DNA of 64,000 nucleotides. It comes from an uncultured delta proteobacterium. Its GTDB lineage: Bacteria > Desulfobacterota > RBG-13-43-22. Every line of letters begins with the position of its first letter. Position 1 is the stretch's first letter. The stretch lies in NCBI GenBank assembly GCA_963843145.1, contig CAWJJC010000017.1:160001-224000 (forward strand), read 5' to 3'. The notes under the pieces were generated by a model. That model was given only the letters and a program-made list of their open reading frames with translations. It did no database searches and was not told where the DNA came from. A program made the translations under genes and the position numbers. Below, piece after piece: positions 1-64,000 of this stretch.

Positions 1-2
1 AC

Positions 3-908
3 CTTGACCAAATCCACCCCGTTACGTTCGGCAAACAAAGTCCATTCGTGCATAAAAGCCAGCAGGGTCGCCCGAAAGCTGTTTTCCACGATCTTGCAGG
101 TCTCACTTTCCACCGGCCGATCCAGGACCGTGAGCGGAAATTTCTCCACTTCGATCACCTCGGACAGAAAACGGACCACCCGCTCCCGGGCTTCCGGATT
201 GATCCCGCTGCAGACCCGCCAGAAATTGCGAATGGAGGAAACGTATTGCCGGCCGGGCATGACCCGCTCAAAGCTGTGGGCCAGCAGGGGTTCCTCGCTC
301 AGCCCCCGTTCCTCGAAGGCCTTCTTGAAGAAGGGATAGGCGATATACTCGGTCGTCCCCGGGGGCACGGTGGTTTCAATTAGGACCAAGGCCTGGGGGG
401 GAATCTTCCTCGCCATAATCTTGAAGCTCTCTTCCAGGGCCTGGATCTCGGCGCTGCCGCTTTTGACATTGCCCAGCTCTTCCTTCAGAAAATCGCATTG
501 CACATCCACGACCACCACATCGGCCAGGGTCAGGGCCTCCATGGTGTAGGTGGCCATCAGGGTTTTTTTCTCCAGCACACACCGCCTGATCAGGGGATCC
601 ACTTCCGGGTCTTCCGCTTTTACCGGGCTGACACCGCGGTTCAGGCAGGGGATCTTCCAATAGGAGCGCGGACTCGGCCGCTGCACGCCGATGACGAATT
701 TTCCCGGCGACCCGTCGGCCCGGACGGTGTCGGCCACTACCGCCGCCATTACCGCCCCCACAAATCCCACGCCCATGACGACCACGATCTCCCGCCCCAG
801 GAGGCGTTGCTCCCCGACGATTTCTTTCAGACGCCGGACCTCCACCTCCTCATCCAGTGTCCCGGGCAAAGTAAAACGTTCACCCGTCGGTGCCAGGGAA
901 TATTCCAT
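3..908 (-). CDS. Nucleotide-sugar dehydrogenase (UDP-glucose/GDP-mannose dehydrogenase family), runs off window start
   Basis: Not in the ORF track. Manual translation from ATG at 908 gives MEYSLAPTG...IVVVMGVGFVGAVMA (Rossmann GxGxxG), IETTVPPGTT, AHSFERVMPG and ESETCKIVENSFR. Confidence 0.88.
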   Translation of the reverse strand, partial: MEYSLAPTGERFTLPGTLDEEVEVRRLKEIVGEQRLLGREIVVVMGVGFVGAVMAAVVADTVRADGSPGKFVIGVQRPSPRSYWKIPCLNRGVSPVKAEDPEVDPLIRRCVLEKKTLMATYTMEALTLADVVVVDVQCDFLKEELGNVKSGSAEIQALEESFKIMARKIPPQALVLIETTVPPGTTEYIAYPFFKKAFEERGLSEEPLLAHSFERVMPGRQYVSSIRNFWRVCSGINPEARERVVRFLSEVIEVEKFPLTVLDRPVESETCKIVENSFRATLLAFMHEWTLFAERNGVDLVK

Positions 909-2145
909 CGTTCTCTCCTCCTTCAAAGTATTGATTAACTCTTTCAACCACATATTCCTGCTGATCCCGGGTCAATTCCGGGAAAATGGGCAGGGCCAGA
1001 ACCTCCTGGGCCGCTTTTTCCGCTTCCGGGAAATCCCCGGAACGGTAGCCCAGATAGTGAAAGCAGGGCTGCTGATGAAAAGGCAGCGGGTAATAGATTT
1101 CCGTGCCCACGCCCTGCTGAGCCAAAAAGGATTGAAGTCCGGCGCGATCCTTAACCCGCAGGACATACTGATTATAGATGTGATAGCCCTTTTCCAAACC
1201 CGGCCGACCGCGAAAAACAGCCGGGGGAAGGCGCACCAGACCGCGGGCGGCTAAATCCGTCTGTCCGAAAAGGGTATCATAATACTCGGCGTTTTCCTGC
1301 CGCTTGCGGGTCCAGCGATCCAGATAGTTCAATTTAACCACCAGAATCGCGGCCTGCAGGCTGTCCAACCGAAAATTTCCACCGATCAGGTCGTGCACAT
1401 AACGGGTTTTGGCCCCGTGGACCCGAATCCTTTTCAGCTTATCGGCGAATTCCGGATTATCTGTAACCACCATCCCGGCATCGCCCATCCCGCCCAGATT
1501 TTTGGTAGGATAAAAAGAGTAGCCGACCAGATTATCTCGAAAGCGGTCGCCTGTCTCCGCATCGGGGAAGGTCGCCCCGATGGCCTGGGCCGCGTCCTCC
1601 ACTACCCGCAGACCGTGGGTTTGCGCCAACCGATTAAGCGCCGACATATTCGCGGCCTGGCCGTAGAGGTGGACCGGAAGGATTGCTTTGAGTCGTTCGT
1701 TGGGAGGTCGAGGGTCGGCAAATGGGAACCCATTGCCTGAAGGAAGGGGATAAAGAGCGGATTCCTGGTTGAGAAAACCCAAAAGGGCTTTTTCGGCCTG
1801 GGCCGGATCCAGGTTGAAGGTTGTCGGCTCGATATCGGCCAGCAAGGGGATGGCCCCCAACCGGGCGATGGTTCCGGCCGTGGCAAAAAAAGAAAAAGGG
1901 GTGGTCAAGACCACATCGCCCGGACCGACCCCGAGGGCCATGAGCGAAAGGAGCAGCGCGTCGGTCCCGGAGGATACCCCTACGGCGAAGCGCTTCCGAA
2001 CATAGGCGGCTATACCCTGCTCCAGTTCTTGTACCGGAGGCCCGAGGATGAATTGCCCGGAATCCAATACCCTTGCGATGGACGCCTCGATTTCCGGCCG
2101 CAGGGTCCGGTGTTGTCCGCTGAGATCAAAAAAGGGAACTTTCAC
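880..2145 (-). CDS. DegT/DnrJ/EryC1/StrS family PLP-dependent aminotransferase
   Basis: SSGTDAL, PVHLYGQ, EDAAQA and SFYPTKNLG (PLP lysine) motifs. Confidence 0.95.
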   Translation of the reverse strand: MKVPFFDLSGQHRTLRPEIEASIARVLDSGQFILGPPVQELEQGIAAYVRKRFAVGVSSGTDALLLSLMALGVGPGDVVLTTPFSFFATAGTIARLGAIPLLADIEPTTFNLDPAQAEKALLGFLNQESALYPLPSGNGFPFADPRPPNERLKAILPVHLYGQAANMSALNRLAQTHGLRVVEDAAQAIGATFPDAETGDRFRDNLVGYSFYPTKNLGGMGDAGMVVTDNPEFADKLKRIRVHGAKTRYVHDLIGGNFRLDSLQAAILVVKLNYLDRWTRKRQENAEYYDTLFGQTDLAARGLVRLPPAVFRGRPGLEKGYHIYNQYVLRVKDRAGLQSFLAQQGVGTEIYYPLPFHQQPCFHYLGYRSGDFPEAEKAAQEVLALPIFPELTRDQQEYVVERVNQYFEGGENDGIFPGTDG

Positions 2146-2147
2146 TT

Positions 2148-3179
2148 TTAACCTTTCACCTCTTTCTTGTCACTCTTTTCATAGCCTTGGGGAAACCGCC
2201 GGTGCCATTCCCAGGCTGAATGAATAATATCCCTGAGGGCCGGAAATTGTGGCTCCCACCCCAGGAAACGGCGGGCTCGTTCCGACGAGGCCACCAGGAT
2301 AGCCGGATCGCCGGGCCGCCGCGGTCCCAGCGTATAGGGGATATCCTGGCCCGTTACCTCCGAGGCCTGCCGAATGACCTCCAGGACGGAAAACCCTTGC
2401 CCATTGCCCAGGTTAAAAACGCTTCCGGACTGCTCATCTATTTTTTCCAGGGCCAGGACATGGGCCAGGGACAGATCCTCGATGTGGATATAATCCCGAA
2501 GGCAGCTCCCGTCCGGAGTGGGATAATCGCTGCCGTAAACTATCAAGCCCCCCCCGGGCGTTTCCGTTTTGAGTCCTTTCAGACGAAGCGCCTGATTAAG
2601 GACTAAGGGAATCAGGTGGGTTTCCGGATAGTGGTCTTCCCCGCAGTCCCGTCCGGCCCCGGCCGCATTGAAATAGCGGAAGGCGACATAGCGCAGCCCG
2701 TAGGCCTGGTGATAGGCCTGGAGGATTTGCTCAAACATCAATTTGGAAAACCCATAGGGATTCACCGGGCGGGTTGGCTGGTCTTCTTTAATGGGCAGCT
2801 CGTCGGGTTCGCCGTAAACGGCGGCCGTAGACGAAAAAACCAGCCGCCCTACCCCGCCGGCCCGCATGGCCTTCAGCAGGGCTATCCCTTTGATCAGATT
2901 ATTGTCGAAATACTTCTGGGGATCGACCACCGATTCTCCCACCAGACAAAAGGCCGCCAGATGCATCACGGCCTCGATGGCCTGGGCCCGGAAGATTTCT
3001 TCCAACCGGTCCTGGTCCTGTATATCCCCCTGGATAAAAACCGCCTTTTCAGGAACCGCCGCCCGATGTCCTTCGGAAAGGTTGTCCAGGACTACCACCC
3101 GATGACCCCGCGCCAGCAACGTGCGGGCCACCACGCTGCCGATATAACCGGCCCCTCCGGTTACCAGAACATTACTCAA
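2148..3179 (-). CDS. galE: UDP-glucose 4-epimerase
   Basis: GGAGYIGS, FSSTAAVYG, YGFSK, RYFNAAGA and PTPDGSCLRDYIH. Confidence 0.93.
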   Translation of the reverse strand: MSNVLVTGGAGYIGSVVARTLLARGHRVVVLDNLSEGHRAAVPEKAVFIQGDIQDQDRLEEIFRAQAIEAVMHLAAFCLVGESVVDPQKYFDNNLIKGIALLKAMRAGGVGRLVFSSTAAVYGEPDELPIKEDQPTRPVNPYGFSKLMFEQILQAYHQAYGLRYVAFRYFNAAGAGRDCGEDHYPETHLIPLVLNQALRLKGLKTETPGGGLIVYGSDYPTPDGSCLRDYIHIEDLSLAHVLALEKIDEQSGSVFNLGNGQGFSVLEVIRQASEVTGQDIPYTLGPRRPGDPAILVASSERARRFLGWEPQFPALRDIIHSAWEWHRRFPQGYEKSDKKEVKG

Positions 3180-3319
3180 GGTTGAAACCTCCTCTTAGTA
3201 CGAAAATAAATCGGATGACGTCCATCATTCGCAATTAACATTTAAAAATTGATTATTGATAATTTATGGTTTCATTTTTGTTTTTATCCTCTCCTCATCC
3301 CTCCAACCTGCAACCCCAC

Positions 3320-4024
3320 TTATCCCCGTTTCACGGCATATTTGATGATACACCACAGGGCCCGAACCCCGTCTTTCCAGTTGATTTTTTTGCCCTCGGA
3401 ATAGGTGCGTCCGGTATAGGAAATCCCCACCTCATAAATCCGGCATCCGGTTCGAGCTACTTTGGCCGTGATCTCGGGTTCGAATCCAAATCGTTTTTCC
3501 GTCAGGGTAATCGATTTTAAAACTTCCGCTTTAAATACCTTGTAGCAGGTTTCCATATCCGTCAGGTTCAGATTGGTAAACATGTTGGACAACAGGGTCA
3601 ACAGCCTATTGCCCAGATAATGCCAGAAATAGAGGACCCGATGGGCCTGTCCGCCCATAAAACGGGAGCCGTAAACCACATCCGCCTTCCCCTCGATAAT
3701 CGGTTTAAGCAGCTTGGGATATTCTTGCGGGTCGTATTCCAGATCCGCGTCCTGAATCAGAATAAAGTTTCCCCGGGCCTCCCGAAACCCCGATTGGAGG
3801 GCGGCCCCTTTCCCCTGATTGACACTGTGCCGGATCAGTCGGATAACCCCCCGATCTGCCAAGGACTGGGCGACCTCCAGGGTCCCGTCCCGGGAACAGT
3901 CATCCACCACCACGATTTCTTTATCCAACTCCCAGGAGGACAAATCCACCCGTTGGACCCTCTCGACCAAATCGGCCAAGGTTTCCTTCTCGTTATAGGC
4001 TGGAATAATAATGGAAAGCAGCAT
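3320..4024 (-). CDS. Glycosyltransferase family 2 (DPM1-like)
   Basis: [32 protein letters not shown] and DMETCYK. Confidence 0.93.
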
Positions 4025-4194
4025 GGCTCAAGGCCCTTTGTGGTTCGAGCTCGCTTTATGGACGGCAACCGTCTGCAGGCTATAGGGCAACCCCCGAAAA
4101 ATGCTCCTCAATATATAAGGTATTGTTCTGCTTGTCAAAAAAAATAGGTAGCGCTGGTGATTAAAGAGGGGCCTTCGCCACGATAAGGCCCGCT

Positions 4195-5478
4195 TTATCG
4201 GGAGGGGACGACCAAGATCTTATCCACTCGCTTTCCGTCCATATCCATCACCTCAAAGCGCATTCCCTGCCATTCAAAATGATCGGCCGGTTCCGGAACC
4301 CGACCCAATTGGGTCATCATAAACCCGCCCAGCGTCTGATAGATCCCCGCCTCTTCGTCGGGCATTTTTTTCAACTGAAAGAGGTCCTTGAATTCGTCCA
4401 CCGGCATCATACCGTCCACCAGCCAGGAGCCGTCTTCCCGTTGTCTGGCGCCCGGTTCCGCAGGCTGCCCCGTAGCGGGTATATCGCCAACGATGGCCTC
4501 GAGGATATCATTCAAGGTAACCAGTCCTTGAATCCCCCCGTATTCATCCACTACCAGGGCGAGATGTGGGCGGGATTTCTTAAAATTTTCTAATAGTTGT
4601 AGGGCGGGCAGGTCTTCCGGAACAAAAAGAGGCGGTTTCATCACCGCCTTCAAGTCCAGCTTTCGGTCGGACTGGCAATAGGCCAAGGCATCTTTCGCCC
4701 GGGTGATACCCAAAACATTGTCCAGGCTGCCCTGGCCCACCGGAAAACGGGAAAAAGGGCTCTCCATGATTTTATGATGATTGAACTCCTCGCCGTCGTC
4801 CAGGTCCAGCCAGACCATATCTCGCCTGGGGGTCATTAAGATACTCACCTCCCGATCCGCCAGACGAAAAATGCTTTTAACGAGTTCTTGTTCCGTTTCG
4901 ACAAAAACTCCGGCCTGGGTACCCTGTTCAATCAGCAACTTGATTTCTTCTTCGGTCACCGGCGGTTCCTTGGATTTCCGGACCCCCAGGATCTTCATCA
5001 CCAGGTCGGATGACAGGCTGAGTCCACGCACGGCCGGCAGTCCGATGAGAGCGATAATTCGAAATAGGGAAGCCGTAGCCAGGGCAATGCGTTCCGGATA
5101 GATCAGGGCCAGCCGCTTGGGAACGATTTCCCCCAAAACGACGGAAAAAAAGGTGATGGTCAGGACCACCAAGCCTAGGGCGACCGCGTGTTGATAGGGA
5201 TGGATCCAGGGGATTTCTTTCAGATAGACCGCCAGCCTGCCGGCAAAAGTAGCCCCCCCAAAAGCGCCGACCAGGATGCCGATCAAGGTGATGCCGATCT
5301 GGACAGTCGCCAAAAAGTGTTCCGGGTTTTGGGCCAGCTCCAAGGCCGCCGCGGCCTTCCGGTCCCCTTCCCGGGCCATCTGCTGCAGGCGAATCTTCCG
5401 GGAGGAGACCACGGCCAACTCCGTCATGACGAAAAACCCGTTCAAAAGTATCAATACCAGGATGATTACCGCTTCCAT
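4195..5478 (-). CDS. Hemolysin family HlyC/CorC transporter (DUF21 + CBS pair + CorC_HlyC)
   Basis: N-terminal TM helices, GEIVPK, MTPR, VVDEYGG and TLGG motifs. Confidence 0.92.
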   Translation of the reverse strand: MEAVIILVLILLNGFFVMTELAVVSSRKIRLQQMAREGDRKAAAALELAQNPEHFLATVQIGITLIGILVGAFGGATFAGRLAVYLKEIPWIHPYQHAVALGLVVLTITFFSVVLGEIVPKRLALIYPERIALATASLFRIIALIGLPAVRGLSLSSDLVMKILGVRKSKEPPVTEEEIKLLIEQGTQAGVFVETEQELVKSIFRLADREVSILMTPRRDMVWLDLDDGEEFNHHKIMESPFSRFPVGQGSLDNVLGITRAKDALAYCQSDRKLDLKAVMKPPLFVPEDLPALQLLENFKKSRPHLALVVDEYGGIQGLVTLNDILEAIVGDIPATGQPAEPGARQREDGSWLVDGMMPVDEFKDLFQLKKMPDEEAGIYQTLGGFMMTQLGRVPEPADHFEWQGMRFEVMDMDGKRVDKILVVPSR

Positions 5479-5575
5479 GTCAATGCCTTTCCAAAAAAAA
5501 CCTCCGGAGATTCGGTCTTGGCTGAAAACAATTTGTAAACACGTCGATCACGGCTCTCTGTCAAAAGTCTTATTA

Positions 5576-5724
5576 GATGGACTTGCAAAAAGTCCATCAG
5601 CAGCCCGAGCGCGATTAAGCGCCGGGCTGGGGTGGAACCATTTGAATTCACTTCAAATGGCGGGGGAGGGGAAGCCCTTCCCCGCCGAGCAGAAAGTCGT
5701 ATTTGGACTTTTTGCGAGGTCATC
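5576..5724. mobile_element. MITE-like element, family A copy 1
   Basis: TIRs GATGGACTTGCAAAAAGTC / GACTTTTTGCGAGGTCATC, TTATTA on both flanks, internal hairpins; close copy at 52577-52731. Confidence 0.75.
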
Positions 5725-5756
5725 TTATTAGAAGCTTGTTGCCAATACCCCCCCCA

Positions 5757-6785
5757 TTACTCCTTATCCCGCCTTTGGAGCCAACGCCGTCCTTTGTCGG
5801 TCAGCCGATATTTCTGCAGGCGGCTGTTGGGTTTCTCGGGGAGCGTCATTTCAATCAAGCCCTCCGTTAATGCAGACAGCAGATAGCGCGCCCGGAATGA
5901 TTTGCGGTCCTGCAAGCCGAGCGTGCTTTGGAGCTCCTCGCGGGACATCTCCCCAACGAGGGTTTGAAGGAGCTGTCCGACTTGGGGGGTGACTTGGGGT
6001 GCGACTTGGGGGGTAGCTGCAGAGAAAACCGCCTCGAAAATCATCCTGAGCATAAACTCGATAAAGGGTGCGGAGTTCGTTTGATCGGTGCTGCTTTGCA
6101 GGGACTGGTAGTACTCCGCCTGGTGTTCGTAGACCAGACTTTCGACCGGGATATGCGCAAACAAGGGATTCCAGCGAAACAAAATCAATGATTGCCACAG
6201 TCTCCCCAAGCGGCCGTTGCCGTCAGCGAAAGGGTGGATGAACTCGAACTCGTAGTGAAAAACCGAGCTGGCGACCAGCGGATGTTGATCGGTAGTTCGC
6301 AGCCAGTGTAGCAGGTCTTGCATCAGGGAGCGGACGCGATCCGCAGGCGGCGCCATATGGATGACCTGTCCGCCGGCCATGACACCCACGCCTCCACGGC
6401 GGTAGGCCCCGGCCTCTTCCAGCAGGCTGGACATGAAGATACGATGGGCTTCCAGCAGGTCTCCTTCAACCTGGGGCTGCCATTGTTCGAAACGGTCATA
6501 GGCGGCCAGGGCATTGCGCGCTTCCTGGATTTCCCGTGGCGGGGCGATAACCCGCTTCCCTTCCAGAACCGCGGTGATCTGCCCCTCGCTCAGGGTGTTG
6601 CCTTCAATGGCCAGCGAGCCCTGAATGGTGCGAATGCGATTGATACGCCTCAGCCGCAGCGCTTTGGCTGGCTCGACCTGAGCCGTCAGGCGCCCGATGG
6701 CTTCGGCGATCTCCGCTGCCAGGCGGAGGATGGCCGGGGTCAAGGTGAAGGGCGGTTGGTAGGAGTCCCTTTTTTTCAAGCCCAT
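5757..6785 (-). CDS. Fic family protein with C-terminal wHTH
   Basis: HPFADGNGRLGR Fic motif, SLAIEGN inhibitory motif, C-terminal PNSRLQKYRLT; start chosen at MGLKKRD. Confidence 0.92.
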   Translation of the reverse strand: MGLKKRDSYQPPFTLTPAILRLAAEIAEAIGRLTAQVEPAKALRLRRINRIRTIQGSLAIEGNTLSEGQITAVLEGKRVIAPPREIQEARNALAAYDRFEQWQPQVEGDLLEAHRIFMSSLLEEAGAYRRGGVGVMAGGQVIHMAPPADRVRSLMQDLLHWLRTTDQHPLVASSVFHYEFEFIHPFADGNGRLGRLWQSLILFRWNPLFAHIPVESLVYEHQAEYYQSLQSSTDQTNSAPFIEFMLRMIFEAVFSAATPQVAPQVTPQVGQLLQTLVGEMSREELQSTLGLQDRKSFRARYLLSALTEGLIEMTLPEKPNSRLQKYRLTDKGRRWLQRRDKE

Positions 6786-6867
6786 GTCCTTCTTGCCCTC
6801 TCGATTGGTGTAATCGCAGCGGTCATGCGGTTGGTTATGGAGAATTGCGGGCTTGAAAACGACCATA

Positions 6868-7635
6868 TCAGAATTCCTCCCGCCCAACCTGAATGGGATG
6901 CACCCAGGCCGGTATTCGCTTCCAGGCTTCTCGCATCTGGCCGTGGAAGGCATCTGTTTTTGGCTCGAACTGCCTCAGATGGGCCCAGAAACGGCTGCTG
7001 TGATTATGTTCGAGCGTGTGACAGAGTTCGTGAATCAAAACGTATCGAACCAGATCTGCGGAGAGAAAAAGCAGCTTGCAGTTGAGGCTGATAACCCTAT
7101 TCACGGAGCAGCTACCCCACCGTGTGCGCTGGCTCTTGATGGTCAAACGGTTGAACCTCAAGCCGGTTTCGGCCGAGAGAGATTCCAGCCAGTAGCCCAG
7201 GGTTTCCTTGGCGTGGCGCGCCAACCAGCGGCGCAGCGCGGCTTTGCTCCGTTCGCTGTCACCCACTGCGCCATAGACCAATAAACGCCCCGGTCGGTCA
7301 GTTTTTGCGCCAATGATCCTGGCTTTAGTCTCCCGATATTCAATCCGCCAGGATTCCGCCAAAGCGGGCAAATCAAAGGCCTCTGGGCAGGCTGTTGAGG
7401 TTTCGCCGAGCAAATGGCGAACCTCGTCGAACTGTTTAAGGCGCGCCGCAATCCAATCGCGTTTTCCAGCGACCAACTCGACCACCTTCCGTTCATTCAG
7501 TCCCTTCGGGGCAATGACGGTCAGACCGTCTCGAACGGTCATTTTCAGGCGGAGGCTTCTGGCCTTGGCGGACGATCGGATTTCGTAGTCTAATTGCCGT
7601 CCATCAGGCAGGTCGATACGAGCCGTACGTATCAT
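6868..7635 (-). CDS. M48/YgjP-like (SprT-like) zinc metallopeptidase domain protein, type I R-M associated
   Basis: RWGSCS and YVLIHELCH...NHS motifs; overlaps the hsdR stop codon. Confidence 0.9.
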   Translation of the reverse strand: MIRTARIDLPDGRQLDYEIRSSAKARSLRLKMTVRDGLTVIAPKGLNERKVVELVAGKRDWIAARLKQFDEVRHLLGETSTACPEAFDLPALAESWRIEYRETKARIIGAKTDRPGRLLVYGAVGDSERSKAALRRWLARHAKETLGYWLESLSAETGLRFNRLTIKSQRTRWGSCSVNRVISLNCKLLFLSADLVRYVLIHELCHTLEHNHSSRFWAHLRQFEPKTDAFHGQMREAWKRIPAWVHPIQVGREEF

Positions 7636-10600
7636 TCGGAATCCCTTGTACCGGGCTTGAAGTGTTTGCGTTTGAGGACCTGTACCAATTCGCCGATGAA
7701 AGTCATGGCATCCTCGCCCAGGAGGCCTGACGACGCGAACCGTTGGACGATCAGCAAGAGCAAGGCGCTGGAGAGTTCAGGATCCACCGCACTGCTGTTC
7801 CACCATCCCGGGAAACAGTGTTTGTCCGCCTCCGCCAGTATGGCCGCGGCTACTTCGGCGGCTTGTTCCTCGTTTAAGGCTGGATTTCGCGTTTTAATCT
7901 TCAGGGCCAATTGCTGGCCGATGGGGCGTTTGGATTCCTCCAGCGCCGCGCGCACCGCTTCGGTCATAGCTTCCAGTTCTTCGATTAAGGCAATGCCCGC
8001 CAGGGTCCCGGCCCGCTTTTCATCGATGATGCGTTGCAGTTTTTCGGAAAGTGGCTGGAAGGCCTCGTCCTGTTCCAGATGGATGCGCAATTCGGCGGTC
8101 AGCATCGCCTCGATATCCAAGCGCCTTGGCATCCGGTTTCTTATCTTTCAATTTGGTGAGGAAATGCTCGTCCAGGACATAGGTGGGAAATTCCTTTTCC
8201 AGTTCCTCCACATCGATATGCTCCCGGATCAACTCCCGGGTGCGCGCCGCATCTTCCTCGGTCGTCTCCAGAGCCATTTCCGGATAGAATTTCTTACGGT
8301 AGAGCATATAGAACTTGGTCAGCCAGGCATAGGGACGTATGTAATCACTTAATTGCTCGTCGGGTTGGAGGGCCTCATAGAGCACCCGCAGGTTACGGTA
8401 GCCTGTATCGAACAGTTTTTCTGCGCCTTCCTCATCCCGCAGGATTTTCATGGCGGTCACGAATGTCCCATGGGAGCCGTCACGCGGCACCGTTTCCTCG
8501 GGGAAGAGTGACCACAAGGTCTCGAACTGCTTACGGAAATGCTCTCGAATCCGTTCGAAGGGGAAGGCGATATCGCCAAGCTCCTCGGGCCTGTAATTCA
8601 ATGCCTCGTTCAGGTGGTCAAAGATGCCATAGTAGTCGATGATCAGACCGTGCCCCTTCAGCTCGTTATAGGGTCGGTTCACGCGAGCGATGGTCTGCAG
8701 TAATGTGTGGTCCCGTAAGCTCTTATCCAAGTAGAGGGTTTGCAAAATAGGCGCATCGAAGCCGGTAAGCAGCATGTCGCACACCACCAGCAACTGCACC
8801 TTACGAAAAGGTTTGTCCTGATGCTCCAGGCGGTCCGAACCGGCCGGGATCAAGAATTCGTTGAGTAGTTTCTTGCGGTTGGCCTCACCGAGATAAAGCC
8901 TCTGGATATCCTTCGGATCATTTTGCGGCGCCTCGGAGATGACCGCCATCACCATTTCATCCCCCAGCCGTTCTCGTAACGCCTCCGTGTACCGTTTTAC
9001 CTTTTCCTTATCTTTACAGACCAACATGGCCTTAAAGCCGTTGGGAATCACATGTTCTTTGAAGTGCTTCACCAGGTCATCGGCGATCTGATCGATGCGT
9101 TTCGGCAACTCTAGCAGAACATCCAAGGTGGATGACTCATTCACCAGTCTGTTCTGTTCCGGGATTGGAAGATGGCCGAATTCCCTCTTGAAAGCGGCAT
9201 CGAGCTTGGCCCCATAAAGCTGCCAGTCGGTTTGGCGTGCCTGCCAGTGAATCGGCTTCACTACCCCGTCACGCAAGGCGTCGGTGACGGTATAGGGACG
9301 ACCCAGGTAACGCTCAATGGTGCCGTCATCCTTGATCTGGCCCCAGGCCACCGGAGTGTTGTGGTCGTCCTTCTCAATGGGCGTACCGGTGAAACCGAAT
9401 AAAGAGGCCCCTTGCACCGCCGCGCGCATGTAGGTGCCCAACTCCCTTTCTTGCGTGCGATGGGCCTCGTCGGCCATGACGATGACGTTGGGGCGCTGTC
9501 TGGTGATATGTCGCGGCATCCCCTCGAACAGGTGTACCGTAGTGAGTACCACGCCGCGGTAATCCCCCGACAGTTTGGCCTCCAGGTCGCGCTTGCTGGC
9601 TGCCACGTGCACGTTCTCGGTCCCGGTGGCCATCAGCTCGCGATCCATCTGGTCGCCGAGTTGTTCTCGGTCTACCAGCAGAATGACCGTCGGTTGGTTC
9701 AGTTTCGGGTCTTCCCAGAGGCTGCGGGCGGCATAGATCATGGTCAGGGTCTTGCCCGAACCCTGGGTGTGCCAGATGAGTCCGCGGCGTTTTTCCGGCG
9801 GCAGAGCGAGATCGGTGGCGCGGTTGAGGATGTCCTTCACCGCCATATACTGCTGATAGCGCACCACTATCTTTTCCGTCTTCCCGTCCCTGGTCAGGAA
9901 GACAATGAAGTGGCGGATGAAGTCCAGCATGTTGGCCCGGTCGAACAGCCCGTAGAGCGAGACCTTCATCTCGTCGAATTCGTCGATGGCGTGGGGCCAG
10001 GGATCGCGCCATTGCAGCCAGAACTGCAGGCGCCGACCCGGCACGCCGTACATCATCCGGGTTTCGTTTACCCCCACCCCATAGGCGTTGGTGTAAAAGA
10101 GCTGGTCGATCTCCTCGGCGTACATGCCAAGCTGTTTGGCCCCTTCGCGCCAGTCGGGTTTATTGCGGCTGGCGGTCTTGGCCTCGATTACCACCACCGG
10201 AATACCATTGATCAGCAGCACGATGTCCGGCCGGCGGGGCGAGTTGCCCTCCACCGGAAACTGGTTGGTTACCCACCACTCGTTGGCATCCGGATCGTCG
10301 AAGTCGATGAGCCGCACATCCTTGGATTTCTCGGAAGGGTCGAACTGGTAATTGACGCCGTTCTGCAGCCAGGCCAGCCACTGCTGATTGTCGCGGCAGG
10401 CCCGCAGTTTGGTGATGATGGCGTCTATCCGCGATTCGTCGGTAAGGATGGCGGGGTTCAGTTGCTTAAGCTTTTCCCGCAACAGCGGCAGCAACAACAC
10501 CTCCCGCTCGTCCGGCCGTAGCTTTGTCACCTGTTCCCGGGAGCGGTAGGTCCAGCCTAGTGCCTTGGTTTGCAGATGCTCAATGATTTCCCGCTCGACG

Positions 10601-10669
10601 GTGGTCTCTTCGTTGAACAGGTGGGTAACGACTGGTAGGCGCGGCGAGGCTGTCGTTCATTTCATCCAT
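7632..10669 (-). CDS. hsdR: Type I restriction enzyme R subunit (frameshifts near 10630 and 8120)
   Basis: PDIVLLINGIPVVVIEAK nuclease motif, HTQGSGKT Walker A, DEAHR, FTGTP, LTGFDAP and QTIARVNR. ORFs 8020-10530 and 7632-8132 join with one extra base; the N-terminus lies in another frame. Confidence 0.9.
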
Positions 10670-11992
10670 GGATAGCCCCCTCGGGAATGCGGATTTTGCC
10701 GGTGAGCAGGTTTTGGAGGAGGGATTTTTTGACCTCCTGGAGAGCGTCAACCTTCTCTTCTGACTATGCAATCAGGCTTGGTCGGCAGCCTCAATGACCT
10801 CGACGATTTCTCTTGCTCATCCTTTGCCGGGACTGCAACAGGAATTCGTTTTCAATATCGCGCTGATGCCCAATCTTCCATCAGACCGCTTGCCCGACTT
10901 GGCTTTTGCTTGAAGCCTGAGGAGGAATACTTGGACTGCCAAAGATATCGGCATGAAATGAGCTAGTTGCAGCCGTTCCGAATACTATGAATCTCAGTAC
11001 TGACACAGAAGACTCGTCAGCATATATCGATTAGCTCTTGAACTGGCATCGCTGTCTGACAATTCCACCGATCAGCCAATGTAGTCTCGGTCTTCCATTT
11101 CCACGGAGCTACAATAGAAGTCTCACGTTTGAGCCTGAAGGTGCAATAATCACCCATCGTCGATATCAACGTACGTGACCTTATATAACATCGCACTCAC
11201 CGTCATGATCAGGTGACATTCAATTACGGTCCGGACGTTAGGGCTACTCGTGGTGAAAGCCATGTCGAAGGTTTTCAACGACGTCCTTGACATAGTCCAG
11301 TCGGATGGCAATCGGTCCATCTTCGTTTCAACAAACTCCGTGAGGTCTTCCAGGCATTCCGGTGACAAAAAAGGTGTGAATCAGCGACCGCTTCAACTCC
11401 CGCGTCGCCTCCAGCTCGGCCTTGGCCTTGGCTATGGCGTCGTCGGCCAGCTTCAGCGCGGCGGCAATGCGGCGTTGTTCCTCTAGTCCCGGCCAAGGAA
11501 CAGTAGTCGCTGGTAATCGCGCCAATTGAGATTTCGCATTTGGGTGGATTGCTGCTGAACCCTCTCGATTATGCCGGTGCGTTGTAACTCGATAAAGCAT
11601 CCAACCTAAAAACTCGGGGTTACCACATTGGGATTTGGGCGAAGCACCTGAATGAAGTTGGAAACAGTCATGCCGGGTAAGTCTTCGTGATAAAACCAAT
11701 ACGACCCACCGGCTGGTCTGGTCCGCCGCCTGATCGCTCTACCAGCAGAGTCACCTTTCTGAAGGCCAAAAGTTTTTGCCTTTTCGGGCGTGAAGTAGCG
11801 AGTGGCTATATTGCTGAAGTCGAGCGCGCCGCTATTGGTGAAGTTGGTTGAACGTAGAACGGAGACGGCATATCTCACCTTCATCTGCGCCCCAATCTCC
11901 CGAAAACTGCTTCTCCAAAAGCGTTCGAAGCGGTTTTGGCCGCCAGTCAGCCGGAATATCGCCAATAATGGTGTCGTGCGATGGGTCAGCAT
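10662..11992 (-). pseudogene. hsdS: Type I R-M specificity subunit, heavily frameshifted
   Basis: Fragments in alternating frames: IGDIPADW, GDLLVERSGGG..PVGR, EEQRRIAAALKLADDAI..ELKRSLI, KKSLLQNLLTGKIRI. Confidence 0.85.
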
Positions 11993-14183
11993 TGAGAGGC
12001 CTCCATTTGAGCTGAGGCCATTTCCTTAAGAATATTTCTGCAATGCTTCCTGCGCTTTACTGGCTGCGCTTGCGGCTGTATTACGAGATTTGTCAATGCC
12101 TCATCCAACGGCACCACCTTCTCCGGCTCAAAGGTGTCCACATACCGCGGCAGATTGAGGTTGAATTCGTTCTCCTCGATCTCGGCCTTGTCCACCACGG
12201 CGAAGTAGCGGCGCGCCTCGTCTGGGTCGGCGAAGATACGGCCCAGATCGGCGGCGGCTTCCCGCAGGTGGGCGATCTCCCGCTCGGCAGCCATTTTTAT
12301 CTCCTGCTCGCGGCCGTCGCGCTCCTCCTGGAGTTTTTTCAGCTCCTTCACGGCCCTGTTCACCTGCTTAGTGCGCTCCTTGAGGGCGGCGATGAGCTTC
12401 TTGCGGGCATCTTCGAAGGCCTTTTTCGGTTGGACGAGCTTAGCTTTCAGCGCCGACTTCTCTCTGCGTCCGGCGGCGTTGATCTCGGCCTGCACCTGAT
12501 CCAGCTCAGCTTTGAGGGGAAATAACGGATGAAAGTAGGGGTGTTCGGGGCTAATGGCCTCGTCAACCGCCTTCACCTTCATATCCAGCGCATCGAGGGT
12601 GGTCTGTTCTTCCTCCAGTCTCGCCAGCGGGGCCAGCACTGGGCCGAAGGCGTCTTCAATATCTGCCAGGCGCTCGTCGCGCTGTCCCTCCACCTCGCGG
12701 ATCAGATGCGCCTCGTGTTCGGCGACCAGCACCTTGGCCTTGTCGAGATCCCCGAAGGCGTGCCAGGGGACCAGGATGCGCATCAGGTCCGAGGGGCGCA
12801 GCAGGTTCTGCGGGTTAGTCTTCTGAAAGTGGCGCGAGGCCCAGATCATCAGGGTCTTGCCCTTGCGCTCTTCAGGTTTATTTTTATTGAACAGCAGCAG
12901 GCAGGCGGGCACGCCGTTGCCGTAGAAGAGCTTGGAGGGGAGCACCACGATGCATTCGATAAGGTCAGCCTCCACGAAGCCGCGCCGGATCAGATACTCG
13001 GCATCGGCCTTCTGGTTCTGGCCGTCCTCCTCCTCGGTCTGTTCGGGCTGGCCGCGGAACAGCACTCCCTGGGACATGACCACCATGCCCTTGCCGGATT
13101 CGCCTGTTTCCGGGTTGAATTCCTTGAGCGACGCGATGATCTGCAGCAGCCAGGCCCAGTCGCCATTGGAGGTGGGCGGCAGGCCGAAGGACATGCGGCC
13201 GAATTTGTCGCCGGCGGCCACGGTATCGTGTCCCCAGTCCTCCAGCGAGAAGGGAGGATTCATGATGATGCGGTCGAACTGTTTCAGCCGATGGGCTGCC
13301 GAGAGATGGCGTGGGTCGCGGAGGCTGTCACCCTGTTTGTGGTCCCACACCGGCACGCCGTGCAGGATCATGTTGATGCGCGAAATGTTGTAGGTGACGA
13401 CGTTGGACTCCTGCCCGTGCAGGAAGAGCTGGCGTACGTCTCCCCCGTGTTTCTTCACAAAGCGGAGGCACTGCAGCAGCAGACCTCCGGAGCCGCTGGC
13501 CCAGTCGCAGATGCTCATGCCCGGCCTGGGCTCCAGCATTTCGGCCATGAGAAACCGACCTCGGCCGGAGTGTAGAATTCGCCGCTGGACTTGCCCGCCT
13601 TGCTGGCAAAGTTGCGGATCAGATACTCGTAGGCGTTGCCGAACAGGTCGTCGGAAACGTGAGCGCGGTCGAATTTCTGGCTGCCGAAGTGGTTGATCAG
13701 GTTGACCAGTTTGTCGCGTGGAAGTTCGTCCTGCTTGTTGAAATCGATCTTGCCGGTAAGGATGCCGTCGAAATTGTTCTGCCGGTGGGCGTTGGCCCGC
13801 TCGATGGCCAGCATGGCATCGTTCAGGGCCTGACCGAGCTGACCCTTGGCGGTGCGGGCGACCTTGTCCCAAGCGGCTTCTTCAGGTACGGTGAAATGAT
13901 GCAATTCCTTTTGGCGGGCGAGATATTCGGCTTGCTCATCCTTCAATCCCGAAATAGTCAATTTCGAGGCGTGTAGACGCACATCTTCCTCAAAACAGTC
14001 GTTGATCCGCTTGTAGAAAAGCAGAGCAAACACGTAGCCGCGAAACTCGGAATGATCGGCGTTGCCGCGGAGGATGTCCGCGGCCTTGTCGAGATAGTTC
14101 TCCAACTCGGCCTTGGTCATGCGCCGCGTCGGGCGAACGATAATCGGCCTATCGAGCGTGGCGAGGAGTTCGTTCAGATCCAT
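11986..14183 (-). CDS. hsdM: Type I R-M DNA methyltransferase subunit (frameshift near 13553) with long helical insertion
   Basis: [43 protein letters not shown] and NLNLPRYV. Confidence 0.92.
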
Positions 14184-14196
14184 GAATCTTCCATTC

Positions 14197-14409
14197 CTAT
14201 AAATTGAGGCTCGGCCCGATGTGCTTTTCTTTACAGAGCTGATCGAACTGCCGTCGGGCCAGCTTCGAGGGCACGGTCTTGCCGTTCTCCCAGCGATTAA
14301 CTGTGGCAAAACTCACCCCCAAGGCATGAGCGAGTTCCTCCTGAGACAACCCTAATTGTCGTCGGACATCTTTTACCAGTTCAGTAAAGTTCTCAGATGG
14401 TCGGTTCAT
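14197..14409 (-). CDS. XRE-family HTH transcriptional regulator
   Basis: [24 protein letters not shown]; immediately upstream of hsdM. Confidence 0.9.
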
Positions 14410-14484
14410 TATTTTGAGTATCTTTCACTTGGGTTTAAGCAGGGCTACGCCGGGTACCTTTTTGCCATTTCATTCCATTGGAAA

Positions 14485-14512
14485 AATATAACATATGCTA
14501 TGCCTTCTGCAA
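14485..14512 (-). promoter_or_regulatory. Putative sigma70 promoter with overlapping near-palindromic operator for the XRE-hsd operon
   Basis: TTGCAG-16 bp-TATATT on the minus strand; near-palindrome ATAACATATGCTAT at 14488-14501. Confidence 0.4.
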
Positions 14513-15000
14513 GAAAAAAAGGGAATTTACAGATTTGTCGATGATGTCACATATGGATTTGCGTCAGAAAAGACGCCGGCTACCAGACAAGACGCGGGGA
14601 GCGAGGGGAGAATTGTGTTAATTTTACGATTGGTTAGAAGCTGATGCGCATCATTCCAGGTTCAGAAGTGCTCAGTCGCAAAAGTTCGTCCTGGATGAGA
14701 TTTCAGATAATGAAAAGTACTCAAGGGAGTGGCTTCCCACGGCGTGGTTCGAAACGCATCCTGGTGTTTTTGTGGAAAAGATGCCCGGCTTCGCCCGATG
14801 GGCTATGCCGTGGCAGTCTTTGTCCTCCACAGCGTTCCGAACGAAGCCAGTGGGGCGATGTCCATCACATTCTCGGAAAATCATGCCGGAATAATTACGT
14901 TTTTCAATAAATGTTTTTCAACGATACCCTCAAAAATACCCCCCATATAGCAACCGCCGATCCGCAAATTAAACATTCTGAAATTTTAATAATATAGACA

Positions 15001-15028
15001 CAAAAAAGGGACGGTAGAAACCGTCCCC
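15001..15028 (-). terminator. Rho-independent terminator after the three-gene module
   Basis: GGGACGG-TTTCTA-CCGTCCC followed by T6 on the minus strand. Confidence 0.8.
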
Positions 15029-15056
15029 AGAGGGTTGCATATTTTAATTAAAAATC

Positions 15057-15380
15057 TCACCTTTGCGAATTTAGATCCGAAACATCTCTTTCTTTTAGTT
15101 TTTTATAATATTCGGGTCCAGTAAGACTACAATCAACTAATTCATTAAAATCGTTATCTTCCAACATTAACGCCTCCGCAATCCATTTGCTTTTGGAGGA
15201 TCTCATTATTCTATCGTGTTCATTCGGAATCTTTACCTTTGTGATTAGAACTCCATCGATGTAAATATACCCTTTTTCATGGTCATTTCTACCTCGTAAA
15301 ATTATTGGTTGAACTTTTTTCTTGATGCTGTGCCTTATTTCCTTCTCGGTAAAATTCTTAATTGCCACTTTTTTTGACAA
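15057..15380 (-). CDS. Putative HicA-like toxin
   Basis: Small basic protein with G-x-x-D-H, beta strands YIYIDG/ITKVKIP.H and C-terminal FNELVDCSLT..EYYKKL, resembling extended HicA-fold proteins. Confidence 0.55.
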   Translation of the reverse strand: MSKKVAIKNFTEKEIRHSIKKKVQPIILRGRNDHEKGYIYIDGVLITKVKIPNEHDRIMRSSKSKWIAEALMLEDNDFNELVDCSLTGPEYYKKLKERDVSDLNSQR

Positions 15381-15846
15381 GTGAACAGAGGATTTTTAAC
15401 CAGGCACGTGGTTTTCCCCCCAATTTTTTTTTGGGGATGGATTGCAAATACTCATACAAGTCGAGTAATTCACCTTCCAAATCGGTCAAAGCTGAAATTT
15501 CATCGCTACCTTCGCCATAAAGTTCCAAGTCGGCTCTAATAGCGAGGACCTCGTCTTTGTACCTTTCAACTGTTGCTTCAATCAGTGTTTTTGCAGCATA
15601 TCGCTTGTCAATGAAATCGCAAATAAATGCTTCCATTGAAACAGGTTCATCCAATGCGTCAATCGTTGAGCGGTCCCCTAGGGGGTGAAGGTACTTTAAA
15701 ATGTTCTCAACCCCGGACGTGCCGGTTTGCGGCCTTACCCTAGTGGAAGTAACGGTCGCTGTAAAAGGATGATAATCGATTAGAAATTGATAAGCTCCCC
15801 GGGTATCGCAAGATGGAATTGACTGCCAATCCTCAACGTTTTTCAT
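15358..15846 (-). CDS. Putative HicB-like antitoxin with long N-terminal extension
   Basis: C-terminal half VLAIRADLELYGEGSDEISALTDLEGELLDLYEYL matches the HicB partial RNase H-fold pattern (a..pel..yG.G.t..eAl..l). Confidence 0.55.
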   Translation of the reverse strand: MKNVEDWQSIPSCDTRGAYQFLIDYHPFTATVTSTRVRPQTGTSGVENILKYLHPLGDRSTIDALDEPVSMEAFICDFIDKRYAAKTLIEATVERYKDEVLAIRADLELYGEGSDEISALTDLEGELLDLYEYLQSIPKKKLGGKPRAWLKILCSLVKKSGN

Positions 15847-16225
15847 GACTTATCTTTTCTTTCTTGTCGATGATTTTATCCAACTTCTTTATTCTATCAT
15901 CGAGCCAATTCCTCAGTATTTTGGCGGTTTCTAAGTTCATCACGATACCGGCTTCGATTTCACGGACAATACCTTGCTTTCCTACGCGCTTTAGCTCTTT
16001 TCCCAATCGTCCTTCGGGACCAACTTCATGTTCAATTATTTGAGGAGTAACTTGCCTTTGAAGGAAAAGATCCATATAAATCATTAAGTTGGGTGTTACC
16101 CCACCGAAAATGCCGTCCACATAATAACTCCGGTAGCCGGCGGTTTTAATGTAGTTAACATCAACAGTTTTTGGAGGACTTTGAACGTCCACTCTGGCAT
16201 TTTCTTTTTTCTTGGAAGAAGTCAT
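15833..16225 (-). CDS. Conserved hypothetical protein (DUF3467-like)
   Basis: YRSYYVDGIFGGVTP..IYMDLF and REIEAGIVMNLETAKILRNWL: beta-rich body plus C-terminal helix. Confidence 0.55.
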   Translation of the reverse strand: MTSSKKKENARVDVQSPPKTVDVNYIKTAGYRSYYVDGIFGGVTPNLMIYMDLFLQRQVTPQIIEHEVGPEGRLGKELKRVGKQGIVREIEAGIVMNLETAKILRNWLDDRIKKLDKIIDKKEKISHEKR

Positions 16226-16362
16226 TGTTTACCTTGAAGTATATATTGAGTAATTCCAGATACCATATCTCAAAATAGCCGTCAACATTTTTTTGGGGTA
16301 TTTTTCGGGCAGAATCATACCCTTACAATAGGCTAAGATGATGGCCCCCTCGGACAAAGGAC

Positions 16363-16392
16363 AATAAAAAACCCGCTTTTTACTGCGGGTTA
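16363..16392 (-). terminator. Terminator downstream of tmRNA
   Basis: AACCCGC-loop-GCGGGTT followed by a T-rich tail on the minus strand. Confidence 0.7.
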
Positions 16393-16424
16393 TGTCCTTC
16401 TTTGGTTTATGTTGGATTGCCTTC

Positions 16425-16775
16425 TGGTGGAGGCGGCGGGAGTCGAACCCGCGTCCGAAAATAGGTCACTTAGGCCTCTACATACTTGTCCTGGTTTTTA
16501 TTTGTTCGCCGACCCGTTTTCCACCAGGCGGGAATTCCGGCCAGCTATCCTATTTAAAGTTTCACCTTTTCGGCAACAGGCAACCCGATCCGGCTATCCT
16601 GCTAATCGACACCTCTGGTCCCTCCGCAGGCTGAAAAACCGAGGTGTTAGCCTATTAAGCGGCTAAGGCGTAGTTGTAGTCGTCTGCGACTATGTTTTCC
16701 TACCAAGTTTACGAGTTGATAGGAACTCGGTATGCCACCCAAGCTAAGTATCCCCGTCGAAACCGTTTCGCCCCC
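16425..16775 (-). ncRNA. ssrA: tmRNA, tag peptide (A)DDYNYALAA at 16655-16687
   Basis: 5' GGGGGCGAAACGGTTTCGACGGGG, 3' GTTCGACTCCCGCCGCCTCCACCA, tag ORF ending ALAA-stop, adjacent to smpB. Confidence 0.97.
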
Positions 16776-16794
16776 TTTCTTATTATTATATTTT

Positions 16795-16823
16795 ATTATA
16801 AGGTATTTTTATTAAAAAGTCAA
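16795..16823 (-). promoter_or_regulatory. Sigma70 promoter of ssrA
   Basis: TTGACT-17 bp-TATAAT. Confidence 0.8.
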
Positions 16824-16836
16824 TGCCCCACCGGCG

Positions 16837-17295
16837 TTACTTTTTACTACGCAGGTTGCGCTGCATCTCCCGCTGCTCATCCCTTTCCCGGATGGTTTCC
16901 CGCTTATCGTACAGTTTCTTCCCCTTGGCCAGAGCGACCTCCACCTTGGCCTTTCCACTCCGGAAATAAAGTTTCAGCGGGATGAGGGTCAACCCCTTGC
17001 CCTGGATTTTCCCCATGATGCGCTTGATTTCATGGCGGTGCAGCAACAGCTTTCGGACCCGGGTGGGGTCCTGTTCGCCGGCCGGCGCATTTTCATAGGG
17101 ACTGATATGGGCCTGGAGAAGCCAGATTTCCCCGCCCTTGATCTGGGCATAACTATCCTTCAGATTGGCCCGGCCCAGGCGTAAAGACTTCACTTCCGGC
17201 CCGCTCAAAGCCAATCCCGCCTCCAGGGCCTCCAGGATCTGATAATCATGATGGGCCTTCCGATTTTGGCAGATAATCTTAATGGTTTCAGCCAT
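16837..17295 (-). CDS. smpB: SsrA-binding protein
   Basis: NRKAHHDY, EAGLALSGPEVKSLR, RKLLLH and GKKLYDKRE. Confidence 0.98.
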   Translation of the reverse strand: MAETIKIICQNRKAHHDYQILEALEAGLALSGPEVKSLRLGRANLKDSYAQIKGGEIWLLQAHISPYENAPAGEQDPTRVRKLLLHRHEIKRIMGKIQGKGLTLIPLKLYFRSGKAKVEVALAKGKKLYDKRETIRERDEQREMQRNLRSKK

Positions 17296-17351
17296 GGTCG
17301 TTCAGTCTTTTACATCTTTAAAATTTGAACCAAAAATTCAAAAATTTTTGG

Positions 17352-19139
17352 TTAGGAATAGAGTAAGTTGCCGTTCGGCCCGAATAAATCCGGGAATCGC
17401 TTGGCCATCTCATGGCGCACGTACCGGTTAATCTGCCCGACGGTGGTCAAGGTCAGCACTTCCTCGACAACCCGTCGGGATTCCTGGTAGGAGATCAGGC
17501 GGATGACCTGCTTCACCCGGGGGATGGTAACGGGATTCATGCTCAACTCGTCCAATCCCAACCCCAGCAGGATGGGTATATAGAGCGGGTCGCCGGCCAT
17601 CTCGCCGCACATGGCCACCGGGATATCCGCCCGATGACCGGCCTCGATGGTCTGATGAATCAGCCGCAAAATAGCCGGATGCAGGGGCTGATACATGTGG
17701 GCCACGTGTTCGTTGACCCGGTCGATGGCCAGGGTGTATTGGATCAGATCATTCGTACCGATGCTGAAGAAATCGACCTCCCGGGCCAGCAGATCGGCCG
17801 TAGCCACCGCTGAGGGTATTTCGATCATGATCCCGATCGGGATCTTGGGATCAAAGCGAATCCCCTCGGACCGCAACTCGGCCTCCACTTCCCGCAAGAT
17901 GGCCTTGGCCTGCAATACTTCATCAACATCTGAAATCATGGGGAACAAAATTTTCAAACGGCCGTAGAGACTGGCCCGCAAAATGGCCCGAAGTTGGCGT
18001 TTGAAAATATGCACCTCCTTGAGGCAAAAACGTATGGCCCGAAGTCCCAAGGCCGGATTCATTTCCTCGGCCAATTCCATTTGAGAGACGAACTTATCCC
18101 CCCCGATATCCAGGGTTCGGATGGTTACCGGGACCGGAGCGATCCGACGGGCCACCTCCTTAAAGTTTTCATATAGGGTTTCTTCCTTGGGCAGTTCTTT
18201 TTGGCTTAAATAGAAAAATTCGGTACGAAAAAGGCCGATTCCCTCCGCCCCGCTGTCCACCACCGCCCCCAACTCTTCCATGAATTCTATGTTGGCTCGG
18301 ACCTTCACGGCGTGTCCGTCCAAGGTTACGGCCGGCAAATGACTGTAGCGGGCTATTTCCGCTCGAAATTTTTCGTAGTTTTCCTTTCTGTCCGAGTAAT
18401 CCTGGACCGTTTTCTGATCCGGATTGATGATCACCCCTCCGTTGGTGCCGTCCAGGATGATCAGACTGCCGCTGCTGAATTCCTGAGTAATCCGCTCCAG
18501 ACCCACCACCGCCGGTATTTCCAGGGATTGGGCAATAATCGCCGTGTGGGAAGTTTTCCCCCCCATATCGGTGGCAAACCCCAGGACCCGGTCCAGGCGC
18601 ATCTGGCTGGTATCCGCCGGGGAGAGGTCATGGGCGACGATAATCACCGGTTCGCGGACCTCGGACAGGCTCTCCACCTTTTTCCCGGTTAAGTTCCGGA
18701 GGATCCGTTCGGAAACATCCTCCACGTCTTTGAACCGGGAGCGGATATACTCATCCTTGATCTTGGCAAAGGCCTCCTGGGCCTTTTCCACGGACTTTTT
18801 TATGGCCCATTCGGCATTGATCTGTTCGGATCTAATCTGCTCCAGGGTATGATCAAAGAGCAGTTTATCCCGCAGGATCAGGCGATGGGAGTCGAAAATG
18901 CCGGCCTGGTCCTTGATTTCCTCCGGCATCTCCTCCTGGATCTGTCGTAGTTGTTCCTCCGCCCGATCCACGGCCTGACGGAAGCGCTCGATTTCCTCCA
19001 CGACTTTATTATCGTCCAGGAGATACTGGTAGATCACCTTGACCCGACTGCGGTCAACCAGGTAGGCCCGCCCGATGGCTACTCCGGCCGAGGCCCCGAT
19101 GCCCTTTAAAAACCGCATTGTATTCTTTTTTTGGGTCAT
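17352..19139 (-). CDS. ptsI: PTS enzyme I
   Basis: TSHTAI phospho-His, GLFRTEF, NPALGLRAIR, SIGTNDLIQY and CGEMAG. Confidence 0.97.
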   Translation of the reverse strand: MTQKKNTMRFLKGIGASAGVAIGRAYLVDRSRVKVIYQYLLDDNKVVEEIERFRQAVDRAEEQLRQIQEEMPEEIKDQAGIFDSHRLILRDKLLFDHTLEQIRSEQINAEWAIKKSVEKAQEAFAKIKDEYIRSRFKDVEDVSERILRNLTGKKVESLSEVREPVIIVAHDLSPADTSQMRLDRVLGFATDMGGKTSHTAIIAQSLEIPAVVGLERITQEFSSGSLIILDGTNGGVIINPDQKTVQDYSDRKENYEKFRAEIARYSHLPAVTLDGHAVKVRANIEFMEELGAVVDSGAEGIGLFRTEFFYLSQKELPKEETLYENFKEVARRIAPVPVTIRTLDIGGDKFVSQMELAEEMNPALGLRAIRFCLKEVHIFKRQLRAILRASLYGRLKILFPMISDVDEVLQAKAILREVEAELRSEGIRFDPKIPIGIMIEIPSAVATADLLAREVDFFSIGTNDLIQYTLAIDRVNEHVAHMYQPLHPAILRLIHQTIEAGHRADIPVAMCGEMAGDPLYIPILLGLGLDELSMNPVTIPRVKQVIRLISYQESRRVVEEVLTLTTVGQINRYVRHEMAKRFPDLFGPNGNLLYS

Positions 19140-19143
19140 GGTC

Positions 19144-19407
19144 TCAGTCTTCCCCAAACTTATCTTCAATGAGGGTCTCCACGGCCGCCATCAGCGCTTC
19201 CGCCTGTTCCCCTTCCGTGCGGACCGTAATCTTGGAACCAAAAGGACAGGCCAGGATCAATAAATTCAAAATGCTTTTCCCGTCCACTTCCTGGCCGTCA
19301 AAGCGGATAAAGAGGTCGGCCTGAAAAGGTTGGCTGATTTGAACCAATTTGGCTGAAGACCGGGCATGGAGCCCCAGTTGATTCTTGATGATAAATTGTC
19401 GTTCCAT
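19144..19407 (-). CDS. ptsH: HPr phosphocarrier protein
   Basis: GLHAR and DGKSIL motifs. Confidence 0.95.
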   Translation of the reverse strand: MERQFIIKNQLGLHARSSAKLVQISQPFQADLFIRFDGQEVDGKSILNLLILACPFGSKITVRTEGEQAEALMAAVETLIEDKFGED

Positions 19408-19414
19408 GGCTTTA

Positions 19415-20125
19415 TCAAGGAGTTTTTCCTTCGGAAGGGGCCAGGATAAGCGTTATTTCCCCCAAAACTTCTTTGTCTCCGAGGCCTTGGAGCACCTGGC
19501 TTACCGTTCCAGAAAGCAATTCTTCGTGTATTTTAGTCAACTCCCGGGTCAAAAAGACATCGATGTCTCCCAGCAAATCTCTTATTTCCGCCAATAACTT
19601 CTTAATCCGGTAGGGGGATTCATAAAGCACTACCGTTCGGCCCTGGGCGGCCATTTCCTCGAGGATTCTCCTCCTCCGGCTCTTGCGTCTGGGCAGAAAC
19701 CCCAAAAAAACGAAGGCCCCCCCTTCCATCCCCGAGACGCTAAGGGCGCAGGCCACAGCGGAGGGACCCGGAATAGGCACTACCGGGATCCCGGACTCCC
19801 GAGCCTGGCGGACCAATTCCTGACCGGGATCACTGATCCCCGGAGTACCCCCGTCGGTCACCAGGCCGACCTGCTCCCCTCGGAGCAAACGCTCTATCAG
19901 CACCCGGGATTTGCCCTGTTTATTGTACTCATGGTAGCTGGTCAGGGGCACATGGAGATCATACGCGGCCAGCAATTTCTGAGTTCTCCGGGTGTCTTCA
20001 GCGGCAATCAGGTTGGAGGTCTTCAGCACCTCCAGGGCCCTCAGGGTGATATCCTTAAGGTTTCCCAGGGGAGTCGCCACCACATAAAGGGTTCCCGGTT
20101 CGCCGGCTGCCCCGGTCCGTTCCAT
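19415..20125 (-). CDS. rsmI: 16S rRNA C1402 2'-O-methyltransferase
   Basis: ATPLGNL, AEDTR, DGGTPGISDPG and RELTKIHEE. Confidence 0.95.
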   Translation of the reverse strand: MERTGAAGEPGTLYVVATPLGNLKDITLRALEVLKTSNLIAAEDTRRTQKLLAAYDLHVPLTSYHEYNKQGKSRVLIERLLRGEQVGLVTDGGTPGISDPGQELVRQARESGIPVVPIPGPSAVACALSVSGMEGGAFVFLGFLPRRKSRRRRILEEMAAQGRTVVLYESPYRIKKLLAEIRDLLGDIDVFLTRELTKIHEELLSGTVSQVLQGLGDKEVLGEITLILAPSEGKTP

Positions 20126-20514
20126 TATCCTACCAGATCGAAGGCATTGCGAAACAATTCAATCCGCTCCCCCTGGCGCTCCAGATCGACCGCCACCACA
20201 TCAAACCGGGCCGGGCGGTCCTTCCAGGCCTTCAAATTCAAATAATACAAGGCCAACCGCGACAGCTTCATTTGCTTCTTTCGATCTACCGCCCACTTGG
20301 CCGATCCAAAGGAGGTCGACTCTCGGGTCTTAACCTCCACGAAAACCAAGGTCTGACCTTCGCGGGCGACAATATCGATTTCTCCGATGGGGGTCTTGAA
20401 ATTCCGCTCGATTATTTTATAGCCCTTCTCTTTCAATAGCGTACAGGCCAGCGCTTCTCCCCGAGCCCCCAGGTTAGGCAAAGCCCGGTCGGCAACTCCG
20501 GCGCTATTCTCCAT
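20125..20514 (-). CDS. yraN: YraN family (UPF0102) nuclease
   Basis: GARGE, GEIDIVA, VFVEVKTR and RFDVV. Confidence 0.93.
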   Translation of the reverse strand: MENSAGVADRALPNLGARGEALACTLLKEKGYKIIERNFKTPIGEIDIVAREGQTLVFVEVKTRESTSFGSAKWAVDRKKQMKLSRLALYYLNLKAWKDRPARFDVVAVDLERQGERIELFRNAFDLVG

Positions 20515-21142
20515 CGCGGGCCACCCCCCTGAAGCTCCGCCGATGAAGGGGGCAAGGGCCGTAGCGACGCAAAGCCTCCAGGTGTTCCCGCGTCCCATAC
20601 CCCTTGTTGCCGGGAAAATTATATTCAGGGAAGCGGATATGGCAGGATTCCATCATCTTGTCCCGAATGACTTTGGCCACGATGGAGGCCGCCCCGATCG
20701 TCAGGCTGCGGGCATCTCCCCGGATCAGGCACTGTTGGGGGACCGCAAGATCAAGCGCCCGGTTACCGTCCACCAGCAGAAGGTCCGGAGCAATCGGCAA
20801 CCGCAGGACGGCCGTTTTCATGGCCTTCAAGGCCGCTTGAAGAATATTGATCCGATCCACCTCTCCGGCATCCACGGACCCTAACCCAATGGCCAGGGCC
20901 TTTTCCCGGATGAGGGGGAAAAGGGCTTCCCTTTGTTTGGCCGTTAATTTTTTGGAATCGGTGATACCCGGGATGAGCACCGCAGTGGGGAAGATCACCG
21001 CGGCGGCAAGAACCGGTCCGGCCAACGGTCCCCGGCCGACTTCATCTACACCGGCAATACATAGCGATTCGAGGGATCGAAGGGAAAACTCATAATAGAC
21101 TGGGGCGCTCTGTCGGTTTGCTCGACGGCCCATTTGATTCAA
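20504..21142 (-). CDS. rnhB: Ribonuclease HII
   Basis: GVDEVGRGPLAGPV, DSKKL, AASIVAKV and NKGYGT. Confidence 0.97.
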   Translation of the reverse strand: MNQMGRRANRQSAPVYYEFSLRSLESLCIAGVDEVGRGPLAGPVLAAAVIFPTAVLIPGITDSKKLTAKQREALFPLIREKALAIGLGSVDAGEVDRINILQAALKAMKTAVLRLPIAPDLLLVDGNRALDLAVPQQCLIRGDARSLTIGAASIVAKVIRDKMMESCHIRFPEYNFPGNKGYGTREHLEALRRYGPCPLHRRSFRGVARDGE

Positions 21143-21227
21143 ATTCGAAATCCGAATACCCTGCCTTAGGCGGGGAACAAATTCAAACGATCATATCTCA
21201 AAATAGAGCGGCGGAAGAGCCAACTCC

Positions 21228-21587
21228 TCAGGCGGGTTTTTGAAAGGTCCTTTTCTCTTTTATACGCGCCGCCCGGCCTTTTAGACCCCTTAAATAATAA
21301 AGCCTGGCCCGCCGCACCTTTCCTCGGCTGATAATATCGATCCGGTCGATCGACGGGGAGTGAGTGGGGAAGATACGTTCCACTCCCACGCCGTAAGAAA
21401 CTTTCCGCACCGTAAAAGTCGCCCCGGTATTCCCTTTCCGATTGCGGATGACCACGCCCTCGAAAACCTGGATCCGTTCTTTTTCGCCTTCTTTTATTTT
21501 CACATGGACTCGAATCTGATCACCGGTCCGAATGTCGGGCAAATCGGCACGCATTTGTTCTTTTTCCAACAAGGTTAAGACATCCAC
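21228..21587 (-). CDS. rplS: 50S ribosomal protein L19
   Basis: [19 protein letters not shown] and RARLYYLR. Confidence 0.98.
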
Positions 21588-21610
21588 GGCTTTACTCCTC
21601 TATAGATAAT

Positions 21611-22381
21611 TTAATGTTTCCGTTTCCGGTGGTCCGGCTTCGTTTTGACGGCCTCCTGGGCTAAGGCCAAAAACTCCAAATCCTCGGTTTTCAATGGCGC
21701 TTTAGCTAACAGTTCCGGCCGGACGGCCATGGTCCCGGCCAGCGATTCTTCGCGTCGCCAACGGCGAATCTGGGCATGGTTCCCGGTCAAGAGCATCTCG
21801 GGAACCTTATGGTTTTCAAAATTTCCGGGGCGGGTGTATTGGGGGTACTCCAACAGGTGGTCCTCGTAGGATTCCTGATCGATAGACTCCGAACTCCCCA
21901 AAACCTCCGGTATCAGTCGCACCACCCCGTCCAGCATCACCAGGGCCGCCGGTTCCCCTCCGCTCAAGACGTAATCGCCGACGGAAATCTGGTCCTGGCA
22001 GTAATGGGCCCCTACCCGTTCATCCACCCCTTCATAACGGCCGCAGATCAAAACCAGTCGTCCTTGCGCCGCGATTTTTTTCAAAATCCCTTGATCCAGG
22101 GGCCGCCCCCGAGGCGTCAACAGAATACTGTACGGCCGGCCGGGAGGAATCCCCTGGAGAAAAGTCAGGGCCCGCACGATCGGTTCCGGTTTCAAAACCA
22201 TCCCCGGCCCACCCCCGAAAGGCCGATCATCCACGGTGCGATGTCGGTCGAGGGTAAACTCACGCAGATTAAAAATTCTGACCTGGACCAGACCCTTTTC
22301 AATTCCCCGGTGGATCATCCCCTCCTGGAGGGGGGAGGCAAAATAACTCGGAGAAAGGGTCAGGATGTCAATGACCATCAA
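21611..22381 (-). CDS. trmD: tRNA (guanine37-N1)-methyltransferase
   Basis: VDDRPFGGGPGMV, CGRYEGVDER and SVGDYVLSGGE. Confidence 0.98.
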   Translation of the reverse strand: MMVIDILTLSPSYFASPLQEGMIHRGIEKGLVQVRIFNLREFTLDRHRTVDDRPFGGGPGMVLKPEPIVRALTFLQGIPPGRPYSILLTPRGRPLDQGILKKIAAQGRLVLICGRYEGVDERVGAHYCQDQISVGDYVLSGGEPAALVMLDGVVRLIPEVLGSSESIDQESYEDHLLEYPQYTRPGNFENHKVPEMLLTGNHAQIRRWRREESLAGTMAVRPELLAKAPLKTEDLEFLALAQEAVKTKPDHRKRKH

Positions 22382-22889
22382 CCTCCCACAATCCCTGTAG
22401 CGTCCGAACTTTTATCTCTCCCTCCCCTTGATCCACGGAAAGGATCACCTCGGCTACAGCCGGTATTAAATATTCTCTTCCCGGGGTCCTGGCCACCCAG
22501 ACATCGTGAGCCGGCGTGGAGATCACCTCCTCCAAGCGGCCCAAAAACCGCCCTTCCTCGCTGACCACGCGCAAGCCGATCAATTGGTACCAGTAATACT
22601 CCCCCTCCGGGAGTTTCCCCAGGCTTTCTTCCCGCACATAAAGTGACCTCCCTACCAAGGCCTCCGCTGCCTGACGGTCTTCCACCCCTGTGAAACGAAG
22701 GATAAAATGGTGGTCGCCGGCCTTAGACTCGGAAATCACATAATCTGTCTGTTCTTCATCCTGCCGGACATAAATCCGGGCACCGGGCTTAAAACTTTCC
22801 CCTGAAGCCGGATCGGCCTGAACCTTCAAATGTCCCCTCAGGCCGTGAGGTTTAGTGATCGCTCCGATCCAAAGAAACCCAGACCCCAT
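22368..22889 (-). CDS. rimM: Ribosome maturation factor RimM
   Basis: IGAITKPHGLRG and EYYWYQLIGL; conserved synteny. Confidence 0.95.
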   Translation of the reverse strand: MGSGFLWIGAITKPHGLRGHLKVQADPASGESFKPGARIYVRQDEEQTDYVISESKAGDHHFILRFTGVEDRQAAEALVGRSLYVREESLGKLPEGEYYWYQLIGLRVVSEEGRFLGRLEEVISTPAHDVWVARTPGREYLIPAVAEVILSVDQGEGEIKVRTLQGLWEVDGH

Positions 22890-22902
22890 GGGGATTAGAA
22901 CA

Positions 22903-23133
22903 TCACTCGAGGATTTCCAACACGGAACGTTTCTTAATTTTGGTGGAAGCCGCACTTAGAATGGTTCGGATGGCCCGAGCGGTCCGCCCTTGCTTGCCGA
23001 TGATTTTGCCCAGGTCTTCCTTGGCCACTTTCAATTCGAGGACCGAAGTCTGTTCCCCTTCAATCTCGTGAACTTCCACTTGATCCGGATTGTCAACCAA
23101 AGCCTTCGCAATATACTTTACCAGCTCTTTCAT
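22903..23133 (-). CDS. khpA: KH domain RNA-binding protein
   Basis: [17 protein letters not shown]; lies between rpsP and rimM. Confidence 0.95.
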
Positions 23134-23218
23134 GCCGCTACCTCCCGCAAGTGAATAAATCCTCCAGTCGCCAAATCCCGTTGCCGGATCTCCGGATTCA
23201 GAGCCCCTGGGCTTTGAT

Positions 23219-23473
23219 TTAAAGGGCTTCCTTTAGGACTCCAGACGACCGAATCAAGTTTTCCACGGTGGTACTGGGGCGGGCCCCTACGGAGAGCCAT
23301 TTTTTCAAGCTCTCCGGTTTCCAGGAAATCTGGGCCGGATCGCTATTGGGATTATAAGTCCCCAGGATTTCAATAAACTTCCCGTCCCGCGGGGACTCGG
23401 CACTAGCCACCACCATGCGATAAAAGGGCTTCTTCTTAGCCCCCATGCGCGTTAACCGTATCCTTACCGCCAT
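23219..23473 (-). CDS. rpsP: 30S ribosomal protein S16
   Basis: [19 protein letters not shown] and [15 protein letters not shown]. Confidence 0.98.
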
Positions 23474-23523
23474 ATCCGTTTCTCCTTCCCTTATTTGCTC
23501 TCTATTGATTATATCGAATTCCA

Positions 23524-24855
23524 CTAAAAAGGCAAGAAACCTCTTTTCAGGCTCTTTTTGCCTCCCTTGGTAAATTGTTTAATCATCTTTTGTACTTGTT
23601 CAAAATTCTTTATCAGTTTATTTACATCCTGGACCGTAGTACCGCTCCCTCGGGCAATCCGCCTTCGGCGGCTGCCGTTGAGCAGGTGATAATTTTTGCG
23701 CTCCTCCGGGGTCATGGAATTGATCATGGCCTCGGTGAGGACCAATTCCTTCTCGTCGGGCTGAGCATCTTTCAAGGCCTTGACCCGATTAAAACCGGGA
23801 ATCATCTGCATGATCTGGTCCATAGACCCTATTTTCTTGATCTGGCGAAGCTGGTCCTTGAAATCCTCTAAGGTAAAACTCTCCTTCCGGATTTTCCGGG
23901 CCAGTTCATCGGCCTGTTTTTGATCGAACTGGGATTGCGCTTTTTCGATCAGCGAAAGCATGTCGCCCATACCCAGGATTCGGGAAGCCATGCGGTCCGG
24001 GTAAAAAGGCTCTAAGGCGTCTAATTTCTCCCCCACGCCGATAAACTTGATCGGTTTTTCGATGACCGCCTTGATGGACAGGGCGGCGCCTCCCCGGGCA
24101 TCGCCCTCCATTTTGGTCAGGATGACCCCGGTCACCTCCAGGATTTCGTTGAACTTTTGGGCAACGTTGACGGCATCCTGGCCCGTCATGGCATCGGCCA
24201 CCAAAAGGATTTCATTGGGCCGGATCCGCTCTTTGATCCGCCTCAATTCATCCATCAGCCCCTGGTCGATATGCAACCGACCGGCGGTATCCATAATCAG
24301 GGGATTCAAACCTTGCTGGCGAGCCCACTCCCAGGCTTGGGAACACAAATCCACCGGGTCCAGCTCCCGATGGGCAGGAAAAATCTCCACGCCGGCCATT
24401 TCCGCGACTTTCTGAAGCTGCTCCATCGCCGCCGGACGGTAGACATCGGCGGAGACCAGGGCCGGTCGAAAATTCTTCTGTTTTAACCACAGGGCCAGCT
24501 TGCCGGCGCTGGTGGTCTTTCCGGAGCCTTGCAGACCGACCAGCAGGATGGGAATCGGCGGGCGGCCGGCCAAATTCAAGTCCTGGCGCATCCCGCCCAT
24601 TAAAACGGTCAATTCCTCCTGGACGATCTTGATGACCTGCTGAGCCGGGGTCAGGCTGCCGAGGACTTCCTGCCCCAGGGACCGTTGGCGGACTTTTTCA
24701 ATAAAATCCTTGGCGACCTTGTAATGGACGTCAGCCTCCAGCAAGGCCAGACGCACTTCCCGCAGGCCCTCTTTCATGTTGGCTTCAGTCAGCTTGCCCT
24801 GGCCCTTTAATTTCTTAAAGGTCAAGTTCAGCCGGTCACTAAGGGATTCGAACAT
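23524..24855 (-). CDS. ffh: Signal recognition particle protein
   Basis: GLQGSGKTT, DTAGR, DARGGAALS and SRRRRIARGSG. Confidence 0.98.
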   Translation of the reverse strand: MFESLSDRLNLTFKKLKGQGKLTEANMKEGLREVRLALLEADVHYKVAKDFIEKVRQRSLGQEVLGSLTPAQQVIKIVQEELTVLMGGMRQDLNLAGRPPIPILLVGLQGSGKTTSAGKLALWLKQKNFRPALVSADVYRPAAMEQLQKVAEMAGVEIFPAHRELDPVDLCSQAWEWARQQGLNPLIMDTAGRLHIDQGLMDELRRIKERIRPNEILLVADAMTGQDAVNVAQKFNEILEVTGVILTKMEGDARGGAALSIKAVIEKPIKFIGVGEKLDALEPFYPDRMASRILGMGDMLSLIEKAQSQFDQKQADELARKIRKESFTLEDFKDQLRQIKKIGSMDQIMQMIPGFNRVKALKDAQPDEKELVLTEAMINSMTPEERKNYHLLNGSRRRRIARGSGTTVQDVNKLIKNFEQVQKMIKQFTKGGKKSLKRGFLPF

Positions 24856-24883
24856 GGTCTTACCTGAAAAATTAAAAATTTTA

Positions 24884-24982
24884 AATTTATTCTTATCTAC
24901 TAATAATGTCAATAACTTTTTTTTAATCGCTCGCCGATCAATAAACAAATATCTTGACAAAAAAAATCCGGAAAGTTATTTT
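24884..24982. promoter_or_regulatory. Divergent sigma70 promoters for ffh (-) and the tRNA pair (+)
   Basis: Minus strand TTGACA(24912-24907)-17-TAAATT; plus strand TTGACA(24954)-17-TATTTT. Confidence 0.6.
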
Positions 24983-24995
24983 AATCATTTTCTCG

Positions 24996-25071
24996 GGGCC
25001 GTTAACTCAGGAGGTAGAGTATCTGCCTTTTAAGCAGAGAGTCGTTGGTTCGAATCCAACACGGCCCACCA
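24996..25071 (+). tRNA. tRNA-Lys (TTT)
   Basis: Acceptor GGGCCGT/ACGGCCC-ACCA, anticodon arm TCTGC-CTTTTAA-GCAGA, GGTTCGAATCC. Confidence 0.97.
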
Positions 25072-25078
25072 AGGAGAC

Positions 25079-25156
25079 GTCCCCATCGTCTAGCCTGGCC
25101 CAGGACACCGGCCTTTCACGCCGGCAACACGGGTTCAAATCCCGTTGGGGACGCCA
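25079..25156 (+). tRNA. tRNA-Glu (TTC)
   Basis: Acceptor GTCCCCA/TGGGGAC-GCCA, anticodon arm CCGGC-CTTTCAC-GCCGG. Confidence 0.97.
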
Positions 25157-25167
25157 AGAACTTTCCA

Positions 25168-25199
25168 GGGGTTGGCCTGCCGGGCCGACCCTTTTTTTT
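25168..25199 (+). terminator. Terminator after the tRNA pair
   Basis: GGGTTGGCC-TGCCG-GGCCGACCC followed by T8. Confidence 0.85.
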
Positions 25200-25291
25200 C
25201 CTTTTCCCTATATATGCTTTTACTGATATAGAGAAAAATGATATTGCCACGACCTTCCGGGTTGGATTCACAGCCCCGGGATTGGACCCCT

Positions 25292-26002
25292 ATGAAGCAT
25301 CCAGGCCTCACGGTCACCTTCATCATAACGATCCTCTTGGCGGGTTTCAGCCACTCCCCGGCGAGTGAACCGCCCGAGACGAAGGTTCCTCGCCCCGAGA
25401 GAAGCCTCCTTTTCAGTCTCCAATACGGATGGCCGGCCCGGTATTTCTCGGACAAATTGTATTCCAACTTCAATACCTTCAGTTTCAATGCGGCCTTCGA
25501 AAAGGAATGCGGAGTCATCATTTTCCCGGCAGGTGGTCCTCTTTCGGAATCCCTGCTGCTGGAATTCAGGCTCTTGAAGATCTGGGGGAACGCTATCCCC
25601 CTTAATGACGATCAGGTTTCCGGCGAAAAACTAGCCCGGGCCAAACAGCAGGGACATGAGCCTACCGTCAACTGGGACACCTATCAGCTAGGCCTGACCC
25701 CTTTCTATCGGATCTATTACCCGATTACCAAGAACTTCAGGCCCTATTTCGAATTAGGGGCCGGGTTAACCTGGTTGCTGGAGGGGTTGATTGAAAATGG
25801 CACCCGCTGGAATTTTTCACTCTATTCCGGCCTGGGCACCGAATTCAGATGGGGAGGCCTCCCCCTTCACGCCTTTTTACGCCTGGAACATTTCAGCAAC
25901 GGAATGAAGTATTGGCATCAGATGGGCCTGTCGGACCAAAGGTTGATCGGCCCGGAAACCCTGGTCCTGGGGCTGGGAATCCGTTATCCGTTGGATATAT
26001 GA
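25292..26002 (+). CDS. Acyloxyacyl hydrolase / PagL-like outer-membrane beta-barrel
   Basis: Signal peptide, RPYFELGAG, WNF and EHFSNG (PagL His-x-Ser motif). Confidence 0.75.
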   Translation: MKHPGLTVTFIITILLAGFSHSPASEPPETKVPRPERSLLFSLQYGWPARYFSDKLYSNFNTFSFNAAFEKECGVIIFPAGGPLSESLLLEFRLLKIWGNAIPLNDDQVSGEKLARAKQQGHEPTVNWDTYQLGLTPFYRIYYPITKNFRPYFELGAGLTWLLEGLIENGTRWNFSLYSGLGTEFRWGGLPLHAFLRLEHFSNGMKYWHQMGLSDQRLIGPETLVLGLGIRYPLDI

Positions 26003-26051
26003 TGCTCCCCGGCCGCTGGAACTCTACTGAAAGGGCCCCTTCCCTCTCCCC

Positions 26052-26765
26052 ATGAACCGATTTCTGCTTCACCTGGTCTTATCCTTTCCGCTGTTGCTAG
26101 CCCTCCTCGCCCCCGGGCAAGGCTGGTGCGTCTCCAGGGAACTCGACGAATCGAGTCTGAAGGGGAAAAGCCTCTTGGTCCAATTCCAGTCCGGCTGGCC
26201 GGTTCAGTTGGTCTCTGACATCCTCTATGAAAACACCCGGGTGAACAGCCTGAGCATTGGTTTGGAGAATGAACTGGCCTCCTGGGTGTTCCTAAGAAAA
26301 ATCAGACTGATCGGATCCTTGTTGACCGAACTGCGCCTCTCCAAAATCTACGGTCGGGAGGTGCCTCTCTCCCGGGATCAGGTCTCAGCCCAGGAATGGC
26401 TCCAGGCCCAAAAAGAGGGCCGCCGGCCGACCACGAATTGGGACCTGTTTCAGATCGGACTTACACCCGTTTATCGCGTCTATCTTCCCCTGTCTAAAGA
26501 TCTTCGCCCCTTTCTGGAAGCCGGCATCGGGTTCACCTACCTGCAGGATGTCCTGATCAAAGAAGGGACGTCCTGGAATTTTCTGCTGCTCCTGGGGATT
26601 GGTTCGGACTTGAAATTATGTGATTGTCTGCCGGTCAGTGTCACTTTGCGCCTGGAGCATTTCAGCAATGGCGGGAAAATCGGGGGAGATTGGGGTATTA
26701 CCGACAAACGGGTCATCGGCCCGGAAACGATGGCCCTGGGATTGGGGGTCCGGATCCCGTTCTAA
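26052..26765 (+). CDS. Acyloxyacyl hydrolase / PagL-like paralog
   Basis: RPFLEAGIG, EHFSNGG, C-terminal Phe; aligns with the upstream ORF. Confidence 0.75.
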   Translation: MNRFLLHLVLSFPLLLALLAPGQGWCVSRELDESSLKGKSLLVQFQSGWPVQLVSDILYENTRVNSLSIGLENELASWVFLRKIRLIGSLLTELRLSKIYGREVPLSRDQVSAQEWLQAQKEGRRPTTNWDLFQIGLTPVYRVYLPLSKDLRPFLEAGIGFTYLQDVLIKEGTSWNFLLLLGIGSDLKLCDCLPVSVTLRLEHFSNGGKIGGDWGITDKRVIGPETMALGLGVRIPF

Positions 26766-26873
26766 ATGAAACGCCTCCTCCCCGGAGGCGGACAGGAATT
26801 TACATCAATCACCGATGACCACGGCGTCGTTGATGTAGTCAGGTAATAAATGAGGACGGAAAGGAGAAAAGAT

Positions 26874-27722
26874 ATGAGTGGACGACTAATGGGGAAGACG
26901 GCGATTATTACCGGAGGGACGAGCGGCATCGGACGGCGAAGCGTTGAAATTTTTGCCCGGGAGGGGGCCTCCGTTCTCATCGCTGCCCGGCGGGAAAAGG
27001 AAGGAAGAGAACTGGCGGAGGCTTTGGGCCCCCGGGTAGATTTCCTGAAGACCGACGTTTCCAGGGAGGCCGAGGTAAAGGCCATGATCGATTTCGCCGT
27101 GAAGCGCTTCGGGCGTTTGGACTGCCTCTTCAATAACGCCGGTTGTCCGGCCCCGGTGGGGGGAATCGCCACCATCCCTTTGGACAAGTATGAGGCTGCC
27201 CTGTCGGTCCTTCTGGGCGGGGTCATGCTGGGAATGAAACATGCCGCGCCGGTCATGCGAGCCCAGGGTTCAGGCAGCATCATTAATAACGGCAGCGTCG
27301 CCGGTGTCCTGGCCGGATATTCCTCGTCGATGATTTACTCGGCGGCCAAGGCGGCCGTTATCCATCTGACGAAATGCGTAGCCATGGAGCTGGGAGAGAG
27401 AAACATCCGGGTCAACTGCATCTCACCCGGAGGCATTGCCACCGGCATTTTCGGCAAAGCCCTTGGCTTGCCGACAGAGGAAGCCGAGCAAAACGTCGAA
27501 GCCATCCAACAGGCCTTGGCGGCCATGCAGCCCATTCGTCGTGCCGGTCTACCGGAGGATATCGCTCTGGCAGCCGTTTTTCTCGCTTCGGACGAATCAA
27601 CCTTTGTCAACGGCCATAACCTGGTAGTGGACGGCGGTCTGATCGGAGGACGGCACTGGTCGGTGCAACAACAAGGATTGAATCTAATGCGGGCGGGCTT
27701 TGGTATAAAGGTCGAAAGCTGA
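26874..27722 (+). CDS. SDR family oxidoreductase
   Basis: TGGTSGIG, NNAG, YSAAK and VNCISPG. Confidence 0.95.
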   Translation: MSGRLMGKTAIITGGTSGIGRRSVEIFAREGASVLIAARREKEGRELAEALGPRVDFLKTDVSREAEVKAMIDFAVKRFGRLDCLFNNAGCPAPVGGIATIPLDKYEAALSVLLGGVMLGMKHAAPVMRAQGSGSIINNGSVAGVLAGYSSSMIYSAAKAAVIHLTKCVAMELGERNIRVNCISPGGIATGIFGKALGLPTEEAEQNVEAIQQALAAMQPIRRAGLPEDIALAAVFLASDESTFVNGHNLVVDGGLIGGRHWSVQQQGLNLMRAGFGIKVES

Positions 27723-27739
27723 TCTGTTTTCCCCTTCCC

Positions 27740-29623
27740 TTAACCCAAAATCAGTTGATACCGGACGGTATACCGGGCCAGGATTTCGGCCACCTTTTCC
27801 CTGATGGTCTCTTCCGACACCCCGGCCGCAGGGGTAATGGTTATTGTGGCCAGGGATCCATGGACCTTGTCCTCGGCCACTTTGACTACGGTATGGTCTG
27901 CCAGTCCCTGCAGGGTGGAAAGTTGCTCCGCGTACACCTTTCGGATACTCTCCCAGCGAAGTGCCGGCTTAAAAATCTTGCCCACCGGAGTGAGGGGAAT
28001 CTGGGGGACCACAAAGACTTGCTTAGGTATGGCTGCCCGTTCACCCATCTCCTTACGGAGATATTCCAATATTTCGCCTTCGGTGATAGTCGCTCCATCC
28101 TTGAGTTCCACGAAGGCTACCGGGATTTCGCCGGCGTGGGGATCGGGGCTGCCCACCGCCGCAGCCATCTTCACCTCGGGAAGTCGATACAGGGGTTCTT
28201 CAATAACCGCCGGATCGATATTGTGCCCCCCCCGGATGATAAGTTCTTTTCTGCGCCCGGTCAGCCAGAAATAGCCGTCCTGGTCCTGCCTTCCCAGGTC
28301 CCCGGTATTGAACCATTCCGGAAGGGGCCAGATGCGGCGGTTCTGGGCCTCATCCAGATAGCCCCGGAATACATTCGGGCCCTTAAGGCAAACGCCGCCG
28401 ATCTCATCGGCCTCGGCCTCTCTCACAAACGTTCCTTCTTCATCCACGATCAAGACCTTCATCTCCTGATAGGGAAGCCTCAGGCCGATGGAACCGATCT
28501 TCCGCTCCCCATGAAAGGGGTTCACGGATGAAACACAGGTCCCTTCGGTAAGGCCGTAGCCCTCGATGATCTTCATGCCGCTGTGGGCCTCAAATCGCCT
28601 GAAGAGCTCCACGGATAGCGGGGCCGCCCCGCAGACCAGATAGCGAAGGGAAGATATGTCCGAATCCCCCTTGGGTATATCGAGAAGCACCGACAGAATC
28701 GTCGGCACGGCCGAGAAGGAAACCGCCCGGTAGTGTTCGACAATCTTGTAGAAGTTTTTTATAACCGCCGGGTCTCGATAGCCGCGCGGCCCAAGGATCA
28801 CCACATGGGCCCCGATGGAGAAAGGGAACGATCCGGTCACGGTGGTGCCGTTGACATGGAAAAGGGGCAGCCCGCACAGGGTCACCTCCCCGGCGTACAG
28901 TTCGGCTCCCAGGGCTACCATCAAGGGCATGACCGCTTCATTATAATGGGTGTGGGGAGCCAGCTTCGGGGTGCCGGTGGTCCCCCCGGTGTGATACATG
29001 GAGGCGATGTCCTCGGGGTTAATCAGGCGATCGGAATCCAGTCCATCCTCCCGGTAACGGGGGAGAAGCTCTTCAAAGCTATAAATCCCTTCCTTTTCAT
29101 CCCCGGGCCCCATGATCCGGACCACAGCCTTGAGTCCCGGGAGGTCCTTCCGGATTAAGGAGACCTTCTGCCAGATGTCCGCTCCCGGAAACTCGCCCAG
29201 GGCCACCAGGACCTTGGTATTGGCCGCTTGACAGATTTCACGAATGGTAAAGGGCTCCAGCAGGGAATTGATCGGGTTGACGATCCCGGCGGCCTCTCCC
29301 CCCCAAAGCACAAAATGGGTCTCCGGCAGGTTGGGAAGGAGATAGGAGATAACGTCCCCCGAACGGATCCCCAGGTCGTGAAAGAGGTTGGCTGCCTGGG
29401 TCACCCTGGAGATTAATTCCCGGTAATTGATCTGCCGGGGAGAAGCATAGTCTTCCCCTTTGGAGAAAAAGCTGATGGCCGGGGCTTCCGGATTGATCCC
29501 TGCGCCCTGCTTCAGCAGATCATAGGTATTGGTGGCCTTGATCCTTTCCTTTAGGGGGGTCTTCTCAATGGCCCCAAGGTCTGCGATTGTTCGCACCCTA
29601 ATTTTTTCTATCGACATGTTCAA
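27740..29623 (-). CDS. Acyl-CoA synthetase (AMP-binding)
   Basis: HTGGTTGTPK, EGYGLTE, TGDLG and GKIFKPAL. Confidence 0.95.
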   Translation of the reverse strand: MNMSIEKIRVRTIADLGAIEKTPLKERIKATNTYDLLKQGAGINPEAPAISFFSKGEDYASPRQINYRELISRVTQAANLFHDLGIRSGDVISYLLPNLPETHFVLWGGEAAGIVNPINSLLEPFTIREICQAANTKVLVALGEFPGADIWQKVSLIRKDLPGLKAVVRIMGPGDEKEGIYSFEELLPRYREDGLDSDRLINPEDIASMYHTGGTTGTPKLAPHTHYNEAVMPLMVALGAELYAGEVTLCGLPLFHVNGTTVTGSFPFSIGAHVVILGPRGYRDPAVIKNFYKIVEHYRAVSFSAVPTILSVLLDIPKGDSDISSLRYLVCGAAPLSVELFRRFEAHSGMKIIEGYGLTEGTCVSSVNPFHGERKIGSIGLRLPYQEMKVLIVDEEGTFVREAEADEIGGVCLKGPNVFRGYLDEAQNRRIWPLPEWFNTGDLGRQDQDGYFWLTGRRKELIIRGGHNIDPAVIEEPLYRLPEVKMAAAVGSPDPHAGEIPVAFVELKDGATITEGEILEYLRKEMGERAAIPKQVFVVPQIPLTPVGKIFKPALRWESIRKVYAEQLSTLQGLADHTVVKVAEDKVHGSLATITITPAAGVSEETIREKVAEILARYTVRYQLILG

Positions 29624-29749
29624 ATTTCTCCAAAAAGGGAAAAGGCTATTTGCCCGGGAAAAGGTCTCCGGGATTATCCACTATCATGGTTTTGATCAGA
29701 AAACCTGGTCACTTGGGCTGCCTCCGCGATAACCGTCCTTGACCAGTGG

Positions 29750-30000
29750 ATTGACTTTTTACGGAAATATACGGAAGACAAAACGCTGCTCATGGTCGAG
29801 CACGACATGAGCGTGGTCTTTGATCTGGCGGATCGCATTTCGGTGCTGGTCTATGGGGAACTGGTGGCCACGGATACCCCCGGTAACATTCGCAGCAACG
29901 TCCAGGTTCAAGAAGCCTATCTGGAAAAGGAGCTGGCCTAAACGCTGGAGATAAAAGACCTGCACGCCTATTACGGCCGCAGCCACATTCTTCAAGTGGA
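29750..30000 (+). pseudogene. Remnant of branched-chain amino acid ABC ATPase genes (livG 3' end + livF 5' end)
   Basis: TLLMVEHDMSVVFDLADRISVLVYGE...VQEAYL-stop, then (T)LEIKDLHAYYGRSHILQ with ACG in place of ATG. Confidence 0.8.
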
Positions 30001-30001
30001 A

Positions 30002-30394
30002 TTATGGGGTGGGGTCGGGTTTGCTTTTGGTGCCCAGGCGATCGACCACTTTTTCAAAGTAGACCTGGTCCTCTTCAAACTGCGGAGAAACCTTGCGCAT
30101 CATGTTCAGCTTCATGATCATGAAATTGAGCCGCTTCATCTGCTTGTATTTCTCTTCCACATCCTCAATTCCCCGGAGCATTTCTTCCAGCCGGACGATG
30201 TCCTTTTTCAGTTCCAGTTCCGGGGGGAGGCAGTCGGCATTCTTCAGGATTTTATAGGCCAACCGCAATTCCTCCGGGACCTGGCTGTCGTCTTCCAGTT
30301 GCAAGGGCCGGCCCTTACCGGGGAGGTTGTCCAACTCCCCCCTGCGCAGGGCCTCCTGAATTTTACGTTCGGCGATGAAATTAGGCAGAATCAT
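30002..30394 (-). CDS. DUF1992 / DnaJ-family-related protein
   Basis: AERKIQEA.RRGELDNLPGKGRPL and ILKNADCLPPE. Confidence 0.9.
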   Translation of the reverse strand: MILPNFIAERKIQEALRRGELDNLPGKGRPLQLEDDSQVPEELRLAYKILKNADCLPPELELKKDIVRLEEMLRGIEDVEEKYKQMKRLNFMIMKLNMMRKVSPQFEEDQVYFEKVVDRLGTKSKPDPTP

Positions 30395-30553
30395 AATGAA
30401 CGAAGATCGCTAAACACGAGAATGAAGCGGATTTTACCAGCGTTTCTCGGAAAAATCAATACCGATTCACCACTACGAATCATGAAAAATGATTTCTCGT
30501 CATCCCCGAAGGCCTTTATCGGGGATCCAGTGTTCCTTAAGAGTGGTTAGATT

Positions 30554-31540
30554 CTAACCGCCGATTTTGGACATCTGCCGCTGGCAGCGGCCGGGAACCG
30601 AGGCGGTCTGATGGGGATGTTCTTTCGGCTTACGGGCGATGGCTTGTTGAATGATGTTTTCCAACTGCGCGTCGGAGGCCCCCTGCCGCAGGGATTCCCG
30701 GAGATCGGTCTCGTCGTCGGAAAAAATACAGGTTCGGAGCTTTCCATCGGCGGTCAGGCGCAACCGATTGCAGGACGGGCAGAAATGATGACTGATGGGG
30801 CTGATCAGCCCGATTTCGCCTCGGGCCCCGGAATACTTCCAGCGTCGGGCGGGACCATCCAACCCGTGGCCGTTCAAGGGCTCCAACGCGCCCTGGGTTT
30901 GAAGGCGGTCCAGGATTTGATCTCCCGGCAGGAATCGCTCCGTCTGGCAGCCGGTCTCCGGTCCCACGGGCATAAACTCAATGAAACGGATATGATACGG
31001 TTTTTCCCGGGAGAGGCGGCCAAAGGCCGGGATCTCGTCGTCGTTGATTCCTTTCAAAGCGACCACGTTGATCTTGATCGGCTGGAAACCGACGGCTTCG
31101 GCGGCCAGGATCCCCTGCCAGACCTGGTGGAAAAAGTCCTGTCGGGTAATTCGGGCGTACCGGCGGGGATCGAGGGAATCGAGGCTGATATTGACCCGGC
31201 GGATCCCGGCCTCCCAGATGGCCTGGGCCTGTTCGGCCAGCAGGACCCCATTGGTGGTCAGGCTGATGTCCTTTATCCCCGGGATCCGGGCCAGTTCCGC
31301 GATAAAAGGGATCACGCCCCTACGGGCCAAAGGTTCTCCGCCGGTCAGGCGGATCTTTTCGATGCCCAGGCGGACGCTTAACCGGGCCAAACGCAGGAAC
31401 TCTTCGTAGCTGAGGATATCCTCGTGGGCCAGCTTGGGCACTCCCCCCTCCGGCATGCAATAGAGACAGCGCAGGTTGCACCGGTCGGTGAGGGAGAGGC
31501 GTAGATAATTGATACGGCGATTAAAGGGATCTAATAGCAT
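30554..31540 (-). CDS. moaA: GTP 3',8-cyclase (radical SAM)
   Basis: CNLRCLYC, FCPSCNRLR and C-terminal MSKIGG. Confidence 0.97.
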   Translation of the reverse strand: MLLDPFNRRINYLRLSLTDRCNLRCLYCMPEGGVPKLAHEDILSYEEFLRLARLSVRLGIEKIRLTGGEPLARRGVIPFIAELARIPGIKDISLTTNGVLLAEQAQAIWEAGIRRVNISLDSLDPRRYARITRQDFFHQVWQGILAAEAVGFQPIKINVVALKGINDDEIPAFGRLSREKPYHIRFIEFMPVGPETGCQTERFLPGDQILDRLQTQGALEPLNGHGLDGPARRWKYSGARGEIGLISPISHHFCPSCNRLRLTADGKLRTCIFSDDETDLRESLRQGASDAQLENIIQQAIARKPKEHPHQTASVPGRCQRQMSKIGG

Positions 31541-31650
31541 AGGCGCTTATTGGTTGCATAAATATGTCTTTTTTTACATAATATCCATTTATAGAAACTC
31601 TGTCAACCGCTGTTGCTGGTTTCGCGGATCTAGAGGAAACGGAACAAACC

Positions 31651-32877
31651 ATGAAACCCTTTTTTAAAGTAAAAACCCCCGAAGAAATCTTTGAAATGTT
31701 GGAAATCTTCCCGACCTTGGGCCGGGAAACCCTGCCCTTGGGAAAGGCGCTGAACCGGGTGCTGGCTGAAGAGGTATCCTCCCCCGAAGACCTGCCCCAT
31801 TTCGCCCGGGCGACCATGGATGGCTACGCGGTTCGAGCCCGGGATACCTTCGGGGCTTCCGAGGCCATACCGGCCTTATTGACGGTCAGCGGGGAAATCA
31901 CTATGGGCCGGGAGGCCACCGTCCCGATTCGACCCGGCCAATGCGCACGCATCGCCACCGGAGGCATGCTCTCTCCCGGGGCCGACGCGGTGGTTATGAT
32001 CGAGCAGACCCAGGGGTTGGATGACCAAACCATCGAGGTCTTCAAATCGGTTTCTCCTCTGGACCACGTCATCCAAATCGGGGACGATCTCCGGCGGGGA
32101 CGGACGGTCCTCCAGGCGGGTCGACGCCTTCGCCCCCAGGATCTGGGTCTTTTAGCCGGCCTCGGGGTGCAGCAGGTCCCGGTAGTTCAACAACCCCGAG
32201 TGGCGGTCATTTCCACCGGCGACGAGATCGTCCCCTTCGATCAGCAGCCGCCCCCGGGAAAGGTCCGGGACATCAACGCCTTTACCTTACCGGCCCTGGT
32301 CCGGGAGGCCGGCGGGATCCCGGAATTTTTAGGTTTATCCCAGGATAACTTCGAAGATCTCCGGGGAAAATGCCGACAGGCCCTGGAGCATTTCGATGTG
32401 GTCCTGATTTCCGGCGGAAGTTCCGTGGGCACCCGGGACTTTTCCCTGGAGGTCATCGGCTCATTTCCGGGAGCGGAAATCCTGGCCCACGGCATTTCCA
32501 TCAGCCCTGGAAAACCCACCATCCTGGCCCGTGTCGGGCCCAAGGTCCTCTGGGGCCTGCCGGGACACACCGCCTCGGCCATGGTGGTCTTTTCCATTTT
32601 TGTCAAGCCCTGTCTGACCCGCCTGGAAGGGGAACTCCCCTCTTCGATCAAACCCGGCCTGAAGGCCCGCCTGACCCGCAACCTGGCCTCGGCCCAGGGC
32701 CGGGATGATTATATCCGGGTCGCCCTGCGACTCGGCCCCGAAGGCTGGGAAGCCGAACCGATCCTGGGAAAATCCGGGCTCATTTCCACCCTGGTCCGCT
32801 CCGATGGGTTGATCCGCATCGACCGTTTCACGGAAGGAAAAGAAAAGGGAGAATGGGTGGAAGTGCTGTTGTTTTAG
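31651..32877 (+). CDS. moeA: Molybdopterin molybdotransferase
   Basis: MDGYAV, STGDE, SGGSSVG, PGKPT and GLPG. Confidence 0.93.
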   Translation: MKPFFKVKTPEEIFEMLEIFPTLGRETLPLGKALNRVLAEEVSSPEDLPHFARATMDGYAVRARDTFGASEAIPALLTVSGEITMGREATVPIRPGQCARIATGGMLSPGADAVVMIEQTQGLDDQTIEVFKSVSPLDHVIQIGDDLRRGRTVLQAGRRLRPQDLGLLAGLGVQQVPVVQQPRVAVISTGDEIVPFDQQPPPGKVRDINAFTLPALVREAGGIPEFLGLSQDNFEDLRGKCRQALEHFDVVLISGGSSVGTRDFSLEVIGSFPGAEILAHGISISPGKPTILARVGPKVLWGLPGHTASAMVVFSIFVKPCLTRLEGELPSSIKPGLKARLTRNLASAQGRDDYIRVALRLGPEGWEAEPILGKSGLISTLVRSDGLIRIDRFTEGKEKGEWVEVLLF

Positions 32878-32996
32878 TCTGAGAATAAAAGCGAATATGG
32901 AATAACGAGATGGTCTTTCGTAGGAGGGGCGACCCCGGGCCTGATCCAGAATGACGGCCTTTTTCCAAACCAAATTAACATTTACGAGGGTAATAA

Positions 32997-34919
32997 ATGA
33001 AACGGAAAATCTACTTCGAAATGAAATCACTGGCGGAGGCCCGGAACATTTTTTTTAACTGTCTCGATTACCCTTCCCTGTTGGGGGATGAAGAAATTCC
33101 CACGACGGAAGCCCTCGGGCGCGTCCTGGCCGGACCGGTCTTTGCCCGTTTTTCCTCTCCCAATTTCCATGCCGCCGCCATGGATGGGATCGCCGTCTGG
33201 GCGGAACAAACCTTCGGAGCCAGCATTGAGCGGCCCAAAGAGCTGACGGTTGGAAAAGAAGCTTTCTGGATCAATACCGGCCATCCCCTGCCCCTCCAAA
33301 CCAACGCTGTGATCATGGTGGAAAACCTCAATCCGCTGGGTGATGACCGTCTCGAAATCCAGGCCTCCGCCTATCCCTGGCAAAACGTCCGCAAGCTGGG
33401 CGAAGATATGGTGGCCACCGAACTCCTCTTGCCCCAGGGGCACCGGATCAACGCCTACGATCTGGGGGCGCTGGTCGCCGGGGGCATATTTATGGTTTCC
33501 GTAAAAAAACGCCCCAAAGTGATCCTGATCCCAACCGGTTCCGAACTCCTGGATTGGTCTGACCTGCAGGATAAGCCTCTTCCCCCCGGGAAGGTACCCG
33601 AATTCAATACCCTGATCCTAAGCGGCCTGATTAAGGAATGCGGGGGATGCCCTGAACGCCGGGGGATCATCGCCGACCAGCCCGATAAAATTCAGTCCGT
33701 CCTGGCGGAAGCCGCAGCCTCAGACTGTCAGATGGTGATTCTGAACGCGGGGTCTTCATCGGGCAGCGAGGATTACACTTTTTCGGCCGTTCAAGCCCAG
33801 GGACAAGTCCTGGTCCACGGGGTGACTATCATGCCCGGCAAGCCAACCATTCTGGGAATCGTTCAGGGAAAACCGGTAATCGGAAATCCCGGATATCCGG
33901 TTTCAGCCACGATTTCCTTTGAACAGTTCGCCCGCCCGGTTCTATTTCAGATGCAGGGCCTGCTCCCCCCGGAGCGCAAAAAAATGACGGTTTTCCCGGC
34001 CCGTTCTTTTCCCTCCAAGCTGGGGCAGGAGGAATTTCTGCGAGTCAATCTTGGGCAGGTGGGGGAGAAAGTGATTGCCAACCCACTGCCCCGCGGGGCC
34101 GGCACCATTACCTCCTTAACCCGGGCCGATGGGATCATCCGCATCCCGGAAAACACCGAAGGACTTAACCTGAGCGAGCCGATCTCGGCTGAACTGTTGC
34201 GGGAGGAACAGGTCATCGCCCGGACGGTGGTCATCGTCGGCAGCCACGACAATACCCTGGACCTGCTGGGGAATTTCTTTACCCTCTCCTTCCCCCGTTT
34301 TCGTCTGACCTCCAGCAACGTGGGCAGCACCGGTGGTCTCATGGCCCTCAAGCGCGGGATTGCCCATCTGGCCGGCTCCCATCTGTTGGACCCGGAAAGC
34401 GGAGAATACAATATCCCCGATATCCGGCGCTTGATCCCGGACCTTCGGGTCAAAGGGGTCAATCTGGTTTATCGCCAGCAAGGCCTGATCTTGCCTAAGG
34501 GGAATGCCAAGGGGATTAAAGGCCTGGAGGATTTAACGCGCCCGGACATCGTTCTGATCAATCGTCAGGCTGGCTCCGGGACCCGGATTCTGCTTGATTT
34601 CCGTTTGAAGGCCTTGGGGATCGATCCGACGGTCATTCGGGGTTACCAGGACGAAGAGTTCACCCACATGGCCGTGGCCGTCAATATTCTCAGCGGTCGG
34701 GCCGACGTCGGGATGGGCATATACGCGGCCGCCAAAGCCCTGGACCTGGATTTCATCCCCGTGGTCCAGGAACGCTACGACCTGATCGTTGCGGAGAGGT
34801 TTTGGGAGGAAGAAAAGATTCAGGCCCTGCTGTCGGTCATCCGGTCGCAGGAATTTCAGGAAGCCGTCCGGCGATTGGGGGGGTATGAATTGACCCAGAC
34901 GGGGGAGGTTTTGTTTTAA
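32997..34919 (+). CDS. MoeA fused to a PBP/LysR-type substrate-binding domain
   Basis: MoeA motifs followed by GSHD, VGSTGGL, HLAGSHL and NRQAGSGTR. Confidence 0.93.
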   Translation: MKRKIYFEMKSLAEARNIFFNCLDYPSLLGDEEIPTTEALGRVLAGPVFARFSSPNFHAAAMDGIAVWAEQTFGASIERPKELTVGKEAFWINTGHPLPLQTNAVIMVENLNPLGDDRLEIQASAYPWQNVRKLGEDMVATELLLPQGHRINAYDLGALVAGGIFMVSVKKRPKVILIPTGSELLDWSDLQDKPLPPGKVPEFNTLILSGLIKECGGCPERRGIIADQPDKIQSVLAEAAASDCQMVILNAGSSSGSEDYTFSAVQAQGQVLVHGVTIMPGKPTILGIVQGKPVIGNPGYPVSATISFEQFARPVLFQMQGLLPPERKKMTVFPARSFPSKLGQEEFLRVNLGQVGEKVIANPLPRGAGTITSLTRADGIIRIPENTEGLNLSEPISAELLREEQVIARTVVIVGSHDNTLDLLGNFFTLSFPRFRLTSSNVGSTGGLMALKRGIAHLAGSHLLDPESGEYNIPDIRRLIPDLRVKGVNLVYRQQGLILPKGNAKGIKGLEDLTRPDIVLINRQAGSGTRILLDFRLKALGIDPTVIRGYQDEEFTHMAVAVNILSGRADVGMGIYAAAKALDLDFIPVVQERYDLIVAERFWEEEKIQALLSVIRSQEFQEAVRRLGGYELTQTGEVLF

Positions 34920-35052
34920 TGAATTGACCAGAGACGGTTTCTAAAAAATCAATCAGCCGGTTATTGTCATTCTGATCGCAATCTCAGTTGGGTTTCGCCT
35001 GATTCTACCCCCCCTGTCTTTCTCTTCCATCTCCCATCTTCCCTCTTCAAGC

Positions 35053-35517
35053 TTATCTCTGATGATAGGCCGGATGCCCCGGCTTCACGGCAAAGAAGGT
35101 CCCCCGGCAGGTGGCCGTTACCTCGCCCCGGTAGGACAGGGTGGCTTCGATCACGGCTTTGCTTTTGGTGGATTCCACCACCGTGGCCGACAATTCCACT
35201 GCGTCATCGATCGGGGTGGGCTTCAGCAGCTTGACGGCGAATTCCCCGGTGACCGTGCAGGGCGGCTGGTCCAGGCCGTTCTTAACCATCAGATGCCAGG
35301 CCGAGGTCCAGTTGGAATGGCAGTCCAGAAGCGTCCCGATGATCCCACCGCAGAGCACCCCCTCAAAGGCCTGGTGGTGCGGCTCCGCCTTCCAGCGGGC
35401 CACCACCTTGTCCCCATCCACGTAGCTTTTGATTTTCAAACCCTTTTCATTGATCGGCCCGCAGCCGAAGCAGATGCCCCGGGCGTAATACTTATCCTGA
35501 ATATTCCATTTTTCCAT
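35053..35517 (-). CDS. PaaI family thioesterase
   Basis: CFGCG.N..GL and GGIIGTLLDCH hotdog-fold motifs. Confidence 0.88.
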   Translation of the reverse strand: MEKWNIQDKYYARGICFGCGPINEKGLKIKSYVDGDKVVARWKAEPHHQAFEGVLCGGIIGTLLDCHSNWTSAWHLMVKNGLDQPPCTVTGEFAVKLLKPTPIDDAVELSATVVESTKSKAVIEATLSYRGEVTATCRGTFFAVKPGHPAYHQR

Positions 35518-35553
35518 ATCGTTGCTCCACCCTTCTCCGGTTTTGATTAGTTA

Positions 35554-35684
35554 TAGATTCATACATCCCTTGTTCTGAGAATTTGTCTCTAACAATGGAT
35601 GTATGAATCTAAAAAAAGACAATCTTTAAATCTGTTGCCGTGGTTTTTATTACAGCCAAAAATATTTCAAATATTCTTGGCTAG
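35554..35684. repeat. AT-rich double-hairpin repeat, family D copy 1
   Basis: Long palindrome around TTCTGAGAATTTGTCTCTAA plus AGCCAAAAATATTTCAAATATTCTTGGCT; second copy at 50696-50828. Confidence 0.75.
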
Positions 35685-36113
35685 GTCTTGAACAATCCCT
35701 TCTCCCTGGGCGGCTGCCATTAAACGTCGATCAAAAGTCAATAGTTTCAATTCGGGCAGATCCTCCCGGAGGCTTTTAGCGGCAGCCAGGTGCCAGAGGT
35801 CGGCTCCCCGCAGGGGATAGCGGCCGGACAACTGCCGCAAGTCCTCCTGCCGGGGGATCCCCTGCCAGGATCTCCAAGGGCCGGTTTCCAGGCTTTCCTC
35901 AGCAGCCTTTACCAGCACTTCCGCCAGCAGCCTCTCCCGGGCTATACGCCGCAATACGGCCGACACCTCCGCGTAGGCCAGGGTGGAAAGGAAATGGTAT
36001 CCCGACCGAATCGCCCATCGATGGGCCTCCCGGCTGTGGTCGTCTTTCAGGAGGGCGGACAGCACGGCCGAGGCGTCCCAATAGAGAACCGCCGACTTTT
36101 CTTCCGTCTTCAT
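35667..36113 (-). CDS. vapC: VapC family PIN-domain toxin
   Basis: YWDASA, AEV, LRGADLWHLAAA and LTFDRRL. Confidence 0.9.
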   Translation of the reverse strand: MKTEEKSAVLYWDASAVLSALLKDDHSREAHRWAIRSGYHFLSTLAYAEVSAVLRRIARERLLAEVLVKAAEESLETGPWRSWQGIPRQEDLRQLSGRYPLRGADLWHLAAAKSLREDLPELKLLTFDRRLMAAAQGEGIVQDLAKNI

Positions 36114-36403
36114 CGATTTCGGTCCTCCTGCAAGAAGCCTTGAGCCGCTCCCTCCGGAGCCGGCAGCGGCGGCGGCAAGGGTCTCCGGTTTCTTTTCGAG
36201 ACAGGACGAAGAAGCCCCTGCCCTTCCAAACGGCGGACCCTCTCTTCCAGGGGCAGGTTCTCCGATTCCAAGGGAACGATCTTGGCGATCGGGTGTCCCC
36301 GATCGGTGATGACCACCTCCCGGCCGCTTTTTACCCTCTTAAGGATCTTACTCAAGTCGATCTTGGCCTCGCGAATACCGACGCTGTTTAAAACCATAGC
36401 CAT
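36110..36403 (-). CDS. Phd/YefM family antitoxin
   Basis: VGIREAK..LS..L.RV..G.EVVITDRGHPIAKIVP; 4-nt overlap with vapC. Confidence 0.92.
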   Translation of the reverse strand: MAMVLNSVGIREAKIDLSKILKRVKSGREVVITDRGHPIAKIVPLESENLPLEERVRRLEGQGLLRPVSKRNRRPLPPPLPAPEGAAQGFLQEDRNR

Positions 36404-36636
36404 TCCCCCATAAATCATACTCATTGTAATTCTTTTTTAGATGTAGTCTGACAAAGCACAAATGTCAAGCTGAAAAGGGAAACCGGCATTCAATTCCGAT
36501 GCGACACCCGCCGGGACTTTCAAAATTTCGCCCGATCCTTAACCGAACGCCCTTCTTGACAAACAACCGGTTCTTTAGTTATCGTGACCAATGTTGAATC
36601 GTTCCTGGTAACAAGAAATGGTTGCGGAGAGGAACC

Positions 36637-37673
<1,037 letters not shown>

Positions 37674-37735
37674 AATGCTGCCTTTAGAAGGCCGGCCCCC
37701 TATCGCAAACTTATAAACGATCTCAGAACCAGTCC

Positions 37736-38564
37736 TTATCTCCAGGTAATTTTCGGCGCCCGGCGCTCGGGCAGACGAAAATATTTCGGCTTCGCGATAT
37801 CCCAACATCATGGGGTAATGGTGCGTATGGCCCTTCGGTATCCCTATAACTTCTTTGAACTCCGCCGAGGACCGCAGCGCCCCCTGAACCAACCCCGCCC
37901 AGCAGGTCCCCAGGCCCAGGGGGACGGCCGCCAGCTCCAAATAGGACAGGGCCAGGGTCACGTCCACCATGCCCGCTGGCATCCTCTTTCGGGGCGGAAG
38001 CCACCAGCAGGACCGGGGCCTCCCGGAGCACCACATCGTAACCGGCATCCCAGGCAGCAACGATCATGGGCAGATAAGCGGCCTGGGCGGGGAGAGGACT
38101 CAATTGGAGTACCGACCGCATCCAGTCCACCGTCATTCCTGCATATTCCTTAATCTTAGCCCGGTCGGTAAATACCAGCCATTCCACTACCTGGGCATTG
38201 CTGGCGGTGGGGGCATACCGGGCGACGCTCGATTAATTCTTGGATGATTTCTTTTTCCACCGGCCGGTCCTTGAAAAAACGAACGGAGCGGCGCGAGCGG
38301 AGAAACTGAACGGCCTGCTCCTCGTTGATCAACAGGTCCTTCCGGACCGGTTGACAGCTTTCCAAAAGAACCCGAGCGTGACTGAGCGCCCCGTGCGGGC
38401 AGACGGCCACGCAATGGCCGCATTGGATGCAAAGGTTCTCCCCGCCCGGAACCAATTCCGGAAAACTCTCCTTATCCTTAAGACGGATGATGGCCGTCGG
38501 GCATTCCTTGGCGCACAATCCGTCTCTTTTGCATTTTTCTCTGGTCAACAATTAGAAGTCCCAT
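37736..38564 (-). CDS. Nitroreductase with N-terminal 4Fe-4S dicluster (several frameshifts)
   Basis: CKRDGLCAKECP, CIQCGHCVAVCP, RSRRSVR and LGLGTCWAG in different frames. Confidence 0.88.
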
Positions 38565-38591
38565 TTATACCTTTCTTTAACTCCGGACGCT

Positions 38592-39533
38592 TTACCTGCC
38601 GGTTAATTCTGAACCACTCCCCGGTAAGGGTGTTCTATTCAAAAGATCAGTAACTACCTGAGCAAAGGCTTCGCCCCGGTCTTCCTGGAGGAAGTGGCCG
38701 CCCCCTTGGACGATCGTATGGGGCTGCCCCTGTGCGCCGGGTACCTTCTTCTGAAAAATTTGCTCGCCGCCCCGGGTGATGGGATCTCCGTCGCTGAAAG
38801 CGGTCAGAAAGGGCTTTTCGAAACGGGAAAGGACTCCCCAGGCCTGGCGATTGCCCGGGGCCGCCGGATCGTCCGGGGTTATGGGAACCAGGGAAGGAAA
38901 AACCCGCGCCCCTTCCTTGTAGGTTTCGTCCGGGAAGGGAGCATTGTAGGCCCTCAGTACTTCCTCCGGAAGGTCGGAGAGGGTGCCCATATTGACGATC
39001 GCGCCCACGTTGAATTCCTCAACCTCGACGGAAAACGTGCGCCACCGGAGAAAGGCCTTACTGATGGGAAATTCCCCGGTGGGCAGACCGGTATTGGCCA
39101 CCACGGCCCGGGCGAATCGTTCCGGGTGGGCCGCCAGGAGCCGCAGGCCGACCAGGCCTCCCCAATCCTGGCAGACCAGGGTGATGCGTTTCAGGTCCAC
39201 CTGTTCCAGCCAGGCCTTCATCCACTCCACGTGGCGGTTGTAGGTGTAGTCCCTGCGGTCGGCCGGTTTATCCGAACGACCGAACCCGACCAGGTCCGGG
39301 GCTACCGCCCGCTTCCCGGCCTCCAGAAAAATGGGGATCATTTTTCGGTAGAGGAATGACCAGGACGGCTCTCCATGCATCATCAGGACCGGTTCGGCAT
39401 CCTTTGGTCCTTCATCCAGATAATGAATCCGCAAGCGGCCGCCTTCCCCGTCCGGTACCATGAGGTAGTTGGGTTCATAAGGAAAGTCCGGGAGTCCGGC
39501 GAAACGTTCATCGGGGGTGCGCAGCACTTTCAT
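38592..39533 (-). CDS. Haloalkane dehalogenase
   Basis: LRTPDERF, HGEPSWS, CQDWGG nucleophile motif and GHFLQED. Confidence 0.92.
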   Translation of the reverse strand: MKVLRTPDERFAGLPDFPYEPNYLMVPDGEGGRLRIHYLDEGPKDAEPVLMMHGEPSWSFLYRKMIPIFLEAGKRAVAPDLVGFGRSDKPADRRDYTYNRHVEWMKAWLEQVDLKRITLVCQDWGGLVGLRLLAAHPERFARAVVANTGLPTGEFPISKAFLRWRTFSVEVEEFNVGAIVNMGTLSDLPEEVLRAYNAPFPDETYKEGARVFPSLVPITPDDPAAPGNRQAWGVLSRFEKPFLTAFSDGDPITRGGEQIFQKKVPGAQGQPHTIVQGGGHFLQEDRGEAFAQVVTDLLNRTPLPGSGSELTGR

Positions 39534-39555
39534 ATGGGAATCCTTTTCTTTATCT

Positions 39556-40626
39556 TTATTGGATTAATCCCCTGGTTTGCAACAGACGCATCATCTGCTC
39601 GGCGCTGGAAGCCGGCGGTACGCGCAGTTGGTTCTCGGCCTTCGGGGTCAGTTTCATCGCTCCCGAAGGGCAGGTGGTCACGCAGAGACCGCAGCCGATG
39701 CACCGGTCGAGATTCACCTGGGCCAAGCCTTCATCGTTTAGACTCAAGGCGTTCATCTGGCAACGGTCCAGGCAGGTGGAGCAACCCAGACACTCGGAGC
39801 CGTCCACTACCGCCTGATAATTGGAAAAGGCGATTTCGGCCGGCTTAGGGTGCTTGTTGAGCGCCCGGAGCACCCCGCAGCAATCCCCACAGCAGTTGCA
39901 CATGCCGGAGGGATTCTGGGAGGTAGCCGGTTGAGTGACCAGCCCGGCATCCTGGCATCGGGTCAGAATGGCAATCGCCTCCTCCACCTCGATCTTCCTT
40001 CCCATGTCCCGGTCGAGATAGTACTGTCCCATCGAACCGAACATGAAGCAGGCCTCCAGCGGTTTTCCGCAGGACTTATCCACGGTCTCGGTCCTCTTGC
40101 GGCAGATGCAGTCGGTAACCACGATCAGGTCCTTTTCCCGCAGTAGGTTTACGGCATCTTCATAGGCGGCGATATGCTGGGTGGTATCCACGGAACGTTG
40201 AATGGGGATGGTGCGCAGGAAATAGCCGCCGCTGTCCTGCATGGCCCGCTCAAAGCCTTCGTTTTCATATTGCTCCACCATGAGGGCCAGGTCCTTCGAA
40301 AGGTTCTTGACCTGGAATTCAAACACCCCGTGGACAAAAGGGATGGCGCCGTATTTGACCGTGCCCTTTTTTCCCAAACGGAACAACAACCCGCGGAGCG
40401 CCATATCCTCCAAGTGAGCGGCCACTTTTTCTACCGGCAACTCCAGTCGGGCGGCCACCGATTCCGAAGTCTCCAGCATGGGCGTCAGGGTTAAAAACAA
40501 GGCGGCATCGGCCTCAGAAAACAAACTTTTCAGGATCTTGATCTCAATCCCCGACTCGGTGGCCGGAAAACCCATAGAGTATTGATCCAGCCTTTTCTGC
40601 AAGTTTCGAAAAATATCCTCAGACAT
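39556..40626 (-). CDS. Uncharacterised 4Fe-4S protein (N-terminal HTH-like region, CxCR, CNCC, C-terminal 2x[4Fe-4S])
   Basis: CICRK, CNCCGDCCG, CLGCSTCLDRC and CIGCGLCVTTCP. Confidence 0.88.
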   Translation of the reverse strand: MSEDIFRNLQKRLDQYSMGFPATESGIEIKILKSLFSEADAALFLTLTPMLETSESVAARLELPVEKVAAHLEDMALRGLLFRLGKKGTVKYGAIPFVHGVFEFQVKNLSKDLALMVEQYENEGFERAMQDSGGYFLRTIPIQRSVDTTQHIAAYEDAVNLLREKDLIVVTDCICRKRTETVDKSCGKPLEACFMFGSMGQYYLDRDMGRKIEVEEAIAILTRCQDAGLVTQPATSQNPSGMCNCCGDCCGVLRALNKHPKPAEIAFSNYQAVVDGSECLGCSTCLDRCQMNALSLNDEGLAQVNLDRCIGCGLCVTTCPSGAMKLTPKAENQLRVPPASSAEQMMRLLQTRGLIQ

Positions 40627-40667
40627 AAAACTTCCTCCTTCGATTGAATAAACCCAATGAAAAGCTT

Positions 40668-40784
40668 TCCGGGTTGGACGCCCGCAAAGCCTGAAAATGG
40701 TTTCCTCCGAACCTTAAACCTTGGACCCTGAACCTGATACCGTGTACCTTGCGCCTTGCGCCTTGGACCCTATTTATCTACTAA
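40668..40784 (-). repeat. Family C cassette (single, degenerate) with heptamer-repeat cargo
   Basis: Minus strand TTAGTAGATAAATAG-GGTCCAAGG...AAGGTTC...-CCATTTTCAGGCTTTGCGGGCG; homologous to 42074-42205 and 51513-51637. Confidence 0.65.
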
Positions 40785-41876
40785 TCACGCGGCAGCACGA
40801 CTGGCCTTGATGGCCTCCCCCAGGGCCTTTCCATTCTTCGGGGTTTCGGGGAAGCCCGTTCTGCAGACCATGGAGATCGCCTCCGACGGGCACCCGGTCG
40901 CGCAGACGGCACAACCGAAACAGCGGTCGAGATCCACCCGGGGAGGACCCTCCTCCCCGACCAGGGAAAGGGCCTCAGCCGGGCACCGTTCCAGACAAGT
41001 CCCGCAGGCCACGCAGCTTTCCGCAGCAAAGTCCGGCTCGAAGCCGGAGTAAAAATACAGGGCGGGTTTGGGCTTGGCCAGGGCCTGTTTTACCGACACG
41101 CAGTGCCAACGGTCGCAATTGCAGATGAAGCCCACGTCTTCAGCCGTGTTCATGCTCATGTGGATCAGACCGGCTTCCTCCGCCTGGTTCAAGACTTCCC
41201 GGGCCTCCTCCTTGGTCACCTTCCGCCCGCCCAGCCTTTCAATGGCGAACTGGGCGCCCAGGCCGAACTGCATGCAGACATCCAGGGGCATCCCGTGAAT
41301 GTCTTCGTCGCGCAGGGCAGCGGCATGACGGCAGTAGCAAGTGGTGACCGCGATGGGCTCGTACTGATCGATATAGCTCTGCACCTGGTCGTAGGTATGG
41401 ACCTGATTCCCGTCCGCCACAGACCGGTCCACGGTGATAACCCGAGTTGGGGGGAAGCCGACTGCCGCCATGTCGGTTTTCTGGTCACAGGCCTTTTTAT
41501 AGGCCTGGATGAGCCGGGCGAGTTTTTTATGCCGTTCGGTCGTTTTTCCCGGCATGAATTGGAATTCCAGTATGCCGGGCATGAACCGGGCGCCGCGGTA
41601 AAATTGGACCCCATTCCTCTTGACGGCTACGCAGAGTCCTTTATCGGCCATGGACTCCAAGATCCTTTCCAGTTCCGCCTCCTCCCGGCCCACTTCCCGG
41701 GCCAGGTCCTTGGCCGTGAAAGGTCCCTTGGGCATGGCATTGTTGACCTCGGACTCCTCGGGGGTGAAGAGTTCTTCCGCCATGGCGTAGAATTCCGGGA
41801 TATCCATTCCCGAATAGCCGCCCCCGCGCTTTTTCATCACTGCCAGTAATTGCTGGTACACCTCGTGGTGGGTCAT
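40785..41876 (-). CDS. Uncharacterised 4Fe-4S protein, paralog of 39556-40626
   Basis: CYCRH, CNCDRWHC, CVACGTCLERCP and CFGCAVCATGCP. Confidence 0.88.
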   Translation of the reverse strand: MTHHEVYQQLLAVMKKRGGGYSGMDIPEFYAMAEELFTPEESEVNNAMPKGPFTAKDLAREVGREEAELERILESMADKGLCVAVKRNGVQFYRGARFMPGILEFQFMPGKTTERHKKLARLIQAYKKACDQKTDMAAVGFPPTRVITVDRSVADGNQVHTYDQVQSYIDQYEPIAVTTCYCRHAAALRDEDIHGMPLDVCMQFGLGAQFAIERLGGRKVTKEEAREVLNQAEEAGLIHMSMNTAEDVGFICNCDRWHCVSVKQALAKPKPALYFYSGFEPDFAAESCVACGTCLERCPAEALSLVGEEGPPRVDLDRCFGCAVCATGCPSEAISMVCRTGFPETPKNGKALGEAIKASRAAA

Positions 41877-41894
41877 GACAATCTCCTTAATCGT

Positions 41895-42205
41895 TTATTT
41901 TCGTATTTAACCCACATGCCCGGGGGCAGGTATCCCAAGGCATAAAAAGGACAGTTTCCACTGTCATTGCGAGAAGCGAAGCGACGAAGCAATCCCCCAG
42001 TTAGTTTAGAACGATCCCGAAGCTCAATCGGGAGATTGCTTCGCTTCGCTCGCAAGGACAGAAGGATGTGGCGCTATTTTCGTACCATACCCCATGGCAC
42101 CTACGGCCACCCGCGAAGCGTGAAAATAGATTTCTCCGAACCTTGAACCTTACACCTTATACCGTGTGCCCTGCACCCGAACCCTGGACCCTATTTTCGT
42201 ATTAA
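41895..42205 (-). repeat. Family C tandem cassette array (2 junction repeats + half site; REP pair and heptamer cargo)
   Basis: Junctions at 41895-41950 and 42074-42129, half site at 42191-42205, REP inverted pair at 41963-42059. Confidence 0.75.
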
Positions 42206-43179
42206 CCCACCGGCCCCAACAACCGGTTCAGCCGTTCCCGCACCTCCAGGGCCTCATCCATGGTCCGCTTGATGAAATCGGCGACGGTAGGAATGTCGGT
42301 GATGCGGCCGATGACTTGGCCGGCCGGATAGATTCCCTCATTGAGGTTGCCGTCCGCCCAGCCGTGGCGGCTCAATTGTCCGGTGATCATGGGAATCAGT
42401 TCCTCCAATGTGGCGCCCTGGTGTTCCATTTCGATGATTTTTTCCGACCAGGGGGTTTTCAGAACTCGGGCGGGGTGCTGCAAGGATTCCATCACCAGCA
42501 CGGTTTCCGCTTCATGCGCGGCTACGATCTTTTCCTTGAAGGCCTGGTGGGCCGGGCATTCCTGGGTGGCAATGAACCGGGTGCCCATGTTCACGCCGTC
42601 GGCGCCGAGCGCCAGGGCCGCGACCAGCGAACGGCCGTCCGAAAAGCCTCCGCCGGCAATGAGCGGCACATCGACCTGGTCCACGGCCTTGGGAATCAGG
42701 ACCAGGGAAGTCACTTTTTCCATACTGGGGTGTCCGCCGCATTCGATCCCCACGACGGAGACGGCGTCCACCCCGAGGCGGGCCACTTTGGCCGCGTCCC
42801 GCACCCGGGCGCACTTATGGAAATGAATCAAACCGGCCTCGGAAATCTGCTGCCGATGGGGTTCCGGGTTGCGGCCGGCTGTCTCCAGGATCTTCACCCC
42901 GGAATCGATCACCGTCTGGATCAACTCCTCCGGCGGCCGGGGCATGAGCGCCGGGAAAAGCGAGACGTTCACCCCGAACGGTTTATCGGTCAAATCCCGG
43001 GTCCGGTTGATCTCATCGAGCAACTCCTCCCGGGTGGCAAAGGTGGCCGCCGGCAGGCAGGCCAGCGCTCCGGCATTGGCCACCGCCGCCACCAGTTCGG
43101 CCCGACTCAACACCTGCATGGTGCCACACTGAATCGGCACTTCGATCCCGAACAACTCAGTCATTCTGGTCTTGAACAT
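42202..43179 (-). CDS. Nitronate monooxygenase / FabK-like flavoprotein
   Basis: PFGVN, GIECGGH, IAGGGFSDG, GVNMGTRF and AGQVIG. Confidence 0.92.
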   Translation of the reverse strand: MFKTRMTELFGIEVPIQCGTMQVLSRAELVAAVANAGALACLPAATFATREELLDEINRTRDLTDKPFGVNVSLFPALMPRPPEELIQTVIDSGVKILETAGRNPEPHRQQISEAGLIHFHKCARVRDAAKVARLGVDAVSVVGIECGGHPSMEKVTSLVLIPKAVDQVDVPLIAGGGFSDGRSLVAALALGADGVNMGTRFIATQECPAHQAFKEKIVAAHEAETVLVMESLQHPARVLKTPWSEKIIEMEHQGATLEELIPMITGQLSRHGWADGNLNEGIYPAGQVIGRITDIPTVADFIKRTMDEALEVRERLNRLLGPVG

Positions 43180-43190
43180 GCTCCCTCCTT

Positions 43191-43531
43191 TAGTATGTAA
43201 ATAGAAACGAAATTGTATCTACACGGGGTGTTCTTTTTAGCTCTCGCCCGCTTCGCTCGAGTACGCCGAGGGCGCAGAGAAAGACGAATCTATTTTTTGA
43301 AAAATCGCTGAGACGCCGATTTTTTAAAAGGACTCACGCCTCCGGCGGGGTCTTGTTCGCGGAGCGGGAGATTTTTTTTGATTGCCGCCCCGCATTAGGC
43401 GGGGTCAGCGGCAATCAAAAATTAACTATTCTCTGCGATCTCTGTGTGCTCTGTGAGAGATCGTCTTTGTCTTTGGTTGTGACTGGGCGGTGTTAAGGAA
43501 CCCTGTCAATATTATTTTGAGACCGTTAATA
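43191..43531. repeat. ~300-bp structured repeat, family B copy 1
   Basis: Colinear with 55465-55754; nested hairpins; right end TTTGAGACCGTTAATA abuts the TetR stop codon. Confidence 0.8.
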
Positions 43532-44110
43532 TCACGACGGTCGCAAGAGCCGCTCAAAGATCATCCGGTCAAAAATCTCGTGCGGCCCGGTGCTTTTGGC
43601 CACCTTCATCTGCACCAGAGCCCCCTGCCAACTGGTGATGATAAAACCAGCCGTCTCCACCGGATCAATAGATTCAGGTATTTCCCCTCCCCGCCTGGCC
43701 TCCTCCAATTGGGCGGCCAGATTTTTTTTCATCTCCTGAAACACCCGGTTCAATTTCTTCCGGAACGCAGGGTTTCGGTCTCCCATTTCCAGGGACAGAT
43801 TACCGATCGGGCAACCGCCCATGAAATCGTTTTTGCGAAAAAGTTCCGTCTGCCAACGGAAGACCGCGCGGATCCGTTCCAGGTGCGGCAGGCTTTCGTC
43901 CCGGTAGGCCTTTTCCTGCCCGGCCTTCAAAACCTCGGCAAAAGAATCGATGAGCTGCAGGCCAAAATCTTCCTTGTTTTTAAAATGGAAATAGAAAGAC
44001 CCTTTGGGGACTTTGGCCGCCTCCAGAACTTCCGCCAGACCGGTATCGCAGAAGCCTTTTTCCAGAACAATCCGGGCGCCGGCCTTCAGAATTCGAGTTT
44101 TGGCGTCCAT
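43532..44110 (-). CDS. TetR family regulator (LmrA/YxaF/NemR-like)
   Basis: VPKGSFYFHFKNKE HTH, GCPIGNL.LEM and WQGA. Confidence 0.92.
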   Translation of the reverse strand: MDAKTRILKAGARIVLEKGFCDTGLAEVLEAAKVPKGSFYFHFKNKEDFGLQLIDSFAEVLKAGQEKAYRDESLPHLERIRAVFRWQTELFRKNDFMGGCPIGNLSLEMGDRNPAFRKKLNRVFQEMKKNLAAQLEEARRGGEIPESIDPVETAGFIITSWQGALVQMKVAKSTGPHEIFDRMIFERLLRPS

Positions 44111-44120
44111 AGGCAACTCC

Positions 44121-44838
44121 TTACCGGGGGAAATTCTCTTTGAGCGCATCGAGGTAGGCCGGATCCTCGGTTTCCATGACCCGCAGGATATTTTTGAAGG
44201 TTACGGCTTTCATGGTCCTCAGGATTTCCCGGGTCTTATTCTGGAACTTGGCAAAGGCCAGGGCCTCGGGGAACAGGTCTTTGACCGGACAGGCTTTGAC
44301 GACGACTCGCTGGACCTCCAGTTCCAAGGCGGTGTACCGCTTGCCGGTCAATTGGGCTTCCAGGACCATCGGGGCGGGCAGGGTTTTCTTCAGGATGGCG
44401 TCCATGCCCGGCAAAATGGTAATCCCCAGGTCCACTCCCGGAAAACAGAAATACCCTCGATCGGTTCGCATGAAGCGGAAGTCAAAGGCGCAGGCCATGA
44501 TGGCTCCCCCGGCAAAGGCGTGCCCGTTGATGGCGGCGATGGTGATCAGGGGAAAGGTCAACAGCCGCCGCAGAAACCGTTCCAGGCGGTCGGAGATACG
44601 AGAAGCCGCTTCCGGGTCCCGGGCCGACTCGGATTTCAGCCATTCCAGGTCCAGCCCGTTGGACCAGATCTTCTCGTGGGCGCTCTCAACCAGCAGCGCC
44701 GTGGCGCTTGGTCCGGGTTTCGATCTCATCCAATAGGCCCTCGAAGTCTTCCAGAAATTCGGGATTGAAGCGGTTTTCCCCGTTCTTCATGGTCACCACC
44801 GCTACCTGTTCCTCCAACCGGTACTCAATCAGAGACAT
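44121..44838 (-). CDS. Enoyl-CoA hydratase/isomerase (frameshift near 44706)
   Basis: NGENRF, WSNGLDL and AINGHAFAGG; close paralog of 44988-45704. Confidence 0.9.
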
Positions 44839-44913
44839 TCCTTACCCTCTCTCTCTATCCCGGACTGCTCCTGGTTGGCGCCTCGAACCGGACCCGGGGG
44901 TTTCTAGGGAGGC

Positions 44914-44942
44914 ATAGTAGACCAGTCTACTACTATTGTCAA
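44914..44942 (-). promoter_or_regulatory. Sigma70 promoter with TetR-type operator
   Basis: TTGACA-17-TACTAT; palindrome TAGTAGAC-CA-GTCTACTA at 44915-44932. Confidence 0.75.
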
Positions 44943-44987
44943 GTCCTATCGCCTTCGGGTATTCTGCCTCAACCATTGCTCCGCCGG

Positions 44988-45704
44988 CTAGCGGGCGAAG
45001 CCTCCCTTCAGCGATTGAAGATAGGCGGGATCGTCGGTTTCCATAACCCGCAGAATATTCTTAAAGGCCACGGCTTTCATAGTTTTCAGGATTTCCCGGC
45101 CTTTGTTCATGCTTTTGGCAAAGGCCAGGGCCTCGTTCAGCAGATCGCCCAGCGGACAGGCCTTGACGACGACCCGCTGGACCTCCAGTTCCGCGGCCGT
45201 GTAACGTTTGCCGGTCAACTGCGCCTCCAGGACCAGCGAGGTGGGCAGGGCTTTCTTCAGGATGGCATCCATGCCCGGCATAAAAGGGATCTGGATGTCC
45301 ACCTCCGGAAAACAGAAATAACCTCGATCGTTGCGCATGAAGCGGAAGTCGAAGGCGCAGGCCATGATCGCCCCGCCGGCAAAGGCGTGTCCGTTGATGG
45401 CGGCAATGGTGATCAGGGGATAGGTCAACAGGCGCCGCAGGAACTGCATCAAAAGCGAAGGAAACCGGGTGCCCGCCTCCGGGTCCCGGCCCACCTCAGC
45501 CAGCAGCCATTCCAGATCGATGCCGTTGGACCATATTTTTTCATGGCCACTCTTGACCAACAACACGGTGGCTTTGGTTCGGTGTTCGATCTCCTCCAGA
45601 AGGTCTTCGAAGGCCTTCAAAAAATGGGAGGTGAACCGATTTTCTCCGTTAGTCATATTTACCAAAGCCACATGGTCATCCAATTGGTATTCGAATAAGG
45701 CCAT
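44988..45704 (-). CDS. Enoyl-CoA hydratase/isomerase
   Basis: NGENRF, AINGHAFAGG and FPEVDI. Confidence 0.93.
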   Translation of the reverse strand: MALFEYQLDDHVALVNMTNGENRFTSHFLKAFEDLLEEIEHRTKATVLLVKSGHEKIWSNGIDLEWLLAEVGRDPEAGTRFPSLLMQFLRRLLTYPLITIAAINGHAFAGGAIMACAFDFRFMRNDRGYFCFPEVDIQIPFMPGMDAILKKALPTSLVLEAQLTGKRYTAAELEVQRVVVKACPLGDLLNEALAFAKSMNKGREILKTMKAVAFKNILRVMETDDPAYLQSLKGGFAR

Positions 45705-45753
45705 AGCGTTTTTTCCTTTCTCGTCGGTTAATGCCTGAAGCTGTCGTCCAAAA

Positions 45754-46629
45754 TCAGCTTTCTGAAAAAGGCGACCGGTCACCCAGGGACAGACTGGAAG
45801 CCAAGGCCCTGGCGGTCAGCGGGTTGGCCGCGAAGGGCGGCAACCCCAACTCTCCAATCACCTGACGGCATAACTCCATCAAATCTTCCTTTCCCGACTT
45901 CCTGGCCTTCAGCACCGCTTCGTGAATTTTCTGAAGGTAGGAAACGGCCTCTTCATATCTTCGCGTTATATTTTCGGCGCCCTTTACCGGGTCTTCCCAG
46001 GACGAACAGAGCGTTTCCACTTTCTCGATCTTTCTTAATTTGTTGATCGAAGAAACGCAATCCTCCAGGTTCTCATAAATTGGAAGATCCCCGGGAAGCG
46101 GCACGGCATCTCCAGAAAAAAGCACTTTTTCCTTTTCAAAAAATAGGGCGATCGATCCTTGAGAATGCCCGGGTGTATGAATAACCCGGCAAGGCACATC
46201 TTCTAAGGTCAGGGGCTGTCCATCCGCCAGCAGCCGATCGACGGTAACCGGTCCACCCACCAGGGTTGAAAATCCGGGTACCGGCCTCTCCTCCCTTTGT
46301 CGCTCCGTATCCTCAATCCAATGTTTTTCGGCTTCATGGGCCAAGACGACGCATCCGCTGCGTTCCTGTATCGCCCTGGCCCCGCCCAGGTGATCCGGAT
46401 GGGAATGGGAAAGAATCAGGGTGGAAATTTCCCTCGGGTCTCTTCCTGCTTTTTTGAGGTAATCAAAAATCAGGCTGCCCGATCCCAAAACCCCGCTGTC
46501 GATCAGGGTGATCTTTTCCCCAAAAATTAAAAAGACATAGACGAACCTGTCTAAAGTTTTATCCGCTGCAATTGGAATCTTAAAAGGAATTTTCAAGGCG
46601 TGCAGCCGTTCGCTGACTTCCATCTTCAT
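45754..46629 (-). CDS. MBL-fold metallo-hydrolase
   Basis: LIDSG, SHSHPDHLGG, TPGHS and SGDA. Confidence 0.92.
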   Translation of the reverse strand: MKMEVSERLHALKIPFKIPIAADKTLDRFVYVFLIFGEKITLIDSGVLGSGSLIFDYLKKAGRDPREISTLILSHSHPDHLGGARAIQERSGCVVLAHEAEKHWIEDTERQREERPVPGFSTLVGGPVTVDRLLADGQPLTLEDVPCRVIHTPGHSQGSIALFFEKEKVLFSGDAVPLPGDLPIYENLEDCVSSINKLRKIEKVETLCSSWEDPVKGAENITRRYEEAVSYLQKIHEAVLKARKSGKEDLMELCRQVIGELGLPPFAANPLTARALASSLSLGDRSPFSES

Positions 46630-46652
46630 CCTCCTGAGTGTATTTCTTTATT

Positions 46653-47264
46653 TTAACCCAAAAGCCTCCAACCTTCCTTAATAAGGGAAAAGGCGAAAAC
46701 CGCCAACAGGGCTCCCAGGATAAAAAGGATGCCCCGGTAAACCCTTCCGCTCAGCCATTGTCTGGACCTTCCGGTTATCCAGGCGGTCAGTATCTTAGCG
46801 CCGACGAGGCAGGTGAAAAAGGCAGGCAAAAATGCCAGGGAGCCCGCCGGGCTTACCGACCAGCCTCGGACGATAACCGGTCCTCCTACCGTCAGCCAGA
46901 ACAGATAGGGATGGGGGCTCAGGGCATTGGCGGCGACCCCTTTGGCCAATGACTGGGGAGCGACCCGGTCGGCCTCTTCCGGCAGCCGGGGAGCCCGAAA
47001 ATTTCCATAGGCCAAGTAGGCTACGAATACTCCGCCGACAATGGATATCACTCCCAGGACCGGTTGGAATTCTGTCAGTCGGGTGAGGACCAGCAGCGAG
47101 ATGAGAATGATCGGCAGATCGGTGATCAGGGGGGCCATCGCCACCTTGGCCCCTTCCCGGGTGCCGTGCTTCAGCGTCTGGGTAATGACCAAGGCCATGA
47201 GCGGTCCGGGCGAAAAACCCGCCGACAAACCATACACCAGACCGGCACTTATGGATGCAATCAT
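46653..47264 (-). CDS. LysE family transporter
   Basis: SPGP, NALSPHPYLFW, hydrophobic helices. Confidence 0.9.
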   Translation of the reverse strand: MIASISAGLVYGLSAGFSPGPLMALVITQTLKHGTREGAKVAMAPLITDLPIILISLLVLTRLTEFQPVLGVISIVGGVFVAYLAYGNFRAPRLPEEADRVAPQSLAKGVAANALSPHPYLFWLTVGGPVIVRGWSVSPAGSLAFLPAFFTCLVGAKILTAWITGRSRQWLSGRVYRGILFILGALLAVFAFSLIKEGWRLLG

Positions 47265-47395
47265 CTATTCAACCCACCCCTAAAGTCCCCCAATCCGAAA
47301 AATTCGAAAAAGACTTTTCCCGCAGACCAAGGCGGAATCTTGCTTGCATTTGAACAGCTTATCAGGTAGCGGTTAACTCCAACTATCATAGGGTG

Positions 47396-47510
47396 GTCAT
47401 TGCGAGGAGCGAAGCGACGAAGCAATCCCCAATAATCAGCTTGTTGCCAAGGGGGGATTGCTTCGCTACGCTCGCAATGACAAGTTATTCGACTTTTTGG
47501 GAGGTCATCA
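47396..47510. repeat. REP-like inverted pair followed by a family A right end
   Basis: GTCATTGCGAGGAGCGAAGCGACGAAGCAATCC / GGATTGCTTCGCTACGCTCGCAATGAC, then GACTTTTTGGGAGGTCATCA. Confidence 0.8.
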
Positions 47511-47514
47511 ATTC

Positions 47515-48525
47515 CTAATTCCTCCCGAGGCCCGGAGCCCAGAGATAATAAAATCCCGGCTGAAAGGTGGGAAACAGATCGGTCAGTGGCAGATCGATTA
47601 GCGACGGTTTCGCCGTGCCTTCACCTTGTCCCGGAGAGGCCACGCTGTAGATATTCTCGTCCGCCGAAGCGCTGCGGCGGTAAATGACGACTTTGGCATT
47701 CCCCGCCAGTCCGGCCTGCTTTTTGGCCTCCATCAGGGCTTCGGGCAGATAGCCGATTTTATCGATCAGCTTCAAAGCCAGGGCCTCTTCGGCCAGGTAA
47801 ATCCGGGCCGAGGCTACTTCCGACAACTGAGGCTGTTCAATTTTCCGATGTTGGGAGACCAGGGTTAGAAACCGTTTCCCCATTTTGTCGATCAATCCGG
47901 CAAAGATCTCCTTCTCGTCCGGACTGGTCGCCCGGAAGGGTGAGCCCATATCTTTATTCTTTCCGGTCTTGTTGACCTCGACCGTCACCCCGATCTTATC
48001 CATGAGGGCGGTGACCGTGGGCCGCAAGAAAATGACCCCGATGGACCCGGTAATGGTGGTGGGATGGGCATAGATGACGTCGGCCGGCAGGGAAACATAA
48101 TAACCGCCGGAGGCGGCTGTGTCCATCATCATGACGATGATCTTGACTTTTTTCCGTTCTTTGAAGGCCATGATTTCATGATAAAGGAGGTCACTGGCCG
48201 TGACCGTTCCCCCCGGGGAGGCCACTTTCAAAAGGACGGCTTTTACTTCCGGGTCCTTTTCGGCCAATCGAAGCTGGGCAACCACTTCCTGGACCAGGCT
48301 TGGCTCTTTGACGATCAGTTCCTTGCGGGGGGATTCGGAAATAAACCCCGTTATGGGAATGATCGCCACCTTCCCCTCCCCTTTTCCCTCCAGCACCCGC
48401 TCTTTCAGCGGTTTGTTCCGATCCGGCCAGAGATTGAAGTTGACGCCTCCGCAACCGGGAAGCAGTACGGCTATTAGAAAACAAAGCAACAGGCCTTTTA
48501 TTCCGGGGCTGACCTTTTTCCACAT
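47515..48525 (-). CDS. sppA: Signal peptide peptidase SppA (short form, lipoprotein)
   Basis: LLPGC lipobox, SPGG, AASGGYY and TGSIGV. Confidence 0.93.
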   Translation of the reverse strand: MWKKVSPGIKGLLLCFLIAVLLPGCGGVNFNLWPDRNKPLKERVLEGKGEGKVAIIPITGFISESPRKELIVKEPSLVQEVVAQLRLAEKDPEVKAVLLKVASPGGTVTASDLLYHEIMAFKERKKVKIIVMMMDTAASGGYYVSLPADVIYAHPTTITGSIGVIFLRPTVTALMDKIGVTVEVNKTGKNKDMGSPFRATSPDEKEIFAGLIDKMGKRFLTLVSQHRKIEQPQLSEVASARIYLAEEALALKLIDKIGYLPEALMEAKKQAGLAGNAKVVIYRRSASADENIYSVASPGQGEGTAKPSLIDLPLTDLFPTFQPGFYYLWAPGLGRN

Positions 48526-48566
48526 AAACCCTCCCAATTTCTTATTCGGATTTTAAAATTTGATCA

Positions 48567-49379
48567 TCAGTGAATCAAGCGCCGGCGCATCAGGCGCAGG
48601 GCCAGGGGCAGCGTGACCAGCGAGAATCCGGCCAGGTAAATCAGGTTCCAGAGTTGGCCGGCCCGATAAATCCCCAGGGCCGCCGGCCGGCATAATTCCA
48701 CCACGTGGGTGAGGGGAAAAAAATAAGCCAGCACCCGGGCCCAGGAAGGGAGCTGTTCGAGGGGAAAAAAAGTTCCGGAAAAAAGAAACATGGGCGTGAT
48801 AAACAGGAAAATGGGCAGGTTGAAAATCTCGATCGTTGGCACAATGGCCGTAAAGCACATACCGATGGAGCCGAAGGCCAATCCCCCCAGAAGCGCGATG
48901 GGGAGAATCTGCAGGACGGAAGGATAGGACAGGATCCCAAATCCGGTGAGGACCATCATCATGACCACCGTGGCCATGAAAGAACGGGTCGCCCCCCAGA
49001 CGATTTCCCCTAAAATGACTTCCTCCAAATTCAAGGGTGTGGCCAGAATGGCGTCAAAGGTTTTCTGGTAATACATGCGCACGTAGGAAGCGTAAGTCGT
49101 CTCGAAAAAGCTGTTCTGCATGATATTCACGGCCAGAAGCCCGGGGGCGATAAAAACAGCATAGCTCACCGTTTTCCCCTCCCAGGTGATCGAACCCACC
49201 AGATAGCCCAAACCGGCGCCAAAAGCCAGCAGGTAAAGGATAGGCTCCAGGATCGGGGGGATGAAATTAATCTTCCAGGTCCTGAGGTACACGTCCCAAT
49301 TACGCTGCCAGACCCGGATAAAGCGCCAGGAAATCGTTTTCGCCATTGAAGAAAGGGAGGAGGGATTGGACGGATTCAT
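48567..49379 (-). CDS. ABC-2 transporter permease (NodJ-like)
   Basis: FIAPGL, QKTFDAILATPL and FLFSGTFFP. Confidence 0.9.
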   Translation of the reverse strand: MNPSNPSSLSSMAKTISWRFIRVWQRNWDVYLRTWKINFIPPILEPILYLLAFGAGLGYLVGSITWEGKTVSYAVFIAPGLLAVNIMQNSFFETTYASYVRMYYQKTFDAILATPLNLEEVILGEIVWGATRSFMATVVMMMVLTGFGILSYPSVLQILPIALLGGLAFGSIGMCFTAIVPTIEIFNLPIFLFITPMFLFSGTFFPLEQLPSWARVLAYFFPLTHVVELCRPAALGIYRAGQLWNLIYLAGFSLVTLPLALRLMRRRLIH

Positions 49380-50287
49380 TCCCGCAATCCCCGGCCGGTC
49401 AGTTTCAAAAACACATCTTCCAGGGTGGCCAGGCGCAGCGTGCAGACACCGGCGCAGAACTCCTGGGAAATCCGGCGGAAGAGCCCTTCCCCATCCATCG
49501 TATAGACAAAGATGCGGTTGAGTTCCTGCTCATAATTGATTTGTTCCCCTTTTAAGAGGTCCAATAGACCCGGAGCCGGATCTTCCACCTCGATGACATT
49601 GCCTCCGATATATTGACGGACCAGATCCCTGGGCGCCCCTTCCACCAGGACCCGGCCCTGATCCATGATCACCAGGCGGTCGCACATCTGGGCCGCTTCA
49701 TCCATATAGTGGGTGGTCAACAGAATACATAACCCCTGGGCCTTTAATTGGCGCATCTTTTCCCAGAGTTGATGACGGGATTGGGGGTCTAATCCGGTGG
49801 TGGGTTCATCCAGAATCAACAGGGTCGGCGCGTTGATCAGTGCCCGGGCGATCACCAGACGGCGCAGTAACCCCCCCGACAGTTCCGGAATGCGGGCCTC
49901 CCGCTTAGGGGTCAGGCCGAAAAAATCCAGGAGTTCGGCCGCCCTTTTACTGGCCTCGTCCCGGTTCAAATTGAAATAGCGGGCGAAGACCAGCAGATTT
50001 TCCCAGACCGTCAGGTCAGGATCCAGGTTGTTATCCTGCTGGCAAACCCCGATCCGGGCCTTAATCTCCCGCCAGTGGCTGTGCATATCCTGACCGAAAA
50101 CCTTGAGCTCACCCCCGCCCATGGGCGAAAAACCATAAATCAGTCGGACGGTGGTGGTCTTGCCTGCCCCGTTGGGTCCCAGGATACCAAAGCACTCGCC
50201 CGGGTAGAGGGTAAATGAGACCTGGTCCACGGCCAGGAAGTCCCCAAATTTCCTGGTCAAATTTTTGGCTTCAACAACCGGGTTCAA
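49376..50287 (-). CDS. ABC transporter ATP-binding protein (NodI-like)
   Basis: GPNGAGKTT, LSGG, ILDEPTTGLDPQSR and TTHYM. Confidence 0.93.
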   Translation of the reverse strand: MNPVVEAKNLTRKFGDFLAVDQVSFTLYPGECFGILGPNGAGKTTTVRLIYGFSPMGGGELKVFGQDMHSHWREIKARIGVCQQDNNLDPDLTVWENLLVFARYFNLNRDEASKRAAELLDFFGLTPKREARIPELSGGLLRRLVIARALINAPTLLILDEPTTGLDPQSRHQLWEKMRQLKAQGLCILLTTHYMDEAAQMCDRLVIMDQGRVLVEGAPRDLVRQYIGGNVIEVEDPAPGLLDLLKGEQINYEQELNRIFVYTMDGEGLFRRISQEFCAGVCTLRLATLEDVFLKLTGRGLRE

Positions 50288-50299
50288 TAGTATTCCTTT

Positions 50300-50505
50300 T
50301 TGATGTGTTCGCAAAAAAGTCCGTCAAAGAGTGCTTGTCATTCTGAGTCCCGCGATAACGTGGGACGAAGAATCTCGTTTTTTTAATAGGTTGCAAGATC
50401 CTCCGCGGAATTTACCCTGAGCCAAAGACCGAGACCCTTCGCTTCGCTCAGGGTGACAGGCGAGAGGCTCAGGGTGTCAGTTTGGGACTTTTGGGGAGAA
50501 TATGA
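50300..50505. repeat. Degenerate family A ends enclosing nested REP-like hairpins
   Basis: TGATGTGTTCGCAAAAAAGTCC ... GTCATTCTGAG..GAAGAATCTC ... CCTTCGCTTCGCTCAGGGTGACA ... GGACTTTTGGGGAG. Confidence 0.65.
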
Positions 50506-50695
50506 CTATTATAAAATCAAAAATATTTTTACCTTACCAGTCGCCGAAAGAGCCTGTCAAGAATTGAGGTTTCAACCCCAGGGGAACTCAGCCCAAGGGT
50601 ACTTCAACCAAATTATAGATTTACTTAGATTTTAATTAAATAATAACTAGTTATAAGAATAATCTTAATTAAAAAATTATCTCCAGCCTACTGGT

Positions 50696-50828
50696 TAGAT
50701 TCTTATATCCATTGTTCTGAGAATTTATCTCTAACAATGGATTTAAAAATCTAAATTAAAAGACGTTATCTTTAAATCTGTTAAGTGGTTTTTATTGCCC
50801 CCAAAATATTTCAAATATTTTTGGCTAG
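50696..50828. repeat. Family D copy 2
   Basis: Colinear with 35554-35684. Confidence 0.75.
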
Positions 50829-50842
50829 GGTTAAGTGGAAGA

Positions 50843-51463
50843 TCAGTCGTTAAATTTTTTCCTTAGCCATTTCCAAGGGAAAAACATGGAAACCTTCTGC
50901 TGATAATCTCGATAGACCTGCCCATAAATACGCATTAACTTTCGTTCTTCGAGCAGGGCCCCGACGATGAAATAGACCGAGAGGATCACCGACATAATTA
51001 GAATGGGACGGTCCATTTTTTGGGCCCAAACCAGCAACATCCCGCCGCCGTACCAGGGATGTCGAACCATCCCCAGAATGCCCGACGATTTTAAAGCTCC
51101 CTGGGCCGACAAGAGACTGGTGGCCCGGGAATCCTTAATCTGCCGTAACCCCAGGAAGAACGGCAAGTCATAGGCCCGACCGCCGGCGACCATGGCCGCC
51201 AATCCCAGCAGGGCCATAAGGACCTGGACCAGGTAATAGGGCCAGGGCCAGAGTGCGCCTGTGATTCTGGACAGGGATTTGGTATAGACCCACAAGGGAA
51301 GCAGGGTCAGCAGGCTGAAGAGGTTATACCCCAAACGGTAATAAGCAAAATATCTCCCCCAACGGTTCTGGATTCTTCCGGTAACCACCGGGGTAATCAG
51401 GAGGCTGTGCAAGGTGCACCATCCCACCCAGAGTATTCCTAATAAAGCCAATCGAGAATTCAT
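50843..51463 (-). CDS. NnrU / isoprenylcysteine carboxylmethyltransferase-like membrane protein
   Basis: HSLL, VRHPWY and EERKL..YG..YRDYQ.KV. Confidence 0.85.
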   Translation of the reverse strand: MNSRLALLGILWVGWCTLHSLLITPVVTGRIQNRWGRYFAYYRLGYNLFSLLTLLPLWVYTKSLSRITGALWPWPYYLVQVLMALLGLAAMVAGGRAYDLPFFLGLRQIKDSRATSLLSAQGALKSSGILGMVRHPWYGGGMLLVWAQKMDRPILIMSVILSVYFIVGALLEERKLMRIYGQVYRDYQQKVSMFFPWKWLRKKFND

Positions 51464-51512
51464 GCTCCTAACAATAAGACATCGCACCCGATATTAAAAG
51501 TGGGGCGCCTGT

Positions 51513-51999
51513 TTAATACGAAAATAGGGTTCAGGGCGCAAGGTGCACGGTATAAGGTATAAGGTTCCTGGTTCAGAGATAGCTATTTTCATACCTCGGG
51601 GTGCCCGCCCCGGGCATGGGGGTTAGTATGAAAATGGACTCTATCACCGCATTTTAGGCTTTTATTCGTCATACCGGACTTGATCCGGTATCCAGGACCT
51701 CCAGAGCTTATCCTAGGCTGGATTCCGGATCGCGCTCCGCTTGTCCGGAATGACGAATCTTAGTCAATCTTATTTTCATGCTTCGCGGGTGCCCCGCAGG
51801 GCATGGGGGTTTAATACGAAAATAGATTTGATCGTGGCCTCCAAGCGTTTTTCGTCATGCCGGACCTGATCCGGCATCTAGGCATTTAAAGCTTGATTGA
51901 TTCCGGATTCCGGCTTTCAGCGGAATGACAACCTACTGGCTAACAAAATTTCCCGTGCTTCGCGGACTCCCCCCCGGCCAAGGGGGTTTGACAAGATAG
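51513..51999 (+). repeat. Family C tandem cassette array (half site + 3 junction repeats)
   Basis: Half site 51513-51527; junctions at 51583-51637, 51770-51825 and degenerate ~51947-51999; spacers are heptamer repeats or REP pairs. Confidence 0.8.
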
Positions 52000-52141
52000 G
52001 ACAAAGGACGAAAACTGGAATTCCGGTTGTAGGAAAAAAGTTAAAGTTTTCAAAAATAATTCCGATACGTTTTGAGGCGCCACCTCCGGAAGTTCCTATT
52101 GAAAAGCAGGTCAGTCTACCAGGTGAATCTCAGGAAGGAAC

Positions 52142-52333
52142 ATGAAAAGAATAAGAATCCTGCATATCGATCCCGACTACCAAGGACATTTTGTCAGTAT
52201 CCGAAATGGCAAATTATCTCAATTGCCCCTCCCCATGGATAAAACGCTGGCCATGGTTAAAAAGGTGAAGTTCGACCTGATCCTTTCCGAACCCCAACAA
52301 CTGGCCATTATGCCTCCGAAAAAAACCCGGTAA
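52142..52333 (+). CDS. Small hypothetical protein (degenerate receiver-domain-like)
   Basis: RBS AGGAAGG; RILHIDPD and FDLILSE echo REC beta1/beta3. Confidence 0.5.
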   Translation: MKRIRILHIDPDYQGHFVSIRNGKLSQLPLPMDKTLAMVKKVKFDLILSEPQQLAIMPPKKTR

Positions 52334-52576
52334 CGGCTATTGGTTCCCGAGCCTGGGATCGAGGATTCAAATGTTTTCTGTGAGCGTGAACTGTGCCCGG
52401 TTGGTGCGGAAGAGATTCCCCCCCTTACATCATTCCCTGCACCCTACACCCGACCCCCTCAACCCCTCTTTTCGGTTATTTTCGTATTAAGACTTGCCTT
52501 CCCGTCTAATCGCTGGTAGGGATTAGATCGGTCTATTTTTCTATTTTTCGCTTTATCTTTCCCCAGGGAATTAAAT

Positions 52577-52731
52577 GACGGACTCGCCTTAAGTCCGTCA
52601 GCAGCCCGAGCGCGATTAAGCGGCGGGTGGGAGTGAGGGTGGTACCATTTGAATTCACTTCAAATGGCGGGGGAGGGGAAGCCCTTCCCCGCCGAGCAGA
52701 AAGTCTTCTTTTGACTTTTTGCGAGGTTATC
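52577..52731. mobile_element. MITE-like element, family A copy 2
   Basis: Closely similar to 5576-5724. Confidence 0.75.
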
Positions 52732-52748
52732 AACGGAATAGCCTTTCC

Positions 52749-53984
52749 ATGCCAGCGTTAAAAGACGCCTTTCAGGTCTACGGCAACCGGCGCATGCTCT
52801 GCCTGCTGGGACTGGGTTTCTCCTCCGGCCTCCCCTTGGCCCTGACCTCGGGGACCCTCCAGGCCTGGATGACCGTCGAAAAAGTCGATCTGACCTTGAT
52901 CGGTATTTTTTCCCTGGTCGGTCTGCCCTATACCCTGAAGATCCTCTGGGCCCCGATCATGGACCGTTTTTCCCCGCCCTGGCTGGGCCGCCGCCGCGGC
53001 TGGATCCTGCTGGCCCAACTCCTCCTGGCCCTGGGGATCGGGCTGTTAGGTATGACCCAACCCGCCGCCTTTCCTTGGATGGTGGCCTTTATGGCCTTTA
53101 TGGTGGCCTTTTTCAGCTCCAGCCAGGATATCGTGGTCGACGCCTACCGCGCGGAGGTGCTGCCGAAAAAAGAACTGGGCGCCGGGGCGGCGGCCTCGGT
53201 CATCGGCTATCGACTGGCCATGCTGGTTTCGGGCGCCCTGGCCCTGATCCTTTCCGATCACCTGCCGTGGTCGACCGTCTACGGTTTCATGGCGGCGCTG
53301 ATGATTATGTCCGGAGCGGTTACCTTCTGGGCCCCGGAACCGCAGGAAAAGGTGATCCCCCCGAAAAGCCTGAAGGAAGCCGTCTGGGAACCGCTGGCCT
53401 CCTACTTTAAACGGTCGGGGGCCGTGGAAATGTTGTTTTTCATCATGGTCTTCAAGCTGGGGGATGCCATCGCCGGGGCCATGACCACCCCCTTTCTGCT
53501 GGATATCGGCTTCAGCCGCACCGACGTGGGCACGGTCAATAAAGGCTTCGGGCTGGTCAGCACCATCATCGGGACCCTGGCCGGCGGCAGCCTCATAGCT
53601 AAAATGGGGATCAACCGTTCCCTCTGGGTCTTCGGCTTTTTACAGGCCCTTTCCAACCTGACCTTTACCGTGGTGGCCCTCCTGGGGAAGAACTACCCGG
53701 CCATGATCGCCGCCATCGGCATCGAAAACATCTGCGGCGGCCTGGGCACCGCGGCCTTCGTGGCCTTCCTGATGAGCCTCTGCGACAAACGTTTCACCGC
53801 CACCCAGTACGCCCTGCTCTCCAGCCTGATGGCCATGAGCCGGGTCCTGGCCGGCGTTCCCACCGGCTTTATGGCCAAAAGCCTGGGTTGGCCCATGTTC
53901 TTCACCGTCAGCATCCTGGGGGCCGTCCCGGGGATCTGGCTCCTGACCCGGTTTGCACCTTGGGGGAAGGCCAGTCAGGAGTAG
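52749..53984 (+). CDS. ampG: AmpG family muropeptide MFS transporter
   Basis: LGFSSGLP, LWAPIMD, GRRRGW, QDIVVDAYR and ATQYALLSS. Confidence 0.95.
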   Translation: MPALKDAFQVYGNRRMLCLLGLGFSSGLPLALTSGTLQAWMTVEKVDLTLIGIFSLVGLPYTLKILWAPIMDRFSPPWLGRRRGWILLAQLLLALGIGLLGMTQPAAFPWMVAFMAFMVAFFSSSQDIVVDAYRAEVLPKKELGAGAAASVIGYRLAMLVSGALALILSDHLPWSTVYGFMAALMIMSGAVTFWAPEPQEKVIPPKSLKEAVWEPLASYFKRSGAVEMLFFIMVFKLGDAIAGAMTTPFLLDIGFSRTDVGTVNKGFGLVSTIIGTLAGGSLIAKMGINRSLWVFGFLQALSNLTFTVVALLGKNYPAMIAAIGIENICGGLGTAAFVAFLMSLCDKRFTATQYALLSSLMAMSRVLAGVPTGFMAKSLGWPMFFTVSILGAVPGIWLLTRFAPWGKASQE

Positions 53985-54136
53985 GCGTGAGGGCTGGCCC
54001 CTGGGCCCGGTTTGGTCATGGCTACCTCGCAGCATCGCCCAGTCCTTCCCGGATTTGGTTTCTCTCCACTTCTTCTTTCGAGATTCGAGATGATCCTGTC
54101 CAGTAACGGAAGGCACAAATTCAGGCCCACCTTGGC

Positions 54137-54165
54137 TTGCCAGGCTTCACCTGTTTGGCTATACT
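54137..54165 (+). promoter_or_regulatory. Sigma70 promoter of mazEF
   Basis: TTGCCA-17-TATACT, followed by RBS AGGAGG. Confidence 0.7.
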
Positions 54166-54190
54166 TTGGATATCCGTAGGAGGTATCGAC

Positions 54191-54439
54191 ATGATAACCA
54201 AAATCCAAAAATGGGGAAACAGCCAGGGGTTACGTCTTGCGAAGCAGTTGCTCGAAGACGCGCATATTTCGATGGATGAGGAGGTCGACGTTACCGCGCG
54301 GGACGGACTAATCGTGGTAACGCCGGCCAGACGGGTTCGCGGCAAACGAAGCCTCAAAGAACTTGTGGCGCGCATTCCCAAGAACTACAAGACCGAAGAA
54401 AAGGATTGGGGTGAGCCCGTAGGCGTAGAGGTTTGGTAG
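54191..54439 (+). CDS. mazE: AbrB/MazE antitoxin
   Basis: KIQKWGNSQGLRL and DWGEPVGVEVW. Confidence 0.93.
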   Translation: MITKIQKWGNSQGLRLAKQLLEDAHISMDEEVDVTARDGLIVVTPARRVRGKRSLKELVARIPKNYKTEEKDWGEPVGVEVW

Positions 54440-54775
54440 GTGAAAACGTATATTCCCCATAAGGGGGACTTTATCGCCGTTACCTTTGACCCCCAGTCCG
54501 GTCATGAGCAAAAAGGGCGTCGTCCCACCCTCGTCGTCAGCAATACCCTATTCAACGAACAAACCGGTCTCACCATAGTCTGCCCCTTGACCTCCACGGA
54601 CCGAGGTTACCCTTTTCATGTAGCGGTTACCGAGAACCCACAAGTAAAGGGATTTGTGATGGTAGAACAGGTCAAATCCCTTGATTACCGTACCCGTCAG
54701 GCTAAGGTCATCGGAAAGGCATCGGATGATCTACTGGACGAGGTCCTATCGATACTGGATGCCTGTATCTATTGA
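54440..54775 (+). CDS. mazF: PemK/MazF toxin
   Basis: FDPQSGHEQKGRRPTLVVS, CPLTS and EQVKSLD. Confidence 0.95.
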   Translation: MKTYIPHKGDFIAVTFDPQSGHEQKGRRPTLVVSNTLFNEQTGLTIVCPLTSTDRGYPFHVAVTENPQVKGFVMVEQVKSLDYRTRQAKVIGKASDDLLDEVLSILDACIY

Positions 54776-54903
54776 AGGCCGACCAATTTGGACGCACCCC
54801 CAAGGGAATAGGGGTCAAATCTTTATTATTTATATGCTGCTAATATCCTATCGCTTCAGCGAAGATGTCAATTTAGGGAGATCGTCGTGAAAGGATGGTG
54901 AGG

Positions 54904-55374
54904 TTAAGAAGCTTCGCAAGGCGGGACCCGTTCCTTCAGCTCGGCTTTCCGGGCCAGGGTCAGCTTGGGCTCCAGCTTCCAGGACTCCGAGGCGAAGTCA
55001 TCTTTTTTCTTGATCAGGAGCCATTCGTTGCCCCGGCCCCGGCCCTTGAGCCGGACCAGGGCAAATTCCCCCCGCAGGATCTCGCCTTTTAAGTTGAAGA
55101 CAATGCGGTCTTCCTTTTGTTCCAGGAGTTCGAAGGTCCCGGCGTCCCAGACCAGGACCGGTCCGGCGCCGGCCATCCCCTTGGGGATGATGCCCTCGAA
55201 ATCGATATACTCCAGAGGGTGATCTTCCACCCTAATGGCCAGGCGTTTTTCCGCCGGGTTCAGGGAGGGACCTTTGGGCACGGCCCAGGAACGCAGTACC
55301 CCTTCCATTTCCAGCCGAAAGTCGAAATGGAGATGGGTGGCATGATGTTCGTGGACGACGAAGCGGGATTTCAT
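54904..55374 (-). CDS. Stand-alone LigD 3'-phosphoesterase domain
   Basis: HEHHATHLHFDFRLE, SWAVPKGPS and EDHPLEY. Confidence 0.92.
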   Translation of the reverse strand: MKSRFVVHEHHATHLHFDFRLEMEGVLRSWAVPKGPSLNPAEKRLAIRVEDHPLEYIDFEGIIPKGMAGAGPVLVWDAGTFELLEQKEDRIVFNLKGEILRGEFALVRLKGRGRGNEWLLIKKKDDFASESWKLEPKLTLARKAELKERVPPCEAS

Positions 55375-55435
55375 AATGGTTTTTTTTGCATCAATGGCAG
55401 ATAGATATTATAAATAACGAAACAGGCTCTTTCAA

Positions 55436-55754
55436 TTATTAACAGTCTCATAATCGAATTTACATGGGGTGTTCTTTCTATTTCTCGCCCGCTTCGCTCG
55501 AGTACTCAGAGGGCGCAGAGAAAGATGATATTGTTCTTTGAAAAATCGTTGAGACGCCGATTTTTCAAAAAAACTCACGCCTCCGGCGGGGTTTTATCCG
55601 GCGGAGCAGGAGATTTTTTTTGATTGCCGGCCTCTCAGCGGCAATCAAAGATTATGTATTCTCTGCAATCTCTGCGTGCTCTGTGAGAGATCGTCTTTTG
55701 TCTTTGGTGCGGCGATAAGGGATCCTGTCAATAGTATTTTGAGACCATTAACAA
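55436..55754. mobile_element. Family B copy 2 with TIRs
   Basis: TTATTAACAGTCTCATAAT ... ATTTTGAGACCATTAACAA enclosing the same core as 43224-43531. Confidence 0.75.
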
Positions 55755-55803
55755 GTTAACGGCATTGGTTCCGACGCCAATGAAACCCTAAACATGTTTA
55801 TTG

Positions 55804-56385
55804 CTAATCCAATCCCCGCTTCGGCTTCGGGGGACAATAATACACTCCGGGACCGGTGCCCCATTCGGGGTGAAGCCGAAAAACCTCCCCGGAGGAAACG
55901 ATCTTGGCTACCCGGCTTTCAGGTTCCCGGAGGTCCCCGAAATGCAGGGCCTGGCCCTCGCAGCAGATGACACAGAAGGGTTCCAGACCCTGGTCGATGC
56001 GGTGAGCACAAAGGTTGCATTTCTCCACCCGGTTGTTGCGGGGGCTGAACCGCAGGGCCTCGAAGGGGCAGGCGGCGATGCAGCCCTGGCAGCCGTCGCA
56101 CTTTCCCGGATCGAGCACCACCAGACCGTCCTCCCGCCGGACCAGGGCCTCCAGGGGACAGGCCTCCACACAGGGAGGCTCCTCGCAGTGGTTGCAGAGC
56201 CGGGGCAGAAAATCCATGGTCAGGTTCGGAAACCGGCCCACGGGCGCGTCCGAATGATCGGACCCCCGGGTCTCCACCCGGATGGCGCCCTGCTCGAAAC
56301 CGTTTTCAATCCGGCAGGCCACGGTGCAGGCCTGGCACCCGATACAGCGCTCCTGGTCGACAACCAGACCCAGCCGCTTGCTCAT
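55804..56385 (-). CDS. DmsB-like 4Fe-4S electron transfer subunit
   Basis: CIGCQACTVAC, CNHCEEPPCVEACP, CDGCQGCIAACP, KCNLC and GTGPGVYY. Confidence 0.93.
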   Translation of the reverse strand: MSKRLGLVVDQERCIGCQACTVACRIENGFEQGAIRVETRGSDHSDAPVGRFPNLTMDFLPRLCNHCEEPPCVEACPLEALVRREDGLVVLDPGKCDGCQGCIAACPFEALRFSPRNNRVEKCNLCAHRIDQGLEPFCVICCEGQALHFGDLREPESRVAKIVSSGEVFRLHPEWGTGPGVYYCPPKPKRGLD

Positions 56386-58654
56386 TTCGCTTCCTCCCGC
56401 ACCCGCTCCACTTCCACGGCCACGTCATTCATGTGCATGTTGGGTTCGTACACCACGGCCTGGACAGGGTTCACGACGTCATGGGTCAGGTGGTTGACAC
56501 TGCCTTCCCGAAATTGATCGATCCACCAACCCTGGGTGATCTGGACCACCCGAGGCCCAACCGCATCCGTCACCCGGGCCCGGAGGGTGACCCGCCCCCG
56601 GTCATTGAAAACGGCCACCAGGTCGCCATCGCTGATCCGTCTTTCCCCGGCATCCTCCGGATTGATCTCCACCAGCGGTTCGGGATTTAAGTCCAATAGA
56701 GAGGGAACATTGGCGAACATGGAATGGGTGCGGAACCGGCTGTGCCCCTGGATGAAGGCTAGCGGGTAGCGGGTCTCGACAGGTCCCAGGGGCGTTTCCA
56801 GGGGTTCCAGGTACACGGGCAAGGCTTGCCCGTACTCGCGCAAAGACTCGCTATAGATTTCAATCTTCTTCGACGGGGTGGAAAAGGGGATGTCCATCTC
56901 CTGGCCTGTGTCCGGGATGTTATACAAGGCCTGAGGCCCCTCCCGGAGTTTTTCCCGGGTAATCCCCTGAACGGAAATGTGGCCGGAATTCAGGATCAAG
57001 TCGATAAACCCCTCTTCTCCGCCGTCAAAATAATCCCCGAACCCCAGCCGCCGGGCCAGACCGGAGGCAATGTCCACGTCGGAGCGCGATTCGTACAGGG
57101 GATCGATGACCTTCTGCTGGAGTTGAACATACGGATAGGGGAAAGGGATCAGGTCCGAGAACTCCAGGTAGGTGCAGACCGGGAGCACGATGTCCGCGTA
57201 GCGGGCCGTGGGAGTCATAAAGAGTTCCGTGGCGACGATGAATTCCAGCCCGGGGATCAGCTCCCGGATGATCTTGCCGCTGTGGGCGCACTGGTTGACG
57301 AAGTTGATGAAAGAAAGCCAGAGGGCCTTCACCGGATAGGGTTTCCCGGAAATGACCGCCTCGTACAGGGGCAAAATCCCCAGACGGGAATAGGCCGGCT
57401 TGGGGGTGTCGGGCTTGAGGAAGGGGTCCCAGTTGAGCACGGCCGGCAAGTGCCCGCCGCGGAAGGTGGCCTGGACGTTCCCGGTTACGGCGGCCAGCGT
57501 TCCCAGGGCCCGCAGGGAAATGTCCCCGTGATAGGTCCGGGTGAAGCCCATGTGGGTGACGAAGGTGACGGACCCGGCCGAGCCGATCCGCTCGGCCAGT
57601 TTCACGATGTCTCCCGCCGCTAGACCGGTGATGTCCGCGGCCCGGGCCGGCGGGTAGGCGGCGGCCAGTTCCCGCAGGAGTTCAAAGGACGGGCGGCAGG
57701 ATAGCCCATTGACGGTATAGGTTCCGGTCAGGGCCGCTTCCCCCCCTTAACCTTTCGTTCCCGGGGCGCCTGGGCGTCCCGGTCCCAGACCACATAGTCT
57801 TTGCTGCCTTCCAGTCCCATATCCGCGCCGCGGAGGAAGGCGCCGTTGTCGTCCCGCACCAGGTACGGCCCGACCGTGTATTTCCGCAGGAAGTGCCGGT
57901 TTTCCAAACCCTTATCAAAGATCACCTGCATCAGCGCCAGGGCCAGGGCCGTATCCGTTCCGGGCCGCAGACCCAGATAGGCGTCCGCCTTGGAGGCGGT
58001 CACCGTGAAGCGCGGGTCGATGACCACCAGCCGCGCGCCCCGGCCCTTGGCGTCCATGATCGGACGCATCAGGTTCAGGGGCTGGGACTCGCCCGGGTTG
58101 GCCCCCCAGACCACCAGCAGCTCCGGGGTGGTTTTACCTGAGAACAGGGAGCCGAAGAGCAGGGCATAGGGAAACTGGGCGCCGAACAGGACCTTGCTGC
58201 CGCAGGGCAGGCCCGCGTCCCCGTAACCCCAGGCGCTGACCCGGGTAGAGCGGGTCAGGCCGGCCAGGCGGAGATAGGCCCCAAACTTGGTGGTGCCGGC
58301 GCCCGGACCGCCCAGGACCCAGCCGATGGCCGGCCAGCCGTATTGCTCCCCGACCTCCTTGAAGCGTTCGGCAATGGTATCCAGGGCCTCGTCCCAGGTG
58401 ATCCGCTCAAATTTCCCCTCGCCCCGCGCGCCCAACCGTTTCAGGGGATGCTGCAGCCGATCGGGGTGGTAGGTGATCTCCAGGCTGGAGAGCCCGCGCA
58501 GACAGATCCGGCGGTACCGGGGATCCGGAAAATCCGCCGGCTCCACCTTGACGACCCGTTTCTCCCTGACATGGGCCAGGATCCCGCAGGCGTCGATCCC
58601 GCAGTGGGCCGGGCAGACGGTCCTGATAATCTGGGTTTCTGTTTTCAGGGACAT
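56382..58654 (-). CDS. DMSO-reductase-family molybdopterin oxidoreductase catalytic subunit (frameshift at C7 run 57740-57746)
   Basis: CPAHCGIDAC..ICLRG, WGANPGE, IDPRFT and RFRTHS; the two ORFs join through the homopolymer; no Tat signal. Confidence 0.92.
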
Positions 58655-58924
58655 TACTGAGTATCCTTAGCGCTTGATTCTTTGCTAGAGTAATGGAGTA
58701 TTGTCTATTAAGACCATCTTTCCATTACTATGATTGAAAACTGAACGTCAGCATGCACTATACCTACTGAATCGGCCTCAGGGCAAGGGGTTTATCATCC
58801 CAGACGCCGCTGCTCAACTGCCTGAAATCCTTAACGCCCCCCCTCCCTAGACGGGAGGGGGTTGGGGGGCATAAGCGCTAACTTAGAAAGATTGTCATTC
58901 CGGCGAAAGCCGGAATCCAGTTCT

Positions 58925-59215
58925 TTAGACTATACTATTATACAGATCCTCCCAATTTCGATTCGTCTTTTCAATTAATTCCAGTTTCCATTTGCGTTTC
59001 CATTCTTTTATCTGCTTTTCCCGATTAATAGCGGCTTCCATGCTCTCGTGCAGTTCATACCAAACCAGTCGATGGACTCCATAGCGTTTGGTAAACCCTT
59101 CGACTAGGTTGTTCTTATGTTCCCAAATCCTTTTAACAAGGTCTGAAGTTACACCAACATACAGGGTCCCATTTCTTTGGCTTGCCAGAACGTATACCGC
59201 AGGGTGATTATCCAG
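58925..59215 (-). CDS. GIY-YIG nuclease family protein (YhbQ/UPF0213-like), CTG start
   Basis: Not in the ORF track. Translation PAVYVLASQRNGTLYVGVTSDLVKRIWEHK...AINREKQIKEWKRKWK; GGAGG RBS 6 nt before CTG. Confidence 0.88.
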   Translation of the reverse strand: MDNHPAVYVLASQRNGTLYVGVTSDLVKRIWEHKNNLVEGFTKRYGVHRLVWYELHESMEAAINREKQIKEWKRKWKLELIEKTNRNWEDLYNSIV

Positions 59216-59346
59216 TGGTGCCTCCCTGGATTCCGGCTTTCGCCGGAATCTGGAGTTTGGACTTTTTATGTCGGTATGTTATTAATTTAGTTGACATACA
59301 TATTTAAAGATGATATCCTCCCGGAAACAATCCGAAGGAGGGCATC

Positions 59347-59685
59347 ATGAACGAATCCCAGGTCCAGGACGTCATTTTTGAAGCGATTGAAACCAGCTTG
59401 GAAGCCCAATTGCGAGCCGTCCGGCGATTGCGATCCGGTAAAGAAACAGCTCCCCAGCGTAAAATCAGAAAAGGTATGTCCCAGGTAGACATGGCTTTCG
59501 ACATACTTTCAAGAACCGAGGGGCCGCTGCATATCAGCGAGATCATCCGTCGGATGGCCGAAGTCCATAATCGCCAAGTCGACCGGGAATCGCTGGTCTC
59601 GTCGCTGGTGAAAAAGGTCCAGCGAGGCGATCGTTTCGTGCGTACCGACAAAAATGTTTTTGGGTTGTTAAAAAAGGCTCGGTAG
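59347..59685 (+). CDS. IS accessory protein, winged-helix (HARE-HTH-like)
   Basis: AFDILSRTEGPLHISEII...SLVSSL...RFVRTDKNVFGL; 2 nt upstream of the transposase; RBS AAGGAGG. Confidence 0.75.
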   Translation: MNESQVQDVIFEAIETSLEAQLRAVRRLRSGKETAPQRKIRKGMSQVDMAFDILSRTEGPLHISEIIRRMAEVHNRQVDRESLVSSLVKKVQRGDRFVRTDKNVFGLLKKAR

Positions 59686-59687
59686 CC

Positions 59688-61064
59688 ATGTTGCTCCAAA
59701 CCTTCACCTCGCTGATGGCTGAAGGCTGGCGCCCGGTCTTTGCTCAACAGCGGACCCGGGAACGGGCCGTAGGACAGGCCTTGAGTCTGCCCTTGGTTCT
59801 GGGTCGGCGTACCATTTCCCGAAGTCTGTGCGCCCTGGATCGAGCGGATCGGGATTGGAGCGCGGACTACAAGTTGTTCTCCCGGAGCCCTTGGAAGGCG
59901 GCGGACTTGTTTGATCCCGTTTTGGACGCCTATCTGGGGCGCTATGACCGGGGTCCGGTGACGGTAGCCTTGGATGACAGTTTGTATCCGAAAACCGGGA
60001 AGAAGATCCCAGGAGCGCGATGGCACAAGGACCCGCTGTCTCCCCCGTTTCGAGTCAACTTGCGTTTTGGTTTGCGGTTTTTGCAGGCCAGTCTGCTTTT
60101 TCCTCTGCATCAGGAGGGTCCCTTTGCGGCGCGGGCTATTCCGATGGCGTTCGACCAGGCCCCCACCGTGAAGAAGCCCGGCAAGCGGGCTACCGACGAA
60201 GAGTGGCAGGCCTACCGTCGCTTGAAGAAGGAAATCAATCTGTCGTGTTCGGCCGTCCAGCAATTGGAGCGGTTGCGAAAAAGGCTGGACGATACCGGAG
60301 CCACCCATCGACGGCTGTGGGCCGTTCTGGACGGTAGTTTTTGTAATCGGACTTTGTTTCGGGCCTCCTGGGATCGGGTGATCCTCCTGGCCCGCTGTCG
60401 CAAAGATGCCCGCTTGTGCTACCCGGCGGCGGGGCCCGGTAAGCGGCGCTACGAGGCCCAGTTGTTTACTCCGGAATCGGTTCGGGCCGATTCCGGAGTG
60501 GTTTGGAAACGAGTCCGGATCTATTACGCGAATCGTCGACGTTGGATCCGAGTGAAAGAACGGAAGAACCTCTTGTGGCGCCGTGGGGCCGGCACCCAAC
60601 TCCTGCGGTTGATCGTGATTGCCCCCCAACCGTATAAAAACTCCAAAAAAGGGCGCACCTACTATCGGGATCCGGCTTATCTGTTGACCACCGATGTGAC
60701 CGCTTCTTTGAAACGACTGGTACAGGCCTATTTTGATCGTTGGCAGATCGAGGTCAATCATCGTGATCAAAAATCCTTGCTCGGGGTAGGTCAGGCTCAA
60801 GTGCATTCCCCAAAGTCCGTCCCCCGGCATCCCGCTTTATCGGTAGCTTCGTATAGTTTGTTGTTAGTGGCTGGCCTCCAAACGTATGGTCCGGGCCGTT
60901 CCCAGGCCCTCGCCCCTCTGCCTAAGTGGAGAAAGCAGCCGCCCCACCGTTTCTCTACGTTGGATCTGTTTACGCAACTGCGTCGTGAAATCAACGAAAC
61001 GTCAGTTTCTCCATTCCCAACACAAAATATATCGAAAAATCTCATGATTTATGCTTATACCTGA
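59688..61064 (+). CDS. DDE transposase (IS701-like)
   Basis: VALDDSLYPKTG, VLDGSF and AYFDRWQIEVNHRDQKS.LG (Y-2-R-3-E-6-K). Confidence 0.9.
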   Translation: MLLQTFTSLMAEGWRPVFAQQRTRERAVGQALSLPLVLGRRTISRSLCALDRADRDWSADYKLFSRSPWKAADLFDPVLDAYLGRYDRGPVTVALDDSLYPKTGKKIPGARWHKDPLSPPFRVNLRFGLRFLQASLLFPLHQEGPFAARAIPMAFDQAPTVKKPGKRATDEEWQAYRRLKKEINLSCSAVQQLERLRKRLDDTGATHRRLWAVLDGSFCNRTLFRASWDRVILLARCRKDARLCYPAAGPGKRRYEAQLFTPESVRADSGVVWKRVRIYYANRRRWIRVKERKNLLWRRGAGTQLLRLIVIAPQPYKNSKKGRTYYRDPAYLLTTDVTASLKRLVQAYFDRWQIEVNHRDQKSLLGVGQAQVHSPKSVPRHPALSVASYSLLLVAGLQTYGPGRSQALAPLPKWRKQPPHRFSTLDLFTQLRREINETSVSPFPTQNISKNLMIYAYT

Positions 61065-61406
61065 CCTGAAAAAGGTCCAAACTCCAGATTCCGGCTTTCG
61101 CCGGAATGACAACATAGAAATCGTCACCTTTTAAGTTAACGCGTATGGGGTTGGGGGGTGGGTGGATCCCCAGATCTTCGACGAATCCGGCCTCACTCCA
61201 TTCCTAACTGACTCCATTGTCGGGTCGGGCTAAGCCAATTCTCTCCCCTCAGTCCGGAGATTTTGGAATAATACCCAGAAAGAAAAAGAAAATCGGCCTG
61301 ATGAATTGGTTATTGACAATTCTGGTTTTCAAATGGAACTCTTCTTTGAGGAAAGCCGATGCTGCAGGTCTCTGACGAGTTCTGACGCATTCATGTCGAA
61401 TGAACC

Positions 61407-62459
61407 CTATTTTTCATATTCCTGGAGCGCCGTTACAAAAGCTTCGATATTTTTAATTTTTGCGGGCGGGTAGACATCCGCAGGGGGGCACACCGTCGTA
61501 AAGCCCAGATCGAGGCAGCGATGGACCTTATCGGTAATCTCTGCCGGCGTCGCTTTGGCCAGCATGTCGAAGCTGCCGCATTCCCCGAAAAGCGGTATCG
61601 CCTCGGGTATCAGCCCCCTGGTCTTTTCGATGTTGCACTCCTTGTCGAGGAGGATGCCATCGGGGTCACAGGCCAGCATGAATTCGATAATTTCCCTGGA
61701 GTTGCCGAAAAAAAAGGTGACTTGGGGCATCTTTTTGGGTTTTAGAATTTCCTGCATGGAGGGCAATAACAGTTTGCGGAAGGTTTTCGGTGCGATGGAT
61801 GCACCGCCCCCCTCCACGACAATCATGAAATCAGCACCTGCACGAATGTAAAGATCGATCAATTGATTGATAAAAGTGGTGAGCTGCCCGAAAAGCCTCA
61901 GGGTTTTTTCCGGTTGCTTCAATAGCATCAGGTAAAGCGCATCCATATCCAGCACCTGACCCGCCAGGGTAAAGGGACCGGGGATGAATACCCCAACCGC
62001 CCCTTTATCCCGTGCGCGTTCCTTGAGGGTGCCAATGGTCTTCAATATGGCCGGCATTCGACCTTTTTCAGCCAGGGCATCTGGAATTTCAATATCGTCT
62101 TCCGGGGTGAAGGGTTTATCGGCGATGGTCGGGTATACCGGATTCCCATCGAACCCGTCGTGGTATCGGACCCGGGCACCGAGCATTTCCGCTTCCACAT
62201 TCAGATCAAAGGGCAGCACCGTCGATTCAAAACCGAACTCAAAGCTCATGAGAGCGGCCTCCGTCATGGCTTGGGAGTCCCTCAGGGTATCATTGAACGG
62301 CAACCCCCTTTCCTTGAGGCGGGCCAGAGGCAGAAAGGGTCCCATAAGGGTAACCGGCCTGGTTCCCTTCTGAAATTTTTTGATTAAGCGGACAAGCGGG
62401 TTGCTCTCTTCCATCTTCTCGATTATGCGTTCTGCTCCTTTTTGACGGTGTTTTTCCAT
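61407..62459 (-). CDS. Uroporphyrinogen decarboxylase / MtaA-CmuA-like family protein
   Basis: PFDLNVEAEMLG, GPFTLA, GAD and NIEAFV; start may be ~14 codons downstream. Confidence 0.85.
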   Translation of the reverse strand: MEKHRQKGAERIIEKMEESNPLVRLIKKFQKGTRPVTLMGPFLPLARLKERGLPFNDTLRDSQAMTEAALMSFEFGFESTVLPFDLNVEAEMLGARVRYHDGFDGNPVYPTIADKPFTPEDDIEIPDALAEKGRMPAILKTIGTLKERARDKGAVGVFIPGPFTLAGQVLDMDALYLMLLKQPEKTLRLFGQLTTFINQLIDLYIRAGADFMIVVEGGGASIAPKTFRKLLLPSMQEILKPKKMPQVTFFFGNSREIIEFMLACDPDGILLDKECNIEKTRGLIPEAIPLFGECGSFDMLAKATPAEITDKVHRCLDLGFTTVCPPADVYPPAKIKNIEAFVTALQEYEK

Positions 62460-63056
62460 CGATTCCGGTCCAGAGCTTCTAGGAGAACATTTTTCAGGCC
62501 ATCGACGCCTATTTCTTTACGATCGAGAATTGGGAGACCGGTAAGGTCCACGATCTCATCGATCCTCGACTGGTAATCGTCCAAATCACCCATGGCATCC
62601 AAAAGAATGATACCATCGAGCATGCTGAACATTTTCACGGGTTCGTTCTTTTGTTTTTCCCCTTATTTTCTCCGAAAATTGGATAAACGCTGGATTCAAA
62701 AACAGATATTTATGATCCGGGTCCATTTCAAGAAGATTTCCTTGGCCTCCGAGCAGGCAGTCGATGCAGTTCAATCCATCGACCTTGACCGCATCGTATT
62801 TGTCCATCAGCGTTTTCATTTCACCGTTAAACCCCAGACAGACATCGCCGTAGACGACGATGATGCCTTGCGATCGCAGCTCTGAATACTTTTTGAGGGC
62901 TTCGTTTAGCCCACGATCCAGCAGATTGTAATCCATGTGCAACCGTTCACTCAGGAAATGGACCTCTACATCAATATCGCCTTTTTCCAGGAGGTGTTCA
63001 ATTTCTTTTCGCAAAATACCGCAGGAAATCACACAAGGTTTTTCAGGGCGTTTCAT
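62423..63056 (-). CDS. DUF1638 family protein (frameshift near 62633)
   Basis: ISCGILRKE, LH, YGDVC and NCIDCLLG; C-terminus in the adjacent frame. Confidence 0.8.
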
Positions 63057-63079
63057 CTCATACTCCTGAATTCATATTA

Positions 63080-63703
63080 CTATTCCCAACCAACAACATC
63101 ACCGTATTGTGCTGTCTTGATCAATGCACGAACAAAACATCCCACCATGAAAGCAAGACATTCAAATTCCAAGAATTGAAGAGCTGTTTTATCCAGCATG
63201 ATTTGTATATCGACCGGAAATTCATCATCAGCTTCATAAAAAATAATCTTCAATGGGATTTTTGGAAGAACCCCAAATCTCCACAGATGTTTGCCCCCTT
63301 TAGACTCCTCTTCTATTCCACCAAGTTTTACCGCCGCTTCGCTAAATTTAACGTAGTCGTTACCAAAATATCGTTCCAAAGGAGTATTCATCAACCGGCT
63401 TTGTGCATTTAGACCGCTGATCATTCTTACCATACTCTCAAATAAAACGTAGGAGTTCTCAGGGTCTCCCTGACCTTTGGACAGAAGATAATAGAGAAGA
63501 ACACTGCGGTTATTTACATTGGCCGGTTGGCCGTCCAGAGTCTCAACCCCACCTAAGGTAATACGATATTCCCTCTTCAAAAGACATACTTGAATCCCAC
63601 CATCCACATATTCAAGACCAAGGCGGTCAGCCGCTTCCTGAAAATCACATCCAGAAAGTTTGGCGATTAATTCGAGGAAGATTGACTCATGGCCTTCTCC
63701 CAC
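63080..63703 (-). CDS. DUF3786 family protein
   Basis: LLYYLL and LPKIPLKIIFYEADDEFP..IQIMLD. Confidence 0.85.
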   Translation of the reverse strand: MGEGHESIFLELIAKLSGCDFQEAADRLGLEYVDGGIQVCLLKREYRITLGGVETLDGQPANVNNRSVLLYYLLSKGQGDPENSYVLFESMVRMISGLNAQSRLMNTPLERYFGNDYVKFSEAAVKLGGIEEESKGGKHLWRFGVLPKIPLKIIFYEADDEFPVDIQIMLDKTALQFLEFECLAFMVGCFVRALIKTAQYGDVVGWE

Positions 63704-63745
63704 AAAACCCTCCTTGATTCAAATTCCTCTTCAGTAACCGTAAAC

Positions 63746-63917
63746 TTATTAACGGTCTCATAATAGAACCGACTATCTCGATGTTCTCTTATCGTCATTC
63801 CCGCAGCGCTTCTGGGCGGGAATCCAGCCCCGGTCTGGTACGATTTTGGATCCCCGACAAAGGCACTCGGGGATGACGGTCGGTGTTATGTAGAGACAAT
63901 TATGAGAACCTTAATAA
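63746..63917. mobile_element. Family B-type TIR shell enclosing a REP inverted pair
   Basis: TTATTAACGGTCTCATAAT ... GTCATTCCCGC..GGGAATCC / GGATCCCCG..CGGGGATGAC ... ATTATGAGAACCTTAATAA. Confidence 0.7.
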
Positions 63918-64000
63918 TGGTGCCTTGGACCTACACTGCGGCCATCCTTTTCCGGCGGCTTACTTCGGCGGCGTCCGCATCATACCGGGCACAACCCGAA

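Follow-up and report, generated by a model that had tools for sequence, protein, structure and literature searches.

A two-gene insertion sequence with a Tn5-like transposase is flanked by copies of its target hairpin

The window analysed here, a stretch of DNA of 64,000 nucleotides, carries an intact, recently active insertion sequence of the cut-and-paste type (positions 59250-61087, 1838 bp) that is bordered by two exact copies of one complete hairpin. We consider it likely that the transposase of this recently active element captures its target hairpin in an extruded form and that duplication of the entire hairpin follows from this capture, the extrusion itself being something we infer. 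Within the IS4/IS701 superfamily, the element falls in a deep branch whose hosts are mostly uncultured.

Results

An intact insertion sequence between two copies of a stem-loop

The inverted ends of the element (59250-59267 on the plus strand and 61070-61087 on the minus strand) read CTGGAGTTTGGAC(T/C)TTTT and agree at 17 of 18 positions. Their tip, CTGGAGTTTGGAC, is kept across the clade, with at most three mismatches in nearly all related loci. Two genes lie between the ends on the plus strand, downstream of a promoter-like site (TTGACA-17-TATCCT with TG; 59291-59319, plus strand) that is proposed from its match to 10 of 12 consensus positions. The first gene (59347-59685) encodes a protein of 112 residues in which a winged helix-turn-helix comes after a long helix at the N terminus; 2 nt further on, the second (59688-61064) encodes a DDE transposase of 458 residues with a Tn5-like fold, the catalytic residues D96, D215 and E355 and a full Y348-R351-E355-K362 motif. 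The preliminary description of this DNA had recognized terminal inverted repeats around two coupled genes, with a 20-bp flanking duplication in the form of a perfect stem-loop, and both observations hold. Indeed, the sequence ATTCCGGCTTTCGCCGGAAT stands directly outside the inverted ends, at 59230-59249 and 61088-61107 (plus strand), and forms the perfect stem-loop ATTCCGGC-TTTC-GCCGGAAT. With up to two mismatches allowed, this 20-mer occurs four times in the window and not once in 100 shuffles.

A direct-repeat scan returned 21 rather than 20 nt at the flanks of the element, because the last base of the insertion sequence, G, is identical to flank base 59229, and the element boundary is therefore ambiguous by 1 nt. 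The family consensus CTGGAG...CTCCAG favours a duplication of 20 nt over one of 21.

The target hairpin is part of a GIY-YIG nuclease gene

An uninterrupted paralog in the same genome (L090) reads ...CCTCCCTGG-[one hairpin, one mismatch]-GACAACATAGAA..., with flanks as on the left and right sides of the element in the window. As a single hairpin stands between the same flanks in L090, the 20 bp were truly duplicated on insertion. The hairpin had been described as the core of an interrupted REP sequence; it is not extragenic here but coding, specifying the peptide FRRKPES near the start of a minus-strand gene for a GIY-YIG nuclease (PF01541, Pfam E 1.2e-16). The insertion has split this gene and cut off its start. 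Its body (58928-59248, minus strand, frame read from the sequence) retains no ATG, GTG or TTG start upstream of the GIY motif, while the severed start (MTISMLS...; 61108-61127, minus strand, in an ORF spanning 61002-61127) now runs into the insertion sequence and then meets a stop; L090 preserves the intact arrangement. A third copy of the hairpin, identified from the 20-mer matches and the comparison with L090, lies in inverted orientation on the 3' side of the GIY-YIG cassette (58897-58916, minus strand), where it forms part of the target context outside the insertion sequence.

Searched with the right flank, the genomes of 30 relatives gave no ortholog of the locus in which the GIY-YIG module is kept, and one of these genomes (G002) aligns to the query only from query position 199 onward. 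Likewise, none of the contigs of four sequencing runs joins across the element to give an orthologous empty site, although such contigs cannot show absence.

Related elements abut hairpins of unrelated sequence

Near-identical copies of the element sit at hairpins that differ entirely in sequence. A second copy in the same genome, 100% identical, abuts the hairpin GGGCGAC-TTTA-GTCGCCC, and copies with 96-97% identity in two other assemblies abut AGTCCCGCG-CTT-CGCGGGACT and GGGCGTGCC-TAC-GGCACGCCC. In addition, a contig from run X1 that is identical to the window over 59386-61088 continues into CCCTCTCCC-AGA-GGGAGAGGG.

We surveyed 80 related loci, adding the pair of copies from the genome of the window itself; in 63 of these copies, 30 nt or more of flank was available on each side. 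With a hairpin defined as a perfect stem of at least 5 bp no more than 2 nt from the element end, hairpins were present at the left end in 59 of the 63 copies, at the right end in 54 and at both ends in 52, compared to 206 of 7666 (2.7%) control positions in the same loci. The flanks of 32 copies are exact duplications, those of six differ by one mismatch, three have an inverted loop and 22 carry different hairpins. The exact duplications, drawn from 19 assemblies, are 13-32 bp long and each consists of a single hairpin, to which nearly always 0-2 nt are added on either side; their length follows that of the hairpin (r = 0.93). Most of the well-assembled copies have such an exact one-hairpin repeat at their flanks. 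In a scripted count, symmetric margins of 0 nt were found in 10-11 of the exact cases, of 1 nt in 15-16 and of 2 nt in 2-3. The stem can be extended past the duplication by 2 bp on each side in L012 and by 1 bp on one side in L021. A duplication set by structure and equal to the whole hairpin, as had been proposed from the window, is thus a trait of the clade, and short, non-palindromic duplications, which had been named as evidence against the proposal, were not encountered in other copies within it.

In three loci (L007, L008 and L041) the loop is reversed in one flank copy; the hairpin of L041 is unique within its genome. Such reversed loops are not predicted by simple gap repair. Elements of this kind were found in many soil and sediment bacteria.

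Copies with unlike flanking hairpins

Half of the 22 copies with different hairpins at their two ends lie on contigs shorter than 8 kb and are likely assembly chimeras of a multicopy repeat; the other 11 lie on long contigs. Three of the latter (L023, L034 and L077) were the only copies found in their respective genomes, and inter-copy recombination therefore cannot explain all unlike flanks. For L077 and L023, no ortholog can be read, as the sequence to the left of each is repetitive in its own right (another element of 940 bp and a palindromic element of about 190 bp, respectively). The direct adjacency of left and right hairpins expected of an empty site in this class was not seen among the loci collected, and none of 29 paralogous repeat doublets in genome G031 is followed by the right-flank hairpin. 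In G031, flanks without a partner at their own element match those of other copies, with a 23-nt exact match connecting the left flank at C10:455515 with the right flank at C23:400328; flank exchange is not proven by this match, because the hairpins there are repeats with dozens of copies.

The transposase has a Tn5-like fold

The residues D96, D215, E355, Y348, R351 and K362 are invariant in an alignment of 46 sequences. An AlphaFold model of the transposase (pLDDT 87.8) has Tn5 transposase as its best structural match (1muh; E 8e-11, TM 0.54, about 12% identity). At the sequence level, the best-scoring curated model is NCBIfam NF049999 (transpos_IS701_3; E 3e-38), with 131.7 bits at a cut-off of 170; NF033540 reaches 56.1 bits (cut-off 150) and the best IS4 family model 40.6 bits (cut-off 152), and Pfam DDE_5 lies just at its threshold (27.1 versus 27.0). 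No IS1182 model was among the NCBIfam matches at E ≤0.1. A tblastn search of 72,556 plasmids gave two matches only, at 25% identity.

The first gene is exchangeable

The related elements are 1.82-2.44 kb long and every one has a first gene. Among 70 of them, this gene encodes a homolog of the winged-helix protein in 52, a DUF6788 protein in 10 and DruA in eight, and its type changes at least four times on a quick tree of the transposases. Six of the eight DruA-type elements (L036, L037, L062, L067, L072 and L078) are flanked by exact hairpin duplications and L066 by one with a single mismatch; at L027, an element of the DUF6788 type, the repeat is 22 nt long and the two copies differ at one position.

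The 112-residue protein had been called HARE-HTH-like. Of this, a possible resemblance in fold remains: the predicted structure (pLDDT 83.8) gave Foldseek matches to the DNA-binding domain of Rok (2e-3), weak ones to the N-domain of the RNA polymerase delta subunit (8x6g_E, 5e-3; 2krc, 3e-2) and others to generic winged helices, whereas the HARE-HTH model PF05066 scores 16.3 bits, below the Pfam gathering score of 25.9, and TIGR04567 scores 20.1 at a cut-off of 42. The accompanying suggestion that the protein may act as a targeting factor is not supported. Given that DruA-type elements still duplicate hairpins, the winged-helix protein probably does not direct the element to them. Translationally coupled and conserved as it is, the winged-helix gene most likely encodes a DNA-binding regulator or an assembly cofactor of transposition.

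Discussion

A model for hairpin duplication

We suggest that the transposase catches the palindrome in its extruded form, a cruciform with a four-way junction, in line with the cuts at the base of a cruciform proposed in the preliminary description, and that each 3'-OH of the transposon would attack the 5' foot of a hairpin on its own strand. The two cuts would then lie a whole palindrome apart in linear coordinates and yet close together at the junction, and gap repair would copy the hairpin onto both sides of the element. With cuts at the feet of the hairpin, the length of the footprint would derive from the structure of the target and not from a fixed stagger. Stems of 5 bp are not expected to extrude unaided, and for such stems, which underlie the 13-bp duplications, it would fall to the protein to bring about or hold the extruded form. 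As a more speculative extension, an element that followed this rule at a pair of adjacent hairpins would be left without a duplication and with unlike hairpins at its two ends. This outcome corresponds to the second flank pattern seen in the survey.

Could the winged-helix protein instead recognize hairpins and direct the transposase to them? Its predicted DNA-binding fold would suit such a role, as would the conservation of its gene in close coupling with the transposase gene in 52 of the 70 elements, but it is replaced by DUF6788 (10) or DruA (8) in the remaining 18, the type of the first gene having switched repeatedly on the transposase tree, and both DruA-type elements and L027 retain exact or near-exact duplications, which makes this explanation quite improbable. 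We regard it as somewhat less doubtful, though still unlikely, that the element inserts at a hairpin folded from single-stranded DNA, such as the lagging-strand template or strands exposed during repair, and that replication makes the second flank copy without any duplex cruciform. Single-stranded DNA easily forms short GC-rich stems, which extrude poorly from a duplex, and the Tn5-type fold and the YREK motif are linked to hairpin handling, a role of the motif known from work on Tn5. However, this route requires extra steps to produce an exact second copy, and the near-symmetric margins of 0-2 nt are as expected if a single structure with two-fold symmetry is attacked in concert on its opposite strands.

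That a symmetric transposase dimer reads the palindrome in B-form DNA, the duplication being a long fixed stagger, has precedents of a kind in insertion sequences such as IS30, which prefer palindromic hot spots, and in the long duplications of other families, such as the IS1202 group. Yet the end of a palindrome carries no physical mark in B-form DNA, the duplications vary between 13 and 32 bp in step with the individual hairpins, and target sequences are unrelated even among near-identical transposases; we therefore consider this reading very unlikely. Finally, the presence of hairpins at almost every end could suggest that they travel as part of the mobile unit or are assembly artefacts. 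This is hardly credible, as identical or near-identical copies have different hairpins, a single hairpin occupies the paralogous site that lacks the element, and the pattern recurs in 19 assemblies on contigs of 2.8 kb to 6.9 Mb.

Capture of an extruded hairpin thus remains our preferred explanation. A broader reading is more tentative, and we put it forward as a possibility that falls short of being probable: the elements may constitute a new branch of Tn5-like transposons with the rank of a family, present in at least five bacterial phyla, with an extruded four-way junction as target and a footprint of hairpin length. No DDE transposase before it would have made duplications whose variable length is defined by structure, and its insertions would naturally record where hairpins extrude in vivo. 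The interchangeable first gene would, in addition, tie DruA of Druantia to transposons.

Relation to known elements

The literature, ISfinder entries aside, yielded no published description of this hairpin-duplicating clade. The preliminary designation of the element as IS701-like is loose: NF049999 is the best curated model, but the score lies below the cut-off of that model and the transposase is only 22% identical to that of the IS701 member L161. The DDE enzyme of the IS4 superfamily is shared, and the tips are related (CTGGAGTTTGGAC here, CTAGAGTTTAGAG and CTCGACTTTGGCC in the IS701 members L160 and L161). However, L160 and L161 have a single gene in 1.53-1.54 kb, compared to two genes in 1838 bp here, and no flanking hairpins; the duplication of L160 is 6-8 bp long and AT-rich, and in L161 the Y and K of the YREK motif are replaced by W and R. 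One IS701 subgroup makes 5-bp duplications. In De Palmenaer 2008 (PMC2266710), almost all IS701 members are reported with a duplication of exactly 4 bp, and most are without a full YREK motif, the tyrosine usually being absent. The element thus departs from the IS701 family in its curated score, in its duplication, in having more than a single gene of about 1.4-1.55 kb and in its complete motif. With the IS4 family (sensu De Palmenaer 2008) it shares the DDE residues and the complete Y-x2-R-x3-E-x6-K motif, but neither model membership nor a fixed duplication of about 7-13 bp, its clade having variable duplications of 13-32 bp that equal the hairpin. Similarly, the fold matches Tn5/IS50 over the whole length (1muh), with DDE and Y-x2-R-x3-E-x6-K in both. 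We know of no structure-specific target for Tn5. For IS50-type elements, a table in PMC2266710 gives a fixed duplication of 8-9 bp.

The closest behaviour is that of IS1272 (IS1182 family), whose target is likewise chosen by hairpin structure and not by sequence (Wan et al.). IS1272 itself deletes or replaces the hairpin with no duplication, by attack at the 3' foot in the model of Wan et al., as against the duplication seen here, an outcome to which Wan et al. also refer; the hairpin-duplicating clade and the hairpin-deleting IS1272 appear to be the 5'-foot and 3'-foot outcomes of one geometric model. Some IS1182 members target palindromes, according to a review cited by Wan et al. Targeting of palindromes or hairpins is nevertheless a shared behaviour and not a sign of membership: IS1272 has a single gene, and its transposase is unrelated at the sequence level to the one described here, which matches the Tn5 fold.

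The choice of any hairpin, with duplication of the whole of it, also separates the present clade from insertion sequences that land in repeated palindromes (REP), such as IS1397/ISKpn1 of the IS3 family and IS110-family elements, which insert at a defined place, either the loop or a site matched by sequence, within a single REP family and make short duplications or none. In spacer integration by Cas1-Cas2 and in casposons, staggered attacks on opposite strands at both borders of a repeat, followed by gap repair, duplicate the whole unit. The duplication is alike, but the enzyme is unrelated (Cas1, not a DDE transposase) and integration is directed to one specific site, at the leader-repeat or close to a tRNA gene, in contrast to any hairpin here.

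Implications

The duplication made at the target is normally constant within a transposase family, and both the classification of elements and the location of their ends make use of it. Here, the shape of the target sets the footprint, so that annotation pipelines built around 4-9 bp will overlook the duplication or put the ends in the wrong place. For studies of how a Tn5-type transpososome captures non-B DNA, the clade provides clean data from nature and a simple system of two genes, and a structure-specific integrase could be of practical interest. Since these elements land on regulatory hairpins such as terminators and REPs, they should preferentially hit the ends of genes and arrays of repeats. 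The decapitation of the GIY-YIG nuclease gene in the window is an example of such an insertion.

An insertion element flanked by a duplicated hairpin

The element spans window positions 59250–61087 (1838 bp) and is bounded by terminal inverted repeats identical at 17 of 18 positions (CTGGAGTTTGGACTTTTT on the left; CTGGAGTTTGGACCTTTT on the right, as the reverse complement). It carries a promoter-like site (TTGACA-17-TATCCT) inside its left end and two plus-strand genes separated by 2 nt, gene 1 (59347–59685; 112 aa, with GGAGG upstream) and the transposase gene (59688–61064; 458 aa). Directly outside both ends stands a 20-nt hairpin, ATTCCGGCTTTCGCCGGAAT, with an 8-bp stem and a 4-nt loop; the 20-mer has four matches in the window vs none in 100 shuffles. 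A repeat search returned 21 nt, as the last base of the element is the same as the flank base, which leaves 1 nt of uncertainty in the boundary, but the end consensus among relatives of this transposase (CTGGAG...CTCCAG) favours the 20-nt reading.

A minus-strand gene for a GIY-YIG nuclease (Pfam PF01541, E = 1.2e-16) contains the hairpin within its 5' end, as the codons for FRRKPES; the start of that gene (MTISMLS) now lies at 61108–61127, across the element from the gene body. A paralogous cassette on contig C28 of the same genome (L090) consists of TGCCTCCCTGG, one hairpin and GACAACATAGAA, i.e. the left and right flanks of the window element around a single hairpin. Insertion therefore duplicated the 20 bp, and the window copy of the gene lost its start. 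This single-hairpin site bears out the preliminary description, which had read the flank as a target duplication comprising an entire hairpin.

The same genome contains 22 hairpin copies at no more than one mismatch; three pairs of them, inverted relative to each other and with a spacing of about 330 bp, bracket GIY-YIG cassettes. A GIY-YIG gene of about 100 aa between inverted 20-nt copies is found at window positions 58897–59249 and in L090; the whole cassette lies within a longer palindromic module that also occurs without the gene (L087, contig C20). The arrangement fits the pattern of the Ssn family, GIY-YIG single-strand nucleases with cognate repeats as described by Chenal (2025; PMC11893778).

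Hairpins at the ends of related elements

Other copies of the same element adjoin other hairpins. At the right end of a 100% identical copy on contig C9, which ends 2 nt past the other end of the element, we found GGGCGAC-TTTA-GTCGCCC plus 1 nt. Copies in two further assemblies adjoin AGTCCCGCG-CTT-CGCGGGACT (L003, 97% identical) and GGGCGTGCC-TAC-GGCACGCCC (L004, 96% identical), and a contig from sequencing run X1, identical over 59386–61088, then runs into CCCTCTCCC-AGA-GGGAGAGGG. One element thus has five unrelated hairpin sequences as neighbours, and its target is a shape rather than a sequence.

We surveyed 80 loci with relatives 46–97% identical, drawn from 240 confirmed stretches, together with two copies in the window's own genome; the assemblies are labelled Acidobacteriota, Verrucomicrobiota, Thermodesulfobacteriota, Hydrogenedentota, Gemmatimonadota and others. 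A 13-nt end tip, conserved at three or fewer mismatches, placed both ends in 71 of the 82 loci, while 11 gave no end pair. Among the 63 loci with flanks of 30 nt or more on each side, a hairpin (perfect stem of at least 5 bp, no more than 2 nt from the element end) adjoined the left end in 59, the right end in 54 and both ends in 52, as compared to 206 of 7666 control positions (2.7%) at the same loci. The flanks formed exact direct repeats of 13–32 bp in 32 of the 63 loci, spread over 19 assemblies, and direct repeats with one mismatch in six; in three, one copy was the reverse complement of the other, with the loop inverted, and in 22 the flanks differed.

Exact repeats consist of one hairpin plus equal numbers of unpaired nucleotides per side, 0 nt in 10–11 cases, 1 nt in 15–16 and 2 nt in 2–3 by a scripted count, which mis-scored L062 (by eye a 4-bp stem, 1/1) and L067 (5-bp stem, 0/0). 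The stem could be extended past the repeat by 2 bp on each side in L012 and by 1 bp on one side in L021. Repeat length followed hairpin length (r = 0.93). L012 and L016 are near-identical elements (tree distance about 0.002) at different hairpins in assemblies labelled Bacteroidales and Geobacter, which points either to a recent horizontal transfer or to an error in binning. In one genome (G032; L116–L129), a second, related 1.76-kb element family with ends CTGGACTTTGGCTCTC also adjoins hairpins, with a 19-bp hairpin duplication at L129.

A transposase distantly related to IS701

The best curated match of the transposase was NCBIfam transpos_IS701_3 (E = 3e-38), at 131.7 bits under a cut-off of 170, and Pfam DDE_5 scored just at threshold (27.1 vs 27.0). 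D96, D215 and E355 are invariant among 46 aligned sequences, as are Y348, R351 and K362, which with E355 make up a complete Y-x2-R-x3-E-x6-K motif. An AlphaFold model (pLDDT 87.8) matched Tn5 transposase over its full length (1muh; E = 8e-11, TM 0.54).

According to De Palmenaer et al. (2008; PMC2266710), IS701 members measure 1400–1550 bp, almost all duplicate exactly 4 bp, and most lack the tyrosine of the motif. Two true transpos_IS701_3 members from the window's phylum, L160 (395 bits; 1544 bp) and L161 (317.6 bits; 1530 bp), conform to that description, each having a single gene and no flanking hairpins; L160 shows a 6–8 bp AT-rich repeat. A relationship to the window element can be seen in their end tips, CTAGAGTTTAGAG and CTCGACTTTGGCC, but L161 is only 22% identical to the window transposase and has W and R where the window's clade has Y and K. 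The label "IS701-like" in the preliminary description therefore holds for the best model and the tips, but not for the sub-cut-off score, the two genes, the 20-bp repeat or the complete motif; the element is thus distantly related to IS701-type elements but lacks the defining features of the family.

Proposed hairpin capture and unlike flanks

The repeat borders follow the ends of the stems, whatever their length or sequence, and B-form DNA carries no mark where a palindrome ends. Capture of the target with both strands folded is therefore the simplest reading, each transposon 3'-OH then attacking the 5' foot of a hairpin. The earlier proposal of cutting at the base of an extruded cruciform agrees with a repeat length set by structure, while extrusion itself is a step that we infer, like all mechanistic steps beyond the sequence pattern. 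Duplication rather than deletion requires 5'-staggered joining, in which the left border of the repeat is cut on the top strand and the right border on the bottom strand. The two attacked phosphates would be neighbours at a four-way junction, and an enzyme of short-stagger ancestry could thus make a long, variable repeat.

Several explanations may apply to the unlike flanks. Contigs shorter than 8 kb held 11 of the 22 copies with different flanks vs one of the 32 exact copies, and for these chimeric assembly of a multicopy repeat is likely; on contigs of at least 10 kb (n = 51), 31 copies were exact, six near, three inverted and 11 different. Within the multicopy Hydrogenedentota genome G031, unmatched flanks of separate copies match one another (e.g. 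23 nt exactly), which fits exchange by recombination between copies but does not prove it, hairpins being abundant repeats there. Recombination is not the whole explanation, since L023, L034 and L077 come from genomes with only one copy found. Hairpins still adjoin both ends in 16 of the 22 copies with different flanks. Each end might join independently, at a hairpin's 5' foot: if both strands of a single hairpin were used, the whole-hairpin repeat would result, and two neighbouring hairpins would yield unlike flanks and no repeat. An empty site for this two-hairpin mode was not found at the loci and genomes searched for it.

Loop-inverted flanks occur in L007, L008 and L041, and also in L053 (the same locus as L112); simple gap repair does not predict them. 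In its genome the L041 hairpin occurs nowhere else. In L041 and L053 the symmetry extends 37–43 nt past the hairpin, the L041 flanks being inverted repeats over 37 nt. The left flank of L077 (positions 1569–2508) is itself a different repeated element, about 940 bp long, which that genome has in three copies and which many relatives also contain, and several G031 copies (L095–L106) are interrupted by other inserted DNA near element positions 193–206 and 1062–1068.

ISfinder lists direct repeats of 0–60 bp for IS1182. Some IS1182 members target palindromes, a statement given without data that Wan et al. (2017; PMC5678879) take from a review; curators may therefore know whole-palindrome duplication in that family. 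The joining scheme proposed here for the window element corresponds to the "pathway b" that Wan et al. draw as a possibility for IS1272, which itself takes the opposite path, its target hairpin being deleted rather than duplicated. Among structure-targeting insertion sequences, the present clade represents a different transposase lineage, with an outcome opposite to the one documented case, IS1272. In the literature searched, which includes the IS1272 paper and the 2008 IS4 review but not ISfinder, we found neither hairpin-length duplications described for IS701-like elements nor a transposon reported to carry a HARE-HTH accessory gene.

Exchange of the first gene

In 52 of 70 elements the slot before the transposase gene is filled by a homolog of the 112-aa protein (phmmer E = 1e-22 to 1e-43), whose gene reaches or overlaps the transposase start. 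The predicted structure (pLDDT 83.8) comprises a long helix (residues 3–30), a disordered linker and a winged helix (46–107). Best fold matches were the Rok DNA-binding domain (2e-3) and the RNA polymerase delta N-domain (5e-3), none reaching E ≤ 0.001. "HARE-HTH-like", as the protein had been called, finds an echo in the weak delta N-domain match but not in the Pfam HARE-HTH score, which is under the cut-off.

The remaining 18 elements carry another protein in that slot: DUF6788 (PF20586) in ten (L019, L020, L026, L027, L029, L030, L033, L045, L063 and L073) and a 297-aa DruA/DUF4338 protein (PF14236, E = 6e-36) in eight Verrucomicrobia elements of 2.43 kb (L036, L037, L056, L062, L066, L067, L072 and L078). 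Outside these elements, DruA is known as a protein of the Druantia defence system. Exact hairpin repeats flank six of the eight DruA-type elements, and one of the DUF6788 type is flanked by a 22-nt repeat with a single mismatch. Targeting therefore tracks the transposase and the ends, contrary to the suggestion that the winged-helix protein directs it; the protein might instead be a regulator or cofactor of transposition.

Within this one transposase clade the upstream gene slot is interchangeable, and on a quick transposase tree the three first-gene types need at least four changes. A 46-nt stretch within the first gene (window 59470–59515, element 221–266) retains about 87% DNA identity in elements whose transposases share only about 50% of their amino acids, and could reflect strong coding constraint or a cis-acting site.
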